A stretch of DNA of 64,000 bases from Eubacteriales bacterium (GTDB lineage Bacteria > Bacillota > Clostridia > Oscillospirales > SIG627). Shown here one piece after another: positions 1 through 64,000 of this stretch. How positions within the stretch are numbered: position 1 is the stretch's first letter; each line of letters starts with the position of its first letter. The stretch lies in assembly GCA_045594565.1 (NCBI GenBank), contig JAZNYT010000002.1, forward strand, positions 1,824-65,823, read 5' to 3'. Under the pieces are notes generated by a model. The model was not told the origin of the DNA. It saw nothing but the letters and a program-made list of their open reading frames with translations, and ran no database searches. A program made the translations under genes and the position numbers.

Positions 1-123
1 TTGCTTTTTGGGGCTACCTATGAAATTTACGGTGTCATCATTCGACCACCTTTGCTTAAAGGTGTTTAATACTTGTGCTCTAAAGCTTATCCGATAGGCA
101 TTCTCTATATTTATTACGTTCAT
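1..123 (-). CDS. hypothetical protein, first 41 codons only (gene runs off the left edge)
   Basis: ATG at 123-121 with AGGAGG about 10 nt upstream on the minus strand. The frame stays open to position 1 (MNVINIENAYRISFRAQVLNTFKQRW...). It is divergent from the sugar-enzyme genes, so a regulator is possible but cannot be shown from 41 aa. Confidence 0.5.
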   Translation of the reverse strand, partial: MNVINIENAYRISFRAQVLNTFKQRWSNDDTVNFIGSPKKQ

Positions 124-240
124 ATCAAGTACGCCTCCTGTATAATTTGTGACATTTATTATAGCTATAAAACCGCGATTTGTCAATGATTATGGAATTG
201 TTTAGTTTCTAAAAGTGACATTTATATATCGTTATGTGCC

Positions 241-269
241 TTGACCGCGATATGTTGCACGGATATAAT
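241..269 (+). promoter_or_regulatory. sigma-A type promoter for the 307 gene
   Basis: TTGACC (241-246), 17-nt spacer, TATAAT (264-269), about 38 nt upstream of the ATG. Confidence 0.55.
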
Positions 270-306
270 TGAGGTGTAAAATTTCTTTGATAAAAAGGAG
301 ATACTT

Positions 307-1389
307 ATGAAAAACAAAGTAGGCTTTATCGGCTATGGTTCGATTGCGAGAGGTACCCACAAAGCGTCTTACAGATTAGCTGAGGACGTGGAGATTGTTG
401 CGGTTTGCGACGTGAATCCGAATGCTTTAAAAAAGGCAAAGGAAGATTTCGGCTTGTCGGATGATTGCCTTTTTACAGACTATAAGGCGTTGATAGACAG
501 TGGCAAGTGTAATATGGTTGATATTTGCACCCCTAACCGTTTTCATTGTGAGCAGGCGAAATATGCGCTTAATGCAGGTCTTGCCGTCAGTATGGAAAAG
601 CCTGCCGGTATAAACAGTAAAGAGGTAGAGGAAGTACGTGCGCTGGCAGAGAAAAAAGGATTGCCCGTATTTGTCTCGTTTACCTGGCGCCATATGCCCA
701 CAACAAGATTCCTTAAGGATACAATCGACAGCGGAGCTGTTGGTAAAGTGTATCATTGTTATATCAAGTGTATAAAAGAAAGCGGCTTGTGGGAAGGAAG
801 AAGGCTTGAGTGGCGCTTCCAAAAGGAAATGGCAGGCTCGGGAGTGCTTTGCGACCTTGGCTCTCATATGATTGACTTTTTGAACTGGATGAACGAGGAT
901 ATAGTGGGACTGTCTGCCAATATGGGTATTTTTGTCAAGGAAAGACAAAAGCTTGACAGCGATGAGTGGGCACCCGTTACAACCGACGACTATGCGAACA
1001 TTATTGCAGACCTTAAGAGCGGTGCTACTGCAAATATCGACCTTTCCCGTTGTGCTAAGACAGAGGATCAGCTTACCGAATTTGCTATTTACGGTGAAAA
1101 GGGATATATTTGCTTCAGCAGCCGTGTAGGAAAAGGTCTTGAAATATGCTATGGCGACAAGGAAACTATTGCCAAGGGTAGAGTGAAGGTGGACACACCC
1201 GAGAAGTACGGTGATGCAAGGGCGATATACCAGTCACAGTCCTTTGTAAATTACGTCAACGGCAAAAAGGACGCCTTTACAACCACTATTGACGATGGCT
1301 TGAAGGCTCAGCTCGTTATAGATGCGGCAATAAAATCTCACAAAGAAAAGCGCTATGTAACAATTGATGAGATTCGTAAAGATTTGTAA
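307..1389 (+). CDS. Gfo/Idh/MocA family NAD(P)-dependent oxidoreductase
   Basis: N-terminal Rossmann signature KVGFIGYGSIA, EKP motif (MEKPAG), and the size and architecture typical of the family. AAGGAG RBS. Confidence 0.85.
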   Translation: MKNKVGFIGYGSIARGTHKASYRLAEDVEIVAVCDVNPNALKKAKEDFGLSDDCLFTDYKALIDSGKCNMVDICTPNRFHCEQAKYALNAGLAVSMEKPAGINSKEVEEVRALAEKKGLPVFVSFTWRHMPTTRFLKDTIDSGAVGKVYHCYIKCIKESGLWEGRRLEWRFQKEMAGSGVLCDLGSHMIDFLNWMNEDIVGLSANMGIFVKERQKLDSDEWAPVTTDDYANIIADLKSGATANIDLSRCAKTEDQLTEFAIYGEKGYICFSSRVGKGLEICYGDKETIAKGRVKVDTPEKYGDARAIYQSQSFVNYVNGKKDAFTTTIDDGLKAQLVIDAAIKSHKEKRYVTIDEIRKDL

Positions 1390-1422
1390 TATAGGTCTTT
1401 TACAGAAAGGTGTTTAGCATTT

Positions 1423-2256
1423 ATGAGAACAGATTACGGTAAATTTTTAGCAATTTCAAACATTGATAATACAGATGCAGAGTTTATAAAATTGAAAGAG
1501 CTCGGGTTTTCTTATTGTCAGCTTATCTATAAGCCTGTAGAGTATACCGAAAAAGCGGCGAAGATAATATTTGAGGCATCAAAAAAGCATAACGTGCCTA
1601 TCGTGTCTATGTTTGCCGGCTTCAGAGACGGAAATTACGCCTTATCAAGGGCTGATTCCTTCAGAGTGTCGGGAATTAACAGTAAAGAATTCGGAAAAGA
1701 CCGAATTGCTTACGTTAAAAAAGCTGCCGCGTTTGCAAAAAGCATAGGAATTGACGACGTTTTGATTCACGCAGGCTATATTGCAAACAATCCACTTTCG
1801 GAAGAATATATGTATATGAGAGAGTGTCTTTCGGATTTTGCAGGCTTCTGCAAGGAAATCGGTGTAAACGTTCTTTTGGAAACAGGCTGTGAAAGTCCTA
1901 TTACTATGCTCAGAATGATTGAAGACGTGGGAACAGGCAATGTTTATGCAAATCTTGATACGGCAAATCCTATTTTGTACGGCTTTGGTAATCCCGTTGA
2001 CGCTGTATATACGCTCAATAGCTATATTAAAGGACTTCACATAAAAGACGGATTTCCTCCTGTAGACCCCGAGAAGTTAGGAGTACAAACACCTGTCGGA
2101 GAAGGCTTTGTAGACTTCAAACGCGTATTTGCCGAGCTTGAAAAGATAGGCTATGACGGCCCTATTATAATCGAACGTGAAATTTCTGGTGAAAAACAGC
2201 AAGAGGATCTGAAAAACTCTATCAAGTATCTGAATGAAGAGATTTTCAAAAAATAA
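1423..2256 (+). CDS. sugar phosphate isomerase/epimerase (xylose isomerase-like TIM barrel)
   Basis: Family-typical segments VLIHAGY, NVLLETG, ANLDTAN and GLHIKDG, ending in IIEREI. Confidence 0.8.
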   Translation: MRTDYGKFLAISNIDNTDAEFIKLKELGFSYCQLIYKPVEYTEKAAKIIFEASKKHNVPIVSMFAGFRDGNYALSRADSFRVSGINSKEFGKDRIAYVKKAAAFAKSIGIDDVLIHAGYIANNPLSEEYMYMRECLSDFAGFCKEIGVNVLLETGCESPITMLRMIEDVGTGNVYANLDTANPILYGFGNPVDAVYTLNSYIKGLHIKDGFPPVDPEKLGVQTPVGEGFVDFKRVFAELEKIGYDGPIIIEREISGEKQQEDLKNSIKYLNEEIFKK

Positions 2257-2284
2257 GCCGCATAAAGATTTTTGATTTCTTGTA

Positions 2285-2313
2285 TTGACTCTCACATTTT
2301 TTTATGTTAAAAT
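2285..2313 (+). promoter_or_regulatory. sigma-A type promoter for the SLH protein gene
   Basis: TTGACT (2285-2290), 17-nt spacer, TAAAAT (2308-2313). Confidence 0.55.
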
Positions 2314-2345
2314 AACTATGAATTTACGAAAGAGAGGATACTGAT

Positions 2346-3374
2346 TTGAAAAAAATAATAATTGCGGTAAGTATGGCACTCCTTCTTGCAGCTTCTGCGG
2401 TGAGTGCTTCCGCTTTTGACGATATGCCAAACGACTGGTCTACAGCCGCATTGCAGAGCGCCGTTGACAACGGTCTTCTGAAGGGCTCGGACAATAAGCT
2501 CAACCCCAAAAACAGCCTCACCCGCGCAGAGATGGCTACCATTCTCGTAAGAGCTCTCGGTGCTACAGAGACAGCCGATATTTCACAGTTTACCGACGTT
2601 CCCAAGGATGCCTGGTATCACAGTGCGATGGCTACGTCTTATAAGATGGGAATATTCAAGGGCGACGGCGCAGGTAAGATGAATCCCAATGCCAAGATAA
2701 CAAGACAGGAAGCCTTTGTTGTTCTTGCCCGTGCATTCAATCTTAAAGCATCCACAACCTCAGCTCTTGAAAAGTTCAGCGACGCGAACAAGGTTGCCGC
2801 TTGGGCGAAGCCCGAGATAGAAGCACTTGTTGCAAACGGCTACGTTGGAGGAAGCGGCGGTGTGCTCAATCCTCTTTCAAGCATCACAAGAGCTGAATTT
2901 TCACAGGTAATGTACAATCTCAATAAAGCGTACGTAGACGACCTTGTTGGTCTTAACTCTCTCGGAACGGTTAACGGCAACGTTATTATCCGCGGAAACG
3001 CCATAAATACTATTCAGAACGTAACTATTAACGGTGACCTTATAATCGGCGACGGAATGCCTGAGGCTATGACCTTCACAAACGTGAAGATCAACGGAAG
3101 ACTCGTTATAAGAACTACCGGTAACATCAGCTTCGACGGAAGTGCCGCAGAGCTTGTAATTGCATTTGACAACACAACGGTTACAAGGTCCACATCTTCT
3201 GTTATAAGCAAAATCACAAAGGACCCAAGCTTCACAAATGCATTTATTAAAGCCGAATCCGATACAGGCTCCGGTTCAACGCCTTCGGTTCCTTCAACAC
3301 CTTCAACACCTTCAACACCCTCGACTCCTTCGGTTCCCGAAAAGGAAGAGGATATCTGGACAGAGTTCCACTAA
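2346..3374 (+). CDS. secreted S-layer-homology (SLH) domain protein with a C-terminal Pro/Ser/Thr repeat
   Basis: TTG start after GAGAGG. Signal peptide MKKIIIAVSMALLLAASAVSASA. Three SLH repeats (FDDMPNDW...TRAEMA, FTDVPKDAW...TRQEAF, FSDANKVAAW...TRAEFS). Tail is TPSVPSTPSTPSTPSTPSVP. Confidence 0.85.
   Translation: MKKIIIAVSMALLLAASAVSASAFDDMPNDWSTAALQSAVDNGLLKGSDNKLNPKNSLTRAEMATILVRALGATETADISQFTDVPKDAWYHSAMATSYKMGIFKGDGAGKMNPNAKITRQEAFVVLARAFNLKASTTSALEKFSDANKVAAWAKPEIEALVANGYVGGSGGVLNPLSSITRAEFSQVMYNLNKAYVDDLVGLNSLGTVNGNVIIRGNAINTIQNVTINGDLIIGDGMPEAMTFTNVKINGRLVIRTTGNISFDGSAAELVIAFDNTTVTRSTSSVISKITKDPSFTNAFIKAESDTGSGSTPSVPSTPSTPSTPSTPSVPEKEEDIWTEFH
3281..3338 (+). repeat. in-frame 9-bp tandem repeat (CCTTCAACA x3 plus degenerate flanking copies) encoding a PS[TV] linker
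   Basis: Direct reading gives ccttcaaca three times at 3291-3317, flanked by gccttcggtt and ctccttcggtt. This is low-complexity coding sequence. Confidence 0.8.
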
Positions 3375-3380
3375 AATAAT

Positions 3381-3414
3381 AAGTCTTGTGCAATCGCACA
3401 AGACTTATTTTTTT
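3381..3414. terminator. bidirectional rho-independent terminator between convergent genes
   Basis: 11-bp stem AAGTCTTGTGC/GCACAAGACTT with loop AATC, an A-run before and a T-run after. Confidence 0.8.
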
Positions 3415-5020
3415 ATCTTTTTATTTTGTTTCTCAATCTGAGGAGGGTGCGTCCTGCAGGCAGGTCAAGAAGCTCCTCGTCACTGAACGTTTTCGACGTA
3501 AGGATGAGAGTACCGTATACTATAATTGCAACAGGCAGGGATGCTGCCATTGATATTATCATATTGCTTGTCGTTGTCAACATAACGTAGTAAAATGCAT
3601 AGGTTACAACACCCATAAAAGCCGAAACAACCAAGGGAAGCACAAATATGCTTTTTATCTTTGGCAGATACCCTATTTGCTTTAAACTGGTGTAGTTCAG
3701 AAAGGCGGTTACGAGAGGGAAGGTAACGTCGGCAATAAGCCTTGCGTATATTCCGAGTGAAGTAAACCTTATAAGCGCGTATATGAGAACGGTATGGAAT
3801 ACAAAGGATATAAATGCATTGATTACAGGCGCCCTCATTTTTCCGTTACCTTGCAAAACCGATGTGGTGATAATGGATAGTGAGTAGAATACACAACCAA
3901 CAGAGCCGTATTTGAGAAGCGCTATCGCTACCTCGCGGTAGGTTATGAGACTTGGAAAAAGTACTGTCATTATAGGTCTTGCCAGCACTGCAAGTCCCAC
4001 GGCAGAGGGAATGGATACTGCCATTGTAAGCTTGATTACGCCATCGATTTTTTTGTTCTTTTCTTCGTTCTTTCTTTCAATAAAAAGTCTTACCACTGCA
4101 GGCAGTGTAGATGCCGCAAGTGCCGTCGAAATAGCTATCGGCAGATTCACAAGACCCGTATACTGTGTGTTGAAAACACCTTGCAAAGAGGAAATCGCCT
4201 TGTCCGTAAATCCTTTTGACTCCATTAGATTGCCAAATATCAGGTCGTCAACCGTAAAGCTTATCTGAAAAACCGTCTGACTCAGAATAATGGGAATCAT
4301 CGTAAGGACTATTCCTCTGTAGGTGACACTCTTTCTTTCTGTGTCGGAGGTGTCGTTTTCAATTTCACTCTTTAAAGCTCTCATTCGTGATGCAAAGAAA
4401 AGAGAGAGCATTATCAGTGCACCAAAGGCTCCTGCCAGAGTACCCATAGTAGCACCCGCCGCGCCCATTGCCGACGAGCCCATGCTCTTCATAAAAAGCC
4501 AGGTGGCAAAGATGCTTACTCCCGCGTTTATTATCTGCTCAACAATTTGCGAAAGGGCAGTGGGCACCATATTTGAATGTCCCTGAAAGTATCCTCTGAA
4601 TACACCGAGAAGCGCAACTATGAAGGTAGTAGGCGCAAGCACCCTCAAGGGATACATAAGTCCCGTTCTGCCGTATAACGCTTCGAGAAATTCTGCCCCG
4701 AAGAAAAGCACCGAGAAAGCGGTTGTACCCGCAATGAGTGCGAAAACTAAAGCTCTTTTAAAAAGCACGAAAGCGTTTTTCGGGCTCTTTGATGCAAGCC
4801 TTTCCGACATAAGCTTCGATAGGGCAAGAGGGAGAGAGTAGGAGGAAAGAGTGAGGGCTACGTTGTAAATGCCGAATGCGACCGAGTAAATGCCGTTTCC
4901 TTCCTCGCCCAGCATATTTGCCATAGGGATTCTATAAATAAAGCCAATTATTTTAGTTATTATACCTGCAAGGGCAAGAATTGCGCCCTGCACGATGAGA
5001 GAGTTATTTTTCTTTTCCAT
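3413..5020 (-). CDS. MOP-superfamily polysaccharide biosynthesis/flippase protein (SpoVB/MurJ-like)
   Basis: Polytopic membrane protein. The N-terminus (SLIVQGAILALAGIITKIIGFIYRIPMANMLGEEGNGIYSVAFGIYN) is typical of SpoVB/MurJ-like flippases. I prefer the ATG at 5020 (GAGGTG RBS) over the ORF-track start at 5077. Confidence 0.8.
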   Translation of the reverse strand: MEKKNNSLIVQGAILALAGIITKIIGFIYRIPMANMLGEEGNGIYSVAFGIYNVALTLSSYSLPLALSKLMSERLASKSPKNAFVLFKRALVFALIAGTTAFSVLFFGAEFLEALYGRTGLMYPLRVLAPTTFIVALLGVFRGYFQGHSNMVPTALSQIVEQIINAGVSIFATWLFMKSMGSSAMGAAGATMGTLAGAFGALIMLSLFFASRMRALKSEIENDTSDTERKSVTYRGIVLTMIPIILSQTVFQISFTVDDLIFGNLMESKGFTDKAISSLQGVFNTQYTGLVNLPIAISTALAASTLPAVVRLFIERKNEEKNKKIDGVIKLTMAVSIPSAVGLAVLARPIMTVLFPSLITYREVAIALLKYGSVGCVFYSLSIITTSVLQGNGKMRAPVINAFISFVFHTVLIYALIRFTSLGIYARLIADVTFPLVTAFLNYTSLKQIGYLPKIKSIFVLPLVVSAFMGVVTYAFYYVMLTTTSNMIISMAASLPVAIIVYGTLILTSKTFSDEELLDLPAGRTLLRLRNKIKR

Positions 5021-5039
5021 AAAGCACCTCGTAGCATTT

Positions 5040-5068
5040 ATAATAACACTTTTTGGCTTTACTGTCAA
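5040..5068 (-). promoter_or_regulatory. sigma-A type promoter of the flippase gene
   Basis: Minus strand reads TTGACA (5068-5063), 17-nt spacer, TATTAT (5045-5040). Its vegetative-type appearance argues against a strictly sporulation-specific spoVB. Confidence 0.55.
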
Positions 5069-5086
5069 TAACCGCATTTTCGACTT

Positions 5087-5653
5087 TTGACGTTCGTGCC
5101 AATGATAATCGGTGAAATAAGAAGATATCTTCGCGACAACAATATGATAAGGGTGAGCCGTTCTGTGAGAGATATTGCATATAAGGCGCTTTCAGCAAAG
5201 GAGCACCTGAACCTCATACTTTCCAGAGAGCCCACCATCGAAGAGTTGACAGATGAGGTCAATAGACGCATGCGTATTGAAGCGGAGGAGAAAAAAAGAC
5301 TGGAGGGCATCGACGTGCCTCCCGCAGTTTACTCCGAAAAGATGATAGCAGGCGCTCTTGATGCCGTCGTTGCGCCAGTATCACTTTTTGAGCCTGTCTA
5401 TTCCGACAACGGAGATTCTATTTATATAATGGATCAGCTTTGTGATAATAAAAACAACGACGGTGTATGGACCGAAAGCATTGCCATATCCGAGGCAATG
5501 AAAAAGCTTTCCGAGAGGGAAAGCAAGATAATAAATATGCGCTTCTTTATGGGGAAAACTCAGATGGAGGTAGCTGAAGAGGTAGGGATTAGTCAGGCAC
5601 AGGTTTCTCGTCTTGAAAAGGGCGCCCTTGAACAAATAAAGAAAAATATATAA
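5087..5653 (+). CDS. sigG: RNA polymerase sporulation sigma factor SigG, 5'-truncated fragment (regions 2.4-4.2 only; possible pseudogene or split gene)
   Basis: VPMIIGEIRRYLRDNNMIRVSRSVRDIAYKAL, PVSLFEPVYSDNGDSIYIMDQ and RFFMGKTQMEVAEEVGISQAQVSRLEK match SigG nearly residue for residue. The roughly 95 N-terminal residues (regions 1.2-2.2) are absent. There is an in-frame TAA at 5069-5071, no SD sequence, and only TTG 5087 or ATG 5102 as possible starts. Confidence 0.85.
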   Translation: MTFVPMIIGEIRRYLRDNNMIRVSRSVRDIAYKALSAKEHLNLILSREPTIEELTDEVNRRMRIEAEEKKRLEGIDVPPAVYSEKMIAGALDAVVAPVSLFEPVYSDNGDSIYIMDQLCDNKNNDGVWTESIAISEAMKKLSERESKIINMRFFMGKTQMEVAEEVGISQAQVSRLEKGALEQIKKNI

Positions 5654-5664
5654 AAGTAAAAAGT

Positions 5665-5692
5665 AAGGTGAACGCCGAAAAGCGTTCACCTT
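5665..5692. terminator. hairpin terminator between convergent sigG fragment and yajC
   Basis: 11-bp stem AAGGTGAACGC/GCGTTCACCTT. The T-rich run lies on the minus-strand side, so it is stronger for yajC. Confidence 0.65.
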
Positions 5693-5696
5693 GGAA

Positions 5697-6068
5697 TTAT
5701 TCCTTGACCTCGTCAGCTTCGTCCTTCTTCGCTGCGTCTGCCGGAGCTTTGTCGCGGGGCATAGGATTAACGATTTCTCTCACTGCCCAACGATAGATCT
5801 TCATTGTTGTTCTGTCTTTATTGATTTCGATGGTAAGGATATCGTCCTTGATTCTGCAAACTCTGCCGATAATACCGCCGTTTGTGCAGATTTCGTCACC
5901 TACAACGATGCTGTTGCGCATATTTGCAATTTCTTTTTCCTGCTTCTTCTGAGGTCTTATCATGAAGAAATACATCACCACGAAAAGAACTACCATCATA
6001 ATAATCATTGACATTCCGCCGCCTGCGCCTGCAGTGGTGGCTGCCGCCGCTTCAAAAAAATTAAGCAT
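5697..6068 (-). CDS. yajC: preprotein translocase subunit YajC
   Basis: Single TM segment followed by FFMIRPQKKQEKEIANMRNSIVVGDEICTNGGIIGRV, the YajC signature. Start at ATG 6068 with a GGAGG RBS. Confidence 0.9.
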   Translation of the reverse strand: MLNFFEAAAATTAGAGGGMSMIIMMVVLFVVMYFFMIRPQKKQEKEIANMRNSIVVGDEICTNGGIIGRVCRIKDDILTIEINKDRTTMKIYRWAVREIVNPMPRDKAPADAAKKDEADEVKE

Positions 6069-6144
6069 TTTAATTTCCTCCAAAAAATATCATTGCCTTA
6101 TTATACAGTAATAATGGCAAAAAAGTCAATAGATAAATTGCAAA

Positions 6145-7017
6145 TCAGAAAAGTTGTGCTACAAGAATTCCCGCAAAGACAAGACCTGAGCCTATAAGCT
6201 CGGGAGCTGACATCGCCTGATGAAGAATAACCCAGCCCGCAAGTGCCGCAAAAACCGATTCAAGACTCATGATGAGAGTAGCAAGAGAGGGATAGGTATA
6301 CTTCTGCCCGATAATCTGGAAGGTATAGGCAATGCCCGATGACATTATACCGGTATACAGAATGGGGATTGCCGCAAGCTTTATATTTGCAAGAGTGGGT
6401 TCCTCAAAGAGAAGCATACAGATAAGACAGAGGGTACCACAGACAAAGAACTGAATACAGGAAAGCTTTACACAGTCAACGAGAGGGGAGAACTTGTCCA
6501 CCACAAGAATGTGGAAGGTAAAAGCGATGGCACAAAGGAAAAGATATATATCAGCTCTTTCAAGATAAAATCCTTCTTTAACACAGAGAAGATACATTCC
6601 CACAGTGGCGAGAAGTACCGCTATCCAAATAGTTCCTCTCGGCTTTTTCTTGGTGAAAAGTCCCACAATCGGCACAAAAATTATGTAAAGTGCGGTGATA
6701 AAGCCTGCCTTACCGGGCTGTGCGCCTGCCTCAAGTCCCATCTGCTGAAGAGAGGAGGCTATGGCAAGCACCGCACCGCAGGATATACCTCCGATGAGAA
6801 GCGTTTTGTCCTTTTTGCTTGAAGGCACCGCATCGTTCTTCTTTATTTTGCTCATTATAAAGATTACAGGGAGCAGAGTAATAGCACCCACGTAATTTCT
6901 TATTGCATTGAATGTAAATGAGCCTACGTTGTTAAGTCCAAGCGACTGTGCAACGAAAGCCGTACCCCATATAAGGGAGGCAATAAGAAGGAAAATGCTT
7001 CCTTTAACGTTTTTCAT
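6145..7017 (-). CDS. DMT superfamily (EamA-like) transporter
   Basis: Ten predicted TM helices in two EamA-type halves. Start at ATG 7017 after AAAGGGGA. Confidence 0.8.
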   Translation of the reverse strand: MKNVKGSIFLLIASLIWGTAFVAQSLGLNNVGSFTFNAIRNYVGAITLLPVIFIMSKIKKNDAVPSSKKDKTLLIGGISCGAVLAIASSLQQMGLEAGAQPGKAGFITALYIIFVPIVGLFTKKKPRGTIWIAVLLATVGMYLLCVKEGFYLERADIYLFLCAIAFTFHILVVDKFSPLVDCVKLSCIQFFVCGTLCLICMLLFEEPTLANIKLAAIPILYTGIMSSGIAYTFQIIGQKYTYPSLATLIMSLESVFAALAGWVILHQAMSAPELIGSGLVFAGILVAQLF

Positions 7018-7120
7018 AAAAATCCCCTTTGAAAATATTGACCTTCCAATTGTAGCACAAAACCTTTGTAAAAGCAATATAAAAAATTATGAAAACGTTT
7101 ACATTTCTTACTAAAATCCA

Positions 7121-7149
7121 TTGACTTTTATTGAAACTCGTAATATACT
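7121..7149 (+). promoter_or_regulatory. sigma-A type promoter of kdgK-eda
   Basis: TTGACT (7121-7126), 17-nt spacer, TATACT (7144-7149). Confidence 0.55.
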
Positions 7150-7192
7150 TTTATTGTAATAAAGATACAAAATAATAAGGAGATATGAAGAT

Positions 7193-8215
7193 ATGAAAAG
7201 AATAGTTACTTTCGGCGAAATAATGCTTCGTCTTGCACCAGAAGGCTATATGAGATTCCTTCAGGCAGATACCTTTGGCGCGACCTTCGGCGGAGGAGAG
7301 GCTAACGTTGCAGTTTCCCTCGCAAACTTCGGAATGGATGCGGCTTTCGTTACAAAGCTTCCTTCCCACGAAATCGGTCAGGCGGCAGTAAATTCCCTCA
7401 GACGCTTTGGCGTTGACACCTCCAAGATAACACGCGGCGGTGACAGAGTAGGTGTTTACTTTCTTGAAAAGGGAGCAAGTCAGCGTCCCTCAAAGGTTAT
7501 TTATGACAGAGCTTATTCATCTATAATGACAGCAAAGCCCGAGGACTTTGATTGGCAGAATATATTTGAAGGTGCAGATTGGTTCCATTTTACAGGAATC
7601 ACTCCCGCTCTCGGCGATAACGTTGCGGATATCTGTCTTGAAGCACTGAGAGAAGCAAAGAAGCGCGGTATCACCGTTTCCTGCGACCTTAACTACCGCA
7701 AGAAGCTTTGGACAAGAGAAAAAGCAGGCGAGGTTATGGCAAAGCTTATGCCCTTCGTTGACGTTTGTATCGCCAACGAGGAGGATGCGGGCGACGTATT
7801 CGGTATCCACGCCGCTAACACAAATATCACAGGCGGTAAGATAAGCGAGGAAGGCTATAAGGACGTAGCCAAGCAGCTTGCCGACCGCTTCGGCTTCAAG
7901 AAGGTTGCGATAACGCTCCGTTCCTCCATCAGCGCCAACGATAACGACTGGGCGGCAATGCTCTATGAAAACGGTGAATATTTCTTCTCCAAGTCATACA
8001 GAATTCATATCGTTGACAGAGTAGGCGGCGGAGACAGCTTTGGAGCAGGTCTCATCTATGCAACTCTCTCTGAAATGACAAGTCAGGAAATAATCGAATT
8101 CGCAGTAGCCACAAGTTGTCTCAAGCATAGCATCGAAGGCGACTTCAATATGGTGAGCGTTGCGGAAGTAAAACAGCTTGCGGGCGGAGACGGCTCGGGA
8201 CGAGTTGTAAGATAA
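7193..8215 (+). CDS. kdgK: 2-dehydro-3-deoxygluconokinase (PfkB family)
   Basis: VTFGEIMLRL, GGGEANVAVSLANFG and the C-terminal DRVGGGDSFGAGLIY are typical of KdgK. It is directly followed by eda. Confidence 0.85.
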   Translation: MKRIVTFGEIMLRLAPEGYMRFLQADTFGATFGGGEANVAVSLANFGMDAAFVTKLPSHEIGQAAVNSLRRFGVDTSKITRGGDRVGVYFLEKGASQRPSKVIYDRAYSSIMTAKPEDFDWQNIFEGADWFHFTGITPALGDNVADICLEALREAKKRGITVSCDLNYRKKLWTREKAGEVMAKLMPFVDVCIANEEDAGDVFGIHAANTNITGGKISEEGYKDVAKQLADRFGFKKVAITLRSSISANDNDWAAMLYENGEYFFSKSYRIHIVDRVGGGDSFGAGLIYATLSEMTSQEIIEFAVATSCLKHSIEGDFNMVSVAEVKQLAGGDGSGRVVR

Positions 8216-8225
8216 GGAGGATAAT

Positions 8226-8855
8226 ATGGACGTTATATCAAAGCTTCAAGAATACAAAGTAATCCCCGTTGTAACCATCAAGGACCCATCTAAAGCAGTG
8301 GCACTTGCCAAGGCGCTTATCGAAGGAGGACTTCCCACGGCGGAGGTTACCTTCAGAACTGCAGGCGCTGCAGACGCTATCAGAGCAATAACAAAGGAAT
8401 TTCCCGATATGTTCGTAGGCGCCGGAACAGTTCTCACCGTTGAGCAGGCTGACGAAGCCATTGACGCAGGCGCGAAGTTCCTCGTTGCTCCCGGCTTCAA
8501 TAAGGAAGTTGTTCTTCATTCACTTTCACGCGGTATTCCTATGATCCCCGGCGTATGCACCCCCACCGAAATAGAAGCGGCTCTCAGCATCGGTATTGAC
8601 TGCCTTAAATTCTTCCCCGCAGAAGCGGCGGGCGGCGTCAAGATGATAAAGGCTATATCCGCTCCCTACGGTATGATAAAGATTATGCCCACAGGCGGTA
8701 TTTCCCCCGAGAACATCGGCAATTATCTTGCTTGTAAGTCGGTTATCTGTTGTGGCGGAAGCTGGCTTACTCCTAACGACCTTATTGAAAAGGGCGACTT
8801 TGAGGGTATCACCAAGATAGTTAAAGAAGCGGTAGAGCTTGTAAGAGAAATGTAA
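8226..8855 (+). CDS. eda: bifunctional KDPG / 4-hydroxy-2-oxoglutarate aldolase
   Basis: KVIPVV..., GLPTAEVTFRT, VGAGTVL, and KFFPA with the Schiff-base lysine context. Confidence 0.9.
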   Translation: MDVISKLQEYKVIPVVTIKDPSKAVALAKALIEGGLPTAEVTFRTAGAADAIRAITKEFPDMFVGAGTVLTVEQADEAIDAGAKFLVAPGFNKEVVLHSLSRGIPMIPGVCTPTEIEAALSIGIDCLKFFPAEAAGGVKMIKAISAPYGMIKIMPTGGISPENIGNYLACKSVICCGGSWLTPNDLIEKGDFEGITKIVKEAVELVREM

Positions 8856-8861
8856 TAATAA

Positions 8862-8895
8862 AAGCCGACTCAAATGAGTCGGCTTAACTTTTTTT
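8862..8895. terminator. bidirectional rho-independent terminator
   Basis: Stem AAGCCGACTC/GAGTCGGCTT, loop AAAT, then a T-run. Confidence 0.8.
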
Positions 8896-9766
8896 ATTCG
8901 GGATCCCACTCGTACTTTGAGGTAAGATCCATTATCATATCACGCGCTTCGATGATATCCTTGTTTCTTTCGCTTCCTTCAACGATTTCACGTTCAATGG
9001 TGAAGTGACCTCTGTATCCGTGGTCGTGAAGTCCCTTTATAACGGCAGGGAAGTCAACCTCGCCTGTACCTATCTGCACCTGCTTACCGAGATTTCTGCC
9101 GTCTGTAGGCCAGAGACCGTCCTTTAAGTGGAGACACTTAACGTAATCACCGAAAATCTTAATAGCATCAACGGGGTTAGCCTTGCCGTAGAGAATGATA
9201 TTCGCTGTATCGAGGTTAACGCCTACGTTGCCTGTACCTATATCCTGAATTGCACGGAGAATGGTAACGGGAGTTTCCTGACCTGTTTCAAAGCAGAACC
9301 ACTGACCGCGTCTCTTGAGCTCTCCGCAAAGATATTTCATCATAGCGATGAATGAGTTATATACAGGATCATTGGGATTCTCGGGAATATATCCGCAATG
9401 TGTTACGATATACTTAACGCCCCATGCCTTTGCAATTTCCGATGCATTAAGAACGAGTTGAAGTCTCTTTTCTCTGTATTCGGGAGGAATGAGACCGATA
9501 GTGTTCTGTCCTTCATAGAAGTTCCATATACAAGGTGCTCCCCAGCCTGCCCAAAGTGCATTGACCTCGACGTTATATTTTTCCATGTATCCTTTTACTT
9601 CGTCAACACGGTTGATAAGGTCTTCTTTTACCTTGTCGTTTGCAAGAAGACAAAACATCATGCTCTTTACGCCAAGAGATGCGGCGTTTTTGAACATCTC
9701 TTCAAGATTGTCATCAGCGTAGTCACCACGGTAGGTGGACATAACTCCAAATTTGATTGCGCTCAT
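8894..9766 (-). CDS. sugar phosphate isomerase/epimerase (xylose isomerase-like TIM barrel)
   Basis: YIVTHCGY, FCFETGQE, VNLDTANIILYG, LHLKDG and FTIEREI are the family motifs. Confidence 0.8.
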   Translation of the reverse strand: MSAIKFGVMSTYRGDYADDNLEEMFKNAASLGVKSMMFCLLANDKVKEDLINRVDEVKGYMEKYNVEVNALWAGWGAPCIWNFYEGQNTIGLIPPEYREKRLQLVLNASEIAKAWGVKYIVTHCGYIPENPNDPVYNSFIAMMKYLCGELKRRGQWFCFETGQETPVTILRAIQDIGTGNVGVNLDTANIILYGKANPVDAIKIFGDYVKCLHLKDGLWPTDGRNLGKQVQIGTGEVDFPAVIKGLHDHGYRGHFTIEREIVEGSERNKDIIEARDMIMDLTSKYEWDPE

Positions 9767-9791
9767 ATTATTTCTCCTTAATTAAAAATTT

Positions 9792-10691
9792 TTATATTCT
9801 ATATTTTGATTTTTTGTTCTTAATATTTGTCAGCACTATCGAAACAATGACCAAAGCTATTCCGAAATACTGAAGAAGCGACAGGTCATCACGGAAGAAT
9901 ACACCGCCGATAACCGTTGCCACAACAGGCTCGATTGCGGCAACCACCGCCGCCGTTCCCGATTCAAGTCTTTCAAGTCCTTTAGTGTAGAAAATGTAAG
10001 GCAAAACTGCCGTGACAAGACCTGACAGTGCCATTATAACACTTATTTCGGGCTTTTGCAATACAAGTGACGAAAGTAATTTAAAATCAGTAAAAAACGA
10101 AAGTCCCGCCGCCGCAAAAAGGAAGGTGTATACGGTTATCGTCATAGAAGAATATCCTTTTTGAAGGGCAAATCGGGAAAAAATACTGTAAAGGGCATAG
10201 GCTATACCCGATGCCGTTCCGAGAAGCATTGCAATAAGCGATATCTTTGTTACACTTGCGACTATTCCCGTAACGAAAGCACAGCCCGCAACGCAAAAAA
10301 TACAGGAAATCACCTTTGTAAAAGTTAACTTCTCTTTGAAAAGGATAAACGAAAAAAGAATAACGAAAACAGGGGAGGTATACAAAAGAACCGCCGCCAC
10401 CGACATTGAGCTTCGGACGATAGTCTCGAAATAGCATACCGTGAATATCATAAGGCTGACAAGTCCGCTGCCGAGAAAGCACCAGATATCACGTAGCTTT
10501 ATTTTGAACAGACGGGGATTTTTAACAAGCAGATAAAGCACCATAATGAGAGAGGCGAAAATAAGTCGCACTCCTGCAATGTCGACCGATTGAAGCCCTG
10601 TTGAGCTGAAGAAGTTTACGAAAACTCCCATAGTACCCCAAAGCACGCCTGCTATCAGAACGAATATTATTCCAAATTTTTCTTTTATCAC
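9792..10691 (-). CDS. DMT superfamily (EamA-like) transporter
   Basis: Ten TM helices with duplicated EamA halves. Confidence 0.8.
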   Translation of the reverse strand: MIKEKFGIIFVLIAGVLWGTMGVFVNFFSSTGLQSVDIAGVRLIFASLIMVLYLLVKNPRLFKIKLRDIWCFLGSGLVSLMIFTVCYFETIVRSSMSVAAVLLYTSPVFVILFSFILFKEKLTFTKVISCIFCVAGCAFVTGIVASVTKISLIAMLLGTASGIAYALYSIFSRFALQKGYSSMTITVYTFLFAAAGLSFFTDFKLLSSLVLQKPEISVIMALSGLVTAVLPYIFYTKGLERLESGTAAVVAAIEPVVATVIGGVFFRDDLSLLQYFGIALVIVSIVLTNIKNKKSKYRI

Positions 10692-10694
10692 AGT

Positions 10695-11504
10695 TTACCT
10701 CTGAAGTCCGAAAAATTCGGGCTTTCTTTTCGTATATACGGCATATTCCTTAAACCCGATAGATAAAAGCCTTTCTGCGGCTTCAGAAAAGCCGAATGCA
10801 AGATGCTCGGGTCGGTGAGCATCGGAGCCTAATGTGATAATTTTTCCACCAAGCTCGCGGTATCTCTTAATTATGTCGTAATTCGGATGAGGGTCGGAAT
10901 TTCCCATCCTCATAAACGCCGTGTTTATTTCAATTCCCTTATCCTGCCTTATAAGAAGAGATAAAATCTCGTCGATAATATCCGAAAGGCTCATTTTTGT
11001 ATCGGCAAAGCCTCCGTATCTTATAACGTAGTCCAGATGCCCGTATACGTCAAAGGACTCGTGGTGAAGCTTTACGTTTTCGTATACCTCGTAGAGATAT
11101 TTTTCATAAGCCTCATCCTTTGTAAGCCCCTCATAGAAGGAAAAATCGTGGGATATGTTCTTCATACACACAACGTGAGAGGAGCCTATAATGAAATCAT
11201 AGTCGAAATATTTTGAAATTTCCCGCACCTTTTCCTTTTTGTCGGGGCGAAGTCCTATTTCCACACCCATTTTTATAAAGTCGCCGAAAAGCGACTTTGC
11301 TTCTTCAAATTTTTCTTTATAAACGGCATTATCAAATGGACGTGCCTTTTCATCATGAGGGTCCATTCCGTCGTATATGTCACAATGCTCGGTGAAGGTA
11401 ATACCGCCAAGCCCTATTTCCTTTGCCGTCAAAATAAAATTTTTATAACTGTCGTTTCCGTCGAAGCTTACGTCACTGTGAACGTGATTATCGAAAAAAA
11501 GCAT
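10695..11504 (-). CDS. PHP-domain histidinol-phosphatase family protein (HisJ/HisK-like)
   Basis: N-terminal FFDNHVHSDVSFDG, FTEHCD, GSSH and LGSDAH metal-ligand motifs of the PHP fold. Confidence 0.8.
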   Translation of the reverse strand: MLFFDNHVHSDVSFDGNDSYKNFILTAKEIGLGGITFTEHCDIYDGMDPHDEKARPFDNAVYKEKFEEAKSLFGDFIKMGVEIGLRPDKKEKVREISKYFDYDFIIGSSHVVCMKNISHDFSFYEGLTKDEAYEKYLYEVYENVKLHHESFDVYGHLDYVIRYGGFADTKMSLSDIIDEILSLLIRQDKGIEINTAFMRMGNSDPHPNYDIIKRYRELGGKIITLGSDAHRPEHLAFGFSEAAERLLSIGFKEYAVYTKRKPEFFGLQR

Positions 11505-11641
11505 ATAGACCCCCCTTATTTTCTATGAAAGTATACCGCTTTTTCTTTAGTTCGTCAAGAGCCTTTGTATCTTTTGAGCTCTTTTGTGAATAATATAATA
11601 TGCACGCAATACGTGCAAAAACATACGAAAGGAAGAATTTA

Positions 11642-12889
11642 ATGAATCCGTTTGAACAAAAATCAAAGCCTGTAGACGAAGCCTTTAAGTCGTGGAGCTG
11701 TGTTTATCCCTGCTCCTACAAAAAGGAGTTTGCAGACCCTTATACCAAAACCCGTATCATTCTTATGAACGGTACCGAATTTGAGGCAAACTGGTTTTCT
11801 CATCAGTTTTCAAGACATACCGACAATATGGATTTAAGACGCGAGATTGCAGTTACAAGAAGAGTTGAGAAGGGACAACAGATGAAGCTCGCTTGTCTTA
11901 AGCCCATCGACGAATCGCCTCTTGAGCACACTATCGGCTATGAACAGCTTGCCGTTGACCTTACCGCAATCCTTGCAAAGCGCGAGCCCGACCCCCACGT
12001 TAAAGCCGCTCTCGATTTTGCGCTTCTTGAGGATTTCGACCACCTTTACCGATATGCCGACCTTCTCGAAATGGATAGCGGTATAAGGGCAGAGGAGCTT
12101 GTGGGAGGCTATACCGAAATAATGCCGGGAAGACCTACCATCACCGAGCACCGCTATCCCTTCGATAACGTAAAGCCCGCCACCGATTTCAGAACGGCAG
12201 ACCCCATAACAAAGCTTAACGTCAATATCATTACCGCCGCCGAGCAGCAGACTATGAACTACTATATGAATATAGCACCCTTCTACTGCAACGATATCGG
12301 CAGACGTCTTTATCAGGAGATAGGACTCATCGAGGAGCAGCACGTAAGTCAGTATGAAAGCCTTATCGACCCCAACGGCACTTGGCTTGAAATGGCACTT
12401 ATGCACGAATACAACGAGTGCTACCTCTACTATTCCTGCTACTGCGATGAAAAGGATCTTAGAATTAAACAGATTTGGGAAGAGCTTTTTGAGGAGGAGC
12501 TTTCTCATCTTCATAAAGCCGCAGAGCTTCTTCAAAAATACGAGGGCAGAAGCTGGGAAGAGGTCATTCCATGCGGAGAATTTCCCGAGCTTCTCTCCTT
12601 TAAGCCTAATATCGAATACGTCAGAGACGTTCTTGAAAACACCGTCAGAAATACCTCTTATTTTGACGACTATCCCTGTATCAACGATATCCCCGACGAC
12701 GCAAAATACTTCTTCTTCCAGAACAAACTCAACTGCGACGTGCCCACAGTTCCGTCACACGAGGTCATCGACAAGTATATCTCATGCAAGGGAATGGACT
12801 ACCGCTACGAAACAAAGCCCAATCCCATACCCGAGCTGCAGAACAGAACCTGCGATAATACCACTCTCGGACGAATTAAGGGTGAATAA
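11642..12889 (+). CDS. uncharacterised ferritin-like (di-iron carboxylate) domain protein
   Basis: Helical protein with paired acidic/His motifs (LLEDFDHLY, AAEQQTMNYY, IEEQHVSQYE, EEELSHLH). I prefer the ATG at 11642 (AAAGGAAG RBS), because the ATG at 11600 overlaps a TATAAT box. Confidence 0.55.
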   Translation: MNPFEQKSKPVDEAFKSWSCVYPCSYKKEFADPYTKTRIILMNGTEFEANWFSHQFSRHTDNMDLRREIAVTRRVEKGQQMKLACLKPIDESPLEHTIGYEQLAVDLTAILAKREPDPHVKAALDFALLEDFDHLYRYADLLEMDSGIRAEELVGGYTEIMPGRPTITEHRYPFDNVKPATDFRTADPITKLNVNIITAAEQQTMNYYMNIAPFYCNDIGRRLYQEIGLIEEQHVSQYESLIDPNGTWLEMALMHEYNECYLYYSCYCDEKDLRIKQIWEELFEEELSHLHKAAELLQKYEGRSWEEVIPCGEFPELLSFKPNIEYVRDVLENTVRNTSYFDDYPCINDIPDDAKYFFFQNKLNCDVPTVPSHEVIDKYISCKGMDYRYETKPNPIPELQNRTCDNTTLGRIKGE

Positions 12890-12894
12890 AAAAT

Positions 12895-12929
12895 GCCTCT
12901 TGAAGCTTATGCTTCAAGGGGCGTTTTTA
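12895..12929 (+). terminator. rho-independent terminator
   Basis: Stem GCCTCTTGAAGC/GCTTCAAGGGGC, loop TTAT, T-run. It overlaps the last codons of the convergent minus-strand gene. Confidence 0.7.
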
Positions 12930-13500
12930 TTGATTTGTTATTTTTCTTTTTCTTCGCCTTCATCAGCCTTAACACAATGGGGCGATTATATCTTTGAACC
13001 ACAATAAACTGCGCGTCGAATATCATTGCAAGAACAGCCGTAATTATAAATGCGGGAGCGCACCCCCAAACAAATATGAAAAAGAGACTGAAAACCGAAA
13101 TAGCCTCGTTTATCCAGTGGTCAAGCTCGGATTTTGCCATAGTGGTTGCAAGCTCGTGAAGAGTCCTGCTTTTAAAATCGTATTTGTCGGGCTCAAAGGT
13201 CAACACCTTGTCCTTCCAAAGCCTTACTTTGAGTATCCTATAAAGCTTTTTTTCGAATTTTCTTGTCTTATACCACGGATGATTGTAGCTTATGTTGAAT
13301 TTATTCGTTATAACGCCTTCGAGGAGCCTTAACCCGAAATGATATATTATCATAAAAGCAACGATTCCAACCCATAATACCACGTCACTTTCATAAATTC
13401 CTGTATAATACAGCGTAAAGCCCGTGACGGACAAAATAACCATCAGGATAATCGTACTGTACATGAAAACCGCAGGACCGCTTAATTTTTTCTTATTCAT
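12907..13500 (-). CDS. small integral membrane protein (possibly glycosyl-4,4'-diaponeurosporenoate acyltransferase-like family)
   Basis: Four TM segments. The SELDHWINE and QRYNRP motifs remind me of that family. This is from memory and was not checked. Confidence 0.45.
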   Translation of the reverse strand: MNKKKLSGPAVFMYSTIILMVILSVTGFTLYYTGIYESDVVLWVGIVAFMIIYHFGLRLLEGVITNKFNISYNHPWYKTRKFEKKLYRILKVRLWKDKVLTFEPDKYDFKSRTLHELATTMAKSELDHWINEAISVFSLFFIFVWGCAPAFIITAVLAMIFDAQFIVVQRYNRPIVLRLMKAKKKKNNKSIKTPLEA

Positions 13501-13505
13501 TTTTA

Positions 13506-14891
13506 TTATCCTTGTTTATAAATTCTCACAACGCATTCACAGTGTTTCGTTCCGGGGAAAAGATTTACGGGATAGACCGCACTTGACGTATATCCCTTTT
13601 GATAAAGATAACCCATATCTCTTGCAAGCGTTGCAGGGTCGCAGGATATATAAAGTATATCGTTAACGTTTCTGTCTGCAAGAAAATCCAGAAGCTCTGT
13701 TGTAGTGCCCTTTCGCGGCGGGTCAAGTATTACGAGAGAGGGAGGGTACTTGTCAAACCAGTCGGATTTTGTTATATCAACAGAATCCGCCGCCATAAAA
13801 CGAGCATTTGAAATACCGTTTCTTTCGGCATTGAATGCCGCACACTCCGCCGCCTTTTCTACAATCTCTATACCGAAAAGCCTGTCGGCAGATGCCCCGA
13901 TTTCACCCCTTTTCATCATAGAAAAAAGAGTGATTCCTATAGTACCTACACCGCAGTAGAGGTCGTATACGTTTTCAAAGTGCTTGTTTTCAAGGAGCGA
14001 AAAGCCCTTTTTATAAACCTCCTCTGCACCCACTCTGTTAACCTGAAAAAAGGAGTCGGGAGACAATTTGAATTTACATCCGAGAAGCTCGTCTTCAAAG
14101 CAGTCTTCTCCGTAAATAATACGAAAATCATCGGATAAAACAACGTTCGTATCCTTGTTGTTGTAGTTTATATATACGTTTACAATTTCCGGAAACTCAC
14201 CGGTTATATACTCCGCAAAGCTCTTTTCAAATTTCTTTGACACAAGCTCCTTTGTGTTTGTTACAACGGTCACCGAAAGCTTGTTCTCTTTATTTACTCT
14301 GTAATATAAATGTCTGACGATACCGCTTTTCGTTTCTTCGTTGTAGCCTTCAGTGTTGTTTGATGCAAGGTATGTCATAATGGTCTTGGTCAAAGGAGAA
14401 AAGGACTCATCGCTTATAATACAGTCGATGCTTTCTTCAACGATTCTGTGAGAATGAGGCGCATAAAAGCCGCATCGCAAAGCACCCTTTTCTTGCGCTA
14501 CGGGAATCTGAGCTTTATTGCGGTAGTGCTTTGTTACGGGGGTCAGAACCTTTTCCACCTTAACGTCTATTTTACCGATCCTCTGCATAACCGCTTCAAC
14601 GTTTTCTTTTTTTATTCTCTCTTCTTCTTCAAGACTCACGTGTCTGAAAACACATCCTCCGCACCTTGGGAAAACCTTACAGTCGGGGTCAACTCTTACA
14701 TCGGAGGGGGAGAGAATAGAGATGAGCTTTCCTACCGAGTAGTTTTTGTTCTCTTTTATAATAACAATTTCCGCCTCGTCGCCCACAGCCGTTGCAGGAA
14801 CGAAGATAACCTCTCCGTCAACTTTTGCAATTCCCGCGCCGTCAGCCGACATCGCTTCAATTTCAGCTTTAAAAACAGTATTCTTCTTCAT
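13506..14891 (-). CDS. rlmD: 23S rRNA (uracil-5-)-methyltransferase, RumA/RlmD family (TRAM + SAM MTase)
   Basis: N-terminal TRAM domain (GAGIAKVDGEVIFVP), a Cys cluster (CKVFPRCGGC), DLYCGVGTIG SAM motif, DPPRKG, and a catalytic Cys context near the C-terminus. Start at ATG 14891 after GAGAGGTG. Confidence 0.85.
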   Translation of the reverse strand: MKKNTVFKAEIEAMSADGAGIAKVDGEVIFVPATAVGDEAEIVIIKENKNYSVGKLISILSPSDVRVDPDCKVFPRCGGCVFRHVSLEEEERIKKENVEAVMQRIGKIDVKVEKVLTPVTKHYRNKAQIPVAQEKGALRCGFYAPHSHRIVEESIDCIISDESFSPLTKTIMTYLASNNTEGYNEETKSGIVRHLYYRVNKENKLSVTVVTNTKELVSKKFEKSFAEYITGEFPEIVNVYINYNNKDTNVVLSDDFRIIYGEDCFEDELLGCKFKLSPDSFFQVNRVGAEEVYKKGFSLLENKHFENVYDLYCGVGTIGITLFSMMKRGEIGASADRLFGIEIVEKAAECAAFNAERNGISNARFMAADSVDITKSDWFDKYPPSLVILDPPRKGTTTELLDFLADRNVNDILYISCDPATLARDMGYLYQKGYTSSAVYPVNLFPGTKHCECVVRIYKQG

Positions 14892-15000
14892 AAAATACAC
14901 CTCTCGTAAATTATACAGTAAATAACCTCATTTTGCAAGAATAAAAGAGAAAAATCTGAAAATACTAAAGGCGTAAAATTTATGAAAGGCGGTAAAATTT

Positions 15001-15186
15001 ATGGCAAACCTTACAACAAAAGAGCTCGACCTTATAAAAGCACAGCTTGGAGAGGAACAGAATCTTATTGCAAAGTACAAGATGTATTCCGCAACCACCT
15101 GCGACCCTGTTTTAAAGGAACAGCTCAGCACAATAGCATCAAAGCATCAGGCTCATTTCGACAGACTTGTAACTTTACTTGCATAA
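15001..15186 (+). CDS. small CotF-like spore coat protein
   Basis: LTTKELDLIKAQLGEEQNLIAKYKMYSATTCDPVLKEQL fits the Coat-F helical pattern. Confidence 0.6.
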   Translation: MANLTTKELDLIKAQLGEEQNLIAKYKMYSATTCDPVLKEQLSTIASKHQAHFDRLVTLLA

Positions 15187-15198
15187 AGGAGGAATAAT

Positions 15199-15480
15199 AT
15201 GAACAACTGTCCCGAAATCAACAACTTTACCGACAAGAATATTATGACGGATGCACTTGAGACACAAAAATCCGTTACCGCATGCTATAACTACTCTGCA
15301 AACGAAGCGGCAAATCCCAACGTTGTAAACACAATGATGGACCTTCTCAATGAGGAGCACATCCTTCAGCATCAGGTCTTTGAGGAAATGTCCAAGAGAG
15401 GCTGGTATCCTACAGAGGCGGCGAGCGACGCGAAAATAAACGAAGTGAAATCTACCTTTACAGGAGCCTCGGCACAGTAA
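15199..15480 (+). CDS. spore coat protein, CotF family
   Basis: TDKNIMTDALETQKSVTACYNYSANEAANPNV...LLNEEHILQHQVFEEMSKRGWY is the Coat-F domain pattern. GGAGG RBS. Confidence 0.75.
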   Translation: MNNCPEINNFTDKNIMTDALETQKSVTACYNYSANEAANPNVVNTMMDLLNEEHILQHQVFEEMSKRGWYPTEAASDAKINEVKSTFTGASAQ

Positions 15481-15486
15481 GAAAAC

Positions 15487-15521
15487 GCGGTTATCATTTT
15501 TTGATAACCGCATATTTTTTT
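15487..15521 (+). terminator. rho-independent terminator
   Basis: Stem GCGGTTATCA/TGATAACCGC followed by a T-run. Confidence 0.8.
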
Positions 15522-15590
15522 GCCGTATATTATTGAAAAATACTTTCTTTTGTGTTATAATCCACGGTGACTAAAATAAAGGAGTCGGAT

Positions 15591-16874
15591 ATGAAGCAGT
15601 TAAAGATAATTTTGATAGGCGGAGGAGACAGGGGAAGCTGTTACCTTAAATATCTCGATATACATCCCGAAAAGTTCTCTCTTGAGGCGATAGCCGAGCC
15701 TGTCAAGGCAAAAAGAGACTTTTTAAGAGATAAATACGGCGTTCCTGCCGATATGTGCTTTGAAAGCTATGAGGATATATTTAAAATACCCAAATTTGCA
15801 GATGTAGTCCTTATCTGTACACAGGACAAGATGCATTTTGCACCTGCTATGAGGGCTATAGAAAATGGATACCACATCCTTCTTGAAAAGCCTATATCCC
15901 CATCCCCGGAGGAATGCTATATACTTTCCGAAAAAGCGAAGGAGGCGGGCGTAAAAGCGCTTGTTTGCTTTGTTCTCAGATACACACCATACTATAAAAC
16001 CATAAAGAGACTCATCGACGACGGAACGCTCGGAGACGTTATGAACGTTATCCACTCCGAATGCGTAGGAAACGTACATATGAGCCATAGCTTTGTAAGA
16101 GGAAACTGGTCGAAGGAAGAGGATAGCGCACCTATGATACTTGCAAAATGCTGTCACGATACCGACCTCTTTCAATGGCTTTTGTCAGACTATTGCACCG
16201 AGGTACAGTCCTTCGGCAGTCTCACTCACTTTACAGAAAAGAACAGACCCGAGGGCGCACCCGAGAGATGTCTTGACGGATGTCCCCATAAGGATACCTG
16301 CTTCTATTATGCACCGTCGCTTTACAGAATTGATACTACCGAGGTTGGACATTTCAGAGCTATCGTTGCAAATAAATTTGACCCCACCGACGAAGAGGTG
16401 GACGAGGCGCTTGTTACGTCACCCTACGGAAGATGCGTGTATTGCTGCGATAACGACGTTGTAGACCACCAGGTAGTGAACGTGAAGTTCGGCGATGATA
16501 AGCTTCTCACTCTTACTATGTCAGGCTTCAACGAGGGCGGCAGAGTCACAACCGTTATGGGAACTAAGGGAGAGCTCAGATGTGATGACGTTCGCCAGAC
16601 TATCACCCTATATGACTTTGCAACACGAAAGACAACCAAGGTGTTCACTCCCGAAACCGCAGAGCGCGAAGCAATGGGCGGTCACGGAGGCGGAGATATG
16701 GGAATAATGGAGGACCTTTACGAGTACGTGGCAAACGATAACCCGTCGGTGTCGGTGTCCGATATATCTCTTTATTGTATGAGCCACCTTATTGCTTTTG
16801 CGGCTGAGGAGGCAAGAAAAAGCGGAAATACCATAAAAATGAAGGACTATTTAAAAACGCTTAATTCAAAATAA
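15591..16874 (+). CDS. Gfo/Idh/MocA family oxidoreductase
   Basis: LKIILIGGGDRGS Rossmann motif and LLEKP. ATG 15591 is preceded by AAGGAG, whereas the ORF-track start at 15567 is a GTG with no RBS. Confidence 0.8.
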   Translation: MKQLKIILIGGGDRGSCYLKYLDIHPEKFSLEAIAEPVKAKRDFLRDKYGVPADMCFESYEDIFKIPKFADVVLICTQDKMHFAPAMRAIENGYHILLEKPISPSPEECYILSEKAKEAGVKALVCFVLRYTPYYKTIKRLIDDGTLGDVMNVIHSECVGNVHMSHSFVRGNWSKEEDSAPMILAKCCHDTDLFQWLLSDYCTEVQSFGSLTHFTEKNRPEGAPERCLDGCPHKDTCFYYAPSLYRIDTTEVGHFRAIVANKFDPTDEEVDEALVTSPYGRCVYCCDNDVVDHQVVNVKFGDDKLLTLTMSGFNEGGRVTTVMGTKGELRCDDVRQTITLYDFATRKTTKVFTPETAEREAMGGHGGGDMGIMEDLYEYVANDNPSVSVSDISLYCMSHLIAFAAEEARKSGNTIKMKDYLKTLNSK

Positions 16875-16903
16875 TCATCATAGAACAGCGTTAAGGAAGT
16901 AAA

Positions 16904-17479
16904 ATGTACGAAAAGTTTTTGGATTATACGGTGAAGCATTTACCGAAGATCGAAACCGAAAGACTTCTCTTGAGAAAAATGACCCCGAAAGACAGTGCGG
17001 ATATGTACGACTATGCATCACGCTCCGAGGTTACAGAATTTCTCACCTGGTCGCCTCACGAAAGTGTAGATTACACGAGAAAATACCTTAAATTTCTTGT
17101 TAAGAAATACAAAACGGGAGAATTTCTCGATTGGGGAATAGTTCTTAAAAGCGAAAATAAGCTTATCGGCACCTGTGGATTTACCTGCATAGATTTCTCT
17201 AATTGTAAAGGCGAAATTGGCTACGTTTTAAGCCCTTCGTACCAAGGGAAGGGCTATGCCGAGGAATGTGTGAGGGAGGTAATACGTTATGCCTTCTCCG
17301 CTCTTGAGCTCAACAGACTTGAAGCGCGTGTGATGGAAGGAAACACCCCCTCGATAAAGCTCCTCGAAAAATGCGGATTTTCTTTAGAAGGAAAAGCCAC
17401 AGAGGACATATACGTTAAAAACGAGTTTAAAAATGTTCTTCACTTCGCTCTTCTGAAATCTGCTTGCAGTTATCTATGA
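16904..17479 (+). CDS. GNAT family N-acetyltransferase (RimJ/RimL-like)
   Basis: TERLLLRKMTPKD start, IGYVLSPSYQGKGYA acetyl-CoA motif, and LNRLEARVMEGNTPSIKLLEKCGF. Confidence 0.85.
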   Translation: MYEKFLDYTVKHLPKIETERLLLRKMTPKDSADMYDYASRSEVTEFLTWSPHESVDYTRKYLKFLVKKYKTGEFLDWGIVLKSENKLIGTCGFTCIDFSNCKGEIGYVLSPSYQGKGYAEECVREVIRYAFSALELNRLEARVMEGNTPSIKLLEKCGFSLEGKATEDIYVKNEFKNVLHFALLKSACSYL

Positions 17480-19590
17480 ACAGACCTCTCGCTCTTTGTG
17501 TAGGTGCATACGCTCTTGCGGTTTTCCTTACTCTAAACTTTTCTAAAAATCTTTCACTCCCTTTTTTTATTATCATTACAGCTTGTGCAACGGCTTTTCT
17601 TGTTAGTTACATTTTCACTAAAAGGAAGGCTTTTGCACTTCTTTTTCTTATCCTTCTTTTCTCCTTGACCGCCCTCTTAAAATCTCATTTTATTGACTTG
17701 AAAAGGCTAGAGAGCGCAAGAGTGCTTGACGGTGAATACGTAGTTGTGGAAGGCAGGGCGGAAGAGGTTACAAAATCCTCGGATTTTACAGTTCTGACAG
17801 TCTCATCCGATACCGTCAACAAGGAAGAGACCGAAACCAAGTTCTCTGTCATCATAAGAGGAAAAGCTGATGCAGACGTTGGAAGTAAAATAATATTCGG
17901 CGGTACAGCTGAATTTACCGAGGATGGCTACAACAGAGGAGAGGGATGCTTTCTCACAGTTTTTCCAACGTTTTATGAAATAAGTGAGACTAATTCTCTC
18001 ATCGCCAAGCTCCGTCGGAGAATAAGCGAAAAAACGTCGGGCGCAGATAGCTCGTCACTTCTTAACTCCCTTATCATAGCAGATAAAAGTGAGCTTTCGG
18101 ATAAAGTTAAGAAGGACTTCCGTACTCTTGGAATTTCTCATATTCTTGCAATTTCGGGACTTCATCTTTCGGTTATCGTTATGTCGGTATATCTTGCCCT
18201 GCAAAGATACGGAGCGGGTAAGTATATATCGGTTTCGGCGTCGGTTGTACTAATTCTTTTTTATATGGCGCTCACAGGCTTTTCCTACTCCATTATGCGA
18301 GCAGGATGTATGATGATACTCTATTTTATAGCCCGTCTTTTGCGGCGTCAGTCCGACAATATAACCTCTTTGTTTTTTGCTGTCTTTATAATTATACTCT
18401 TTGACCCTTGGGCGCTTTTCAGCCTGTCGCTTCAGCTTTCTTTCCTTTCAACGCTCGGAATCCTTGTATTTCTTCCGCCTGTCATACGCGCTTACGACAG
18501 ATATTTCCACGACTCGTCTATAAAGCCTACAAGAGGGAATCTTATGAAGAAGAAATTCTTCGAATATATTCTGGTATCCCTATTTTCCACTTTCAGTGCA
18601 ACACTTATGACCCTTCCCGTAATTCTCATAAACTTTAACGAAGTGTCGGTTATCTCCCCGATATCGAATCTTTTTATCATCTTTATTGCAAAGTATTTTC
18701 TCATATCGGGCTGTGTCGGAACAATACTGTCGCTTTTTGGTGTGCCTTCTCCTTTGGCTTTCTTTGTTCCCGACGTAATTTCTCGGTTTATGCTATGGTG
18801 TATCAGCCTCCTCGTCAAGATTTCGCCGTCACTTGTGGGAATGGATATGGGCTTTGTGAAAATAGGCAGTGCAGTTATTCTGATAGTCACCGGTCTGTCC
18901 CTTCCGTTTTGCCGAAAGGTTCTCACACTCCCCATTACTGTTGCGACGGTGTCACTTTTCTTCGTGGTCTTTAATATGTCGGTATCTCACTTTACCCTTG
19001 ACAATTTACGCGTGAGTGCCGTCTGGAAAACAGGATGCAACACAATCCTCCTTTCATCTGGCGGCGAGGTCTGTCTTGCCGATATTACACTTACAGATTC
19101 CGGACGAGTGTCCGACGTTCTTACACTTTTATCAAAAAGAAAAACGAGCAAGATAGACGATGCCGTATTTGTGATAAAGGATGAAGTTCCGGAAGAGCGT
19201 ATAAAGCATATTTTAAGCCTTGCCGAGGTGGATAACCTAACACTTATGCTCCCATCGGACTTTGAGGACGATTTCTTTCCCGTCTACCGTTTGTGCGAGG
19301 AGAAGGGTGTTGGATTTACTCCTGTTTTCTCGCCGTCCTACTCTCCCTTTGACACCGCCGAAATACTGAACCTTGACGATTCGTTTGTGGTGATGCTTGA
19401 TAAGGAAAGTGAATGTATGGTTTTTGCGAGAGCAGTAGGTGAGGACCCTTATATTCCGTATTTTGAAAATTGCAGTATTATGTTTTCGGACAACAAATAC
19501 CTTCCATTCGATGGGGAGGAGCTTTATTTAAGAAACACCCTTCCTCTATCCTTCTGGCGTATAACGAATGACAGAATTATAAAAGAATAG
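17476..19590 (+). CDS. comEC: ComEC/Rec2 family membrane channel protein (no recognisable nuclease motif in the C-terminal region)
   Basis: OB-like N-terminal domain, then the competence-domain signature FRTLGISHILAISGLHLSVIV and many TM helices. The ATG at 17476 overlaps the upstream stop (ATGA). Confidence 0.8.
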   Translation: MNRPLALCVGAYALAVFLTLNFSKNLSLPFFIIITACATAFLVSYIFTKRKAFALLFLILLFSLTALLKSHFIDLKRLESARVLDGEYVVVEGRAEEVTKSSDFTVLTVSSDTVNKEETETKFSVIIRGKADADVGSKIIFGGTAEFTEDGYNRGEGCFLTVFPTFYEISETNSLIAKLRRRISEKTSGADSSSLLNSLIIADKSELSDKVKKDFRTLGISHILAISGLHLSVIVMSVYLALQRYGAGKYISVSASVVLILFYMALTGFSYSIMRAGCMMILYFIARLLRRQSDNITSLFFAVFIIILFDPWALFSLSLQLSFLSTLGILVFLPPVIRAYDRYFHDSSIKPTRGNLMKKKFFEYILVSLFSTFSATLMTLPVILINFNEVSVISPISNLFIIFIAKYFLISGCVGTILSLFGVPSPLAFFVPDVISRFMLWCISLLVKISPSLVGMDMGFVKIGSAVILIVTGLSLPFCRKVLTLPITVATVSLFFVVFNMSVSHFTLDNLRVSAVWKTGCNTILLSSGGEVCLADITLTDSGRVSDVLTLLSKRKTSKIDDAVFVIKDEVPEERIKHILSLAEVDNLTLMLPSDFEDDFFPVYRLCEEKGVGFTPVFSPSYSPFDTAEILNLDDSFVVMLDKESECMVFARAVGEDPYIPYFENCSIMFSDNKYLPFDGEELYLRNTLPLSFWRITNDRIIKE

Positions 19591-19753
19591 ATAAAAAAGT
19601 CGCCTTCGCCAACTGATTTATATGTTCGCCTGCGCTCACGATTTTTATAGGTAGACTTTGTTTTTTACAAGCAAACCGGATGCAATTTCCTATGTAATAA
19701 AAAATATCCCTTCGGGCAAACTAGTAGAAAACTGTTTGTACGGAGGGATTTTT

Positions 19754-21178
19754 TTGCAAAAATACGTGTCGCGCGACCTTGAAGTTAACAGAACGGAAAT
19801 ACGGACGCTTTTCCCCGAAGCTTTTGCTTCGGACATAAAAACAGATGCATTCAAAATAGGGAACAGAAGCGCCCTTCTTTGCTTTGTTAACGGCTCTACC
19901 GATACCGAATCGGTGGTAAGAATAGAAAAAGGACTGCTTGACGTAGGAGAAAGAATAGAAGAAGCGCCCGATATGAAGGACTTTATGGAGCGTTTTATTC
20001 CCTTTAACGATAAAAAAGAAGAAAGAGATTTTGAAAAGCTGACGGGAGCCCTTCTTTCTCTTATGTCTCTTCTTTTTATCGATGGCTTTGAAAGTGCGGT
20101 TATTCTGGATACAAAGAAATATCCGTCCCGCGGTATTTCCGAGCCCGAAAAGAACAAGACACTCAGAGGTCCGCGTGACGGCTTTTCCGAAAGCGTGTAT
20201 ACAAACACCTCGCTTATCCGAAGACGAATAAAATCTCCCGACCTTGTTTTCGAGGAGTTCGATATCGGTAAAGCCACAAAAACCCGTGTAATTATGTCAT
20301 ACATGAAAGGAAAGGCGACAGACGAGCTGGTGCTCAGGATTAGAGAAAAGCTGAAAAATATGGACGTTCCATCACTCACGCTATCTCAACAGACCATAGC
20401 AGACCATCTTTTTCACGGCTCACTTTCGAAAAGGCTGAACCCCTTTCCTAAGGTGCGATACGTTGAACGCCCCGATACCGCAGCATCGATGCTTGTTGAA
20501 GGTAAAATAGCGATTCTTTGCGATACCACACCGAGTGTTATCTTTCTGCCCGTTACTCTCTATGATATGATGGAGGAAACCGACGACTACTATTTTCCTC
20601 CCGTTACCGCATCATACCTTAGACTTCTCCGTGTCATTATGCTTTTTATGTCGGTATTCATCTCACCTTTATGGCTTCTTGCGCTGACCTATTCAAGTCT
20701 TCTTCCGCCATCCCTTGAGTTTTTGCTTGTGGACTCCGAGTGCTTTATTCCCGTATGGCTTCAGCTTTTGACCGTTGAAATAATGATAGATGCCTTAAAA
20801 ATCGCATCTCTCAATACTCCCGACAACATTTCCAACTCTCTCAGCGTTGTCAGCGGACTGCTTCTCAGCGACTTCGCGGTGTCGGCAGGACTCCTTGTTC
20901 CTCAAACTATCCTTTATTCCGCAATAGCGTCTATTGCAAATTTTATTCCCACAAACTATGAGCTTGGCTATACCTTTAAATTCTGGCGTATGTCCCTTAT
21001 AATCTTAACGGCGCTTTTCGGTTTTTTAGGCTTTGTGGCAGGTACTGCTATATTCCTTGCGATACTGTTTTCTTGCAAAACCGCCGACAACAAAAACTAT
21101 CTTTATCCCTTTTCTCCCGGAAGTAAAAAGGGGATATTAAAAATTTTTTTCAGAACAAGTAAAGGAAATGAAGAATAA
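19754..21178 (+). CDS. GerA-family spore germination protein, A subunit (orphan; SpoVAF-like)
   Basis: EPEKNKTLRGPRDGFSESVYTNTSLIRRRIKSP and the C-terminal five-TM region are typical of GerA A subunits. I prefer the TTG at 19754 after GGAGGG, and the ORF-track start at 19658 is also possible. Confidence 0.8.
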   Translation: MQKYVSRDLEVNRTEIRTLFPEAFASDIKTDAFKIGNRSALLCFVNGSTDTESVVRIEKGLLDVGERIEEAPDMKDFMERFIPFNDKKEERDFEKLTGALLSLMSLLFIDGFESAVILDTKKYPSRGISEPEKNKTLRGPRDGFSESVYTNTSLIRRRIKSPDLVFEEFDIGKATKTRVIMSYMKGKATDELVLRIREKLKNMDVPSLTLSQQTIADHLFHGSLSKRLNPFPKVRYVERPDTAASMLVEGKIAILCDTTPSVIFLPVTLYDMMEETDDYYFPPVTASYLRLLRVIMLFMSVFISPLWLLALTYSSLLPPSLEFLLVDSECFIPVWLQLLTVEIMIDALKIASLNTPDNISNSLSVVSGLLLSDFAVSAGLLVPQTILYSAIASIANFIPTNYELGYTFKFWRMSLIILTALFGFLGFVAGTAIFLAILFSCKTADNKNYLYPFSPGSKKGILKIFFRTSKGNEE

Positions 21179-21245
21179 CTCTTTACAAATTGAAAAGTTT
21201 GTGATATAATCAAAGTGTACCAAATGATACACTTTCGGAGGGCGT

Positions 21246-21854
21246 ATGACAAACAAAGAAATTTGTGAGTTTCTTGACAGAATACCTCTTTTCGAGGGAC
21301 TCTTTTCTGAAAAAGCTTTTGGGAACCCCGAAGAGATAACGCTTAGGGCAGGGGAAGAGTACGAAATAAAAAACTCTATGGCGGTGTTGTTTCGCGGAAA
21401 GGTTGAGATATACAAGAAGAAAGCCTTTTTAAAAAAAGCGGAAGCGCCGAGCGTTCTGGGCTTTGCTACTCTTTTCGACGAAAAGCAGACCTACATTTCC
21501 ACGGTTATTCCCAAAACCGAAACAACGCTTCTTGTTTTTGATAGCAAGACCGTTGAGAAAATGATACTTGAGAGTCCCGAATTTTCTCACAGGCTTATAG
21601 TACTGCTCGGTGAGAAGATAAGATACCTCAACCGCCGTATTGATTTCTACACGTCGGAGGGAGCGGAGGGAAAGCTTCACGAGTTTCTCCTTGCCACTGC
21701 AAAGGGTGATGGAGAAAGATTTGTGGAAATACCTATGTCAAGGCTTTCGGAGATTCTTGATATCGGCAGAGCGTCTCTTTATCGTGCTATCGCATCTCTT
21801 GAAGAGAAGGGGTACGTAAAAAAACAAGGTAAAAAAATAATTTTAATAAAGTGA
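21246..21854 (+). CDS. Crp/Fnr family transcriptional regulator
   Basis: N-terminal cNMP-binding-like beta-roll and C-terminal HTH (SRLSEILDIGRASLYRAIASLEEKGYV). Confidence 0.8.
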   Translation: MTNKEICEFLDRIPLFEGLFSEKAFGNPEEITLRAGEEYEIKNSMAVLFRGKVEIYKKKAFLKKAEAPSVLGFATLFDEKQTYISTVIPKTETTLLVFDSKTVEKMILESPEFSHRLIVLLGEKIRYLNRRIDFYTSEGAEGKLHEFLLATAKGDGERFVEIPMSRLSEILDIGRASLYRAIASLEEKGYVKKQGKKIILIK

Positions 21855-21864
21855 GGACATTACT

Positions 21865-22878
21865 ATGAAAAAAATCACAGCACTTTTACTTTCGCTCCTT
21901 ATGCTCACGGCATTATTTGCAGGTTGCGCAAAGGAAGCGGTTGACCCCGTTGAACCCGACCTTCCCATCGAGGAAGTGGAAGATGCTCCAAAGGTTGCGG
22001 AGCTTACGCGTGTAGTTGCCTTGAAAGGCCCCACAGGTATGGGAATGGCGAAGCTTATCAGCGACGCCGACGGCAAGTATTCCTTTGAGCTCACCTCTAT
22101 GCCCGAGGACGTAACATCTGCTCTTATTTCCAAAACCGTTGATATCGCGGCAGTGCCTACAAACCTTGCGGCAACTCTCTATAACAAAACAAAAGGCGGA
22201 GTTAAGGTAATAGCACTCAATACTCTCGGCGTTCTTCACATCGTGAATTCAGACGGTACCGTAGCTGGTCTTTCCGACCTCAAGGGCAAGACGATCGGTG
22301 CTACAGGTCAGGCATCAACTCCCGAATACATTCTCCGTTATCTTCTGAAGGCAAACGGAATCGACCCCGATACCGACGTTACCATTAACTTCTATACCGA
22401 CCACGCAGAGCTTGCAACTCATATGATAAGCGGAAACGTGACGATAGGTATGCTTCCCGAGCCTCAGGTAAGCACGGTTCTTATGAAGAATGCAGACTGC
22501 AAGGCGGTAATTGACCTCACCGACGAATGGAACAAGGTTTCAGACGGCTCGGCACTTGTACAGGGATGTATTGTTGTAAGAAGTGAATTTTTAGAAGCAT
22601 ACCCCGATTCAGTTAAGAATTTCCTTGCGGAATATAAGGAATCCGTGGTATTTGCAAACACCTCTGCCGATGCTCCTGCAACAGTTGCAGAGCTTGGAAT
22701 CGTTGGCAGTGCGCAGATTGCGGAAAAGGCAATCCCCGGCGCAAACATCTGCTTCGTTGACTCAAACGACAATATGAAGGAAAAGCTTTCGGGCTTCCTT
22801 GCAGTGCTCTTTGAAGCTAATCCCAAGTCGGTTGGCGGAGCGCTTCCTCTTGACGATTTCTATTTTGAAAACAAATGA
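21865..22878 (+). CDS. ABC transporter substrate-binding lipoprotein (NMT1/THI5, nitrate/sulfonate/bicarbonate-type)
   Basis: Lipobox LFAGC. The periplasmic-binding fold pattern is followed by cognate permease and ATPase genes. Confidence 0.75.
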   Translation: MKKITALLLSLLMLTALFAGCAKEAVDPVEPDLPIEEVEDAPKVAELTRVVALKGPTGMGMAKLISDADGKYSFELTSMPEDVTSALISKTVDIAAVPTNLAATLYNKTKGGVKVIALNTLGVLHIVNSDGTVAGLSDLKGKTIGATGQASTPEYILRYLLKANGIDPDTDVTINFYTDHAELATHMISGNVTIGMLPEPQVSTVLMKNADCKAVIDLTDEWNKVSDGSALVQGCIVVRSEFLEAYPDSVKNFLAEYKESVVFANTSADAPATVAELGIVGSAQIAEKAIPGANICFVDSNDNMKEKLSGFLAVLFEANPKSVGGALPLDDFYFENK

Positions 22879-23636
22879 AAATAAAATTCAAAAAAACTTT
22901 ATTAGGATTTTTATCCGTGCTTTCCTGGGTGGCAGTATGGCATTTTGCAGCTATCAGGATTGGAAAATCCATATTGCTTCCCACACCTCGTGAAACGGTT
23001 GAGGTATTCCTTGCCATTACCCAAACAGGCGAATTTTGGCTCACCGCTTTAACCTCCCTTAAAAGCGTGTTTTCGGGAGCACTTGCGGGTGTACTGCTGG
23101 GACTTATAATAGCGCTGCTTTCCTACATAAGCCCCCTTTTGAAGTACCTTTTTGCACCCCTTCTTTCTCTTGTCAAGGCAACGCCTGTAGCGTCCTTTAT
23201 TATCCTTGCTCTTGTTTGGCTCGGTAAGGACGTAATACCTTTCGTTATAGCCTTGATGATGGTAGCACCTATCGTTGCCGCAAATCTCTACGAGGGACTT
23301 GTGGCGGTGGATACACAGCTTTATGAGGTAGCAAAGCTCTACGGCTTTTCCTTCCGTAAAAAATGGAGGATGCTCTACCGTCCGTCACTGCTTCCGTATT
23401 TTTTGTCGGCGGTAAAAAGCGGAATTGCGCTTTCCTGGAAGGCGGGAATTGCCGCCGAGGTGCTTTGTACCCCCGAAAATTCAATCGGTAAATACCTCCA
23501 CGAATCAAGACTCTATCTTGAATATCCCACACTTTTTGCCTGGACTCTGACGGTTATTATTCTCAGCTTCTTTCTTGAAAAGGTAGTGGTATGGGCAATA
23601 GAAAAGCTACTTGGAGGGGGGCAGAAAAAAGTATGA
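22875..23636 (+). CDS. ABC transporter permease (SsuC/TauC-like)
   Basis: Six TM helices with an EAA-like loop (EVAKLYGFSFRKKWRMLYRPSLLPY). The start overlaps the upstream stop. Confidence 0.8.
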   Translation: MKIKFKKTLLGFLSVLSWVAVWHFAAIRIGKSILLPTPRETVEVFLAITQTGEFWLTALTSLKSVFSGALAGVLLGLIIALLSYISPLLKYLFAPLLSLVKATPVASFIILALVWLGKDVIPFVIALMMVAPIVAANLYEGLVAVDTQLYEVAKLYGFSFRKKWRMLYRPSLLPYFLSAVKSGIALSWKAGIAAEVLCTPENSIGKYLHESRLYLEYPTLFAWTLTVIILSFFLEKVVVWAIEKLLGGGQKKV

Positions 23637-24202
23637 TAGAAATAAAGAATCTGGAAAAAAGCTTTGGTGACAAAAAGGTTATAAAGAGCTTTTCTCTCGA
23701 CGTCGCGCCCGATGAGCGCATAGCTCTCATAGCCTTTTCGGGTAGCGGAAAGACAACGCTTCTACGTCTCGTTTCGGGTCTTGACAAAAAGTACAACGGC
23801 AGGATAAACGTAAAAGGCAAGGTGTCTTATATGTTTCAGGAGGACAGACTTTTTCCCGAAAGCACCGTTCTTGAAAACGTCCTTGCAGCTTGTGACTCGG
23901 TGGAATTATCCGAAAAGCTCCTTTCTGCAGTTGAGCTTTCTGAATGCTCGAGGATGCTGCCCCGTGACCTTTCGGGTGGAATGAAAAGACGTGTCGCTCT
24001 GGCAAGAAGCCTTGCCGCACCCTTCGACATCCTTCTCCTCGACGAGCCCTTTACGGGTGTTGATGACGAAACCAAAGCGCGAGTTGCCAAAAACATTTTA
24101 CCCTTCCTCAAAGGAAAAACAGTTATACTTGTTACTCACTCACCCGAAGAAGCAGAGCTTCTCGGATGCGAGGTCTTGCGCTTGGAAAATGGATTTATAT
24201 GA
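23633..24202 (+). CDS. ABC transporter ATP-binding protein
   Basis: Walker A SGSGKTTLL, signature LSGGMKRR, Walker B ILLLDEP. The ATG at 23633 overlaps the permease stop (ATGA). Confidence 0.85.
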   Translation: MIEIKNLEKSFGDKKVIKSFSLDVAPDERIALIAFSGSGKTTLLRLVSGLDKKYNGRINVKGKVSYMFQEDRLFPESTVLENVLAACDSVELSEKLLSAVELSECSRMLPRDLSGGMKRRVALARSLAAPFDILLLDEPFTGVDDETKARVAKNILPFLKGKTVILVTHSPEEAELLGCEVLRLENGFI

Positions 24203-24205
24203 CGA

Positions 24206-24238
24206 AAGAGCAGTTCATACGAACTGCTCTTATTTTTT
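24206..24238. terminator. bidirectional rho-independent terminator
   Basis: Stem AAGAGCAGTTC/GAACTGCTCTT, loop ATAC, T-run. Confidence 0.8.
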
Positions 24239-25715
24239 AAAGAATTATGCAAATAAGACCGTTTGACCCTTCGTTTATTATCCTTTGCAGAGTTTCTCCG
24301 ATCTTCTTTCTGGTGTCCTCGGGCATATGGTCGAGCTTGGAATTAAGTCCCTCGTTCACAAGACAGTGAAGAGACTTCCCGAACATATTGGATTCCCATA
24401 GCTTTAAGGGATTTTCCTCAAAGGCACCGAGCAGGTATTTTACCATTTCCTCAGATTGCTTTTCACTGCCGACTATCGGATTTATTTCTGTTTTTATCTT
24501 AGCCTTTATCATATGTATGGTGTCGGCGGATGCCTTCAGCTTTACTCCGTATCCTCCCGACTGCTTTATAATTTCGGGCTCTTCCAGGGATAAGTCTTCA
24601 ACGCTCGGAACAACTATTCCGTATCCGTTTTCCTCTGCGGATTTCAAAGCATCTGCAATCTTATCATAGGTTTTCTTTGTGCCCGAAAGCGTACTGACGA
24701 GTGATAAAAGCTCCTTCTTTGAGGTTATTTCTTCGCCACTTAAATCACTTGCAACGCTATAAAAAAGGTCTTCGCCTACGTCAACGCGGAGAGTGCTTTT
24801 TCCTGTACCGAGGTCTGTATTGATAACCGTTGCCTTCTCAATTATATCACATTTGCTCATCGCCTCGCAAGCGCCGTGAACGGATGCGACACAGGTTATT
24901 TTCTCTGCGGTCTCACGCATAGCAGAGCTTAAAGATTTTCTGATTTCGGATTTTTCGTCAAGCACAGAAAGCCAGGATGGGGTGCATATTTCAAGCTCGG
25001 TTACGGGGAACTCGAAAAGACAAAGCTCCAGTATATGCTCTATATCCTTGCGGTCAAGCTCTGTGCAGTTTATAAGCGCTACGGGTACTGAGTGCTTTTT
25101 CTCAAGCTCAAGGGCAATCTCAATACTTGAATCGGAGTCGGGATACTTTGAGTTTACAACTATAACGAAAGGCTTACCGGTTTTTTTCAGGTCGGCAATA
25201 ACTCTTTTTTCGCTTTCCTCAAAGTCTTTTCTCGGAATCTCTCCAAAGCTTCCGTCGGAGGTAATGAGAACACCTATTGTGGAATGCTCTTCTATAACCC
25301 TTTTAGTACCCGTTTCAGCCGCAACCTCAAATGGAAGAGGGGAGGCGGACCAAGGTGTCATTACCATTCTGTCCTCTCCGTTTTCGCGAAGCCCTTCAGC
25401 GCCATTGGCTATGTATCCCACGCAGTCTATCATCTTGACGTTGAGAGACGCCCCTGTATCAAGAGTAATGCCTACCGCTTTTTCGGGAACGAACTTGGGC
25501 TCTGTAGTCATAACCGTCTTACCCGAGGCACTTTGAGGCATTTCGTCGGTTGCTCTTGCTCTCTCACTGTCACTCTCGATAGCGGGCAGAACAAGCTCCT
25601 CCATAAATTTTTTTATAAAGGTGGATTTACCTGTTCTGACAGGCCCCACAACGCCTATGTAAACGTCGCCGTTTGTTCTGGCTCTGATATCCTCATATAT
25701 TCTGGTATTCGTCAT
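24237..25715 (-). CDS. spoIVA: stage IV sporulation protein A (spore coat basement-layer ATPase)
   Basis: IYEDIRARTNGDVYIGVVGPVRTGKSTFIKKFME Walker A N-terminus, a length of 492 aa, and a conserved C-terminus. Confidence 0.95.
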   Translation of the reverse strand: MTNTRIYEDIRARTNGDVYIGVVGPVRTGKSTFIKKFMEELVLPAIESDSERARATDEMPQSASGKTVMTTEPKFVPEKAVGITLDTGASLNVKMIDCVGYIANGAEGLRENGEDRMVMTPWSASPLPFEVAAETGTKRVIEEHSTIGVLITSDGSFGEIPRKDFEESEKRVIADLKKTGKPFVIVVNSKYPDSDSSIEIALELEKKHSVPVALINCTELDRKDIEHILELCLFEFPVTELEICTPSWLSVLDEKSEIRKSLSSAMRETAEKITCVASVHGACEAMSKCDIIEKATVINTDLGTGKSTLRVDVGEDLFYSVASDLSGEEITSKKELLSLVSTLSGTKKTYDKIADALKSAEENGYGIVVPSVEDLSLEEPEIIKQSGGYGVKLKASADTIHMIKAKIKTEINPIVGSEKQSEEMVKYLLGAFEENPLKLWESNMFGKSLHCLVNEGLNSKLDHMPEDTRKKIGETLQRIINEGSNGLICIIL

Positions 25716-25745
25716 ATACCCTTCCTCCGCATTCTTTTTTTGTAA

Positions 25746-25774
25746 AGATTATGCAAAAGTGTCGTGCAATATTC
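25746..25774 (-). promoter_or_regulatory. candidate sigma-E promoter of spoIVA
   Basis: Minus strand reads GAATATT, 14 nt, CATAATCT. The remembered sigma-E consensus is ZHATAXX-14-CATACAHT. The -35 matches fully and the -10 matches 6 of 8. Confidence 0.45.
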
Positions 25775-25905
25775 GAAAAACAAAAAAATTAACAAAAAAA
25801 TAAAGGCGAAAATTAAAAAATAATCTTTTCAAATCGACAATTATGTGATATACTGTCTATGTCTTAAATAAAATATTCTAAACTTATATAAAAAGGTGAA
25901 CAGTT

Positions 25906-26364
25906 ATGAAATGTCCCGCATGCGGATTTGCAGAAAGCAAAGTACTTGATTCCCGTCCCACAGAAGAAGGGGGCGCAATAAGAAGACGAAGAGAATGCCT
26001 CTCCTGTCAGAAAAGATTTACCACCTACGAAAGACTTGAGGTAATGCCTATCATCGTAGTAAAGAAGGATAAGTCGAGACAAGCGTTTGACCGCACCAAG
26101 CTTATGAACGGTATGATACGAGCTTGCGAAAAGCGTCCTGTAACAATGTCCGAGATAGAACGCGCGGTTAACGATATAGAAGCGAGTCTCAACAACTCAC
26201 TTCAGACAGAGGTAAGCAGTACCGTAATCGGTGAGCTCGTTATGGAAGAGCTTAAAAAGATTGACGAGGTTGCATACGTGCGCTTTGCCTCGGTATACAG
26301 ACAGTTCAAGGATATCAACACCTTTATGGACGAGCTTAAACTTCTCCTGAAAAATCAGGATTGA
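25906..26364 (+). CDS. nrdR: transcriptional repressor NrdR
   Basis: MKCPACG...SKVLDSRP zinc ribbon, RRRRECLSC, and an ATP-cone. Confidence 0.95.
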
Positions 26365-26380
26365 CCGAAAGGATAGATAA

Positions 26381-27373
26381 ATGAAATCTCCATCACAAAT
26401 TAAAGTTTCAACTATCAGCTTTATAGTAGCTTTGATTTTATCCATTGCAGTATTTGGATTTATTGCCTTTTTCGCAATATCAAGCTTTCTCCAAACAGAG
26501 CCCGTTGACCCCAATGACGATGAAATTACCTCGGAGTTCAATAACAAGGACCCCGAATCGGCAGAGGTTATACCTCCCGAGGAGATAGAAAAGATAGAAG
26601 GCAACAGCTTTTCTGTACTTGTTGCAGGCTACGGTCTCGGGGAGGACTCCTTTGACGCTATGGTGGTTGTCGACGTAAACAAGGAAGAGCAAAAGGTCAC
26701 CATATACCCCATTAACGTAGATACAAAGGTATATGTAGGTCACGCCGACGGTATGGGTAACCTTAATATCAGAATGGGCGATCTTATAAAATACGAGGAT
26801 ATGCAGTACACCGTTGATAAGATAAAGGCAACCACAGGTCTCAAGGTGTCAAACTTTATCACCTTTACTGCCGAGGGCTTTATCGAAGCCTTTGATAAGT
26901 TCAACGAAAACGGTGACTATACATACGTTGTTCCGAAGGATATGGAGCATTTCTATGCAGATGCCCCCGAAATAACAGAAACACCCGAAGCTCCCGAAGG
27001 CACTGAAGTTGAAGAAGCGGAGGACTTATCGCAATATAACATCTCCTTCAAGAAGGGCGATAAGCTTACGTCGGGTCTCGACATTTACAATATGCTCAGA
27101 TACAAGGGAGATTCCTCCTCCGACCGCATAACAAGACAGGCATCTTTTGTGCGCGACGTTCTCCAGAAGATTATTCCCAAGCATTTCAAGGAGGGAAATC
27201 TTTCAAAAATAGTGGTTGATGCACAGGCACTTGCAAAGCTTACAGAGTCTATTTCTACCAACATAACGGTTGGTACCTTCATCACCGAAACCTTTGACCT
27301 TATTTCCAAGATACCCGAATTTTCCTTCGGAACTTCGTCGAAGTTCACAAACGGTATCACTAATTTCAAATAA
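26381..27373 (+). CDS. membrane-anchored extracytoplasmic protein, weakly LytR/CpsA/Psr (LCP)-like
   Basis: N-terminal TM anchor. FSVLVAGYG...DAMVVVDVNKEEQKVTIYPINVDTKVYV resembles the LCP core but lacks clear catalytic Arg/Asp conservation. Confidence 0.45.
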   Translation: MKSPSQIKVSTISFIVALILSIAVFGFIAFFAISSFLQTEPVDPNDDEITSEFNNKDPESAEVIPPEEIEKIEGNSFSVLVAGYGLGEDSFDAMVVVDVNKEEQKVTIYPINVDTKVYVGHADGMGNLNIRMGDLIKYEDMQYTVDKIKATTGLKVSNFITFTAEGFIEAFDKFNENGDYTYVVPKDMEHFYADAPEITETPEAPEGTEVEEAEDLSQYNISFKKGDKLTSGLDIYNMLRYKGDSSSDRITRQASFVRDVLQKIIPKHFKEGNLSKIVVDAQALAKLTESISTNITVGTFITETFDLISKIPEFSFGTSSKFTNGITNFK

Positions 27374-27397
27374 AGAAAACGTTAAAAGGGGAAGAAT

Positions 27398-27970
27398 ATG
27401 AAAAAAATAACAGTTGTGTTGGTTGCCGTTTTACTTGTCGCATCGGTTATCGCCGCACTTTTTTCAGTAAGCGCCGAATATTCCGATTCCGACCCCCTTG
27501 TTACTCTCAGCTACATAAACGAAACGGTAATACCCAAGATTACAGAAGAAGTCAAGAATGCGGTTCTTGCAATTGTTGACGAGAAATATGCACCCAAACA
27601 GGAAGAACCCGAAAAACCGGAAGAGCCGGAAGTACCTGCAGAGCCGGAGGTGCCGACTGCTACAGCAGAAGAACTGGAAAGCCTCAGGTATGCAGTTGTA
27701 TTTCTGCAAAAAGGGCAAAAGCTTATGGCAACGGGTGCCGAAACCTCCTCTCTTGAGGTAATTCTCAGAGCAGGAAGCGTCGTAGCGGTATCTCCCTTCG
27801 ACGACCAAGGAATAGCCGACCTTACCTCCTCCAAGGAGCTTTATAATAACGACCCCCTTGTAAAGAACGACTATTGTATCATTCCGAGAGGAAGTGACGG
27901 TAGGGGCATATTTGCCGAAAACGGCGATGCCTACATTCTGGTGAGAGGAGAGTATGAAATTGTTCAATAA
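27398..27970 (+). CDS. hypothetical secreted/anchored protein with a Pro/Glu-rich linker
   Basis: Signal/anchor MKKITVVLVAVLLVASVIAALFSVSA, and an EEPEKPEEPEVPAEPEVP linker. I did not recognise any family. Confidence 0.6.
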   Translation: MKKITVVLVAVLLVASVIAALFSVSAEYSDSDPLVTLSYINETVIPKITEEVKNAVLAIVDEKYAPKQEEPEKPEEPEVPAEPEVPTATAEELESLRYAVVFLQKGQKLMATGAETSSLEVILRAGSVVAVSPFDDQGIADLTSSKELYNNDPLVKNDYCIIPRGSDGRGIFAENGDAYILVRGEYEIVQ

Positions 27971-30065
27971 CAACAAAGCCAAGAAGATGATTCGTGTAAT
28001 AGCCCTTATACTTGCAGCGCTTATGGTGCTTGGTATGGCGGTTATTGCTTTGGAAGCATTGGCAGAAGACGAAATTTCAACAACAGAAACTGTTGAACAG
28101 ACCGTTAGCGGAGAGGAAATCTCCGCTGACGAGTCGGACGTCACCGAAACACCCGAAACAACACAACCCGAGGAAGAAGAGACAGAAAAGACCGTTATTC
28201 CTGAACTTCCGTCGGGTTATTCTTATCTTACCGACCCATCTCTCACACCCAGAAACTTAAACGGTCTCGTTCCTCACCTTGATACTGTGACTCACTCCGT
28301 AAGAGTGGGAATATACTACATCTACGGCTCCAATAATTGCCTTGCATTCAGCCACAATATTTCCTCCGATAAAGGACTCGTTTTTTATACTACAATGAAT
28401 GACGAGTATATTTTCTATAAGACAAGCGAAAAAGGCGTTACGGTTATGCGTGATTTCTCTGCCGCTAAAAATTCTGCCGACAGATATTATCACACCACCA
28501 GCGGAAATACACATATTATATATCACTGCATCACAAAGGAAAGCGTTGCTCTTGACAAGGTTGACGAAACCATCGAGGTCTTTCGCTCGAAGCTTCCCGA
28601 AAACACTGTGATATTTCCTCTTTACGTCGACGGTAAAGCCTATATTGGCGTTGGCACCTATAAGGATAAAGCTGCATCAGAAGCCGATTGCCCTAATATG
28701 CAGAGCCTTCTCGGTGTCGAGTTTGTGCCCCGTACCCCCAACAATTCTTCTGTCAGCGTAGTGGAGACCGTAAGCGGAAAGATACTTTTTAAGATTGATA
28801 CAACAAGCCACCCCCTTTACGTGCGACCCATTCAGGACGGCAAAGAAGAGAGATATATCAAAAGTGCGGTAGGAAATATTTTCGACGGCACCTTCGAATA
28901 TAAGACTACCATCGACGGACTGTATCTCGTAAATATTCTTGATATTGAAGACTATATAAAGAGCGTTTTACCTTATGAGATTTCGGCATCCTGGCCCGAG
29001 GAAACCCTCAAAGCCTTTTCGATAGTTGTCCGCTCCTATACCCTCGCCATGCAGTACAAAAATCATCGCAAGCAGGACTTCGATATGTGCGACGAAACAC
29101 ACTGTCAGGCATACCGCGGAAGACTCCGTTCAACCGATAAGACGGATGCGGCAGTGGTCGCAACCAATAATATAGTACTAGCCTATGACTCCAAGATATG
29201 CGAAGCCTTCTATCATGCAATTTCGGGCGGTGTTACCGAATCTGCCGAGCTCGTGTGGGGGGGCAAAGGCTATGACTATCTCGTATCACAAGCTATTCCC
29301 GATGAAAAATACGAGAATTATACCAACGGCATATGGAAATTTGAGGTATCCGAAAAGGAGCTTTTCGATTATCTTGCGTCAAACTCAACCGTGTCAAAAT
29401 ACGTTAAGCACCCTATAACCTCGGTAAGAATATCGAAATATACCGATGCAGGTTACGCATACGAGCTTGAAATCGTTGACGAAAGCGGAACTGTTTCCAC
29501 CTTCACTAAATGTGATAACGTAAGAACTATTCTTTCAAAATACTGTAAATCCGCCAGACTCACCATAGGTAAATCTACAGGAGTCAAGGTGAACGACGGA
29601 GAAAGCGTTGTGATTGACCCCTTAAACGTAATTGCTACCGATAAGGACGGAAACCCTGTCCGCTATACTGCCCCCGTGGGAGACGGCGGAAAGGGTAAGA
29701 CGGTTATCAGCGGAAAGGGCGAAATCAGCGAGCTTAAATCGGATAACAACAACTACGTTATATCGGGTACAGGCTGGGGACACGGTGTAGGACTCAGTCA
29801 GTACGGTGCAAGAGATATGGCGAATAACGGATATAAATGGCAGGAAATTGCCCTCTATTTCTTCCCGAAATCCTATCTTGCACATCTGTCCGACCTCTCA
29901 ACTCCCATAGAGGACATAAATGCTCCTGTTGTTCCCGAACCCGAACCCGAGCCGACTCCCGAACCTGAACCGGAGCCCGAACCCGAGCAAGATCCCGAAG
30001 AGGAAGATGAGGAAAAGCCTGTTCTCCCTGAAAAAGAACCCTTCAAGCCTATTAAAATTGTATAA
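27954..30065 (+). CDS. SpoIID/LytB-domain protein (703 aa) with an uncharacterised N-terminal domain and a C-terminal PE repeat
   Basis: SpoIID motifs SWPEETLKAFSIVVRSYTL, CDETHCQAYRG, FYHAISGGVTESAELVWG and GWGHGVGLSQYGA. N-terminal TM anchor. Tail is PEPEPEPTPEPEPEPEPEQDPEEEDEE. Confidence 0.85.
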   Translation: MKLFNNNKAKKMIRVIALILAALMVLGMAVIALEALAEDEISTTETVEQTVSGEEISADESDVTETPETTQPEEEETEKTVIPELPSGYSYLTDPSLTPRNLNGLVPHLDTVTHSVRVGIYYIYGSNNCLAFSHNISSDKGLVFYTTMNDEYIFYKTSEKGVTVMRDFSAAKNSADRYYHTTSGNTHIIYHCITKESVALDKVDETIEVFRSKLPENTVIFPLYVDGKAYIGVGTYKDKAASEADCPNMQSLLGVEFVPRTPNNSSVSVVETVSGKILFKIDTTSHPLYVRPIQDGKEERYIKSAVGNIFDGTFEYKTTIDGLYLVNILDIEDYIKSVLPYEISASWPEETLKAFSIVVRSYTLAMQYKNHRKQDFDMCDETHCQAYRGRLRSTDKTDAAVVATNNIVLAYDSKICEAFYHAISGGVTESAELVWGGKGYDYLVSQAIPDEKYENYTNGIWKFEVSEKELFDYLASNSTVSKYVKHPITSVRISKYTDAGYAYELEIVDESGTVSTFTKCDNVRTILSKYCKSARLTIGKSTGVKVNDGESVVIDPLNVIATDKDGNPVRYTAPVGDGGKGKTVISGKGEISELKSDNNNYVISGTGWGHGVGLSQYGARDMANNGYKWQEIALYFFPKSYLAHLSDLSTPIEDINAPVVPEPEPEPTPEPEPEPEPEQDPEEEDEEKPVLPEKEPFKPIKIV

Positions 30066-30067
30066 AC

Positions 30068-30098
30068 AAAAAAAGAGAGACTCGTCTCTCTTTTTTGT
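30068..30098. terminator. bidirectional rho-independent terminator
   Basis: AAAAAGAGAGAC..GTCTCTCTTTTTT palindrome flanked by A and T runs. Confidence 0.75.
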
Positions 30099-30102
30099 TT
30101 GT

Positions 30103-30642
30103 TTATTTATTTTTTAGCTTATACCAGACCTTCATAACAAGGCTTTGAGTTTTTCCGTCGTCAATTTCTCCCGTCATTACCATTTCCACCGCTTTTTCGA
30201 GGGGGATTTTCACAACGTCAAGGAATTCATCCTCATCGGGATTTGACTCTCCTGCGTGAAGTCCCGTTGCCATATAGAGCCTTATGTTCTCGTCGGAGAA
30301 GCCTGCAGTAGAAATAAAGTCACCCATATATTCTATGCAGTCAGCGGTGCATCCCGTCTCCTCTTTCAGCTCTCTTACCGCACAAAGATATGGGTCCTCG
30401 TCCTTGGTATCAAGCTTTCCTGCAGGAAGCTCCAGAAGCTCACGTCCGAGAGCGTATCGGAATTGCCTTACCATTATAAGCTCATTTTTATCCGTAAGGG
30501 GAGCAACACAGGCAGCCCCCTTGTGTCTTACAACGTCTCTTGTGGCTATAGCGCCGTTTTCAAGCTCTACAGTATCAAGATATACCTTAACAACGTATCC
30601 GTCGAATTTTAGTTCACTTTTTATTTGCTTTTCCGTATGCAT
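30103..30642 (-). CDS. NUDIX hydrolase (ADP-ribose pyrophosphatase-like)
   Basis: Nudix box GKLDTKDEDPYLCAVRELKEETG, with a NudF-like N-terminal domain. Confidence 0.85.
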   Translation of the reverse strand: MHTEKQIKSELKFDGYVVKVYLDTVELENGAIATRDVVRHKGAACVAPLTDKNELIMVRQFRYALGRELLELPAGKLDTKDEDPYLCAVRELKEETGCTADCIEYMGDFISTAGFSDENIRLYMATGLHAGESNPDEDEFLDVVKIPLEKAVEMVMTGEIDDGKTQSLVMKVWYKLKNK

Positions 30643-30650
30643 TTTACACC

Positions 30651-31853
30651 TCAGAAGCTTATAATTTCGTTGTAGGTTTCAATGGCAAAGTTGTCCGTCA
30701 TACCTGCAATGTAAGTTATTATTGCTTTTTTGTAGTCGTATTCTTTTTCTATATCGAAGATGACCCTGTTCTGATAGGTTTCGCTCTTCATGTCTGTAAA
30801 TCTTAATAGCCATGACTTGAAGCCTTCACCTGTTTTAGGGTATATTTTCTCAAGTCTTTCAAGCTCGCTTATTGTGTCCTTGCCCTTGAAGCATTCGGAA
30901 AGCACTTCGTATATCTGGGATATGATGAGCTCGAAATATTTATCCGAATATTCCACTCTGCGGCATCTGTATATGTTCTTAAGATTAAAACGGTTTACTA
31001 CGTCCATAGCCTTTTTGATTTCCGGCGAGAAGGAAATACCCCGCTCGGGAGATGAATTTTCACAAACGTCGGAGATGAATCTGTTTATAAGAATGGTGTT
31101 GTTTATCTTCTCCCCAAGTATCTCGCGAAGCTCCCCTTGAAGCTCGTCTAGCTTTTCGGGTAGTAGTATTCCAAGTCCCATAGCATCGTTTATATCTCGT
31201 CCTATATATGAGATTTTGTCCGAAATCTTCACAACGCATCCCTCGTATGTAAAGGGCTGGAACTGGGCAGGGAAGGTGTAGCACTTTTCAAGGTCGAGAA
31301 ATTCCTCTCTCGGTATAATTCCGTCGTCACTGACCTCACCGCAGTGAGATATGATTCCGTCACGTACTCCATAGGTTAGGTTAAGATTCCTCTTGCATTT
31401 CTCGTAGTCCTCAAGAAGCTCTGTGGCATCAACCGTCCAGAGACCGTTTCTTTCATGCCAGAATTTTTCGCCTATTTCCTTTTCGGCAATCTTTGATAAG
31501 AACTTCTCACCCTTATGCCCGAAAGGAGCGTGACCAAGGTCGTGGGCAACCGATATCGCACGGGTAAGCTCTGTGTTGAGGCCGAGAAACTTCGCAATGG
31601 TATAGCTTATGGACTCAACGTGATTTACGTGTTCTATTCGAGTGCATATATGGTCGCTTTGAGGAGAAAAGAAAACCTGAGTTTTGGTTTTAAGCCTTCT
31701 GTAAGCGGAAGAATGTATAATTCTGGTGTAGTCCCTCAAAAACTCACTTCTCATATCTCCGTCCTGATGATAAATAGGAGTCTCTCGGGTTATTATTTCT
31801 TTCCATTTAGGGTTTTTCGTGCCTGCCGCATAGGGCTTTAATATATCCTTCAT
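30651..31853 (-). CDS. HD-domain dNTP triphosphohydrolase-like protein (dGTPase family)
   Basis: FLRDYTRIIHSSAYRRLKTKTQVF, TRIEHVNHV and VAHDLGHAPFGH. Confidence 0.85.
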   Translation of the reverse strand: MKDILKPYAAGTKNPKWKEIITRETPIYHQDGDMRSEFLRDYTRIIHSSAYRRLKTKTQVFFSPQSDHICTRIEHVNHVESISYTIAKFLGLNTELTRAISVAHDLGHAPFGHKGEKFLSKIAEKEIGEKFWHERNGLWTVDATELLEDYEKCKRNLNLTYGVRDGIISHCGEVSDDGIIPREEFLDLEKCYTFPAQFQPFTYEGCVVKISDKISYIGRDINDAMGLGILLPEKLDELQGELREILGEKINNTILINRFISDVCENSSPERGISFSPEIKKAMDVVNRFNLKNIYRCRRVEYSDKYFELIISQIYEVLSECFKGKDTISELERLEKIYPKTGEGFKSWLLRFTDMKSETYQNRVIFDIEKEYDYKKAIITYIAGMTDNFAIETYNEIISF

Positions 31854-31900
31854 ATTTACACTCCCTTCTCAAGAAGAATTATAGCAGATTTTTCCTCATA

Positions 31901-32185
31901 TTACAACAGTTTTTTTGGCCTGACAGTACAGGTGCAAGCGGATTTTATAAGAATTGTATCGCTTCCTATCCTCACTATGTCGTCATAAGCAAATTTTTTT
32001 ATTTCCCTCGTTCTCGAAAAAGGCGTTTTACAGGGTACCGGCACGCAAAGAAACCTTATTATACCGCACTCCGCATCTATTTCGCCGTCGGTGACAAAGC
32101 CAAGCCTTTCTCCTGTTGCCGTATTTATTACTTCTTTCGAAAAAAGCTCACTTATTGTGAGACATCTCGCAGTTATTTCTCCCAT
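31901..32185 (-). CDS. ymxH: YlmC/YmxH family sporulation protein (PRC-barrel)
   Basis: ISELFSKEVINTATGERLGFVTDGEID pattern. Start at ATG 32185, 5 nt after GGAGG. Confidence 0.8.
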   Translation of the reverse strand: MGEITARCLTISELFSKEVINTATGERLGFVTDGEIDAECGIIRFLCVPVPCKTPFSRTREIKKFAYDDIVRIGSDTILIKSACTCTVRPKKLL

Positions 32186-32201
32186 AACAGCCTCCAAATT
32201 T

Positions 32202-32924
32202 TCAGAAAATACCGCTCTCTTTAATTATATTGCGTTTAAGCTCTTTTATGATTCTTTTTTCAAGCCTTGATATGTAGGACTGTGAGATACCCATGGTGTC
32301 TGCAAGCTCCTTTTGAGTTAGCTCTCTTTTTCCGTAGAGCCCGAAGCGCTTTACTATTATCTCTCGGTCTCTGTCGTTTAGCCTTTCTATAGCACGGTGA
32401 ATTATCATCCGCTCTTCTTCTGCCTCGAGTCCCTTTTGCACCTCGTCTGAATCCGACCCGAGTATATCTCCGAGAAGTAGCTCGTTTCCGTCGGAGTCGG
32501 TGTTCAGTGGCTCATCTATGGAAACCTCCATTTTAAGAGGAGTGGTCTTTCTTATAAACATAAGTATCTCGTTCTCGATACATTTTGAGGCGTAGGTAGC
32601 AATTTTGATATTCTTCGTGGGATTGAAGGTGTTGATGGCTTTAACAAGACCTATGGTTCCTATCGAAACCAGATCGTCGCTTCCGATTCCCGTTGATTCA
32701 AATTTCTTCGATATGTATACTACAAGCCTCAAATTGTGCGCTATCAGCGTGTCGCGACACCTTTGCACTCTTTCCTTGTCCTCACAGATAAGACCCTCCA
32801 TTACCTCTCTTTCTTCCTCTGCCGACAGTGGAGGCGGAAGAGTACCTACAGAATTTACGTAGTAGCTCTCGTTTTTGAAAAGAGACTTTATAAAGGCTTT
32901 TATTTTATTTAACAAATTCTTCAT
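32202..32924 (-). CDS. sigE: RNA polymerase sporulation sigma factor SigE (pro-sigma-E)
   Basis: Pro-sequence followed by PPPLSAEEE, NLRLVVYISKKF, IGTIGLVKAINTF, ATYASKCIENEILMFIR and ISQSYISRLEKR. The start overlaps the spoIIGA stop. Confidence 0.95.
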   Translation of the reverse strand: MKNLLNKIKAFIKSLFKNESYYVNSVGTLPPPLSAEEEREVMEGLICEDKERVQRCRDTLIAHNLRLVVYISKKFESTGIGSDDLVSIGTIGLVKAINTFNPTKNIKIATYASKCIENEILMFIRKTTPLKMEVSIDEPLNTDSDGNELLLGDILGSDSDEVQKGLEAEEERMIIHRAIERLNDRDREIIVKRFGLYGKRELTQKELADTMGISQSYISRLEKRIIKELKRNIIKESGIF

Positions 32925-33694
32925 ACCACTCCCACTATACCGTCGTATCCTCCAAACTCACAGTCGGTGAGGTCGGGTACTACGATAAACTCCTTTTTGT
33001 TGTATTTGTTTATGTTGAAATTAAGTCCGTCGGGTATAAACCCATATTTTATCCCACTTCCCGAAGCCGTTTTTATGGGTATTGCAAATATCTTTTCTCG
33101 CTTTAGAAAAACATCCATTCCACCCGTTATTTCTCTAATGCTCTTTTCTTTTACGAAAATTAATCTCCGCCCCGTTGTGAGTTCTCTTGCCAGATTTCCG
33201 CTGTCTACCATAAGACACACTCTTTTCTTTTTGTTTCGATGCTCCAGCGTTGCGGTAACGGAGGTTGTAAGAAGCTTTTTCTTGATAAGCACCTCGTATA
33301 CTTTTTCACCGCTTGATACTAAAAAAACACTCAATAAAATCACTGCCCCGAATCTTATTCCGCTTTTCGGAAGAAAGGAAAAAAGCGAGGAAAGCGCACT
33401 TATAACACCTCCCATAAGTGCCTCAAGAAGAAGGAAAACAATAATACCCCCAAATAGCTTTTTTCTTCCCACCGCAACAAATACCATAAAACACGCGGCA
33501 GGAATATTGAGAAGGCTTATCATCGGAAAGAGCAGAAACAAAATAGCCCACACCCCGCCAAGGGAAGCCCCCACAAAGAGCCTTGTGAGGGAGAGTGGAA
33601 GGGAGAGAATTTTTTTAGTTATGTAAAGACATAAAAAATCCACCGCAAAATTCAGAAAGAAAAACACGTCAACGTATATTATCACCACCCCCAC
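32921..33694 (-). CDS. spoIIGA: sigma-E processing peptidase SpoIIGA
   Basis: IIYVDVFFFLNFAVDFLCLY N-terminus, five TM helices, and the aspartic protease motif MVDSGN. The start codon is ambiguous among GTGs at 33694, 33688 and 33685. Confidence 0.9.
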   Translation of the reverse strand: MGVVIIYVDVFFFLNFAVDFLCLYITKKILSLPLSLTRLFVGASLGGVWAILFLLFPMISLLNIPAACFMVFVAVGRKKLFGGIIVFLLLEALMGGVISALSSLFSFLPKSGIRFGAVILLSVFLVSSGEKVYEVLIKKKLLTTSVTATLEHRNKKKRVCLMVDSGNLARELTTGRRLIFVKEKSIREITGGMDVFLKREKIFAIPIKTASGSGIKYGFIPDGLNFNINKYNKKEFIVVPDLTDCEFGGYDGIVGVV

Positions 33695-33742
33695 GAAAAA
33701 AAGTATAATTCATACCTGTGGGAGTATTTTGTCATTTTGTGA

Positions 33743-33772
33743 AATAAAAATCTGCTGTATTTCTACAGCAGA
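33743..33772 (-). terminator. rho-independent terminator after the MutT-like gene
   Basis: Stem TCTGCTGTA/TACAGCAGA overlapping the stop codon, with a T-run on the minus strand. Confidence 0.7.
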
Positions 33773-34242
33773 TAGTTTTCATTATTTAATTTTGCTTCAA
33801 CAAGAGTGTCCCCCTCGTACACCAGCTTCATCGAAAAGAAGGGCACGTCCTTTACCATAAGGTCGAGGAAAAGCTTGTCTCCCTCCCACAAGGGAAGAGA
33901 GGTGATTTTATCCTTGTCCACCCATTCAAGCACACCCTCGTCGCACTCTTTTATCTCACCCTTAAACTCTTTTCCTACAAAGAGATGCATGTATTCTGTT
34001 TCCCATTTATCCGATACAAAGGTGATAATGCCCTTGTATTCAAAGGCGGTAAGGGTCAGCCCCGTTTCCTCAAGGGTCTCTCTTATAACACATTCCTCCG
34101 GCGTTTCCTTGTCCTCAAACTTTCCGCCTACGCCGATCCATTTATCTTGATTTAAGTCGTTTTCTTTTTTTGTCCTGTGAAGCATTAAGTATTTTCCGTC
34201 TTTTTCTATATAACAAAGAGTTGTATTTCTCATTTTTTTCAC
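33763..34242 (-). CDS. NUDIX hydrolase (MutT / 8-oxo-dGTP diphosphatase-like)
   Basis: Nudix box GVGGKFEDKETPEECVIRETLEETG. Confidence 0.85.
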   Translation of the reverse strand: MKKMRNTTLCYIEKDGKYLMLHRTKKENDLNQDKWIGVGGKFEDKETPEECVIRETLEETGLTLTAFEYKGIITFVSDKWETEYMHLFVGKEFKGEIKECDEGVLEWVDKDKITSLPLWEGDKLFLDLMVKDVPFFSMKLVYEGDTLVEAKLNNENYLL

Positions 34243-34312
34243 CTCTACACTATTTTAACATATTTACCGTATTTTTCAATAGCAAAATATTACGAAATAT
34301 AGTAAACACATA

Positions 34313-34340
34313 TTGACAAATTACGAAAAAGCGTTATAAT
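34313..34340 (+). promoter_or_regulatory. sigma-A type promoter of dinB with a possible degenerate LexA (Cheo-like) box
   Basis: TTGACA (34313-34318), 16-nt spacer, TATAAT (34335-34340). GAAAAAGCGTTA (34325-34336) matches GAAC-N4-GTTC at 6 of 8 positions. Confidence 0.45.
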
Positions 34341-34361
34341 TATATAGAAAGCAGGTGTGAA

Positions 34362-35657
34362 ATGAGCATTTTTTACGATATTGAGGAATACGAAGAATAT
34401 TATAGGTCGAGAGATAAAAAAGGCGGACGTGTGATACTTCACTCCGACTTGAATAATTTTTTTGCGTCCGTTGAAACTCTTTTTTCAAAAGAGCTTAAAC
34501 AGGTCCCTCTTGCTATTTGCGGAGACAAGGAAGCAAGACACGGCATAGTACTTGCCAAAAACGAGCTTGCCAAGAAGTACGGCGTTAAAACGGGAGATAC
34601 AATATCTCTTGCCTTGAAAAAATGCCCCTTTCTCGTTACCCGCCCCTGCAGATACGAGGAATACGTAAAGGAGTCAAGACGAGTCCGTGAAATTTATCTT
34701 TCCTTTGCCACCCGTGTGGAATCCTTTGGAATAGACGAAGCGTGGCTTGACGTAACCGACCTTGCGGAAAGAGAGAAGGATGAGGATATTTTTTCTTCCG
34801 GTGAAAGAATTGCACATAAATTACGGGAGAGAGTAAAAGCCGAAACGGGTCTTACGGTGTCGGTGGGAGTCAGCTTCAACAAAACCTTTTCAAAGCTTGC
34901 CTCCGATATGAAAAAGCCCGATGCCGTAACCGTCATATCCTTTAAAGATTACAGAGAAAAGGTGTGGGGACTCCCTGTCGAAAGCTTACTTTTTGTAGGA
35001 CGTCGCACGAAAGAGGAGCTGAAAAAATTCAAGATAGAAACAGTGGGTGACCTCGCCCGACAGAAAAGAATACTTCTCAAAAACGAGCTTGGCAAAAGCG
35101 GTGAGCTTTTATGGGATAGGGCAAACGGATTCGATTTGTCTCCCGTTGAGTACTATCATAAAATTACCCCTACAAAATCAGTGTCCGTAAGCACTACAAT
35201 GCCCTACGACGCTACAAGCTTCGAGGAGGCGAATTCTGTAATTTCCACTATATCCGACGGTATCTCCGAGGAATTGAGGCACAGAAACACCAAGGGAGGG
35301 GTAGTGAAGCTTTTTGTGAAGTTTTCCGATTTGTCATCCTTTGTAAGGCAGGAAAAGCTGCCGGAGAGAACTTATTCTTCCCTTGATATTTACATCGCCG
35401 CCACCTCACTTTTCAAGGAGAACGTTGATTTCTCAAGACCCGTTCGTGCACTTGGTGTCGGGGTAGAGGATTTTGCCGAAATGAGCGATGAACAAATGAG
35501 CATATTTTCAGGGGATACCGATAGCACTCTTGACAGAGTACTTGATAAAGCGAGAGAAAAATTCGGTGACAGAATAATACAAAGAGCAAGCGTTATGAAA
35601 AATTCACGGCTTTCGGAGTTTGATAAAAAGCACGTTTGCTTTAATGCGGGACTGTAA
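34362..35657 (+). CDS. dinB: DNA polymerase IV (Y-family)
   Basis: ILHSDLNNFFASVE, SIDEAWLDVT-like (GIDEAWLDVT), and GVSFNKTFSKLASDMKKPD. Confidence 0.9.
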   Translation: MSIFYDIEEYEEYYRSRDKKGGRVILHSDLNNFFASVETLFSKELKQVPLAICGDKEARHGIVLAKNELAKKYGVKTGDTISLALKKCPFLVTRPCRYEEYVKESRRVREIYLSFATRVESFGIDEAWLDVTDLAEREKDEDIFSSGERIAHKLRERVKAETGLTVSVGVSFNKTFSKLASDMKKPDAVTVISFKDYREKVWGLPVESLLFVGRRTKEELKKFKIETVGDLARQKRILLKNELGKSGELLWDRANGFDLSPVEYYHKITPTKSVSVSTTMPYDATSFEEANSVISTISDGISEELRHRNTKGGVVKLFVKFSDLSSFVRQEKLPERTYSSLDIYIAATSLFKENVDFSRPVRALGVGVEDFAEMSDEQMSIFSGDTDSTLDRVLDKAREKFGDRIIQRASVMKNSRLSEFDKKHVCFNAGL

Positions 35658-35681
35658 AAAGTTTTTTTACAGTCCTTTTTT
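35649..35681 (+). terminator. rho-independent terminator after dinB
   Basis: GGACTGTAAAAA/TTTTTACAGTCC stem including the dinB stop codon, then a T-run. Confidence 0.75.
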
Positions 35682-35682
35682 G

Positions 35683-35710
35683 TCATAATCGCAACTCCCT
35701 CACATAGCAT
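35683..35710 (+). promoter_or_regulatory. candidate sigma-E promoter of the spoIIIA operon
   Basis: TCATAAT, 13 nt, CATAGCAT, against the remembered consensus ZHATAXX-14-CATACAHT. It lies 20 nt upstream of the spoIIIAA ATG. Confidence 0.45.
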
Positions 35711-35729
35711 TATAAAAAAGGAGAGTCGA

Positions 35730-36626
35730 ATGGAGAGAATATATCATTACCTTCCCGAAAAAGTTACTTTTGCACTAAAAGCTCTTCCGCCGGAGCTGAA
35801 AAAAGAGGTTACCGAAATAAGACTGAGGAAAAATGCCCGCGCATCACTTTCCACTTATTCCAAAAACCTGTTTTTAAAAGAGGACGGAAGAGTAACGAAT
35901 AAGATAAAAGAGGGTATGGTTTGTGATACAAAGGATATTTCTCTTACGGTAAACCGTTTTTGTCAAGGCTCGGTTTACAGATATATGTCTACTATAAATT
36001 CGGGCTTTATCGTCACCTGTGACGGAGTGAGAGTGGGAGTTTGCGGTGAGGGAATATACGACGGGGGAAGGATAAATTCGGTGTCCTCCTTTTCTTCGGT
36101 AAACATAAGACTCTCCCGTGAAATAGACAATGCAGGGGATAGTATTTCAAAATATATATCAACTCATAAAAATGCGTCCGTGCTGATAGTTTCGCCTCCC
36201 GGTTACGGAAAAACCACCGTCATAAGGTCGGTGGCAAAGGCGTTGAGCGTGGGGAAATTTTCCGCTCCTTTAAGAGTGAGCGTAATCGACGAAAGAGGAG
36301 AGATACTTCCATCGGAAAGCGACGGACTCATAGATCGATTCCTCGGCTACTCCAAGCCCGACGGAATAGAAATCGCGGTAAGGCTTTTTTCTCCGGAATA
36401 CGTTATATGCGACGAAATAGGGCTTTCCGACGACACGGTGGCGCTCCTTTCTGTGCAGAACAGTGGAGTTCCCTTTGTTGCTACAACTCACGGAAGAAAT
36501 CTTTTTGATGCATTGAAGCGCCCTAATATCAAAGAGCTAGTAGAGCACGGGATATTTGACACCTTCGTGAGAATAGAAAAAAGTGAAACGGGGTCGGTAT
36601 GCATATTTGAGGAGGCAGAAAAATGA
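35730..36626 (+). CDS. spoIIIAA: stage III sporulation protein AA (ATPase)
   Basis: Walker A SPPGYGKTT, Walker B VICDEIG, and first position in the eight-gene operon. Confidence 0.9.
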   Translation: MERIYHYLPEKVTFALKALPPELKKEVTEIRLRKNARASLSTYSKNLFLKEDGRVTNKIKEGMVCDTKDISLTVNRFCQGSVYRYMSTINSGFIVTCDGVRVGVCGEGIYDGGRINSVSSFSSVNIRLSREIDNAGDSISKYISTHKNASVLIVSPPGYGKTTVIRSVAKALSVGKFSAPLRVSVIDERGEILPSESDGLIDRFLGYSKPDGIEIAVRLFSPEYVICDEIGLSDDTVALLSVQNSGVPFVATTHGRNLFDALKRPNIKELVEHGIFDTFVRIEKSETGSVCIFEEAEK

Positions 36627-37114
36627 AAACCATAGGACTTATGATTTTGTTTTTTGTACCAACTGCCGCAGGCTTTGTAAAGTCCCAACAATATATAGAA
36701 TCGAGGAACGTTTTACGCGGTTTTATTCTGCTTATAAGCTTTATTAAGCGTGAAATAACCTCCTATCTTACACCTCAACAGGAAATATATGAAAAGTTTT
36801 ACGACAAAAGCCTCGAAAAAGCAACCTTCCTGTCATCTCTTCGCAAAAATTCGGGAGACACCCCCTTCGCACAGGCGGTTACGGAAACGAAGGATAAGCT
36901 TTTCTTGAGCGACGAAGCCTTCGAGCTCCTTTATGAATTCGGTATGTCCTTCGGTACTCTTTCCGAAAAAGAGGAAGTGACAAGATGCGAAAAGCTGATA
37001 GGGGAGCTTGAAGAAATATATAAAGCACGGAAAGAAGAAACAGTAGAAAAAACAAGACTTTGCAGAACTGTCGGATGCATGACGGGCATAGCACTCGTTC
37101 TGCTTATGTGGTAA
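36623..37114 (+). CDS. spoIIIAB: stage III sporulation protein AB
   Basis: N- and C-terminal TM helices, size, and operon position. The start overlaps the AA stop. Confidence 0.85.
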   Translation: MKTIGLMILFFVPTAAGFVKSQQYIESRNVLRGFILLISFIKREITSYLTPQQEIYEKFYDKSLEKATFLSSLRKNSGDTPFAQAVTETKDKLFLSDEAFELLYEFGMSFGTLSEKEEVTRCEKLIGELEEIYKARKEETVEKTRLCRTVGCMTGIALVLLMW

Positions 37115-37126
37115 AGGAGAAGAAAT

Positions 37127-37321
37127 TTGGACGTAACTCTTATTTTGAAAATAGCAGGCATCGGAACTCTCGTATCTGTTGTCCACCAGATACTCAGCCG
37201 CTACGGAAGGGAAGAACAGGCAACGATGGTAGCTGTAGCAGGAGTGGTGCTTGTACTCTTTATTTTAGTCGAGGAAATGAGCGACCTCTTCCGCACGGTG
37301 CGTGACCTTTTCGGAATATGA
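37127..37321 (+). CDS. spoIIIAC: stage III sporulation protein AC
   Basis: 64-aa two-TM protein with ILKIAGIGTLVSVVHQIL...GREEQA, the typical AC sequence. Confidence 0.9.
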   Translation: MDVTLILKIAGIGTLVSVVHQILSRYGREEQATMVAVAGVVLVLFILVEEMSDLFRTVRDLFGI

Positions 37322-37701
37322 CAACGGATGTAATAGCGCTTTGTTCTATGGTCATAGGGGCACTCTTTGTGCTTGTTCCCATGAAGGAGCTGAAAAAAGA
37401 ATACTTCCTTTTTGCTACGGCAGGACTTTCGGTTATAATTTTTGTTTTTGCTCTAAAGAGTGCAAAACCGATTCTTCAGTATCTTGAAGCTTTTTCCCGA
37501 AACGAAGCATCACTCTACCTAAAAACACTTGTAAAGGTATCAGGGATAAGCGTTATAACAACACTCACCTCTGAATTTGCAAAGGATATGGGTGTCGAAT
37601 CGGTATCGGGAAAGGTGGAATTTGCAGGAAAGGTGGCAATTCTACTTTGTGCCATTCCTATTTACGACAATCTTTTTCTTTTGGTGGAAAGCGTATTATG
37701 A
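37318..37701 (+). CDS. spoIIIAD: stage III sporulation protein AD
   Basis: 127-aa four-TM protein at the expected operon position, with a start overlap. Confidence 0.85.
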   Translation: MTTDVIALCSMVIGALFVLVPMKELKKEYFLFATAGLSVIIFVFALKSAKPILQYLEAFSRNEASLYLKTLVKVSGISVITTLTSEFAKDMGVESVSGKVEFAGKVAILLCAIPIYDNLFLLVESVL

Positions 37702-38813
37702 AAAAGATTTTAGTATTGGCTTTGCTTGTAATGATTTTGTCGCCCTCAGTCTTTGCCGAAGCTATTGACGAGACTATAAGAGCCGAGCTTGAAATAGAAA
37801 AGGCAGCGGAAAGCATCCCGGAAACACTCAAAAGCAGTGAGCATAATCAAATCACCTTCAGTCCATCTGCTAACCCCTCCGAAAACGGGCTCACTCCTAA
37901 GAGTATATTGAAATATATTGTAAACCTTACCCTTTCAAGCCTTGGCGAAGAAATATATTTCGTTATTACTTTTATTGCTCTTATTATAATTTCGTCTATG
38001 ATACGGGAATTGGTTGACGGAATAGGCAAAGGGTACGTTGCGTCCTCCATACACTTCGCGGTGTCGGGAATAGTTTCATCACTTCTTATTTCACACGTAA
38101 ATAACGCCCTTGCTTCTGCCGAAACGTATGTAAGTGAGCTTTCGGTTTTTATAACGGGACTCCTACCGTTTTTGGGGTCGGTGGCTCTTGCGGGCGGGGA
38201 GATAACAAGTGCTGCGGTGAGTGAAGCGCTGATACTTTCAGCCGTCTCCTTTTTGCAGTTTGTTCTCGAAGAAATTGCGGTACCTCTTGTTCGCATTGTG
38301 CTCTCTTTTTCTATTGTCGGCTACCTTTCCCGTCTTCCTTTGGGAGCACTTTCAGAGCTTATAACAGGCTTTGCCACAAAGCTCGTTACAATATCCTTCG
38401 GTGTCCTCTGCGCCATTATATATTTTCAGAACACCGTTACATCGGTGACCGATTCACTGGCACTTCGTTCCTTGAAGCTTGCGGCAGGAAATTTTATTCC
38501 ACTTGTGGGAGGCTTCGTTTCGGAAGCGTCGGGTACCTTGATATCAGGGGTAAGACTTGTGAAATCTACTCTCGGAGTTTTTGCAATATGTGTTATTTTA
38601 TATACTACCGCACTACCGCTCGTAAACTTCGGTGTAAGAAAGCTATCGCTTAAATTCATAAACGTAATTTCGAAATTTGTTTCTGCCGATAAGGAATCAA
38701 AGGTAATAGGAGAGCTTGTGGGGATATATAATATTCTGTCCGCTACAATGATTGCTTCCTCTTGCTTCTTTATTTTTGCAATATCCGTATTCATAAAAAG
38801 CGAGGTGGGTTAA
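37698..38813 (+). CDS. spoIIIAE: stage III sporulation protein AE
   Basis: Signal peptide MKKILVLALLVMILSPSVFA followed by a polytopic membrane domain. ATGA overlap with AD. Confidence 0.85.
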   Translation: MKKILVLALLVMILSPSVFAEAIDETIRAELEIEKAAESIPETLKSSEHNQITFSPSANPSENGLTPKSILKYIVNLTLSSLGEEIYFVITFIALIIISSMIRELVDGIGKGYVASSIHFAVSGIVSSLLISHVNNALASAETYVSELSVFITGLLPFLGSVALAGGEITSAAVSEALILSAVSFLQFVLEEIAVPLVRIVLSFSIVGYLSRLPLGALSELITGFATKLVTISFGVLCAIIYFQNTVTSVTDSLALRSLKLAAGNFIPLVGGFVSEASGTLISGVRLVKSTLGVFAICVILYTTALPLVNFGVRKLSLKFINVISKFVSADKESKVIGELVGIYNILSATMIASSCFFIFAISVFIKSEVG

Positions 38814-39296
38814 ATGGCAGAGTATCTGACACTCATTATAACGCTCTCTCTTTTTTGCGGAATAATAAATATTTTCCTCGATGAAAAGGGAGTGGGGAAG
38901 ACCTCTCGGACGGTTGTAAATCTTGTGATGCTTTCCTGCATTGTTGTCCCAATAATAAAAACACTGGTGTTTTTTCAGGACAACGTTGCGATTCCCGTCA
39001 TAAATGAAAATAACCTACATATAAATGAGGTAGAGGAAAGCGATACCGCTACCTACAGAAAATGGCTTGCAAAAATTACCGCAGAGGACGTGGCAAGGGA
39101 AATAGAGAATTCTGTGAAGAAATACACAGGCTTCGAAGTACGTGTAGAATGTCCTTGGCACGTTGAGGAGGAAAACGTGGTGTTTGAAAAGATAAAAATC
39201 TATACTTCAAGCGATAAACGCTATCACGAAAAAATTGAAAACACAGTAAAGCTTCATTATCACCTTGATGCAGAGTGTATATCGGTATCAAAATGA
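38814..39296 (+). CDS. spoIIIAF: stage III sporulation protein AF
   Basis: Two N-terminal TM helices plus a soluble ring-building-motif-sized domain, at the expected operon position. Confidence 0.8.
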   Translation: MAEYLTLIITLSLFCGIINIFLDEKGVGKTSRTVVNLVMLSCIVVPIIKTLVFFQDNVAIPVINENNLHINEVEESDTATYRKWLAKITAEDVAREIENSVKKYTGFEVRVECPWHVEEENVVFEKIKIYTSSDKRYHEKIENTVKLHYHLDAECISVSK

Positions 39297-39796
39297 AGAA
39301 ATTGAACGAGCTCTTTTCAGGTAAGAATACTACGGTAATTTTTATTCTTATATTCCTTTTGGGACTTCTCTTGGTGCTTCTTCCGACAAAGGAAAACGAG
39401 AAGAAGACACACACAGAGTCAACCCTTCGCTTTGACGAGGAGGAATATGAGAAGAATCTCGAAAAAAGACTTCGGGAGATTCTTGAGGAAATAGACGGCG
39501 TAGGGGATGTAAGTGTTATGATAACGCTGGAGGGGTCGGCAACCTACTCCTATGCCACCGACGTAACTCAGGACGTCAGCGAGAAAGGCAACAGTAAGAG
39601 GGAAAGCACGGTTGTGCTATCCACAGGCACCTCAAGTACGAAAGAGGCGGTAATAAGCGGTTATACGCTCCCTAAGGTAAAGGGCGCGGCGGTAGTATGC
39701 TCAAGGGAGCTTTCCGCTACCCTGAAAGCCAAAGTACTTGAAGCGGTGTCGGCATCACTTGGCATTACAAGTGCAAAAATAAGTGTTACAAATTAG
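39293..39796 (+). CDS. spoIIIAG: stage III sporulation protein AG
   Basis: N-terminal TM segment. GVGDVSVMITLEGS...VKGAAVVC matches the AG ring-building domain. ATGA overlap with AF. Confidence 0.85.
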   Translation: MKKLNELFSGKNTTVIFILIFLLGLLLVLLPTKENEKKTHTESTLRFDEEEYEKNLEKRLREILEEIDGVGDVSVMITLEGSATYSYATDVTQDVSEKGNSKRESTVVLSTGTSSTKEAVISGYTLPKVKGAAVVCSRELSATLKAKVLEAVSASLGITSAKISVTN

Positions 39797-39821
39797 AATT
39801 AAACATAAGCGGAGGTACGTT

Positions 39822-40562
39822 ATGAACAAACTTGAAAAAATGAAAAGTGAAAAAACAAACGAAGTGGAGAAGGTGGAAAATCTTGTCTCCGAGGAAGCTG
39901 AGCAGATGAAGGAGGAAAAGAGGTTCTTTTCACTCTTTACTTTCTGGAAGAAATTAAGAAAAGAAGAAAGGGAAGATGATGCAATAGTAGAATTTGCGGA
40001 AGGTGAAGAAAAACGCGGCTTCTTGAAGCATTTCAACGCCCGTACCGCAGTACTTACAGCCTCTCTTCTTATTATCGCCGTTGCGGGATATCTTAATATT
40101 CATTTTGCAACAGTACCCGCAGAGCTTGAAAATATCGACGAAAACGGCATATCTATGGATGCTCTCAGCCCCGAAAATACCGGCGAAGTAAACGCTCCCA
40201 CCGAGACCGAGGACTATTTCGCTCTTTCTGTAATTAACCGCGAAAGAGTGAGAGATGAAGCCTTCGAAATGCTTCAGGAGCTCACCGTGTCCGATGCAGT
40301 AGATGCGGTTGCTAAAGCGGATGCATTTAGCGAAATGACAAGAATGGCAAACGAGATTACAAGTGAAGCAAATATAGAAAGCCTCGTTAAAGCAAAGGGC
40401 TTCAATAACTGTGTTGCCGTTGTTAGCGGCGAGGACGTAAACGTGGTGGTAGAGAGCAGTGGACTTACTATAAATCAGGTAGCACAAATTAAGGAGATAG
40501 TGTATCTTGAATGCGGAGTACACCCCGACAATATTAAAATTATTGAAAAAGCAGGCGTGTAA
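39822..40562 (+). CDS. spoIIIAH: stage III sporulation protein AH
   Basis: TM anchor and a C-terminal YscJ/FliF-like domain (GFNNCVAVVSGEDVNVVVESSGLT). ATG 39822 follows GCGGAGGT. Confidence 0.8.
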   Translation: MNKLEKMKSEKTNEVEKVENLVSEEAEQMKEEKRFFSLFTFWKKLRKEEREDDAIVEFAEGEEKRGFLKHFNARTAVLTASLLIIAVAGYLNIHFATVPAELENIDENGISMDALSPENTGEVNAPTETEDYFALSVINRERVRDEAFEMLQELTVSDAVDAVAKADAFSEMTRMANEITSEANIESLVKAKGFNNCVAVVSGEDVNVVVESSGLTINQVAQIKEIVYLECGVHPDNIKIIEKAGV

Positions 40563-40565
40563 GCC

Positions 40566-40594
40566 TTGACAAAACACCAAAAAACAGTTAAAAT
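40566..40594 (+). promoter_or_regulatory. sigma-A type promoter of the tRNA gene
   Basis: Perfect TTGACA (40566-40571), 17-nt spacer, TAAAAT (40589-40594), 20 nt upstream of the tRNA. Confidence 0.65.
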
Positions 40595-40614
40595 ATTAAG
40601 CGTTGACAACGCTT

Positions 40615-40689
40615 GCCTGTATAGTTAAATGGATATAACAAGCCCCTCCTAAGGGCTAGTTGTGGGTTCGATTCCCGCTGCGGGTACCA
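40615..40689 (+). tRNA. tRNA-Arg (anticodon CCU), CCA encoded
   Basis: Hand-folded cloverleaf of 75 nt. Acceptor GCCTGTA/TGCGGGT; D arm GTTA-AATGGATA-TAAC; anticodon arm AGCCC-CTCCTAA-GGGCT; 4-nt variable loop; T arm GTGGG-TTCGATT-CCCGC; discriminator A; CCA. Confidence 0.75.
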
Positions 40690-40695
40690 TGAAAA

Positions 40696-40724
40696 AAGCA
40701 CTTGCAAAAGCAAGTGCTTTTTTC
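40696..40724. terminator. bidirectional rho-independent terminator after the tRNA
   Basis: Stem AAGCACTTGC/GCAAGTGCTT, loop AAAA, with an A-run before and a T-run after. Confidence 0.8.
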
Positions 40725-40726
40725 AA

Positions 40727-40900
40727 CTAAATCCGCCGATGGCGGAATAGATCCACCTTCGGTGGATGAAATCGCTTCGCGATGAAATCCGACTTCGTCG
40801 GGATAGTAGAGGCGGATTTAATTTCATCTGAGGCGGCACGCCGAAGATTTCATCCGAGTTTGCGAGGATTTCACCGTGCGTAGCACGATTTCATTAAATA
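40727..40900. repeat. array of short GC-rich palindromes separated by GATGAAATC (left half) or its complement GATTTCATC/GATTTCACC/GATTTCATT (right half)
   Basis: Palindromes at 40732-46, 40751-67, 40771-83, 40788-802, 40832-42 and 40875-87. Motif copies at 40765, 40781 | 40820, 40846, 40867, 40887. The right-half spacing is 26, 21 and 20 nt. Confidence 0.8.
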
Positions 40901-40934
40901 TTTGAGTTGCAATTTTGTCCTACGGGTACCAAAA

Positions 40935-40970
40935 AATCCTGAATGCGAAAGTGTTCGGGATTTTTACTTT
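40935..40970 (+). terminator. terminator-like hairpin with T-run
   Basis: Stem AATCCTGAA/TTCGGGATT (one G-U pair), 10-nt loop, TTTTT. Its 5' arm can instead pair with 41002-41020. Confidence 0.5.
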
Positions 40971-41102
40971 TTACCTCTTCACTCTTCGCTTTTCACTAAA
41001 ATTCGCATTAAGGATTTTTTGAAGGTAATAGGTAAGATGTAATAGTGAAGAAGTAGGGGAAACAAACTCGTTGCGCAATTAAATTCTTTTCTTCATTTTT
41101 TA

Positions 41103-41131
41103 TTGACTTTTTAGCCCGGTTGAGTTAAAAT
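41103..41131 (+). promoter_or_regulatory. sigma-A type promoter of the tandem TIM-barrel genes
   Basis: TTGACT (41103-41108), 17-nt spacer, TAAAAT (41126-41131). Confidence 0.55.
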
Positions 41132-41162
41132 TAACTGACCATAGAAGTTTGGAGGATATAGT

Positions 41163-42119
41163 ATGAAAAAGTCTTTTTTTCATGGTACTTATTATCGTGA
41201 ATACCGCGAAGAATTAAAAGAAAATAAAACCGATTTAACCTATTTGTTCAGAAGCGTTGATTATGCAAAGCGCGACGGCTTTCAGGGTATTGAGGTTCTC
41301 CCTATTTTTGAGTTTATGAAAGGCGACGGAACAGAATTTGCAGACGATTATCTTGACGTAGCAAAGCGTTTTCGTGAAAAGATGGACAAGGAAGGAATAA
41401 AGGCTTCTTGCTTTTCGTTTGGTGTAAGTGTTTTGAATGATCCCGCTTATGCCAGACGTGTAATGAAGAAATCTGCCGATGTTGCCGCAATTGTCGGTTC
41501 TCCCTACCTTCACCACACCTTCCAATGCTCATTGAGTACTGCAGGCATTAGGCCTGAGGAAAGCTTTTATCAGGGCGCCGAAAAAACTTTTGTGGAATTC
41601 GGACGTGAAATTGCAGAATATGCAGGTGAAAAAGGACTCGAATGTATTTATGAGGACCAGGGCTACTACGTTAATACGGTTGAAAGACTCGGCTCGCTTA
41701 TTGCAGCCATCGATATGCCCAACACAGGTGTTTGTCTTGACGTAGGAAACTCATTCTTCTATGACGTTTTGCCCGAAAGCTTTGCAGGAGCCTTTGCATC
41801 TATTATAAAGCACGTACATATAAAGGACTACATTAAAAATGACAGCGCGATTAAACCCGGTAATGGTTGGGACAGAACGATCTCGGGAAGCTGGCTCAGA
41901 AACTGCGTACCGGGTACCGGTATCGTTAACTTTGAGAAGATATTCTCCATTCTTCTTGAAGCAGGCTATGACGGATTTTTCTCTCTCGAAAACCAGAATG
42001 CTCTTGATAATATAAGCAATGTCGCCGCAATCAAGGAAATCGGCGTCGCTATGAACAATATTGAAAGAATTTACAACAAGGTATTAAAAACAGTCGGTAA
42101 TTCGAGAATGGGAGTTTGA
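41163..42119 (+). CDS. sugar phosphate isomerase/epimerase (xylose isomerase-like TIM barrel), paralog 1
   Basis: SPYLHHT, ECIYEDQG, VCLDVGNSFFYD and HVHIKDY. It shares long identical blocks with the next gene. Confidence 0.8.
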   Translation: MKKSFFHGTYYREYREELKENKTDLTYLFRSVDYAKRDGFQGIEVLPIFEFMKGDGTEFADDYLDVAKRFREKMDKEGIKASCFSFGVSVLNDPAYARRVMKKSADVAAIVGSPYLHHTFQCSLSTAGIRPEESFYQGAEKTFVEFGREIAEYAGEKGLECIYEDQGYYVNTVERLGSLIAAIDMPNTGVCLDVGNSFFYDVLPESFAGAFASIIKHVHIKDYIKNDSAIKPGNGWDRTISGSWLRNCVPGTGIVNFEKIFSILLEAGYDGFFSLENQNALDNISNVAAIKEIGVAMNNIERIYNKVLKTVGNSRMGV

Positions 42120-42121
42120 TA

Positions 42122-42991
42122 ATGAAAAAATCATGCTTTCTCATATCATATGAGGACTACATACAAACAGAAAAAACAATAGGTCTTATTAAGAGAGCTA
42201 AGAACGACGGCTTTGGTGCCATCGAGCCTTATGACTCTGCTGACTTTTTTGAAAACCCCGATTACCTTGATTATGCAAAAGAGGTGAGAGAGGAGCTGGA
42301 CCGCGAGGGAATGAAGTGCTCCTGCTTTTCTATCGGAATAAATATGCTCAAGGACCCCTCCGCCGCAGTGGAAAGGCTGAAAAAATGTGTAGATATCGCA
42401 CATATACTCGGCGCCCCCTTCCTTCATCACACAATGGAGCTGGCGTTAAGCTTTAAGGGGCTTCCCGTATATCAGCAGGTTGAAAAGATTTTCGCCGACG
42501 TATCCCGCACAGTTGCCGAATATGCAGGCGAAAAAGGAATGGATTGTATCTACGAGGATCAGGGCTTCCTTATCAATACCGTAGAAAGACTCGGCTCACT
42601 TATTTCAAGGATAAACATGCCCAACACAGGCGTATGTCTTGACGTAGGTAATGCTCTTTTCTACGACGTTGCACCCGAGGACTACGCAGGTGCTTTCGCT
42701 CCTCTTATCAAGCACGTTCACGTTAAGGACTATATCCGAAAGACAACTTATCCGGGAAAAGGCTGGTACCGCTCGATTATGGGTAACTATCTCTATGAAG
42801 CGCCTATCGGTCACGGAGTGGTTGACTTCGAAAAGATTATGACGATACTTCTCGACTATGACTATGACGGATATTACTCTCTTGAAGGGGGAGGAATTCC
42901 CGGTAACGTTGAAGACGGCATAAGACGCTCTATGGAAACACTTGAGTATTATTATGAATGTGCAAAAGAAAAAAGCATAAAGAAAAAATAA
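42122..42991 (+). CDS. sugar phosphate isomerase/epimerase (xylose isomerase-like TIM barrel), paralog 2
   Basis: APFLHHT, DCIYEDQG, VCLDVGNALFYD and HVHVKDY. ATG 42122 lies 7 nt after GGGAG, and the TTG at 42116 is an alternative start. Confidence 0.8.
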   Translation: MKKSCFLISYEDYIQTEKTIGLIKRAKNDGFGAIEPYDSADFFENPDYLDYAKEVREELDREGMKCSCFSIGINMLKDPSAAVERLKKCVDIAHILGAPFLHHTMELALSFKGLPVYQQVEKIFADVSRTVAEYAGEKGMDCIYEDQGFLINTVERLGSLISRINMPNTGVCLDVGNALFYDVAPEDYAGAFAPLIKHVHVKDYIRKTTYPGKGWYRSIMGNYLYEAPIGHGVVDFEKIMTILLDYDYDGYYSLEGGGIPGNVEDGIRRSMETLEYYYECAKEKSIKKK

Positions 42992-42994
42992 ATG

Positions 42995-43029
42995 ATGAGA
43001 GGTGGTTTACCACCTCTCATTTGTTTTTT
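42995..43029. terminator. bidirectional rho-independent terminator
   Basis: Stem ATGAGAGGTGG/CCACCTCTCAT with loop TTTA and a T-run. The stop codon of the convergent MBL gene lies in the loop. Confidence 0.75.
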
Positions 43030-43624
43030 CATCACCTATAGTAGTTTTTTCTCCGTGTCCCGGATAAACGGTGAGATATTCGTTTAAGAGAAAGAGCCTT
43101 TCAAGAGAATCGAAAAGCTCTCCCATATTGCCTCCGTAAAGGTCGTATCTGCCGTAACCATCTCTGAAAAGAGTATCACCGCTGAATAAAGCGCTTTCGC
43201 CTATAAGAACCGAAGAGCCCTTCGTGTGACCCGGAGTATGCATTATACGAAGCTTTTCTTTACCGAATTTTATTACACTACCTTCCTTCAAAAGCGTATC
43301 GGCAGGCTTTATATAAACCTCTCCAAAGGTAAGATGCTTTGATGCATTCTTTTCGGGGGAGTCGAGAAGCTCGGCATCTGCCTCGTGGATGCATAAAGGA
43401 ATATTATAAGTCTCTCGAAGAAAATCCGCCCCGCCGATATGGTCGAAGTGCCCGTGAGTCAAAACAATTGAAACAGGGGAGAGCTTTCTTGCGGAAATTA
43501 TATTTATTATTTTTTCGGGCGAAGAGGCAGGGTCGATAATTATGCATTTTTTGCCGTTCACTTCGGATACTATATAACAGTTAGTATCAAAAGGAGGAAG
43601 GGGGAGAGCTATCACGTTTAACAT
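43007..43624 (-). CDS. MBL-fold metallo-hydrolase (glyoxalase II-like)
   Basis: LTHGHFDHIGG motif, HTPGHTKGS, and a late GH. Confidence 0.85.
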   Translation of the reverse strand: MLNVIALPLPPFDTNCYIVSEVNGKKCIIIDPASSPEKIINIISARKLSPVSIVLTHGHFDHIGGADFLRETYNIPLCIHEADAELLDSPEKNASKHLTFGEVYIKPADTLLKEGSVIKFGKEKLRIMHTPGHTKGSSVLIGESALFSGDTLFRDGYGRYDLYGGNMGELFDSLERLFLLNEYLTVYPGHGEKTTIGDEKTNERW

Positions 43625-43693
43625 ATTTTCACCTCAAGATATTATAACACATTGTGATTTTTTTGTCAAACTGTAAAAATATGACAGTTTAAT

Positions 43694-43722
43694 ATTGACA
43701 TATTTTAAAAAAAGGTGTATCA
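43694..43722 (+). promoter_or_regulatory. sigma-A type promoter of pfkA
   Basis: TTGACA (43694-43699), 17-nt spacer, TATCAT (43717-43722). Confidence 0.5.
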
Positions 43723-43758
43723 TAATAAAGATAATTTTAATACTATTTTGGAGGAGAC

Positions 43759-44829
43759 ATGGCAGAAAAGGTTTTCAGACGTATAGGTATTCTCACATCG
43801 GGCGGCGACGCTCCGGGTATGAATCCTTGCTACAGAGCAATTACAAGAGCGATTCTCGCAAACGGTACCGAAGCTATGGGTATCAGACGTGGTTATAAAG
43901 GTCTTATAGATAACGATATGAAGCTTCTCAACGACAGAGACGTATCTAATATTATAAACATCGGAGGCACAGCACTCTATTCCGACCGTTGCATTGAGTT
44001 CAAGACGGAAGAGGGTATGCAGAAGGCGGTACAAACTTGTATTGATAATAAGATCGACGGTATCGTTGCGATAGGCGGAGACGGAACCTTCAGAGGCGCC
44101 CGCGACCTTACCGCAAGAGGAATTCCCTGTATCGGCATTCCCGGTACTATCGATAACGATATTTCCAGCACAGATTATACTATCGGCTTTGACACGGCGC
44201 TTAACACCGTTGTTCAGATGGTTGACAGACTCAGAGACACCTGTGAGTCTCACGCCCGTTGCGACGTTGTTGAGGTTATGGGCAACGGCTCGGGTTACCT
44301 TGCGCTTTATGCAGGTATTGCCGTTGGTGCAACTGCGATAGTTACAAAGGAAATCCCCTTCGACGAGGATGCACTTGTAAACAAGATGCTTGAATCAAAG
44401 CGCAACGAGAAGCGCAACTTTATCATCGTAGTTTCTGAAAATATGGGCAAGAACTTCTCTGAGAGCCTTGCGGGAATTATTCAGGAAAGAACGGGAATAG
44501 AAACAAAGCATGCAAGACTTTCTCACGTACAGAGAGGTGGCTCTCCTACACAGAGAGACCGTATGACCGCATCTCTTATGGCATTCAAGGCGGTAGAGCT
44601 TCTTTATGAAGGTAAATCCAACCTTGTTATCTGCGAACGTGAAGGAAAAATTGATTGCCTTGACATTAACTTCGCCCTTGATTTTGATAAGTTCTATAAG
44701 GGTAAGCTTTCCGAAGAGGAAATTGCAAAGCTTGACCCTAATGACAGAATTATGATGGAAGAAATGGCTAAGAGAAAGAGAGAGCAATTCCTCGAAGTAT
44801 ATCGCATAAACGACGTAATATCAAATTAA
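43759..44829 (+). CDS. pfkA: ATP-dependent 6-phosphofructokinase
   Basis: IGILTSGGDAPGMN, IGGDGTF, GIPGTIDNDI and MGNGSGYLAL. It has a C-terminal extension of roughly 35 aa relative to the usual ~320 aa. Confidence 0.9.
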   Translation: MAEKVFRRIGILTSGGDAPGMNPCYRAITRAILANGTEAMGIRRGYKGLIDNDMKLLNDRDVSNIINIGGTALYSDRCIEFKTEEGMQKAVQTCIDNKIDGIVAIGGDGTFRGARDLTARGIPCIGIPGTIDNDISSTDYTIGFDTALNTVVQMVDRLRDTCESHARCDVVEVMGNGSGYLALYAGIAVGATAIVTKEIPFDEDALVNKMLESKRNEKRNFIIVVSENMGKNFSESLAGIIQERTGIETKHARLSHVQRGGSPTQRDRMTASLMAFKAVELLYEGKSNLVICEREGKIDCLDINFALDFDKFYKGKLSEEEIAKLDPNDRIMMEEMAKRKREQFLEVYRINDVISN

Positions 44830-44831
44830 AA

Positions 44832-44860
44832 TAAAGGGGCGTATAGCCCCTTTTATTTTA
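44832..44860. terminator. bidirectional rho-independent terminator
   Basis: AAAAGGGGC-GTATA-GCCCCTTTT palindrome. Confidence 0.75.
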
Positions 44861-45371
44861 TGAATTTTAACTTTTTCCTGTATACGTGAACGTATAACCA
44901 GATGAGCTTCGTTATAAGAATATCATAGAGAAGAAAAGTGAAGTTTGAAACAAGCACCAGAAGCACAATTACAAAAGTTGAAATCTTTTCAATCATAAAG
45001 ATCTTCAACGTAAGAAATACAATGAGTGCAAGAACGCCATTGAATATCAAAAATTTTAAAATCGTTCCCCAAGGCTCGCGTATTCTTTCGAGTCGCGGCT
45101 TTATAAAAGAGTACCAACCGCAGAAGGTGATGTAAAGCACTGCTGCGATTTTCGAGGGAATCATTATAATGCAAAGAATAGTAGAGGAAGCATATACCGC
45201 AATTGCAAAGGAAGCACCGAACTCCACAAGTATAAAGGTTACGATGAGTCCGCAAATCGCAGACGCGGTATAGTCAAGCACGTCTACTATACTCGCTATA
45301 AAAAGAAGTATTACTATAAGAGCAATTGCTATGCCCGAAAAGGCAGTGGCAGTTGTTTTTCTTTTTCTCAT
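44853..45371 (-). CDS. hypothetical integral membrane protein (5-6 TM), last gene of the tmcAL operon
   Basis: Hydrophobic throughout, with no motif I recognise. The start lies 1 nt after the J-protein stop. Confidence 0.6.
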   Translation of the reverse strand: MRKRKTTATAFSGIAIALIVILLFIASIVDVLDYTASAICGLIVTFILVEFGASFAIAVYASSTILCIIMIPSKIAAVLYITFCGWYSFIKPRLERIREPWGTILKFLIFNGVLALIVFLTLKIFMIEKISTFVIVLLVLVSNFTFLLYDILITKLIWLYVHVYRKKLKFIK

Positions 45372-45372
45372 A

Positions 45373-45969
45373 TCAACAACACCTTATAAGGTCACCGCCC
45401 ATACATTCACAACAGCAATCGGCGCAGATAAGTCCGGTACACAAATCACAGGACGAGCAATCGCCGCCTGTACGTGTGATATTAAAGCCGCCGTAGGTAT
45501 TCTGGGCGTTTTGAAGCTGGCTGAAAACCGTTTGATATTCGGTGTTTGTGGGGTCCATCATACAGGCACGCTGAAGGTAGGAATAAGCTTGAGTATAATA
45601 TTGCCTTTTCATAGCAATACAACCTTTGAGATAGTTCCACTCGGCGTTTCGCGATGCCTGAGGTGTGGCATTGAGAAGACTTTCCGCATCAAGATAGTTG
45701 CCATTCATAATGTACTGACGCACCTGCGAAAAGCTTGTGCTTGAAGCACCGCTCGAGGAGTATGAGCCACCGTGACTGCTTCTTCTGTCACTTACTATTT
45801 TGTCGTATGCCTCGTTTATTTCCTTCATCTTCTCGTCGGCAAGGTCTTTGAGAGGATTGTTTACGTAATTGTCGGGATGATACTTTTTCGCAAGCTCTCT
45901 GTATGCTTTCTTAATTTCATCATCACTTGCGCCGGGGTCAACCCCAAGCACCTTGTAAGGATCAGTCAT
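45373..45969 (-). CDS. J-domain protein with a C-terminal cysteine-string tail
   Basis: [31 protein letters not shown] (HPD motif), a TPR-like middle region, and a tail [29 protein letters not shown] with 10 Cys. Confidence 0.85.
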
Positions 45970-46837
45970 TTTTGCCTCCGTTTTTTGTCATTATTCTATA
46001 GCTTTCCTTCGAAAGCCCAAGTTCCAGTATGTTTTCTATTATTGCAGAATAAGGCGACTTATCTAAAAGATTAAATGCCGCTATCATATTTTTAGTGTGC
46101 ATCGCAAGAGAGGAGTCGATGGCGTTTATGTTGTCACGCACGCTTTTTGATGTGCCAAAGTGGGATAAAAGAGGGTTGAATACACCGCTTCTCTCATCTT
46201 TTTCAAGGTCGTCTATGGCATCTGCCGTATAGATATATATTCCCACAGCTTTACCGATAGACCGCGCTATCAACTCATCCTTTCCTTCCAGCCCGAAGGA
46301 AAGAATATCTGATAAAACGTTTCCAAAGAGACCCGAAACGTAATCGATGTCAGCACTTTTCTCCTTCTCGGCAAGAGATAGGTCATCAAGACTTTTAGTT
46401 ATTCTTTTCATCAATTCATCATACTCGGGAAATTTCTTTGCAAGCCCCTTGACTTTAGCGCTGAAATGTAAATATAAGGGCAACTGTACCGCTTTTTTGA
46501 AAATACTTGTATCGCCGTCCGAAAGGTCGTCCTTTATATTGAGACAGGTGAGTATAAGCGCTGAATTTGCCGTGAACAAAGCACTGTCCTTCGGTATACT
46601 GTAGGCAACCTTTTTCAAAGGATTGTATTTGCATCTGCCCTTTGTTAAAATCGCTTTTTCTTCGGTTATTGCCTCTCTTACCATCGTGAGAAAAACAAAA
46701 TCGTAGCTGAGCTTAAAGGGAAGAATAAAGGAAACGTTATTTCTTATTGTAGCACATAGACCGCAATATACTGCCTTGTAAAGAGCGAGGTCTTTTACAA
46801 GCAGATTGTCACGGTCAGGCTTAATGTATCCAAACAT
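45962..46837 (-). CDS. uncharacterised protein, DUF5685-like
   Basis: [31 protein letters not shown] is the N-terminus I associate with DUF5685. This is from memory and unverified. It has an 8-nt overlap with the J-protein start. Confidence 0.6.
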
Positions 46838-46840
46838 ATT

Positions 46841-48046
46841 TTATCCTAAAAAGTCGTAGAATTTTTCTATTTCGTATCTGTTTGAAAAATCCCTCGACGA
46901 AAGCTCTTTTATATACTCTTCTTGGATTTCTGCATCTTCGATAAGAGCCTTGAGTCCCTCGTATATTCCTTCAACCGAAATATCACACACCCGACCGAGC
47001 TTTCCGCCTTCAAGCTGTTCTTCTGCCGAAAGGTAACGGGATGCCAGGATGGGCTTTTTCATAATCTTTGCTTCCTCAACCGCAATGGGCTTTCCTTCGT
47101 ATCGAGAGGGCTGTGCATAGATATCGCACTCCGCAAGATATGTGTATGGATTTGGAGTAGTGCCGAGGAAGATAAAGCTCTCCTCCAAGGCATTTTCTTT
47201 TACTAGTCCCTTGATATAATCCGCATAGTCATCGTCGGCACCCCCGACAACGTACCATCTTACGTTATATCCTTCATCAATAAGCTTCTTCAATGCGGGA
47301 ATAGCAAGGTCATAACCCTTCTGGTCGGCTATTCTGCCTACCGTCAGAATTCTCGTACCCTTGAAATCATCTTCAAACCCCTTGCCCTCGCGGGACATCT
47401 TTTCGATGAGCAGAGGATTATTTATATTTTCGATTACAACGCATTTGTCCGAAAGAGTGGGAAGCTCTCTTTTAAGTGCATCGTCTACTACAGTAGATAC
47501 GTTTACTATTTTATCGCACTTTTCAAAATAAGGAAGATAGATATCGTTATCACGCTTTGGGAAAGAGTAGTCGAAGTGAAGCCAGGTTATCTTCTTCTTC
47601 GCCTTCACCTTATCTATCATATAGAACATCGTGCGGTCACCCCAGTACGCTACCGCAACGTCATATTCCTTTTTCACCTCGGGCATCTTGTTCATCAGAT
47701 GAAGCCACATTTTAGTAGCTATTCTTACCCTCTTTTTCTTAAACAGAACGAGCCCTGTGAAATACGGGAGAATGTCAAAAGCGTAAAGAGGATTTTTCTT
47801 TATGTAGGTGTTAAAAATAAGGTGGAAAGCGTTTTTGGAGCTGAGCTTGAACACCTCTCCGAAATGTCCCATATCCAAAACGTTGATTCCTTCGGGAAGG
47901 GAGGACATAAAAAGTCCTTCCTTCTTTGCGAGAAGAAGGTCTACCTCGTATTTATCAAGGTCGAGCGTGTTTATGAACGAGAGAAATGACTTTTCACTTC
48001 CCGCGCAGTTCATGGTGATACCTATAAACAGAATTTTCTTTTTCAT
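46841..48046 (-). CDS. glycosyltransferase, family 4 / GT-B fold
   Basis: MKKKILFIGITMNCAGSEKS start, and a C-terminal ...YAQPSRYEGKPIAVEEAKIMKKPILAS E-x7-E-like motif. The ATG at 48046 overlaps the tmcAL stop (ATGA). Confidence 0.8.
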   Translation of the reverse strand: MKKKILFIGITMNCAGSEKSFLSFINTLDLDKYEVDLLLAKKEGLFMSSLPEGINVLDMGHFGEVFKLSSKNAFHLIFNTYIKKNPLYAFDILPYFTGLVLFKKKRVRIATKMWLHLMNKMPEVKKEYDVAVAYWGDRTMFYMIDKVKAKKKITWLHFDYSFPKRDNDIYLPYFEKCDKIVNVSTVVDDALKRELPTLSDKCVVIENINNPLLIEKMSREGKGFEDDFKGTRILTVGRIADQKGYDLAIPALKKLIDEGYNVRWYVVGGADDDYADYIKGLVKENALEESFIFLGTTPNPYTYLAECDIYAQPSRYEGKPIAVEEAKIMKKPILASRYLSAEEQLEGGKLGRVCDISVEGIYEGLKALIEDAEIQEEYIKELSSRDFSNRYEIEKFYDFLG

Positions 48047-49227
48047 TTTAACCCCTCTTTTGTATACGGCTTCTTTTTTATGAACCAACTGCCTTCCTCG
48101 GGTGACGTCATACATCTTGCATAGATACTGTCGGCAAATACCTCTTTTTCCGCCGAAGCAAGAGCGTGCTTCTTGAAATCAGCTCCTCTTGACATTATAA
48201 CGGCGCCGTCACTGTGCCGTAGGCGAGACACTATTCTTCGCCCTCTTTCGTTCATTGCAAGAAGTGTTATATATTCAGGCTCCTTGTGCATATAGACGTC
48301 GTATTCCACGTCAAGAAGCAGATTCACGAGCGTTCTGTCGATTTTCGTTTCGGGATGCTTTCTTCTTGAAAGGGAGGTGCGGAAGCCTCTGAAATCAGTA
48401 TATTTTTCTGCACTGTTTTTTATAATGTTTGCAAGCTCTGAATTTCCTGTATATTTTGCCAAAATATTACTGCTTTTTGAAATTATAACGGAATATAAGA
48501 AATTTTCATATTTTTCATAGTTGAAAGGACTCGCAGCTCCAAGCACTTCTCGGGCAGCATCAGGAAGGTGCGAAAGAAAGTCACCGCCGCTTTTTGATAT
48601 TTTTCTTATCGACGTTGCAGAGAGGATTTCTCCCGTTTCCGATTCATCGTGATAAGCGTTTCCTTTTCGTTTTATGGGGAGCGGTTTTATATCGGGCGCA
48701 AATTTTTTTATCGCCTTAAGGTACTCTACTGCGAGAATGTTATTAGGAGTCTTTATTATATTTGCGGCTCTTTCGCCAAGAAGCGAAAGCACTGCTTTTT
48801 CACGAAGAGTTGCATAGGAGACGGAAGGATGCTTTTCTGTTTCCTCTTTCATTATGATGTCGAATTTGCTGTCTGTGAGTGCATTTGCAACCTCTGTAAG
48901 AAGTGAAAGGTCGTCATCCTCTACACCGAATGCAAGATGTGTTACGCCAAGTCTTTTTGCAATGTGTATTCCACTCTCCGCAAAGCCTTCAGCCGAAAGA
49001 AGAGCGTGTACAAGAGGCATGGACACCGCAAGGTCTGCACCTTCGTCTACCGCGCACCGACCTCTTGCATATTTATCGAAAAGAGCAGGCTCACCGCGTT
49101 GAACAAAATTCGGACTCATGATACAAACGATACTCGCATCATCTGATATGCGCTTGATTTCGTCAAGCTGAAACTTATGCCCTTTATGAAAAGGATTGTA
49201 TTCCGAAACTACACCAACCGTATCCAT
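48043..49227 (-). CDS. tmcAL: tRNA(Met) cytidine acetate ligase (TmcAL; YlbM/UPF0348 nucleotidyltransferase)
   Basis: GVVSEYNPFHKGHKFQL HIGH-like N-terminus, and a length of about 390 aa. Confidence 0.8.
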   Translation of the reverse strand: MDTVGVVSEYNPFHKGHKFQLDEIKRISDDASIVCIMSPNFVQRGEPALFDKYARGRCAVDEGADLAVSMPLVHALLSAEGFAESGIHIAKRLGVTHLAFGVEDDDLSLLTEVANALTDSKFDIIMKEETEKHPSVSYATLREKAVLSLLGERAANIIKTPNNILAVEYLKAIKKFAPDIKPLPIKRKGNAYHDESETGEILSATSIRKISKSGGDFLSHLPDAAREVLGAASPFNYEKYENFLYSVIISKSSNILAKYTGNSELANIIKNSAEKYTDFRGFRTSLSRRKHPETKIDRTLVNLLLDVEYDVYMHKEPEYITLLAMNERGRRIVSRLRHSDGAVIMSRGADFKKHALASAEKEVFADSIYARCMTSPEEGSWFIKKKPYTKEGLK

Positions 49228-49312
49228 AACTCTCTCCTTTCTTTGCTTCTTAAATTATATTATACCAATTTTTTCTTTTAAAATCAAGTAAACTTTTATA
49301 TTTCTGCATTTC

Positions 49313-49340
49313 AAAAAAATGAGGTGCTGTCAGCACCTCA
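49313..49340 (-). terminator. rho-independent terminator after the acyl-CoA ligase gene
   Basis: The minus strand reads ATGAGGTGCTG-A-CAGCACCTCAT followed by TTTTTTT. Confidence 0.75.
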
Positions 49341-51071
49341 TTCTTTGCTCTTTTCTATTAAGTTCCTTTTGATTTTCTTGGTTGTGGTCTTTTCGAATTC
49401 CTTATCTCTTATTACGATTTTGCGAATTTGCTTATAGCTCGGAAGTGCTTCAAGCTTTTCTCTTACCTTTTCGGTTATATATTTTATCTTTTCTTCCTTT
49501 GTCGCAACACCGGCATTTTCGGTCTTTTCGGGATTTAGATATATTTCAGCGCAAAGAGCGGTTTCGTCACCCTTTGAGTTTTCAAGCGAATAAATCACAA
49601 CCTCCTCCACAAGAGGAATTGTTGCAATATAGTTTTCTATTTCCTCGGGATAAACGTTTTTACCGTTAGAAAGAACAATTATGTTTTTCTTTCTTCCCGT
49701 AATTGAGATTTGTCCCTTTTCGTTTATAAAACCATAGTCACCCGTCTTGAACCATTCGCCGTCGAAGGCTTCTTCTGTTGCTTCTTCGTTCTTGTAGTAG
49801 CCCTTCATAACGATAGGACCCTTTACCATAATTTCACCGATTCCTTCCTTGTCGGGCGAGTCAATTCTCACCTCAACACCGGGCAAGGGGAGACCTACCG
49901 TTCTCACGTCGTAGAACTCGTTTCTGTTTGCGGATACAAGTGGAGAGCATTCGGTGATACCATATCCGATAACCACGGGAAGTCCTACGGCTTCGAAAAA
50001 ATCACCAAGGTCGGGACGAAGGAGAGCTCCGCCCGATAACAGTGTTTTGATGTTTCCTCCAAACGCCGCGTGAACCGATTTGTAAAGCTTTTTTCTTACG
50101 TCGATGCCCGCCTTGAGAAGCGAGTTCGTTACGGGTATCATTTTGCGAAGAAGCATGTCTTTTCCTGTCTTTTCGGCTTCCTTCATTATTCTGTCGTAGA
50201 ATATTTCAAGATACCTCGGCACAAGGAACATATAGTCGGGCTTGTATTCTTTAAGATTAAGGGGCACCGCTCTGATGCTCTCGTTTATACATATAGTTAC
50301 GTGAGATTTAAGACCTCCGAGAATATCGCAGACCGACGCATAGGTGTGATGATAGGGGAGAACGGAAAGACAAGTGCCTTCAAGAAGCGCAAGACTGAGG
50401 CCTCCGTATATCATTGATGTGATACTTTCGATAGTTAGCATTACACCCTTTGCAACGCCTGTAGTGCCCGAAGTGTATACAAGAAGCTTTACGTCGTCGT
50501 TTTTAAAGGTTATATCGCGATACGCCTTCTTATCACAGCTCTTTCCGTATTCGTATAAATCGAAAAAGTCAATCTTCTGACTGTCACTTAGGGGAGAGCC
50601 CTCCTTAATCGGAGTCCAGGACTCAAAACAGATAAACTTGCGTACCTTGGTAAGCTTATCTTTGTTCTTTTCAATAAATCCCTCGAAATCCTTTGAGTAA
50701 AATATCACCTCACTGTCGGAGGAGTCGAGCACGTTGAGCATTTCACCTTCGGGAAGCTCACGGTCAATGGGAACAACCGTCGCTCTCGTTACAAGAAGAG
50801 ATAAATATATGTTTATCCATCTATATGAGTTTTCTCCGAGAATCGCAACGTGACCTGCGTCAAGCCCGAGATTTGCTAAAGCGTTTCCGAGCACTTCAAC
50901 CTCACCACTGAATTCTCTGTAGGATATTTCGTGTATCTCACCCTTATATCTGTACTTGAAAGCAGTCTTATCGGGAAGAGATACGGTATACTCCAAAAGA
51001 TGTCTGAAGTCACGGAACTTGATGTTGTCATAAAGTGCATAATTCTTCTTTTTATTCATATAGTTAAACAA
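49338..51071 (-). CDS. AMP-dependent long-chain fatty acid-CoA ligase
   Basis: LVYTSGTTGVAKGVML AMP-binding motif, GYGITE, TGDYG and GRKKNII. The start is uncertain (TTG 51071 or ATG 51059). Confidence 0.85.
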   Translation of the reverse strand: MFNYMNKKKNYALYDNIKFRDFRHLLEYTVSLPDKTAFKYRYKGEIHEISYREFSGEVEVLGNALANLGLDAGHVAILGENSYRWINIYLSLLVTRATVVPIDRELPEGEMLNVLDSSDSEVIFYSKDFEGFIEKNKDKLTKVRKFICFESWTPIKEGSPLSDSQKIDFFDLYEYGKSCDKKAYRDITFKNDDVKLLVYTSGTTGVAKGVMLTIESITSMIYGGLSLALLEGTCLSVLPYHHTYASVCDILGGLKSHVTICINESIRAVPLNLKEYKPDYMFLVPRYLEIFYDRIMKEAEKTGKDMLLRKMIPVTNSLLKAGIDVRKKLYKSVHAAFGGNIKTLLSGGALLRPDLGDFFEAVGLPVVIGYGITECSPLVSANRNEFYDVRTVGLPLPGVEVRIDSPDKEGIGEIMVKGPIVMKGYYKNEEATEEAFDGEWFKTGDYGFINEKGQISITGRKKNIIVLSNGKNVYPEEIENYIATIPLVEEVVIYSLENSKGDETALCAEIYLNPEKTENAGVATKEEKIKYITEKVREKLEALPSYKQIRKIVIRDKEFEKTTTKKIKRNLIEKSKE

Positions 51072-51191
51072 ATCCTCTCATCTAGTTTGCGAAACTATTA
51101 TATCACGTTATTGAAATGTTGTCAATGGAAATTTTATGTTGCTATTTTATTTATAATGTGTTACAATTATAAAAAATATTTAGGAGATTAT

Positions 51192-52253
51192 ATGAAAATA
51201 TCAGATATATCTACCCCCGCCCTTATTCTTGAAAAAAGCACCTTTGAGAAAAATCTCTCAAAGATGAAGGAACTTGTTGAAAAGTACGGCATAATGCTGC
51301 GCCCTCATTATAAATCAAACAAATGCCCCTATATTGCCAAGAAGCAAATAGAGCTTGGTGCCGTGGGTGTGTGTTGTGCAAAGCTCGGAGAGGCTTTTGA
51401 CCTTGTTGATAATGGAGTCGAAAACGTCCTTATTGCAAACGAGATAGTAACCGAAAAGAAAATAAAAGATATGGCTCATCTCGCCAAAAGAGCAAAGCTT
51501 ACCGTGCTTGTTGATTCGATAGAAAATGCAAACAACATAGAAAAAGCTTTAACGGAAGCGGACTCATTTATGTCCTGCTACGCAGAGCTTGATACAGGTA
51601 TGAATCGATGCGGAGGCAACGTGGAAGAAACGGTAGAGCTTTCGCTTTGGATAAAAAATAACCTGAAACGCCTTTCATTAGAAGGAATTCAAGCGTATGC
51701 AGGACACCTTTCTCACGAAAAAGACAATGAGAAGAGATGCAGAGAGGCGGAGGGGGTTATCAATAAAGTAAAAGAAGTTGTTACGGCACTTAAAGAAAAT
51801 GGAATTGAAGTCCCTGTTGTCAGTGGAATAAGTACAGGAACTCTTGAAGACAAAGCACCGTATAAGGTATATAACGAAGCACAGGCGGGAAGCTATATTT
51901 TTTCGGATTCGTCCTATAACAAGCTTCCGATATCCTTTGAAAACTCTCTCTTTGTTCTTACAACAGTCATCAGCACCAAGAAGGATAGGATAGTCACCGA
52001 TTCGGGAGTAAAAAGCTGTGGAGTTGACCAAGGTATGCCGGAAGTTTACGGAATGAAGGACTATTCTATTGACCTTCACGAGGAACACGGCTTGATTACG
52101 AAGTACGACCATTCTTATAAAGTAGGGGACACCCTTCGCTATATTCCGGGTCATTGTTGTTCAACCGTAAACCTTTACGACAAAATATATCTCATTGACG
52201 GGGATGACGTTGTAGACGTTCTTGGCATAGTATCAAGAGGCAAATCACAATAA
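51192..52253 (+). CDS. PLP-dependent D-serine dehydratase / D-threonine aldolase-like protein (alanine racemase N-terminal fold)
   Basis: STPALILEKSTFEKNL, LRPHYKSNKC (PLP-lysine context), and a C-terminal beta domain. The ATG at 51192 follows TAGGAG. The ORF-track extension back to 50931 overlaps the divergent gene. Confidence 0.75.
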   Translation: MKISDISTPALILEKSTFEKNLSKMKELVEKYGIMLRPHYKSNKCPYIAKKQIELGAVGVCCAKLGEAFDLVDNGVENVLIANEIVTEKKIKDMAHLAKRAKLTVLVDSIENANNIEKALTEADSFMSCYAELDTGMNRCGGNVEETVELSLWIKNNLKRLSLEGIQAYAGHLSHEKDNEKRCREAEGVINKVKEVVTALKENGIEVPVVSGISTGTLEDKAPYKVYNEAQAGSYIFSDSSYNKLPISFENSLFVLTTVISTKKDRIVTDSGVKSCGVDQGMPEVYGMKDYSIDLHEEHGLITKYDHSYKVGDTLRYIPGHCCSTVNLYDKIYLIDGDDVVDVLGIVSRGKSQ

Positions 52254-52259
52254 ACAAAG

Positions 52260-52297
52260 CGGACTGTAAAATATAAATTTTACAGTCCGTTTCTTTT
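52260..52297. terminator. bidirectional rho-independent terminator
   Basis: 13-bp stem CGGACTGTAAAAT/ATTTTACAGTCCG, loop ATAA, T-rich tail. Confidence 0.8.
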
Positions 52298-52964
52298 AAT
52301 TCTCTTTAGCATTCAAAAGAGCAAGTATATTATCTCTTGCATTCATTATATGTCTTTCGGCAAGCTCCTTTGCTTTCTTTGAATCCTTTGCGGCGATTGC
52401 TTCGAAAATAGCGCGATGCTCTTTTACCGCCTCAATTGTTCTTCCTGCCGAAAGGAGTGAAGATTCTCTTGCGCGCTTTGAATGATTGTGAAGGGAGTCA
52501 AGGGTGTGCTTGAGAATACGGCTTCCCGAAACGTCGTTTATTACCTCATGGAACTTACTGTCGAGCTGTAAAAGCTGCAGAACGTCGGATTTCGAAGAGT
52601 AGAATTCCTGAAGCTCAACTATCGTTTCAAGCTCTTTTATCTTTTCATCGGTTATTCTTTCTGCCGCCCATTGCGAGCTTATTCCTTCGACGGCAACTCT
52701 TATAGTGTAAATGTCTATTATATCTTCTGTGGATATTCCCACAACAAAGGTACCTCTGTTGGGAATGGTCATTACAAGTCCGTCAAGCTCAAGCTGCTTT
52801 AGTGCCTCTCTTACGGGTGTTCTGCTTACGCCCAGCTCAAGTGAAATTTTTGATTCAACAAGCTGGTCGCCCACCGAATATACACCCGAAAGGATAGCCT
52901 GTTCTATTTCTTCAAAAACCTTTACCGTGAGTGAGTGTGAATTGTTGTTATTTATAGATTTCAT
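52296..52964 (-). CDS. GntR family transcriptional regulator (FadR/FCD subfamily)
   Basis: N-terminal winged HTH (ESKISLELGVSRTPVREALKQLELDGLV) plus a helical FCD domain. Confidence 0.85.
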   Translation of the reverse strand: MKSINNNNSHSLTVKVFEEIEQAILSGVYSVGDQLVESKISLELGVSRTPVREALKQLELDGLVMTIPNRGTFVVGISTEDIIDIYTIRVAVEGISSQWAAERITDEKIKELETIVELQEFYSSKSDVLQLLQLDSKFHEVINDVSGSRILKHTLDSLHNHSKRARESSLLSAGRTIEAVKEHRAIFEAIAAKDSKKAKELAERHIMNARDNILALLNAKEN

Positions 52965-52970
52965 AATTAT

Positions 52971-53963
52971 TTAGTCCTCCTTGATGTCGGAATTCGACAA
53001 CGGATTTAAGTTTATTGCGTTTTTCATTTGCGCATCGCTTACGTGTGTATATATCTGGGTGGTGTTAAGCTGTTCGTGACCGAGAATGTCTTTAAGTACA
53101 CGGATATCCACCTTACCTGTACCGTACATAAGAGTAGCGGCTGTGTGCCTCAGCTTATGAGTAGAAAGTCCACGACCCCCAAGTCCTGCAAGGGTGAGAT
53201 ATTTTTTCACTATCCATTGCACGGTCTTATTGCTTATTCTCCTGTTATTACGGCTGATAAATAACGCGTTGGAATCCTTACAGCTGATACCTCGGCGTAT
53301 TTTCATATACTTTTCAATAGCATCAACACACATGTCGTTTATGTATACGGTTCTCTGCTTGTTACCCTTACCTGTAACAATGAGCTTCTTTTCTTTCATA
53401 TCCACGTGATGAAAGTCAATTCCCACAAGCTCGGAAAGTCGCATACCGCAGTTGAGGAAAAGCACCATCATAGCAAAATCTCTTGCCTTGTTTTCGTTTG
53501 TGGTGTCAGATAGGATTGCATCGAGGAAACGCTTGGATTCTTCAAGGGTAAGATATTTCGGAAGTGCCTGCTTGACAGTGGGAGAGGTAATATCGGATGC
53601 AGGATTATCTTTTATAAGCTTTTCTTTTTTTAGAAAAGCGTAAAAGTTTCTTATTGCAACAAGCTTTCTTGCACGGGATGCCGCCTGGTTTTTCTTATCA
53701 AGGGCAACGTGAAGCATATAATCGTATATATCCTCACTTTGAATACCGAGAACAAATTCCTCGGGTATGGAATCAAGGTCAACCTCTACGTTTCCAAGCC
53801 TTTGCTTCTTCGGGTAAATGTATTTGAAAAAATTACAGATATCGAGGCAGTATTCGTTAACGGTCAAGTCTGAACGGTTTTCGATTATCTTCTTTTGCAT
53901 AACAAATTTTTTGAGAAACGCGGGAGCCTCAGTGTAATTCAAATTGATCACCTCTGAAAACAT
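52971..53963 (-). CDS. tyrosine site-specific recombinase, XerC/XerD-like
   Basis: Catalytic region ARDFAMMVLFLNCGMRLSEL, HKLRHTAAT, LGHEQLNTTQIYTHV, with a SAM-like N-terminal domain. Confidence 0.85.
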   Translation of the reverse strand: MFSEVINLNYTEAPAFLKKFVMQKKIIENRSDLTVNEYCLDICNFFKYIYPKKQRLGNVEVDLDSIPEEFVLGIQSEDIYDYMLHVALDKKNQAASRARKLVAIRNFYAFLKKEKLIKDNPASDITSPTVKQALPKYLTLEESKRFLDAILSDTTNENKARDFAMMVLFLNCGMRLSELVGIDFHHVDMKEKKLIVTGKGNKQRTVYINDMCVDAIEKYMKIRRGISCKDSNALFISRNNRRISNKTVQWIVKKYLTLAGLGGRGLSTHKLRHTAATLMYGTGKVDIRVLKDILGHEQLNTTQIYTHVSDAQMKNAINLNPLSNSDIKED

Positions 53964-54050
53964 TCTAACATATTTTTATTTTTTTTACAATAGTTAAAAT
54001 ACCTTTGACATAATTTACTTTTTGTGGTATTATAGTAAAGAGGTGTAAAT

Positions 54051-54773
54051 ATGGCAAAAACCAAAGACATACAAATATGCAATTACGATGTGCTTTTCAA
54101 TAAAACTCATAAACCTTCGTCGATATATAAATTTTTTCAGCAGATAGCAACCGATGACCTTGATACCTTCGGTATTGATTCGAAGACACTTCTCGACAGA
54201 GGACTTGCATTTGTCCTTGCAAGAATGATGACAAGATTCTATAAGCCGCTTTCGGTTTACGATAAGCCGGAGCTTTCCTCCTGCCACAGAAAAACCAAGG
54301 GTGTCAGCTTTATAAGAGACTACGTTCTCAAAAAGGACGGAGAGGTCGTTGCCGAAACGAGCTCGTATTGGGTTCTTATTGATATAAATTCAAGAAAGAT
54401 ATGTCGCCCATCGGTGCTCTTTTCCGAGCCTGTGCTGAATGAGCTTTGTTCTTTTGAGATAGATGACAGATTCGCTTTTCCCGAAGGAACGGAAACTCAT
54501 ACTTATCCGTACACTGTTGCCTTTTGTGATATTGATGAAAATATTCATATGAACAATACAAGATATCCCGATATATGTCTTGATGCAATGGGTGGGATAA
54601 AAGAGGACGAATTTGTATCCGAAATAAGAATCGATTATCTTAACGAAGCGAGAATGGGGGACTCACTTTCAATAACCTACACCAAATCCCCGGACTCTGC
54701 GTTTTTTAAGGCAGAGAATTTAACAAACGGCACAAAATGCTTTGATGCAATTATTAAAATAAAAAAGAAATAA
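54051..54773 (+). CDS. acyl-ACP thioesterase
   Basis: Double hot-dog architecture of about 240 aa. Segments LLDRGLAFVLARMM, SYWVLIDINSRK and the DIDENIHMNNTRY catalytic region. Confidence 0.75.
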   Translation: MAKTKDIQICNYDVLFNKTHKPSSIYKFFQQIATDDLDTFGIDSKTLLDRGLAFVLARMMTRFYKPLSVYDKPELSSCHRKTKGVSFIRDYVLKKDGEVVAETSSYWVLIDINSRKICRPSVLFSEPVLNELCSFEIDDRFAFPEGTETHTYPYTVAFCDIDENIHMNNTRYPDICLDAMGGIKEDEFVSEIRIDYLNEARMGDSLSITYTKSPDSAFFKAENLTNGTKCFDAIIKIKKK

Positions 54774-54786
54774 AAGGAGAAACAAC

Positions 54787-55509
54787 ATGAGAGTTATCGT
54801 AGTAAAGAATTACGACGAACTGTCCGCAGAGGCTGCAAAGCTTGTAGCGGCACAGATGACACTTAAGCCCGACAGTATTCTCGGACTTGCCACAGGTACA
54901 ACCCCTATCGGTATGTACCAGAAACTTATCGATATGAACAAGGCAGGAGAGATTGATTTCTCGAAAATCAAGACCTTCAATCTTGATGAGTACTATCCCA
55001 TCAAGCCTGATAACGACCAGAGCTACAGATACTTTATGAACAAGTATCTTTTCGACCACGTAAACATCGATAAGGCGCAGACAAGAGTTCCTAACGGTAT
55101 GGCAGAGGATCCCGTTAAGGAAGGCAAGGAATATGATGACGCTATCGACGCTGCTGGCGGAATCGACCTTCAGATTCTCGGTATAGGCAGAAACGGACAC
55201 ATCGGATTCAACGAGCCTGATGCAGACCTTATCGCCGGTACACACCGTACAATGCTTACAGAGGACACTATTGAAGCAAACTCCAGACTCTTCAACAGCA
55301 TTGACGAAGTTCCCACACAGGCAATCACAATGGGTATGGTATCCATCCTCAAGTCCAAGATGATAGTCCTTCTTGCTAACGGCAAAAACAAGCACGAGGC
55401 AGTAAAGAAGCTTCTTGATGATACCATTACAACTGCAAATCCCGCAACCTTCCTCAAGACACATCCTAACGTTGTTATCATCTGTGATGAAGAATGCTAT
55501 AACGGCTAA
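54787..55509 (+). CDS. nagB: glucosamine-6-phosphate deaminase
   Basis: LGLATGTTP, FNLDEY, LGIGRNGHIGFNEP and ITMG. Confidence 0.95.
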   Translation: MRVIVVKNYDELSAEAAKLVAAQMTLKPDSILGLATGTTPIGMYQKLIDMNKAGEIDFSKIKTFNLDEYYPIKPDNDQSYRYFMNKYLFDHVNIDKAQTRVPNGMAEDPVKEGKEYDDAIDAAGGIDLQILGIGRNGHIGFNEPDADLIAGTHRTMLTEDTIEANSRLFNSIDEVPTQAITMGMVSILKSKMIVLLANGKNKHEAVKKLLDDTITTANPATFLKTHPNVVIICDEECYNG

Positions 55510-55525
55510 TCAAGAATAAAAGAGA

Positions 55526-55560
55526 AATGCGAGTTCTTTTGAACTCGCATTTTATTTTTT
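55526..55560. terminator. bidirectional rho-independent terminator
   Basis: Stem AATGCGAGTTC/GAACTCGCATT, loop TTTT, T-run. Confidence 0.8.
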
Positions 55561-56605
55561 AGTATGTATAATTGGTGTACATTTCTATCATATCGTATAT
55601 GGGAGAATACTTTGTTTCGCCATAGCCCGTAACCGCAATGTAGGTTTTGCCGTTCTTTTCTGCAAAGCTTACAAGACAGTGTCTGGACTGGGCTGTATAT
55701 CCTGTTTTACCTCCGCATATTTCCATTCCCTCTATCTGATTGCTCTTAACCTTGTTGAACATGGTTGAATAGAACTCTATTGGCTTTCTCGCGCCGGTTT
55801 CGGAATCTGTTGTTGTTCCTGTAGTGGTGTACTTGTAGGTGGAAAGAATCTTACGGCAAAGCTCATTTTGTATAGCATACTCAAGGATAATGCCCATATC
55901 GTAAGCCGTTGTATAGTGGTTTTCATCGTGAAGACCGCTGGTGTTGGTGAAATGAGTATCTATAAGTCCAAGCTCCTCGGCTTTCTCATTCATCATTTCA
56001 ACAAAATTTTCTTCACTGCCTGCAACGTATTCTGCAATGGATACGGTAGCATCGGCACCCGACGGAAGAATAATGCCGTAAAGAAGGTCGCGTATTGTTA
56101 CAACGTCGCCCGACTTGAATCCGGTAACGGTAGCGTTTTGCAAATAAAGGGGATTTATAATTTCAAAGGTCATAGTAAAGGTATCGTCAATATCAATTAT
56201 ATTTTCAACCGCAACGATAAGTGTCATCACCTTTGTCATAGAGGCAGGGAACATTCTTTCCTGCGAGCCTTTTCGTGCAAGAACCTTTCTGTTGTTAACA
56301 CAGTAAAGAAGCGCATATTGACTGTTAACGTTTGAATATAGCTGCTCGGAGTAATCGTCATATATAAGTGGCTCGGGAATATAAGCATCGTTTTTAAGTG
56401 ATATTGCCGGAGCGTTGCTTGGCAAAAGATTATCATAATCGTCCATCACCGCAATATCGTCGGGATTTTTTCCGAGAGACATTATTTTATCAACTGAAAA
56501 TACAATGAATTTTACAAAGTACGTAATTACCGTTATTACTACTGCACAAAGAAGAAGTAAAATCAAAAGTCTGTCATATCTGAATTTTCTCATCTTTTTG
56601 TTCAT
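55559..56605 (-). CDS. D-alanyl-D-alanine carboxypeptidase (S11 family, low-MW PBP)
   Basis: N-terminal TM anchor, SxxK motif PASMTKVMT, SGAD-like SGADA, and KTGYT. Confidence 0.85.
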   Translation of the reverse strand: MNKKMRKFRYDRLLILLLLCAVVITVITYFVKFIVFSVDKIMSLGKNPDDIAVMDDYDNLLPSNAPAISLKNDAYIPEPLIYDDYSEQLYSNVNSQYALLYCVNNRKVLARKGSQERMFPASMTKVMTLIVAVENIIDIDDTFTMTFEIINPLYLQNATVTGFKSGDVVTIRDLLYGIILPSGADATVSIAEYVAGSEENFVEMMNEKAEELGLIDTHFTNTSGLHDENHYTTAYDMGIILEYAIQNELCRKILSTYKYTTTGTTTDSETGARKPIEFYSTMFNKVKSNQIEGMEICGGKTGYTAQSRHCLVSFAEKNGKTYIAVTGYGETKYSPIYDMIEMYTNYTY

Positions 56606-56671
56606 ATGGTATCTCCGTGGTAGAAGGTTGTGAATAATTATAACACGGTTCTCGAGTTTTGTCGATATAAA

Positions 56672-58033
56672 TTACAAGGTTTCTTCCTTTAGCTTGTTAA
56701 TAACCTTTTTACTTACGACAATGTAAATGATAGTATTAGCCGCAAAGGTTACAAACCAGCTGACGGGGTAGGATAAGTAGAGCATTTTAAGAGATGGATT
56801 TGCCGCAAATATTGTGTATATCCAAAGTACTCTTAGCGCACATACACCGATGAGGGAAACGAACATTGGAACCGTTGAGTATCCAAGACCTCGAAGGCAT
56901 CCTGTAGACACGTCCATCCAACCGCCGAAAATAAATGCAGTAGCAAGTATCAGTACTTTAAGCATGGCAATTTCTACTACCTTGGGATTGCTTGAGAACA
57001 GATACAAAAGAGGCTCTCTGAAAACAATAACAGCACTGCCGAGAATGAGCCATATAAGTACGTCAAGAAGCAATGCATTGTAGAAGATGGGTCGTATTCT
57101 CTTATAATTTTTTGCACCATGATTTTGACCGGTAAAGGTCATAGCTGCGTGATAAACACTTTGCAGCGAAAGGGAAAGAACGTTATCAAGATTTGTAGCA
57201 ATTCCGTTTCCCGACACTGCATACTGTCCGAATGAGTTAACAGATGACTGTATAATAGTATTTGAAATGGCATACATACTGGCGTTTATGCCCGAGGGTA
57301 CACCGATTCTGAAAATATCGAGGGCGGTTTTAAAGTGAAATTTGATTTTTTTGACGTAAAGTCTGCACATACCTTCTATTTTTGTAAGAGATATGAAAAC
57401 AAGAATTGCCGACAAGTAGTTCGATGCTGTCGTTGCTATCGCAACACCTGCCGCATCAAGATGGAATACAATAACGAGTATAAGGTTTAATATAACGTTA
57501 GTGAGTCCCGATGCTATCATAAAGTACAAGGGCCTTTGAGTATCACCTGCAGAACGAAGAACGGATGAGCCGAAATTGGTCATAAGAATTCCGGGAACGC
57601 CGAGGAAATAAATCTTAACATATATTGATGCTTCGGGGAGTGTTTCGGCGGGAGTGTTCATAAGAACAAGCATACCCTCCGAGGCAAAGAAACCGATAGC
57701 GCCTGCAAGAAGACCTCCGAAAAGAGCAAGAAACACGGTAGTATTTACACCGTTTTTTACGGCAACGGGGTCGTTTGCTCCTATTCTGTTGGATACTACG
57801 ACGTTAATTCCGACAGAAAGACCAAGAAAGAAATTTACAATGAGATTTATAAGAGAGTTACACGCCGTAACACCTGACAACGCTGCATCGCTTCCAAACT
57901 TTCCTACAACCATGATGTCGGCTGCACTGTAAAGAACCTGTATGTAGTTCGTAAGTATTATGGGAATACAGAAAATTATCATATTCTTAAGGATGCTGCC
58001 TTCAAGCATATCTACGTGGCGTCTGAGTCTCAT
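56672..58033 (-). CDS. MATE family efflux transporter
   Basis: Twelve TM helices with a typical GSILKNMIIFCIPIILTN start. The ATG overlaps the upstream stop (TAATG). Confidence 0.85.
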   Translation of the reverse strand: MRLRRHVDMLEGSILKNMIIFCIPIILTNYIQVLYSAADIMVVGKFGSDAALSGVTACNSLINLIVNFFLGLSVGINVVVSNRIGANDPVAVKNGVNTTVFLALFGGLLAGAIGFFASEGMLVLMNTPAETLPEASIYVKIYFLGVPGILMTNFGSSVLRSAGDTQRPLYFMIASGLTNVILNLILVIVFHLDAAGVAIATTASNYLSAILVFISLTKIEGMCRLYVKKIKFHFKTALDIFRIGVPSGINASMYAISNTIIQSSVNSFGQYAVSGNGIATNLDNVLSLSLQSVYHAAMTFTGQNHGAKNYKRIRPIFYNALLLDVLIWLILGSAVIVFREPLLYLFSSNPKVVEIAMLKVLILATAFIFGGWMDVSTGCLRGLGYSTVPMFVSLIGVCALRVLWIYTIFAANPSLKMLYLSYPVSWFVTFAANTIIYIVVSKKVINKLKEETL

Positions 58034-59067
58034 TACTTAATCCTTTCTTTATAAGTTCTTATTGTGTTGACGATAACGAATGCTATAATTATAAATCCTA
58101 TGTATCCGAATGCAGGGTAAATCGTGGATACAAGCTCCTTGAATCCGATTGAGCTGAGTATTACCGAGAGAACCGAAATAACTGCACTCAAAATAATTTT
58201 CTTCGCTACAGAATTTTTCCCAAGCTGTACAAGAGGGAAAAGTGAGGAAATAGAACAACCTGTCATTGCAAGGATGAGAAGCACCGAATAGAAAATTCCG
58301 AGTGTAGGATTCAGCAAATTCGCTATAGCTATCATAGGCAGGTCAAAGTCAGACGATTCGGGTACCGAGAATATACCGAGCAGAATAGCCCCACTCAAAA
58401 GTAAAAGAAAGAGAAATGCAAGGACGGAGGAGCTTTTTAAAACTCTTGAGCTTTTTAAAACTCTGCCAAGCGCCGCAAATACTCCTACACCTGCAATGAA
58501 ATTGTAGGATATGTAGAGAAGGGAAGAAATGAGCGCCGCGAAAAAGCTTTCATCGGATGCAGGAATATGAATTCCGTTTTTCGTAATGCTTATCGCGGAT
58601 ATAACGAGAACACTTATTGTCAGAAGGGGAGTAACCGCCGCAAAAAACGAAATTATCTTTTTGACACCCGTAAGTGATATTACAGCAACGACCGACACAA
58701 AAATAATTGCCGATACCGTTATATCAAGCTTGAAGTACTCGTTCATAAGAGAGCGCGCGCCTGCGGTCATAATTAAGTGAAGGCAGAAGTAAAAAACCGC
58801 TTCCAAGAGAAACAAAAGTATCTTTGATATTTTGCTTTCGCTTGGTGTTATAATGCTTATAAACGTGGAAGCGCCCTTTATCATAGCGTATCTCATAATG
58901 AGAAATGATAAAACTACTATTCCGAGTATTGATATTAAAAGCCCTGCAATTCCGAAACAACCGTACCGACCGAAAAACTGCCAAAGCTCCTGACCCGATA
59001 CAAAGCCGGCACCTATAAAAGCACCGGCTATCGTTGCGGAAAGTGAAAAAGAATATGGTATCTTCAT
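58033..59067 (-). CDS. YkvI-family membrane protein (putative transporter)
   Basis: GAFIGAGFVSGQELWQFF N-terminal motif and about 11 TM helices. Confidence 0.65.
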   Translation of the reverse strand: MKIPYSFSLSATIAGAFIGAGFVSGQELWQFFGRYGCFGIAGLLISILGIVVLSFLIMRYAMIKGASTFISIITPSESKISKILLFLLEAVFYFCLHLIMTAGARSLMNEYFKLDITVSAIIFVSVVAVISLTGVKKIISFFAAVTPLLTISVLVISAISITKNGIHIPASDESFFAALISSLLYISYNFIAGVGVFAALGRVLKSSRVLKSSSVLAFLFLLLLSGAILLGIFSVPESSDFDLPMIAIANLLNPTLGIFYSVLLILAMTGCSISSLFPLVQLGKNSVAKKIILSAVISVLSVILSSIGFKELVSTIYPAFGYIGFIIIAFVIVNTIRTYKERIK

Positions 59068-59324
59068 TGTTTTTTATTTTCCTCGTAAGCCGCTCTTACC
59101 GCAATTGCAAGCTGGTCAGAGCAAGAGGTATTTTTGAAGCCACACTTGATTCCACGAACCTTTTCTTCAATTTGTTCAACCGTAAGCCCCTCAACAAGAG
59201 AGGAAATGGCTTTAAGGTTTCCGTTACAGCCTCCTATGAAGCTGACGTTTTTTACTACGTTTCCTTCGATTTCAAAGGTTATCTGTCTGGAACAGGTTCC
59301 CTTTGTATTGTAAGTGTATTTCAT
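59064..59324 (-). CDS. TIGR03905-type 4-Cys TSCPD-domain protein
   Basis: 86 aa with KGTCSRQITFEIEG...VSFIGGCNGNL...GIKCG..TSCSDQLA. Confidence 0.75.
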   Translation of the reverse strand: MKYTYNTKGTCSRQITFEIEGNVVKNVSFIGGCNGNLKAISSLVEGLTVEQIEEKVRGIKCGFKNTSCSDQLAIAVRAAYEENKKQ

Positions 59325-59382
59325 ACTTTTCTACTCCCAATATACATATCACTCTAAAGTATACCAAAATACTTTAAAAAGG

Positions 59383-62300
59383 TCAACTGTCATTTTGCCC
59401 AATTTCGATTTCCTTTGACAGACAAAAAGAATAAATATATACATTTGCCACCGAAACGCCTTCTATTTCTTCGACAGATTTTCTGTAAAGGTTTAGCTGA
59501 CGGGCGTGCCGTTCAATAAGGGCCTTCTCTCCGTCTTTTTTATTGACGTTGTCCGTTTTGAAGTCGATTATCGTATAGCTTCCGTCGTCATTCATATAGT
59601 AACAGTCGATAACACCCTGTATAAGAGTTTTCCTTGACTCTTTGTCAAGGTATTCTTTCTTTTTCTCGTCCTTAAAAAATTCCGACGATGGCATAAGAAT
59701 AGTGTATCTCTTTTCTCTTTCTACCTTCTTGGATTTAGCAATCTCCTTGTATATCTTCGACTTGAAGAAATCCGAGAGGGCTTTGTGGTTCAGCACGTTC
59801 ATTTGCTCCTCGGTGATAAAGCCGTATTTGAAGAGCCTTTCGGCTTCCTTTAAGGTAGTGTTCTTAACGCAATTTTCAAAATTGCAAAATTGCATAAACG
59901 TATGCATCGCAATTCCCGTAAAGGAGGAAAGATTGGAAGAATCCATAGCCATAAATTCAGGGTAACGTCGGATTCCCGATGCTTTAACGTCGGTTTCGTC
60001 AAGCAGTCCTTCGCGTATTTCTGAAACCGATATTTTGAAGGGGGTACCCTTTAAAAGAGGGGTGGCGATATCCTTCATCGCAAAATCTATTTCCTCTTTT
60101 GAAATCGCTCTGTTTCTCGCATCAATCTTCGTAACCTCGGGCACGTTCAGAAGATTTTTGCTTTCATACTCTGCAAAAAGGTTTATCTTCAGTCCTTCGC
60201 CGCAGTATTCAAGATTCTCGCCGCGGAAGCTCTCCACGGCTTTCTTGAATAATGGCTCGCTCATAAGACCCGCTCCAAGCATCTTTAAAACAGTTGATGC
60301 ATTTTTTATGAAGTATGAGAAGGTTGTGCGGTTTAAGACGGCACTTTTTGCATATGATATGAATTTGTCTATGTTTGTGTCAGCAGTTATTATCAGCTTA
60401 TATTTTGCCCTAGTTAATGCAACGTATAAAAGCCTTAATTCTTCGTCTGCGGTTGCAGCTCTTGTTTCTGCAACGGCTGCCTTTTCGGCGTAGGTATTAA
60501 CCTTAGCGCCAAGCTTTCCTGTGGGAATAGCGAATGCAGGTCCGAAGCTTTCACTCATAACAATTCGCTCCTTTTCATCCTGCCTGTTTATAAGAGAGTC
60601 TGCGGAGCAGAAAAAGCATATGGGGAACTCAAGACCCTTTGAATCGTGAACGGTTGTAACGTGTACGCAGTTTGACACTTCCTTTTCGCCGGTATTCTTC
60701 TTTTGGGTGAGTATATTATCGACGTAGGAAAGAAACTTCGTAATTCCCTTGAATTCGTTTCTTTCATAGCTTCTTGCCATTTCATAAAACGATATAAGAT
60801 TTTTACGTCTTTCGTCTGCATTGTTAAGCGTACCTGCGATACCCTGAAGGTGAGTATCCTGATATATATGCCATATAAACGACTCGGAAGAGAGTCTTCG
60901 AGAGGCTTCACGCCAGCTTGCAAGTCGCTCTATGACCGCTTGACATCTGCTCTTCAGGCTTTCGTCTGCACCTTTTCTTGCATATTCTGCCACGGCAAAA
61001 TAAATATCTGTATCAACGCTTCCGCGTCTCAGTGTCAAAAGGTCACTTGGCGTAAAATGAAAAACCGGAGAGGTGAGCGTTGCCAAAAAAGGTACGTCGT
61101 CCGAGGGATTATCACAGGCTCTTAAAAACGAGAGTATCGTTGAAATTTCGTAGCTTTCAAAAAAGCTTTTGTTCGGCGTATAATCCGAAGGAATAAGACG
61201 GCTTGTTAAAGCTTCCTGCACTTTTATAAGAGATTTGTGATTTCTTGCAAGGATACAGATATCCGAGAAGGAAAAATCTCCGCCTTCGACTATCGTGAGA
61301 ATTTTATCTGCAATAAAATCCAGCTCCCCCGAATCGTTGAAGATGCATAATTCCGTTTCGAGCTCCTTGTCCTCCTTTTTCGAGAATACCAGATGGTCGT
61401 CCTTTCTGTATATATCCTCGTTTCTGTAGTTCATGATAACTTCAAAAACGTTATTTACAAAATTTACAACCGATTTGTCCGAACGGAAATTATTCTGCAG
61501 AGAAATGAGAGTTGGCGCAAAGCTTTCCCTTTCTTCGTCAACCGATAAAAAGGTGTTGCGGTACTCCATAAATATTTCGGGAGTGGCGCCTCTGAATTTG
61601 TATATACTCTGCTTTACGTCGCCTACCATAAAGCGATTGTGAGAGTTTGAAACTGCACGGAAAATCGTATCCTGCAATTCGTTTACGTCCTGATATTCGT
61701 CGATGAGAATCTCGTTGAACTTTTCACCCATAGATATGGCGTAATCGGTCTTTGTAAATTCTCTCGTTTCGTGATTGTAGCTACCTTCAACCACAAGCGC
61801 TTTGTATGCGAAATGCGCAACGTCATCAAAAGAAAGAATCCTCTTTTCAAGCTTCTTTTCCATAATGCGCTCATGCACCTTTTGAATGAGAGCAAAAAGC
61901 TCACAACAGATAGAATATGTATCGGCTATATGAGAGAACAGCGTCTCGCTGTCGCCGATAGGGAAGGATTTTATTAAGCCTTCAATAACTCCTTTTCCGC
62001 ACTCTCGATATGCCTTGAAGCTCTTTTGAGCCGACTTTTCGTCATCAGTTGTGGGACTGAACCTGTCTAGGGATATAGCTTTGTATTCGGAAAGCTTTGC
62101 TATCATTTCCGACATGTTTTCCGAAGTGTAAATTTGCGTTGCGACTGCAATGTCGTGGTTAATTGCATCGGAATACTTTTCCGCCATTGCTTCTCTTGAA
62201 ACAAGCTCGTCGCGTGCGGCTTCGAACAAGGTGAGCGCAACGTGAACCCTTTCGGTGTATTCCGCTTTTATAATTTTTCCAACGTGAGTATCAAAGAAAG

Positions 62301-62985
62301 AAGCCTCGCTTTTATCCATATAGTGACTCTTGAGCGTTTCTTCATATCTTTTAAGCATAAGCCTCATTCGCGAGAAGGGCTCGGGAAATTTTAAAATAGC
62401 GAAATACAAATGCTTTATTGTATCCGCGAGGGGGTCGTATCCCTTTGAGGCGGAAAAGGTATCAACCAGTGACAGATATCCCCGTCTTACGCCTTCGGGT
62501 AAAAATGACCTGTCGCAGAAATCCTCGTACACCTCGCCCTCGAAGCATTCGTCGGTTATTTCGTTTATTGCTTCATCAACGATAGCCGAAAGCTCTCCCT
62601 CGTCACCCAAGGTCATATCCGACGGAAGGTTGAGCGTTGCGGCACACTCGTTTGCTATGTACTTACAAAAGGAATCAATTGTCAAAATTTTGGCGGAGGG
62701 AAGCTTCATAAGCTGTTTTTTTAGCTTTTTCAGCGATTTGTTTTCAGCGTATCTCTCGTTGATTGCAGAAAAAAGCTTTTCACGGAGCTCTGTTGTTGCC
62801 GAGACGGTAAAGGTTGCAATGAGGAAATCCGTAATGTCAGCGTTTTCTGCAGGGTCAAGGAGCTTTTCTATGATTCGCTCTGTCAACACCGCAGTTTTTC
62901 CGCTTCCTGCAGCAGCGCTTACAAGTATATCACTGTCTTTCGTATATATTGCCTTTTCTTGATTTGGCGTCCAAGGATGCTTTGC
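59383..62985 (-). CDS. addA: ATP-dependent helicase/nuclease subunit A (AddA; UvrD-like helicase + RecB-family nuclease)
   Basis: WTPNQEKAIYTKDSDILVSAAAGSGKTAVLTERI, LIDEYQDVN, TVHDSKGLEF, and the C-terminal nuclease GVIDCYYMNDDGSYTIIDFKTD. Start at the ATG at 62985. Confidence 0.85.
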   Translation of the reverse strand, partial: AKHPWTPNQEKAIYTKDSDILVSAAAGSGKTAVLTERIIEKLLDPAENADITDFLIATFTVSATTELREKLFSAINERYAENKSLKKLKKQLMKLPSAKILTIDSFCKYIANECAATLNLPSDMTLGDEGELSAIVDEAINEITDECFEGEVYEDFCDRSFLPEGVRRGYLSLVDTFSASKGYDPLADTIKHLYFAILKFPEPFSRMRLMLKRYEETLKSHYMDKSEASFFDTHVGKIIKAEYTERVHVALTLFEAARDELVSREAMAEKYSDAINHDIAVATQIYTSENMSEMIAKLSEYKAISLDRFSPTTDDEKSAQKSFKAYRECGKGVIEGLIKSFPIGDSETLFSHIADTYSICCELFALIQKVHERIMEKKLEKRILSFDDVAHFAYKALVVEGSYNHETREFTKTDYAISMGEKFNEILIDEYQDVNELQDTIFRAVSNSHNRFMVGDVKQSIYKFRGATPEIFMEYRNTFLSVDEERESFAPTLISLQNNFRSDKSVVNFVNNVFEVIMNYRNEDIYRKDDHLVFSKKEDKELETELCIFNDSGELDFIADKILTIVEGGDFSFSDICILARNHKSLIKVQEALTSRLIPSDYTPNKSFFESYEISTILSFLRACDNPSDDVPFLATLTSPVFHFTPSDLLTLRRGSVDTDIYFAVAEYARKGADESLKSRCQAVIERLASWREASRRLSSESFIWHIYQDTHLQGIAGTLNNADERRKNLISFYEMARSYERNEFKGITKFLSYVDNILTQKKNTGEKEVSNCVHVTTVHDSKGLEFPICFFCSADSLINRQDEKERIVMSESFGPAFAIPTGKLGAKVNTYAEKAAVAETRAATADEELRLLYVALTRAKYKLIITADTNIDKFISYAKSAVLNRTTFSYFIKNASTVLKMLGAGLMSEPLFKKAVESFRGENLEYCGEGLKINLFAEYESKNLLNVPEVTKIDARNRAISKEEIDFAMKDIATPLLKGTPFKISVSEIREGLLDETDVKASGIRRYPEFMAMDSSNLSSFTGIAMHTFMQFCNFENCVKNTTLKEAERLFKYGFITEEQMNVLNHKALSDFFKSKIYKEIAKSKKVEREKRYTILMPSSEFFKDEKKKEYLDKESRKTLIQGVIDCYYMNDDGSYTIIDFKTDNVNKKDGEKALIERHARQLNLYRKSVEEIEGVSVANVYIYSFCLSKEIEIGQNDS

Positions 62986-63162
62986 CATAACTTCCTCCAA
63001 AATTTTTATATAAAAAGTATACAACATAATTCCTTATTTTGCAAATATTTTCAAAAAATTATAGATTTTTGAAAAATGGATTGATTTATTTGAAAAAAGT
63101 TGTATAATAGATAAATAGATTTGATGTTTTATAGAATAAAACGATATAAAAGGACGGTAAAT

Positions 63163-64000
63163 ATGTGTAACGCAAACGAAAAGTGCGAGAAGAAGACACT
63201 CGCAACCACATATAATCCCAAGGATTTTGAAGACAGACTCTACAAAAGCTGGGAAGAAAGTGGATACTTCAAGCCCTCTGACGACCATAGTAAAACACCC
63301 TTTACTATTGTTATACCACCACCTAACGTAACAGGACAGCTCCATATGGGCCACGCCCTTGATAATACTCTTCAGGATATTCTTATCCGTACCAAGCGTA
63401 TGCAGGGATATAATGCCCTTTGGGTACCCGGCACCGACCACGCAGGCATTGCAACTCAGATCAAGGTTGAGGAATATCTCCGAGTAAACGAGAATAAGAC
63501 CCGCTATGACCTTGGACGCGATGCTTTCCTTCGCCGTGTATGGGAATGGAAGGAGCAGTATGGCGGAACTATTATAAATCAGCTTAAAAAGCTCGGTTCC
63601 TCCTGCGACTGGACAAGAGAAGCATTCACTATGAGCCCCGAGCTTTCCAAGGCTGTAAAGAAAACCTTCGTTTCTCTTTACAACAAGGGACTTATATATC
63701 ACGGATACAGAATTATCAACTGGTGCCCCAAGTGCGCAACAGCTCTTTCTGATGCCGAGGTTGATTATAAAGACCTTCCCGGTAATTTCTGGCATATCAA
63801 GTATCCTATAGAGGACAGTGACGAGTGCCTTATTATTGCAACAACACGTCCCGAGACTTATTTCGGTGACTCTGCCGTTGCAGTTCATCCCGACGATGAA
63901 AGATATAAGCACCTTGTAGGCAAGAACGTTATACTTCCTCTCATCGGCAGAAAGATTCCGATTATTGCCGATGAATACGTTGATATGGAGTTCGGTACCG
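63163..64000 (+). CDS. valS: valine--tRNA ligase, N-terminal 279 codons (continues beyond the window)
   Basis: My own translation gives [37 protein letters not shown] and [13 protein letters not shown]. The frame stays open to position 64000. It is absent from the ORF track because no stop lies in the window. The long antisense ORF 63034-63912 is its shadow. Confidence 0.9.

What the first reader, a model, noticed from the sequence alone, without database searches (positions are those of the whole stretch)
5040..5653. sigG survives only as a promoter-less 3' fragment fused to the promoter of a divergent gene
The ORF at 5087-5653 is unmistakably SigG, but only from region 2.4 onward (VPMIIGEIRRYLRDNN ... 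KTQMEVAEEVGISQAQVSRLEK). The roughly 95 N-terminal residues, which carry core-binding regions 1.2-2.2, are missing.

Homology stops around 5093. An in-frame TAA sits at 5069-5071, there is no SD sequence, and 5040-5068 is already the -10/-35 of the oppositely oriented flippase gene. The breakpoint is therefore confined to about 25 bp.

None of the ORFs of 60 aa or more in the window encodes the missing half. The fragment itself has no internal stop or frameshift and keeps its terminator, so it is either very recently broken or still under selection.

Every other sporulation gene here looks intact, so I see three possible explanations. It could be an inactivating inversion or rearrangement in an asporogenous lineage. 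It could be a decayed duplicate, with an intact sigG elsewhere. Or it could be a split sigma gene rejoined by DNA rearrangement, as is established for sigK and the skin element. I know of no such case for the forespore factor sigG.
Basis: partly seen in the sequence, partly recalled or inferred. Interest (0 to 1): 0.7.

Follow-up and report, generated by a model that had tools for sequence, protein, structure and literature searches.

The report
Recombinase-split forespore sigma factor gene
The window holds only the back two-thirds of sigG, the sigma factor gene that runs late spore development, cut exactly at the attachment site of a phage-type serine integrase; this may be the first split sporulation gene that belongs to the heritable forespore rather than the disposable mother cell.

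Summary
ORF 5096/5102-5653 is SigG from region 2.4 onward. It has no promoter, no Shine-Dalgarno sequence and no 5' half anywhere in the 64 kb.

It is not a recent break or an artefact.
- The same junction (flippase | sigG-3' | yajC) recurs in four species and in at least 10 independent assemblies.
- pN is 0.13-0.20 against saturated pS of 0.65-0.82.

The break is a large-serine-recombinase attachment site. Bases 5077-5101 (TTTTCGAC-N4-GACGTTCGT-GCCA) mirror the sequence that follows truncated sigG 5' halves elsewhere (CCAATGAATGTC-N4-GTCGAAAA). Those 5' halves keep a sigmaF-type promoter and a Shine-Dalgarno sequence. In several lineages they abut a conserved 451-463 aa serine integrase and a small upstream ORF.

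IMG/VR prophages of 29-61 kb sit between sigG halves in direct orientation. Joining the halves in silico at the Pro codon gives a protein that passes the SigG equivalog cutoff.

My best reading is that this is the attR-side segment of an integrase-split sigG, rejoined by site-specific recombination.

Three things remain unproven: the partner locus of this genome, the relative orientation of the two halves, and any rejoined molecule. None turned up among about 15 billion public proteins. I found no published case of a split sigG.

The parts
5096..5653 (+). 3' segment of sigG: sigma regions 2.4, 3 and 4, with the stop codon at 5651-5653. It carries a 22-aa insertion in region 3 that is typical of this clade.
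   Evidence: NCBIfam SigG PRK08215 scores 229.9 bits against a cutoff of 372, and Pfam finds Sigma70_r4. tblastn aligns it to SigG residues 96-253. pN is 0.13-0.20 against pS 0.65-0.82 between four species. Joined in silico to a 5' half it scores 406.7 or 372.9 bits, at or above the cutoff.
5077..5098 (.). P-type half-site of an attR site for a large serine recombinase: outer motif TTTTCGAC (5077-5084), a 4-nt spacer, and inner motif GACGTTCGT (5089-5097).
   Evidence: It mirrors the P' arms after sigG 5' halves (ATGAATGTC-N4-GTCGAAAA) in L058, L089-L093 and L210-L212, and it resembles the attR of prophage contig L221. In a 9-lineage alignment it is conserved while the sequence further upstream is not alignable. 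It is the only such site in the window.
5099..5100 (.). Putative crossover dinucleotide: the CC of the Pro codon CCA.
   Evidence: This is inference. CC is the only identity shared by attL and attR in the least self-similar att family (IMG/VR contig _064544). Joining the halves here restores ...FSTYAVP|MIIGE... in frame.
5101..5125 (+). B'-type half-site: native sigG coding sequence A-ATGATAATCGGTGAAATAAGAAGA.
   Evidence: ATGAT.AT.GG.GA.AT is invariant in the alignment of 9 attR regions and continuous with intact sigG genes.
5069..5071 (+). In-frame TAA that closes the reading frame upstream of the fragment.
5040..5068 (-). SigmaA-type promoter of the divergent flippase gene: TTGACA, 17-nt spacer, TATTAT, with an extended TG. 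It is a neighbour, not part of sigG.
   Evidence: Promoter scan, 11 of 12 consensus positions. TGTCAA and CAYTTTTT are conserved in L001, L005 and L008.
3413..5020 (-). SpoVB/MurJ-family flippase gene. It lies on the non-sigG side of the junction and is conserved there across the clade.
   Evidence: Pfam Polysacc_synt and MurJ; NCBIfam spore_V_B 213.8 bits, below its cutoff. Synteny is shown.
5665..5692 (.). Hairpin between sigG-3' and the convergent yajC gene. The scan scored it as a terminator on the minus strand only, downstream of yajC; its possible use to end sigG-3' transcription on the plus strand is my reading.
   Evidence: Terminator scan: 12-bp stem with 6 GC pairs.

Best explanation
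Window 5096-5653 is the attR-side 3' segment of a sigG gene that was split, in an ancestor of this Oscillospiraceae/Ruminococcaceae-like clade, by integration of an element carrying a phage-type large serine recombinase (LSR). The cut is at the Pro codon of the conserved ...FSTYAVP|MIIGE... motif.

SHOWN
- The fragment is SigG regions 2.4-4 only.
- It has no promoter or Shine-Dalgarno sequence of its own.
- It is flanked upstream by a conserved LSR half-site.
- The junction is ancient and under purifying selection.
- In other lineages, sigG 5' halves end at the same codon. They carry the mirror-image half-site, keep a sigmaF-type promoter and a Shine-Dalgarno sequence, and in several lineages abut a conserved LSR gene preceded by a small ORF.
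- Bona fide prophages lie between sigG halves in direct orientation.
- Joining the halves at the CC restores a protein that passes the SigG equivalog cutoff.

INFERRED
- This genome keeps a 5' half and an LSR elsewhere, more than 58 kb away on the yajC side and more than 5 kb away on the flippase side.
- During sporulation the LSR, with a directionality factor (perhaps the small ORF), recombines attL with attR to rebuild sigG under the 5' half's forespore promoter.
- The LSR alone re-splits the gene after germination.

In related genomes the two loci are never on one contig, even contigs of 237-310 kb, and both junctions are flanked by ordinary chromosomal genes. The rearrangement would therefore be either a large inversion or the excision and re-integration of a very large circle, not the loss of a small prophage.
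For: Identity and truncation.

Conserved synteny and independent assemblies.

Purifying selection:
- C-half: pN 0.13-0.20 against pS 0.65-0.82.
- N-half pN/pS 0.04-0.25; LSR pN/pS 0.07-0.32, with the catalytic YIRVSTDAQ motif intact.

The truncated form outranks all full-length relatives. About 55 clusters at 67-100% identity are 162-194 aa long.

An exhaustive search with a SigG N-terminus gave 150 best representatives. Only 34 continue into VPMIIGE; dozens diverge right after VP(M).

Genome scan: N-half-only loci L038, L058, L059, L074, L075 and L086.

LSR next to the N-half:
- L058 carries Resolvase + Recombinase + Zn_ribbon_recom.
- More than 120 LSR clusters at 64-77% identity.
- The same N-half >< LSR + small ORF arrangement appears in L089-L095, in two different upstream contexts.

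Mirror-image half-sites and a 9-lineage alignment.

SigmaF-type promoter (GTATA-N14/15-GnnAnATAAT) and a strong Shine-Dalgarno sequence upstream of the N-halves. No Shine-Dalgarno or usable promoter before the C-half.

Prophages bounded by sigG halves, both on the same strand: IMG/VR contigs _092089 (56.6 kb), _064544 (29.6 kb), _028031 (56.1 kb) and _022179 (61.0 kb). Phage gene content is shown.

The LSR is phrog_95 integrase, 37-46% identical to phage serine integrases.

In-silico rejoined proteins score 406.7 and 372.9 bits against a cutoff of 372.
Against: - The 5' half and the LSR of this very genome were not found. The window and its relatives L001, L005 and L008 have no LSR within the sequence available.
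- No single assembly was shown to hold both halves. The one same-sample pair (L005 and L089) sits in different NCBI MAG accession blocks.
- Some family-A N-half loci (L038, L074, L075) have no adjacent LSR.
- No rejoined full-length protein exists among the public assemblies searched. The best full-length hits to an in-silico rejoined query are only 62-68% identical, and all 15 contigs carrying P0017 are in the split state.
- sigG acts in the forespore (established knowledge). A rearrangement there would be inherited unless reversed, and no precedent is known.
- The orientation of the two sites is unknown.
Confidence: 0.6

Rival explanations
1. Two-piece sigma factor. The 5' half (regions 1.2-2.3, about 100 aa) and this 3' half (regions 2.4-4) are translated separately and assemble non-covalently on RNA polymerase, so no DNA rejoining is needed. 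The integrase site would be only the historical cause of the split.
For: Both halves are under purifying selection. The N-halves keep a promoter, a Shine-Dalgarno sequence and an early stop codon. No rejoined gene is seen in any public assembly. A conserved ATG (the Met of VPM) is available at 5102.
Against: The C-half has no Shine-Dalgarno sequence at any candidate start. It also has no promoter that would transcribe from upstream of 5102. The cut lies inside the region 2.3/2.4 segment of the sigma-2 domain, not at a domain boundary (established sigma-70 architecture). The non-coding half-site upstream and the neighbouring integrase in other lineages are conserved, which pure protein complementation does not require.
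Confidence: 0.1
2. Retained paralogue. The genome has an intact sigG elsewhere, and this fragment is a neofunctionalised remnant, for example a region 3-4 DNA-binding protein or an anti-sigma decoy.
For: The rest of the genome could not be searched. Full-length SigG proteins with the same region-3 insertion exist at 64-71% identity in similar MAG collections.
Against: There are no expression signals. The conservation reaches into the non-coding att half-site. The truncation point is identical to that of prophage insertions and of the N-halves. The closest intact genes sit in unrelated contexts, and nothing links them to these genomes.
Confidence: 0.1
3. Dead gene in an asporogenous lineage. 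A rearrangement destroyed sigG, sporulation was lost, and the fragment is a pseudogene.
For: There is no promoter, no Shine-Dalgarno sequence and no 5' half within 64 kb. No rejoined form has been observed.
Against: There is no stop codon or frameshift across species whose synonymous sites are saturated, and pN/pS is about 0.2. About 55 sequence clusters keep the same 183-aa frame. spoIIGA, sigE and a SpoIID-domain gene in the window score as their families.
Confidence: 0.05
4. Intron or intein-type split: trans-splicing of RNA or protein joins the halves.
For: The breakpoint is conserved in a highly conserved motif, as is usual for homing elements. Some N-halves read into a protein with weak HNH_repeat similarity.
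Against: There is no group I or II intron match, or any significant Rfam match, at the junction. An in-frame TAA lies 30 nt upstream and no intein-like sequence is present. The 75-nt intergenic region is occupied by the flippase promoter. The flanks have the dyad architecture of a serine-integrase site.
Confidence: 0.02

Closest known systems
skin element in sigK (B. subtilis SpoIVCA; C. difficile CD1231 with the directionality factor CD1234)
   Same: A sporulation sigma factor gene is cut into a 5' and a 3' segment at a serine-recombinase att site. In related lineages the recombinase gene lies next to the 5' segment. The 3' segment lacks its own expression signals. Rejoining would restore the reading frame.
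   Different: sigK is a mother-cell gene, and the excised DNA is lost with a cell that dies (PMC4191935, PMC5025042). sigG is the forespore factor, so the rearranged chromosome is the one that is inherited. In this clade the DNA next to both junctions is ordinary chromosomal DNA rather than prophage, and the halves are never on one contig, even contigs of 237-310 kb. Rejoining has not been observed here.
SPbeta prophage in spsM (SprA integrase with the SprB directionality factor)
   Same: A phage-type large serine integrase and very large SPbeta-like prophages are involved. One sigG-associated contig, L210, is 156.7 kb and carries dUTPase, NrdD, ligase and endolysin genes. The att sites have short cores and inverted-repeat arms.
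   Different: The target gene and the cell compartment differ. The integrase is only distantly related: the best cultured-phage hits are 37-46% identical.
gin element in gerE (B. cereus; GirC/GirX), a non-prophage intervening element
   Same: A serine recombinase with a small accessory factor works without any phage genes. This is the precedent that intervening DNA need not be viral (PMC5595907).
   Different: gin is 28.6 kb, is excised as a unit and interrupts a mother-cell gene. Here the element boundaries cannot even be drawn.
Reversible active lysogeny (phage regulatory switches, for example the Listeria comK prophage) and engineered integrase/RDF flip-flop switches
   Same: They match what this system would have to do: excise or invert to switch a gene on, then re-integrate or re-invert, using the intrinsic directionality of integrase alone versus integrase plus directionality factor.
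   Different: Those systems are not tied to sporulation. The engineered ones are synthetic. The comparison rests on my own knowledge and was not tested here.
Two-subunit sigma factor SigO-RsoA of B. subtilis
   Same: The sigma-2-like and sigma-4-like parts are encoded by separate genes.
   Different: Those genes are adjacent, each has translation signals, and the division lies between domains. Here the cut is inside sigma-2 and coincides with an att site.

Membership tests
SigG (NCBIfam PRK08215 / TIGR02850) | Sequence matches SigG better than any other sigma family. | tested here: met
   SigG is the top hit at 229.9 bits. SigF scores 168 and SigE/SigK below 50.
SigG (NCBIfam PRK08215 / TIGR02850) | Full-length protein with core-binding regions 1.2-2.3 that passes the equivalog cutoff. 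| tested here: not met
   The fragment alone scores 229.9 against a cutoff of 372, and only the C-terminal roughly two-thirds of the model is covered. Joined in silico to N-halves from L089 or L038 it scores 406.7 or 372.9 bits for PRK08215, at or above the cutoff.
Sporulation gene-intervening element system (skin / SPbeta / gin type) | A sporulation gene is split into two in-frame segments at one point. | tested here: inconclusive
   The 3' segment is in the window. Matching 5' segments ending at the same codon occur in other genomes. The 5' segment of this genome could not be searched for.
Sporulation gene-intervening element system (skin / SPbeta / gin type) | attL and attR have a shared core and inverted-repeat arms. 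| tested here: met
   The window's TTTTCGAC-N4-GACGTTCGT-GCCA mirrors CCAATGAATGTC-N4-GTCGAAAA at the N-halves. The predicted attP is a near-perfect palindrome.
Sporulation gene-intervening element system (skin / SPbeta / gin type) | A site-specific recombinase gene lies inside the element next to a junction. | tested here: not met
   There is no serine recombinase in the 64-kb window or within 10 kb in L001, L005 or L008. The feature is met at the N-half junction in L058, L089-L095 and L210-L212, and at the C-half junction in prophages L220-L242.
Sporulation gene-intervening element system (skin / SPbeta / gin type) | A recombination directionality factor is present. | tested here: inconclusive
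   A conserved 38-60 aa ORF (xRxYVNGKxxTKEEL...) precedes the LSR gene in both chromosomal and prophage loci. It has no Pfam or PHROG family, so its role is a guess.
Sporulation gene-intervening element system (skin / SPbeta / gin type) | The gene is rebuilt by a developmentally regulated rearrangement. | not testable with these tools
   This needs DNA from sporulating cells or spores. No rejoined protein is present in public assemblies.
Sporulation gene-intervening element system (skin / SPbeta / gin type) | [quoted passage not shown] | tested here: not met
   The gene is sigG, which is forespore-specific by established knowledge. The N-halves carry a sigmaF-type promoter motif. All published cases I found are in mother-cell genes.
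Integrated prophage | Phage genes lie between the two gene halves, within tens of kb and in direct orientation. | tested here: not met
   The window's flank (flippase, SLH protein, sugar enzymes) and the L001 and L008 flanks are not phage-like. The feature is met for IMG/VR contigs _092089, _064544, _028031 and _022179.
Large serine recombinase (serine integrase), assessed on the partner enzyme in related loci | N-terminal resolvase domain with the catalytic Ser, a recombinase domain and a zinc ribbon. | tested here: met
   Pfam PF00239, PF07508 and PF13408. YIRVSTDAQ is conserved. The protein is phrog_95 integrase.
Two-subunit sigma (SigO-RsoA type) | Each part has its own translation signals and the division lies between domains. 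| tested here: not met
   There is no Shine-Dalgarno sequence or promoter for the C-half. The cut lies within the region 2.3/2.4 motif FSTYAVP|MIIGE.
Group I/II intron or split intein | Intron RNA structure or intein motifs at the junction. | tested here: not met
   Rfam finds nothing at the junction at E<=1. An in-frame stop lies 30 nt upstream.

The most novel reading that the evidence does not exclude
Sporulation in a whole clade of gut and rumen Clostridia depends on a reversible germ-line DNA rearrangement. A domesticated phage integrase, with a small directionality factor, rebuilds sigG in the forespore by inverting (or excising and later re-integrating) several hundred kb of chromosome. 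The integrase alone splits the gene again after germination. This would be a natural integrase/RDF flip-flop acting as a checkpoint on sigmaG. Free-living prophages would use the same site to ride in spores or to control host sporulation.
Probability: 0.3. Interest if true: 0.9.

Novelty: new variant of a known kind. Interest (0 to 1): 0.8.

Why it matters
Every described sporulation gene rearrangement (sigK, spsM, spoVFB, spoVR, gerE, yabG) is in a mother-cell gene. The accepted reason is that the mother cell's genome is thrown away, so nothing is inherited.

A split sigG breaks that logic, because sigmaG works in the forespore, whose chromosome becomes the next generation. Three outcomes are possible: the rearrangement is reversible, the excised DNA is carried in the spore, or the two halves work without joining. 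Each would be new biology for the control of sigmaG, whose activation is still debated.

The data also show that the VPMIIGE-coding stretch of sigG is a common landing site for serine-integrase prophages in gut Clostridia. This bears on three practical questions:
- how phages interact with sporulation;
- predictions of sporulation ability from MAGs, since a truncated sigG would be scored as missing or broken;
- virome surveys that report phage-encoded sigF/sigG homologues, some of which may be host gene halves at prophage ends.

The conserved integrase and att pairs are also candidate genome-engineering tools.

Tried and rejected
1. Cis or trans intron. Rfam found nothing at the junction, and no domain-5-like hairpin is visible in 5021-5095.
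2. Split intein. An in-frame TAA lies at 5069-5071 and no intein sequence is present.
3. Finding the 5' half nearby. It is absent from the window in all frames. The gap after sigE holds a PRC-barrel ORF, not sigG.
4. Linking halves by shared contig length. No contig length is common to the C-half list and the LSR list.
5. Linking halves by sample. L005 and L089 come from the same JGI metagenome, but their NCBI accessions fall in different MAG blocks. I first read them as one genome and withdrew that. P0126 gave other sequencing runs.
6. Mirror-tree pairing of N- and C-halves. It gave strong correlations only with a biased reference set and none with a broad one, so it has no power here.
7. GC skew, to infer orientation relative to replication. 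The signal is dominated by local gene strand.
8. attP search in viral contigs. One chance hit fell inside an ORF.
9. Metagenome scan for more clade members.
10. Viral scan with the N-half/HNH-like fusion protein P0153 found nothing.
11. Looking up window proteins to extend the contig. They are not on record.
12. Family assignment of the small ORF. No Pfam or PHROG match.
Full report
**What is in the window**

The ORF at 5087(TTG)/5102(ATG)-5653 on the + strand is a SigG fragment.
- The NCBIfam SigG equivalog PRK08215 is the best hit, at 229.9 bits against a cutoff of 372. SigF, SigB, SigK and SigE all score lower.
- Pfam finds only region 4, plus a weak region 3.
- A B. subtilis SigG probe, recalled from memory and used only as a lead, aligns from residue 96 (VPMIIGEIRRYL) to residue 253 at 55% identity. 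The alignment has a 22-aa insertion in region 3.
- The frame is closed by TAA at 5069-5071.
- The 75 nt between the fragment and the divergent SpoVB/MurJ-family flippase gene (3413-5020, minus strand) hold a near-consensus sigmaA promoter for that gene: TTGACA-17-TATTAT at 5068..5040, 11 of 12 positions.
- No GGAG/GAGG/AGGA precedes any candidate start codon of the fragment.
- A hairpin at 5665-5692 separates the fragment from the convergent yajC gene.
- No 5' half exists in any frame of the 64 kb. The only other sigma gene is sigE at 32202-32924, directly downstream of spoIIGA and followed by a small PRC-barrel ORF and a dGTPase gene.

**It is neither recent nor an artefact**

A search of about 5.8 billion protein clusters returned roughly 55 clusters of the truncated form. 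They are 162-194 aa long, mostly 183 aa starting MIIGEIRR, and 67-100% identical to the window. They rank ahead of the closest full-length SigG proteins, which are 64-66% identical.

Three relatives have the same arrangement, flippase(-) | sigG-3'(+) | yajC(-): L001 at 73%, L005 at 77% and L008 at 69%. The P0017 form was assembled with these neighbours in at least 10 independent metagenomes.

Between the four species, synonymous sites are saturated (pS 0.65-0.82) while pN is 0.13-0.20. That rules out a decaying pseudogene.

**The break point is shared far beyond this clade**

I ran an exhaustive phmmer search with the first 93 residues of a full-length relative against 1.84 billion representatives. 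Of the best 150, only 34 continue FSTYA-VPMIIGE. Dozens match SigG up to ...FSTYAVP(M) and then diverge at exactly the residue where the window fragment begins.

A scan of GTDB species genomes gave 80 loci. Most are intact, but six are N-half-only with no 3' half within the flank available (up to 10 kb, less where the contig ends): L038, L058, L059, L074, L075 and L086. A metagenome scan added four C-half-only loci from other lineages: L107, L110, L139 and L162.

**The break is a serine-integrase attachment site**

In L058 a 453-aa large serine recombinase (Resolvase + Recombinase + Zn_ribbon_recom) lies immediately after the N-half, convergent with it.

Its homologues form more than 120 clusters at 64-77% identity, all 451-477 aa, in Clostridia, Oscillospiraceae and Ruminococcaceae MAGs.

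Four further look-ups show the same pairing, N-half (105-119 aa, Sigma70_r2 only) >< LSR, preceded by a conserved 50-55 aa ORF. It occurs in two different upstream contexts: PRC-NAPRTase in L089-L092, and spoIIGA-sigE in L093-L095.

The N-halves and the LSR are under purifying selection, and the catalytic YIRVSTDAQ motif is intact.

The DNA at the junctions has the dyad architecture expected of LSR sites.
- N-halves read ...TAYGCNGTGCC-AATGAATGTC-N4-GTCGAAAA.
- The window reads TTTTCGAC(5077-5084)-TTTT-GACGTTCGT(5089-5097)-GCCA(5098-5101)-ATGATAATC.
- The two non-sigG arms are mirror images of each other, so the inferred attP is a near-perfect palindrome.

In an alignment of nine attR regions from lineages whose upstream DNA is otherwise unalignable, the arm positions and CC.ATGAT are invariant. 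The window has only this one site.

In the att family with the least arm similarity, the only identity shared by attL and attR is the CC of the Pro codon. I therefore place the crossover at 5099-5100. This is inference.

**Expression signals are divided as a rejoining model predicts**

N-halves in L058, L089 and L091 keep a sigmaF-type promoter motif (GTATA-N14/15-GnnAnATAAT, compared with the published consensus from memory). They also keep a strong Shine-Dalgarno sequence and a start codon. The C-half has none of these.

Joining an N-half to the window's C-half at the CC gives an uninterrupted protein. With the L089 N-half it scores 406.7 bits and with the L038 N-half 372.9 bits, against the SigG cutoff of 372. 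The intact relative P0047 scores 384.4.

**Real prophages use the same site**

IMG/VR contigs carry a sigG N-half at one end and a C-half at the other, on the same strand.

| Contig | Length | N-half | C-half |
|---|---|---|---|
| _092089 | 56.6 kb | 24-293 | about 56,140-56,604 |
| _064544 | 29.6 kb | 140-409 | about 29,105-29,581 |
| _028031 | 56.1 kb | 140-409 | about 55,656-56,132 |
| _022179 | 61.0 kb | 121-390 | about 60,488-60,964 |

An LSR gene lies next to one junction in many of these viral loci, beside either the N-half or the C-half.

L210 is the end of a 156.7-kb SPbeta-like contig (dUTPase, NrdD, guanylate kinase, endolysin, ligase). Its integrase is 58% identical to the L058 type. 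L221 is a 66.7-kb prophage whose attR arm, TTTCGAC-N4-GATAGTC-AT-TCCG, resembles the window's.

At least three other arm families use the same crossover point. The LSR is phrog_95 integrase, and its closest cultured relatives are phage serine integrases at 37-46% identity.

**What is special about the window's clade**

Both sides of its junction, and both sides of the LSR-linked N-half loci, are flanked by ordinary chromosomal genes conserved across species. On the window's side these are the flippase, an SLH protein, a beta-lactamase-fold protein and glycosidases. On the N-half side they are an amidohydrolase, an aminotransferase and 2-oxoacid:ferredoxin oxidoreductase.

No contig carries both halves. 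The window has 58 kb on the yajC side. The L001 contig has 77 kb on the flippase side and 159 kb on the yajC side. The L091 contig has about 256 kb beyond the integrase. No contig length is shared between the C-half and LSR hit lists.

If the halves are rejoined, the event is therefore a large inversion or the excision of a very large circle, not the loss of a small element.

**Limits**

I could not show that any one assembly holds both halves, nor which N-half type partners the window's C-half.
- The same-sample pair L005/L089 falls in different NCBI MAG accession blocks.
- A mirror-profile test had no power with an unbiased reference set.
- GC content is compatible but uninformative.
- Some family-A N-halves (L038, L074, L075) have no adjacent integrase.
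- Orientation could not be inferred from skew.
- An in-silico rejoined SigG found no rejoined protein in the public collection, only intact SigG from other lineages at 62-68% identity. The split state is the only one ever assembled.

**Alternatives**
- An intron or intein is excluded by Rfam and by the in-frame stop.
- A dead gene is contradicted by selection.
- A two-piece sigma or a retained paralogue remains possible at about 10% each. Both are disfavoured by the missing expression signals, by the position of the cut inside sigma-2, and by conservation of the non-coding half-site.

**Comparison with what is known**

The closest systems are skin/sigK, SPbeta/spsM and gin/gerE. In each, a serine recombinase plus a small directionality factor rebuilds a sporulation gene (PMC4191935, PMC5025042, PMC5595907, PMC10747680).

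Every described case is in a mother-cell gene. Reviews call these switches non-reversible because the excised DNA dies with the mother cell (PMC13492144).

Eight full-text searches, and the papers I opened from them, turned up no report of an interrupted sigG. Comparative surveys state that sigG is found in every spore-former (10.1101/2022.02.25.481979). Subscription-only literature was not searchable.

I file this as a new variant of a known kind. The machinery is familiar. The target is the forespore sigma factor, in a domesticated, long-range configuration.

**Verdict**

About 0.85 is my confidence that this is the attR-side segment of an integrase-split sigG. About 0.6 is my confidence in the full statement including recombinational rejoining. 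Interest 0.8.

Noticed in passing
window about 31950-32190 (-), directly downstream of sigE (32202-32924): A small PRC-barrel (YlmC/YmxH-like) ORF with its own GGAGG follows sigE, then a dGTPase gene. In L074 and L093 the sigG 5' half directly follows sigE. A PRC gene also sits next to the sigG 5' half in L089 and L091.
   Followed up: partly
window about 5255-5330, within the sigG fragment: A roughly 22-aa insertion in sigma region 3 (RRMRIEAEEKKRLEGIDVPPAVYSEK) is shared by the truncated clade and by its nearest intact relatives (P0042-P0056). It is absent from B. subtilis SigG and from the 256-aa SigG group.
   Followed up: partly
P0153, P0159, P0215, P0144, P0171; locus L086 9794-10261: In other genomes the sigG 5' half reads on, in frame, into a conserved protein of about 200 aa (M[ST]R..AL..AI...WTKE...). 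It has only a weak HNH_repeat (PF18780) hit. This looks like a different element type inserted at the same codon.
   Followed up: partly
L058 about 5040-5200 (-); L089 9841-10008; L091 9853-10008; L093 9775-9927; L211, L221, L226: A conserved 38-60 aa ORF (xRxYVNGKxxTKEEL...I..N...) sits directly upstream of, or overlaps, the serine integrase start in both chromosomal and prophage loci. It has no Pfam or PHROG family. It is a candidate recombination directionality factor.
   Followed up: partly
IMG/VR loci L186-L256: Many contigs classed as viral end in host sigG halves. Counts of phage-encoded sigF/sigG homologues in virome surveys (for example PMC10294663) may therefore include host gene halves at prophage boundaries.
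   Followed up: no
P0038 (267 aa, ENA contig of 20.3 kb): This SigG-like protein has a tandem duplication that restarts exactly at YAVPMIIGEIRRYL, the same point as the att site. It is either an assembly artefact at a repeated junction or a recombination product.
   Followed up: no
window 27954-30065 (+), and the region around 43-44 kb: A 703-aa protein carries a SpoIID/LytB domain, far longer than canonical SpoIID. Gene orientation switches from mostly + to mostly - near 43-44 kb, without a clear GC-skew signal.
   Followed up: no
L038 913-1416 (-): Just after a sigG 5' half with no adjacent integrase lies a 167-aa ORF. From its sequence alone it looks like a ferritin-like / manganese-catalase (CotJC-type) protein; I ran no family search on it.
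   Followed up: no

Follow-up and report, generated by a model that had tools for sequence, protein, structure and literature searches.

The window, meaning the entire 64-kb stretch of DNA that was analysed, carries a spoIIIAA-AH operon upstream of a tRNA-Arg gene, and this operon indicates that the host is a spore-forming Firmicute. The proteins closest to those of the neighbouring genes came from gut metagenomes and from MAGs named 'Ruminococcaceae bacterium'. On the other side of the tRNA gene, the next protein gene starts at 41163 and belongs to the sugar-phosphate isomerase/AP_endonuc_2 family; a look-up of this isomerase by exact protein returned no record. Inspection of the sequence revealed seven short GC-rich palindromes between 40724 and 40909; the linker between them is GATGAAATC in the left half and the reverse complement of this 9-mer in the right (Table 1).

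Table 1. Features of the tRNA-Arg locus and of the palindrome array, with positions in the window.
Feature	Position	Strand	Description
tRNA-Arg(CCU) gene	40615-40689	+	ARAGORN; Rfam tRNA, 59.8 bits
Last 12 nt of tRNA-Arg, CTGCGGGTACCA	40678-89		Repeat family D3
T1, bidirectional intrinsic-terminator hairpin	40690-40725	.	A6 + GCACTTGC/GCAAGTGC + T6; stem is inverted repeat I2, 16 nt, 100% complementary
Left arm	40724-40810	+	Outer end CAACTAAAT; hairpins H1-H4; Gut-1 match
H1	40732-46		TCCGCC-GAT-GGCGGA
H2	40751-67		ATCCACC-TTC-GGTGGAT
H3	40771-83		ATCGC-TTC-GCGAT
H4	40787-804		ATCCGAC-TTC-GTCGG(G)AT, one bulge
Left-arm linkers	40765, 40781		GATGAAATC, exact; two further linkers degenerate
Centre segment GGCGGATTT	40811-40819	.	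Inverted repeat I6
Right arm	40820-40909	-	Mirror image of left arm; Gut-1 match, minus strand
Right-arm linkers	40820, 40846, 40867, 40887		40846 exact, the others with one mismatch each
H5	40826-48		GGCG-GCA-CGCC within ATCT..AGAT
H6	40852-69		ATCC-GAGTTTGCGA-GGAT; seventh and degenerate palindrome
H7	40873-89		CGTGC-GTA-GCACG
Right-arm outer end ATTTGAGTTG	40900-09		Reverse complement of CAACTCAAAT
Displaced tRNA 3' end CTACGGGTACCA	40920-40931	+	Repeat family D3
T2, second terminator	40931-40965	+	Terminator scan; inverted repeat I10; abuts displaced tRNA end

An earlier note, written from the letters of the sequence, had described a non-coding palindrome array directly behind the terminator of tRNA-Arg, with two opposed repeat sets, variable palindromic cores and a conserved 9-mer. 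The sequence reads as described there and the array is real. Exact copies of GATGAAATC number three in the whole 64-kb window, all inside 90 bp; with at most one mismatch, 33 matches are present in the window, six of them inside 130 bp. The element extends beyond the 40727-40900 given in that note, to 40724-40909 and, together with the terminator and the flanking repeats, to 40678-40965. A periodicity of about 20-21 nt, or two helical turns, did not hold: the linkers of the right half are spaced at 26, 21 and 20 nt. The longest ORFs across the region measure 38 and 33 aa, the longest peptide having been put at about 34 aa, and the absence of a convincing ORF stands. The centre segment was found to be the reverse complement of AAATCCGCC (40729-37) at the start of the left arm.

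Several known kinds of sequence were considered and rejected. A CRISPR array was discarded on account of the shortness of the units and the absence of cas genes, a type III toxin-antitoxin RNA array on account of non-identical units and the absence of a ToxN-like gene, and a coding sequence on ORF length. Iterons or centromere-like sites were set aside as well: no replication-initiator or partition gene adjoins the array, whose neighbours in the window are the spoIIIA operon, the tRNA gene and the sugar-phosphate isomerase genes, and ordinary host genes surround it in relatives. Sites of global regulators (cre, CodY, Rex-like half-sites), suggested by resemblance, were also rejected, as the linker differs from one lineage to the next.

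The last 12 nt of tRNA-Arg recur 242 bp downstream with 11 of the 12 positions identical, and this second copy has its own terminator, T2. By our own estimate, an 11-of-12 match within 300 bp has a chance probability of about 7e-4. Because the intervening piece is flanked by the tRNA-end repeat and then by a second terminator, it is taken as an insertion: a piece made up of a terminator and two arms is inserted between the body of tRNA-Arg and the original 3' end and terminator, now located at 40920-40965, T2 presumably being the original terminator of the gene. Such a piece would bring its own copy of the tRNA end, pushing the original end and terminator downstream. In the relative L158, the same 3' fragment of tRNA-Arg (20 nt) and a terminator stand before the orthologous isomerase gene, with other inserted DNA ahead of them. 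L001-L003 have, at the corresponding site (isomerase 66% identical), a different element of the same design, whose linkers are ATGATGT and ACATCAT and which differs by one unit between samples. In eight other loci, a complete tRNA with its own terminator is followed by 100-190 nt of further sequence, a second copy of the tRNA end, and the terminator and arms. Flanking tRNA-end repeats are confined to a minority of copies, and few loci repeat the tRNA end downstream (4 vs 2 in the control). The predicted empty site, with the tRNA end joined to T2, was sought in a metagenome scan; neither the empty nor the occupied form was found in that collection, from which the genome itself is absent.

The earlier note had assigned the array to no known RNA family. 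In a permissive local search against Rfam, both halves matched Gut-1 (RF01706), the left half with 42.9 bits on the plus strand (40724-40793, E = 4.9e-7) and the right half with 33.6 bits on the minus strand (40842-40909, E = 1.1e-4), both below the gathering score of 50 bits. The left arms of alignable relatives reached 51-79.5 bits, and the threshold was also passed by relatives with the linker subtype of the window (L133, 62.8 bits; L254, 51.1 bits). The window element is therefore considered a diverged member of the Gut-1 family. Its array has what characterizes Gut-1, namely at least three variable hairpins split by (G/A)UGAAAU and with covarying stems. Signs of decay were noted in the bulge of H4, the mismatches of H6 and H7 and the lower model score. 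Gut-1 was described as a likely non-coding RNA found in human-gut metagenomes only, with no function given (Weinberg et al. 2010, PMC2864571). When the seed alignment of that study was viewed with its flanks, it was seen to hold an inverted second arm (GUGAUAUU three times, followed by AUAUCAC three or four times) and to have a tRNA and a terminator directly upstream; both the second arm and this context go unmentioned in the paper. A search for literature on Gut-1 later than 2010 found none.

Further copies were collected with a search pattern consisting of the terminator junction and three linkers. Three bare linkers had given mostly chance matches in viral contigs, and addition of the terminator junction made the pattern clean, yielding 15 real elements in viral contigs and at least 120 matches, nearly all of them real, in species-representative genomes. 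The sample analysed comprised about 112 copies from viral contigs and gut Clostridia genomes, taken among the matches listed, and 56 copies from metagenomes. Among the genome matches listed, all carriers were MAGs of gut Clostridia (Acutalibacteraceae, Oscillospiraceae, Ruminococcaceae, Christensenellaceae), with several copies per genome. Comparison of the window element and the L147 element with GenBank phages by blastn gave no match. Viral scans for triplets of ATGATGT and of GTGATAT returned chance matches and no two-armed element, so these linker variants rest on L001-L003 and on the seed sequences of Weinberg et al.

One layout is common to the copies, in which the tRNA 3' end is followed by a bidirectional terminator belonging to the element and then by the left and the right arm. 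Of the 112 listed elements, 93 lie directly behind a ...CCA and A-run terminator of many different tRNAs, as does the window copy behind its tRNA 3' end and bidirectional terminator. The stem of T1 recurs behind other tRNAs (L139, L147, L153 and others), from which it follows that the terminator travels with the arms. Each arm is built of 3-5 units, a unit being a short conserved linker and a variable perfect palindrome, and the units of the right arm are inverted. In the 112 listed elements, the left arm begins with TTTTCAA(C/T)(G/T)AAAT and the right arm ends in its mirror image; exactly four ATTTCA are present in the right arm of 85 of them. The linker is GTGAAAT in most copies, GATGAAATC in the window, ATGATGT in L001 and GTGATAT in the seeds of Weinberg et al.; it is matched between the two arms of an element and different between lineages, and hybrids with unlike subtypes in the two arms exist, L257 and L269 among them. 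In the window copy, two opposed arms, a matched linker and a complementary centre segment are all present. L147 and L153 have an identical right arm and entirely different left arms, and tandem cassettes were found at L178, L170, L163, L149 and L176.

Thirty-two close relatives could be aligned over the whole window element. In this alignment, 86.4% of the hairpin cells are paired (about 37% with the partner slid), and both sides change in 26 of the 45 hairpin pairs; the centre segment and the start of the left arm are paired in 98.6% of cells, with 15 changes on both sides. The hairpins are certainly under selection. Unit length in the family ranges from 13 to 25 nt and linker spacing from about 16 to 26 nt, and the palindromes are diverse: the 211 left-arm units have 124 distinct sequences and the 284 right-arm units 204. 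With many copies in gut Clostridia and covarying arms, the array proved to be a dispersed family, one of the outcomes that the earlier note had envisaged. A common dispersed REP-like element, which by the same note would have refuted the finding, is largely what was found, apart from the tie to tRNA ends and to one protein gene.

This gene emerged from clustering of the ORFs neighbouring the listed elements, in which a single family recurred, of about 118 aa and beginning directly behind the right arm, on the same strand. It corresponds to PF05635, '23S rRNA-intervening sequence protein', and TIGR02436, 'four helix bundle protein', and is referred to below as 4HB. The family is related to Avd, an accessory protein of diversity-generating retroelements (DGRs). 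An ORF or remnant of 4HB lies downstream of 31 of the 112 listed elements, and after the right arm in about a quarter of the copies listed an outward promoter precedes the gene. A strong sigma-70-type promoter with its -35 box abutting the last ATTTCA was detected in 23 of 107 elements (21%), vs 1.2% of random positions. The test was also run in reverse, by searching metagenomes with the 4HB protein alignment: 49 of the 56 loci with enough upstream sequence (88%) have both arms immediately upstream of the gene. Ordinary host genes follow beyond it, e.g. those for dCMP deaminase, RimI, TsaD and Rex, which limits the cassette to only about 0.6 kb. Linker type and 4HB clade are linked, a link that could be simple co-inheritance. 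PADLOC and PHROGs contained no family for the 4HB protein. Its profile retrieved PDB entries 2RLD (E = 1e-41) and 2GSC, each of which has five chains, and 2GSC is described in a title cited in PMC3936711 as an assembly of five four-helix bundles.

The window copy has neither an outward promoter nor a PF05635 gene after its right arm and is solo, like about 70% of the family listed; a 4HB-like ORF was found nowhere in the 64-kb window. From the shared layout, the Gut-1 matches and the tRNA-end repeat, 40690-40909 can be identified with high confidence as a solo copy, slightly decayed, of a Gut-1/4HB cassette that was inserted behind tRNA-Arg. The cassette is dispersed in gut Clostridia, and its left arm is the Gut-1 RNA motif of Rfam.

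Whether the arms act as DNA or as RNA was assessed from stems, loops and strands. Among 914 variable stem pairs of left arms, 891 (97.5%) are Watson-Crick (WC), 3 are G-T, 12 are A-C and 8 are of other kinds; for right arms the counts are 1646 WC, 7 G-T, 9 A-C and 161 other mismatches. The stems of the terminators, which surely act as RNA, contain 1.8% G-U, and their 22 G-T against 5 A-C amount to an RNA-sense bias. Loops are nearly always closed by C-G in the family. On the ATTTCA strand, GNA triloops make up 143 of the 211 loops of left arms and 82 of the 284 of right arms, and G-N-N-A tetraloops, including GTTA, GTCA and GATA, also lie on that strand. Classic extra-stable hairpin loops of DNA are d(cGNAg) and d(cGNNAg), and GNYA loops are not typical of stable RNA. 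GNRA and GNA loops stabilize RNA too. Stable loops lie on the bottom strand of the left arm and on the top strand of the right, i.e. opposite to the strand of the Rfam model. DGRs offer a precedent for a DNA reading, since their target needs a DNA hairpin in which the stem sequence is free and a strand-specific GRNA loop is essential (PMC3240598).

These observations bear on the possibility that the arms encode structured small RNAs, e.g. two convergent Gut-1 RNAs, one per strand. Alternatively, the ATTTCA-strand version would be carried by a transcript, either an RNA that runs leftward to T1 or the leader at the 5' end of the 4HB mRNA, or both, perhaps bound or cut by the 4HB protein. The Rfam matches, the strong covariation of the hairpins and folding z-scores of -3.0 and -4.4 speak for RNA, as do the rating of Gut-1 as likely RNA by Weinberg et al. 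and the fact that GNRA-type loops are RNA motifs as well; the bidirectional T1 could terminate a leftward transcript. In addition, several 4HB genes behind a right arm (L304, L324, L332, L336) have no room for a promoter in between, meaning that the right arm is transcribed there or itself contains the promoter, and an RNA role keeps some probability on this ground. Against it, G-U is almost absent among the roughly 2700 variable stem pairs, although short stems under strong selection could be poor in it even as RNA, and the terminator stems are poor in it too. The many GNYA tetraloops and cGNAg triloops are typical of DNA hairpins rather than RNA, and they sit on the strand opposite to the modelled one. 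Read in the Rfam sense, the left arm begins at the T-run (the U-run of the RNA) of the terminator. Mirror symmetry would demand two transcripts, whose start sites are not visible: a sigma-70-type consensus scan found no promoter for either arm on either strand of the window copy, missing the minus-strand candidate of the earlier note and leaving the minus-strand RNA of about 190 nt proposed from it unsupported. Finally, a solo copy, as most are, has no gene to regulate, and solo copies are as intact as gene-linked ones. Small RNAs are accordingly judged a rather unlikely function of the arms, which look more like a DNA hairpin site.

If the site is DNA, it could in principle be a plain array of double-stranded operators through which a transcription factor acts on the outward promoter, the palindromes being incidental spacers. 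The abutment of the -35 box on the last ATTTCA in 21% of copies would suit such an array, as would the position of the arms upstream of 88% of 4HB genes and a linker that is lineage-specific yet matched in both arms. Incidental spacers, however, would hardly be kept as near-perfect palindromes with constrained loops, and linkers spaced at 16-26 bp do not fall on one face of the helix. About 70% of copies lack a promoter or gene and are equally intact (92.7% WC in solo copies vs 95.0% in gene-linked copies), and the left arm lies 100-200 bp from the promoter, abutting the terminator. An operator array of this kind is very unlikely. Since the units vary in length, the arrangement fits hairpins that fold out and juxtapose their linkers, and not phased duplex sites.

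In a further candidate reading, the arms are arm-type sites, for an integrase, an excisionase or both, in the attachment region of a tRNA-targeting integrative element or prophage. The 242-bp piece of the window would then be a minimal att-only element or a deletion remnant, mobilized in trans. Consistent with this, an 11-of-12 tRNA-end repeat flanks the piece with a displaced terminator after it, the same site is a hot spot in relatives, duplicated tRNA ends precede the terminator and arms in eight loci, and tandem cassettes occur. At L061, moreover, a gene for a tyrosine integrase adjoins the tRNA fragment, terminator and arms. Yet when this integrase was compared by tblastn with about 112 viral and genome loci, only L061 itself and a weak, unrelated stretch of the window (53013-53471) were retrieved, and no recombinase family recurred in the gene clustering. 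In all copies listed, both arrays are found on the 3' side of core and terminator; classical arm sites, by contrast, are placed on either side of the core. The genes past the cassette are host housekeeping genes, the downstream tRNA-end repeat is rare, and the tight linkage is with the 4HB gene and not with a recombinase; variable spacing and palindromes are left unexplained. We regard arm-type sites as improbable. A prophage attP was rejected, L061 being the sole locus with an integrase among those examined and the prophage at L139 belonging to a different tRNA. Among the readings offered by the earlier note, a DNA site for protein binding or recombination fits best, with no integrase, partition or replication gene associated with it.

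Our preferred reading, to which we assign a probability of roughly 0.4, is that the window holds a solo copy of a tRNA-flank cassette whose arms would be DNA hairpin platforms, with 4HB as the candidate reader. For the arms in general, a platform read by the cassette's own 4HB protein is offered as a tentative proposal. Each palindrome would extrude as a hairpin in supercoiled or transiently single-stranded DNA, capped by cGNAg or cGNNAg on the ATTTCA strand. Irrespective of stem length, extrusion would bring the conserved linkers next to each other, giving a compact multi-site platform. Its reader would be a protein with sequence specificity, co-varying with the linker, for which the 4HB protein of the cassette is the only candidate, possibly as one pentamer per arm. 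The platform might regulate the neighbouring outward promoter, tag the cassette for spread and exchange between tRNA flanks, or do both. As promoter and 4HB gene are both absent from the 64 kb, the window copy would be a relic or a site used in trans. T1 still ends transcription of the tRNA gene, and this is probably the whole of the copy's local role.

A wider proposal seems doubtful to us at present, namely that Gut-1 is no small RNA but one arm of a two-armed DNA hairpin platform which, with a pentameric 4HB protein of PF05635, forms an undescribed selfish cassette colonizing tRNA 3' flanks. Such lodging beside tRNAs would resemble that of 4HB relatives inside 23S rRNA intervening sequences. 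The window feature itself is an ordinary dispersed repeat, a new copy of a known family, and the interest lies in the family. A 16-year-old orphan motif of Rfam gains a concrete anatomy and a partner protein, and its classification as sRNA becomes doubtful. If the proposal is true, the large and function-less '23S rRNA IVS protein' family would have its first nucleic-acid target outside DGRs. Two questions are raised, i.e. whether the widespread PF05635 protein binds a defined DNA or RNA hairpin array, and how small cassettes reach tRNA flanks without a recombinase.

The cassette can be compared with several known systems. The Gut-1 motif as recorded in Rfam has the same three variable hairpins split by (G/A)UGAAAU and comes from gut Firmicutes, but only one arm is modelled and called an sRNA, whereas the cassette has a second, inverted arm; that account also lacks the junction of tRNA and terminator, the outward promoter and the 4HB gene. 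REP/BIME elements and REPINs are also short, dispersed extragenic palindromes with a conserved single-stranded head, arranged in direct and inverted clusters and thought to act as DNA hairpins. Within a genome, however, REP stems are conserved, while those of the cassette differ from unit to unit; no RAYT transposase gene recurs among the neighbours of the cassette, which is tied instead to tRNA genes, terminators and the 4HB gene. The Correia/NEMIS elements of Neisseria and the BOX elements of pneumococcus share a length of 100-200 bp, terminal inverted symmetry, modular internal units, possible outward promoters and a mostly non-autonomous nature. They differ in sequence and host range, and the cassette lacks the TA target duplication and consists of arrays of independent mini-hairpins linked to a tRNA end and a protein gene.

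Arm-type arrays of attP and CIME-type remnants resemble the cassette in their opposed short direct repeats near a tRNA-derived core, in the copies of the tRNA end that flank the piece and in tandem accretion at the site; in the cassette, by contrast, both repeat sets lie on one side of the core, the spacers are palindromic and no integrase is linked. Integron attC sites, too, conserve structure while sequence varies, function as folded single-stranded DNA and bound tandem gene cassettes. They form one long imperfect stem, in contrast to the multiple mini-hairpins found here, and neither the R''/R' consensus (RYYYAAC / GTTRRRY) nor an integron integrase is present in the cassette. The DGR target, finally, is a single hairpin, whereas the cassette has 7-9 of them in two opposed arrays, with conserved linkers and mostly triloops, and no reverse transcriptase, template or variable repeat is found among its recurrent neighbours. 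What the two would have in common is a DNA hairpin whose stem sequence is free and whose loop, an essential and strand-specific 5'-GRNA in the DGR (PMC3240598), is constrained, together with a small helical-bundle protein, alike at family level only, Avd in the one case and 4HB in the other.

In eight of the collected loci (L138, L169, L181, L213, L251, L256, L265 and L276), the tRNA end is duplicated and a common arrangement was found about 150-280 nt 5′ of the element. The order at these sites is a complete tRNA with its own long terminator, an intervening piece of 100-190 nt, a second copy of the tRNA 3′ end in direct orientation and then the cassette. The start of the intervening piece is often an inverted, diverged copy of the tRNA T-arm or 3′ end.

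At the other end of the cassette, one subtype, represented by L304, L324, L332 and L336, carries its 4HB gene close behind the right arm. Only about 20 nt separate the last ATTTCA, the right-arm reading of the linker, from the 4HB ribosome-binding site (ATTTCATTAAAAnACGAGAGGTT..ATG), at a site about 25-30 nt ahead of the 4HB start codon. Since no promoter fits into this interval, transcription of the gene must start within or 5′ of the arms in these four loci.

The arms themselves vary in composition. In some copies a further palindrome is inserted within a hairpin loop (L178, positions 3940-3975; L276, positions about 700-760). Copy 1 of L178 reads CGTGC-AATCAGTTGCAAAGCAACTTGC-GCACG, whereas copy 2 reads CGTGC-AAA-GCACG; a comparison of these two sequences suggests that arrays grow as new palindromes are inserted into hairpin loops. 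In a relative, the orthologous tRNA-Arg site is occupied by a two-armed element built on the same plan with another linker, ATGATGT repeated five times followed by four copies of (A/G)CATCAT. The copy in L001 has one left unit more than that in L003, so the number of units differs from sample to sample.

Positions of features near the arrays and of the element with the other linker
Feature	Location	Strand or site
Tyrosine integrase gene	L061 647-1777	minus strand
ATGATGT-type two-armed element	L001 3644-3850; L003 97-300	orthologous tRNA-Arg site
Isomerase promoter	window 41103-31	

On the viral contig L061 (positions 1-1800), a tyrosine integrase gene adjoins a stretch made up of a 3′ tRNA fragment, terminator and two-armed element. 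A small Xre-type HTH gene follows the element and an Xre repressor is located further in. This is the sole cassette adjoining a recombinase, and L061 may represent a prophage integrated 5′ of an older cassette. In the window, 12 kb from the array, region 53013-53471 (minus strand) weakly resembles a tyrosine recombinase, matching the L061 integrase at 24% identity across 157 aa (E = 6e-4). This region probably represents an unrelated gene for an integrase of Xer or phage type.

Window region 40560-41160 was compared with a close strain (L156, positions 1-590). The isomerase is 98% identical, but the DNA is wholly unrelated beyond ~110 bp 5′ of the start codon, and both tRNA-Arg and the array are absent upstream of the L156 isomerase. 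The promoter-proximal region has thus been rearranged between close strains. In the window, positions 40930-49 (CAAAAAATCCTGAATGCGAA), which form the 5′ half of the second terminator, have an additional inverted partner of 20 nt at 41002-21 (95%), and more inverted repeats, nested, are found at 40964-41055, immediately 5′ of the isomerase promoter. The inverted repeats in 40930-41100 could allow a leader or attenuator to pair in alternative ways, or could be a further decayed palindromic element; this region gave a weak match to the ylbH leader (17.8 bits).
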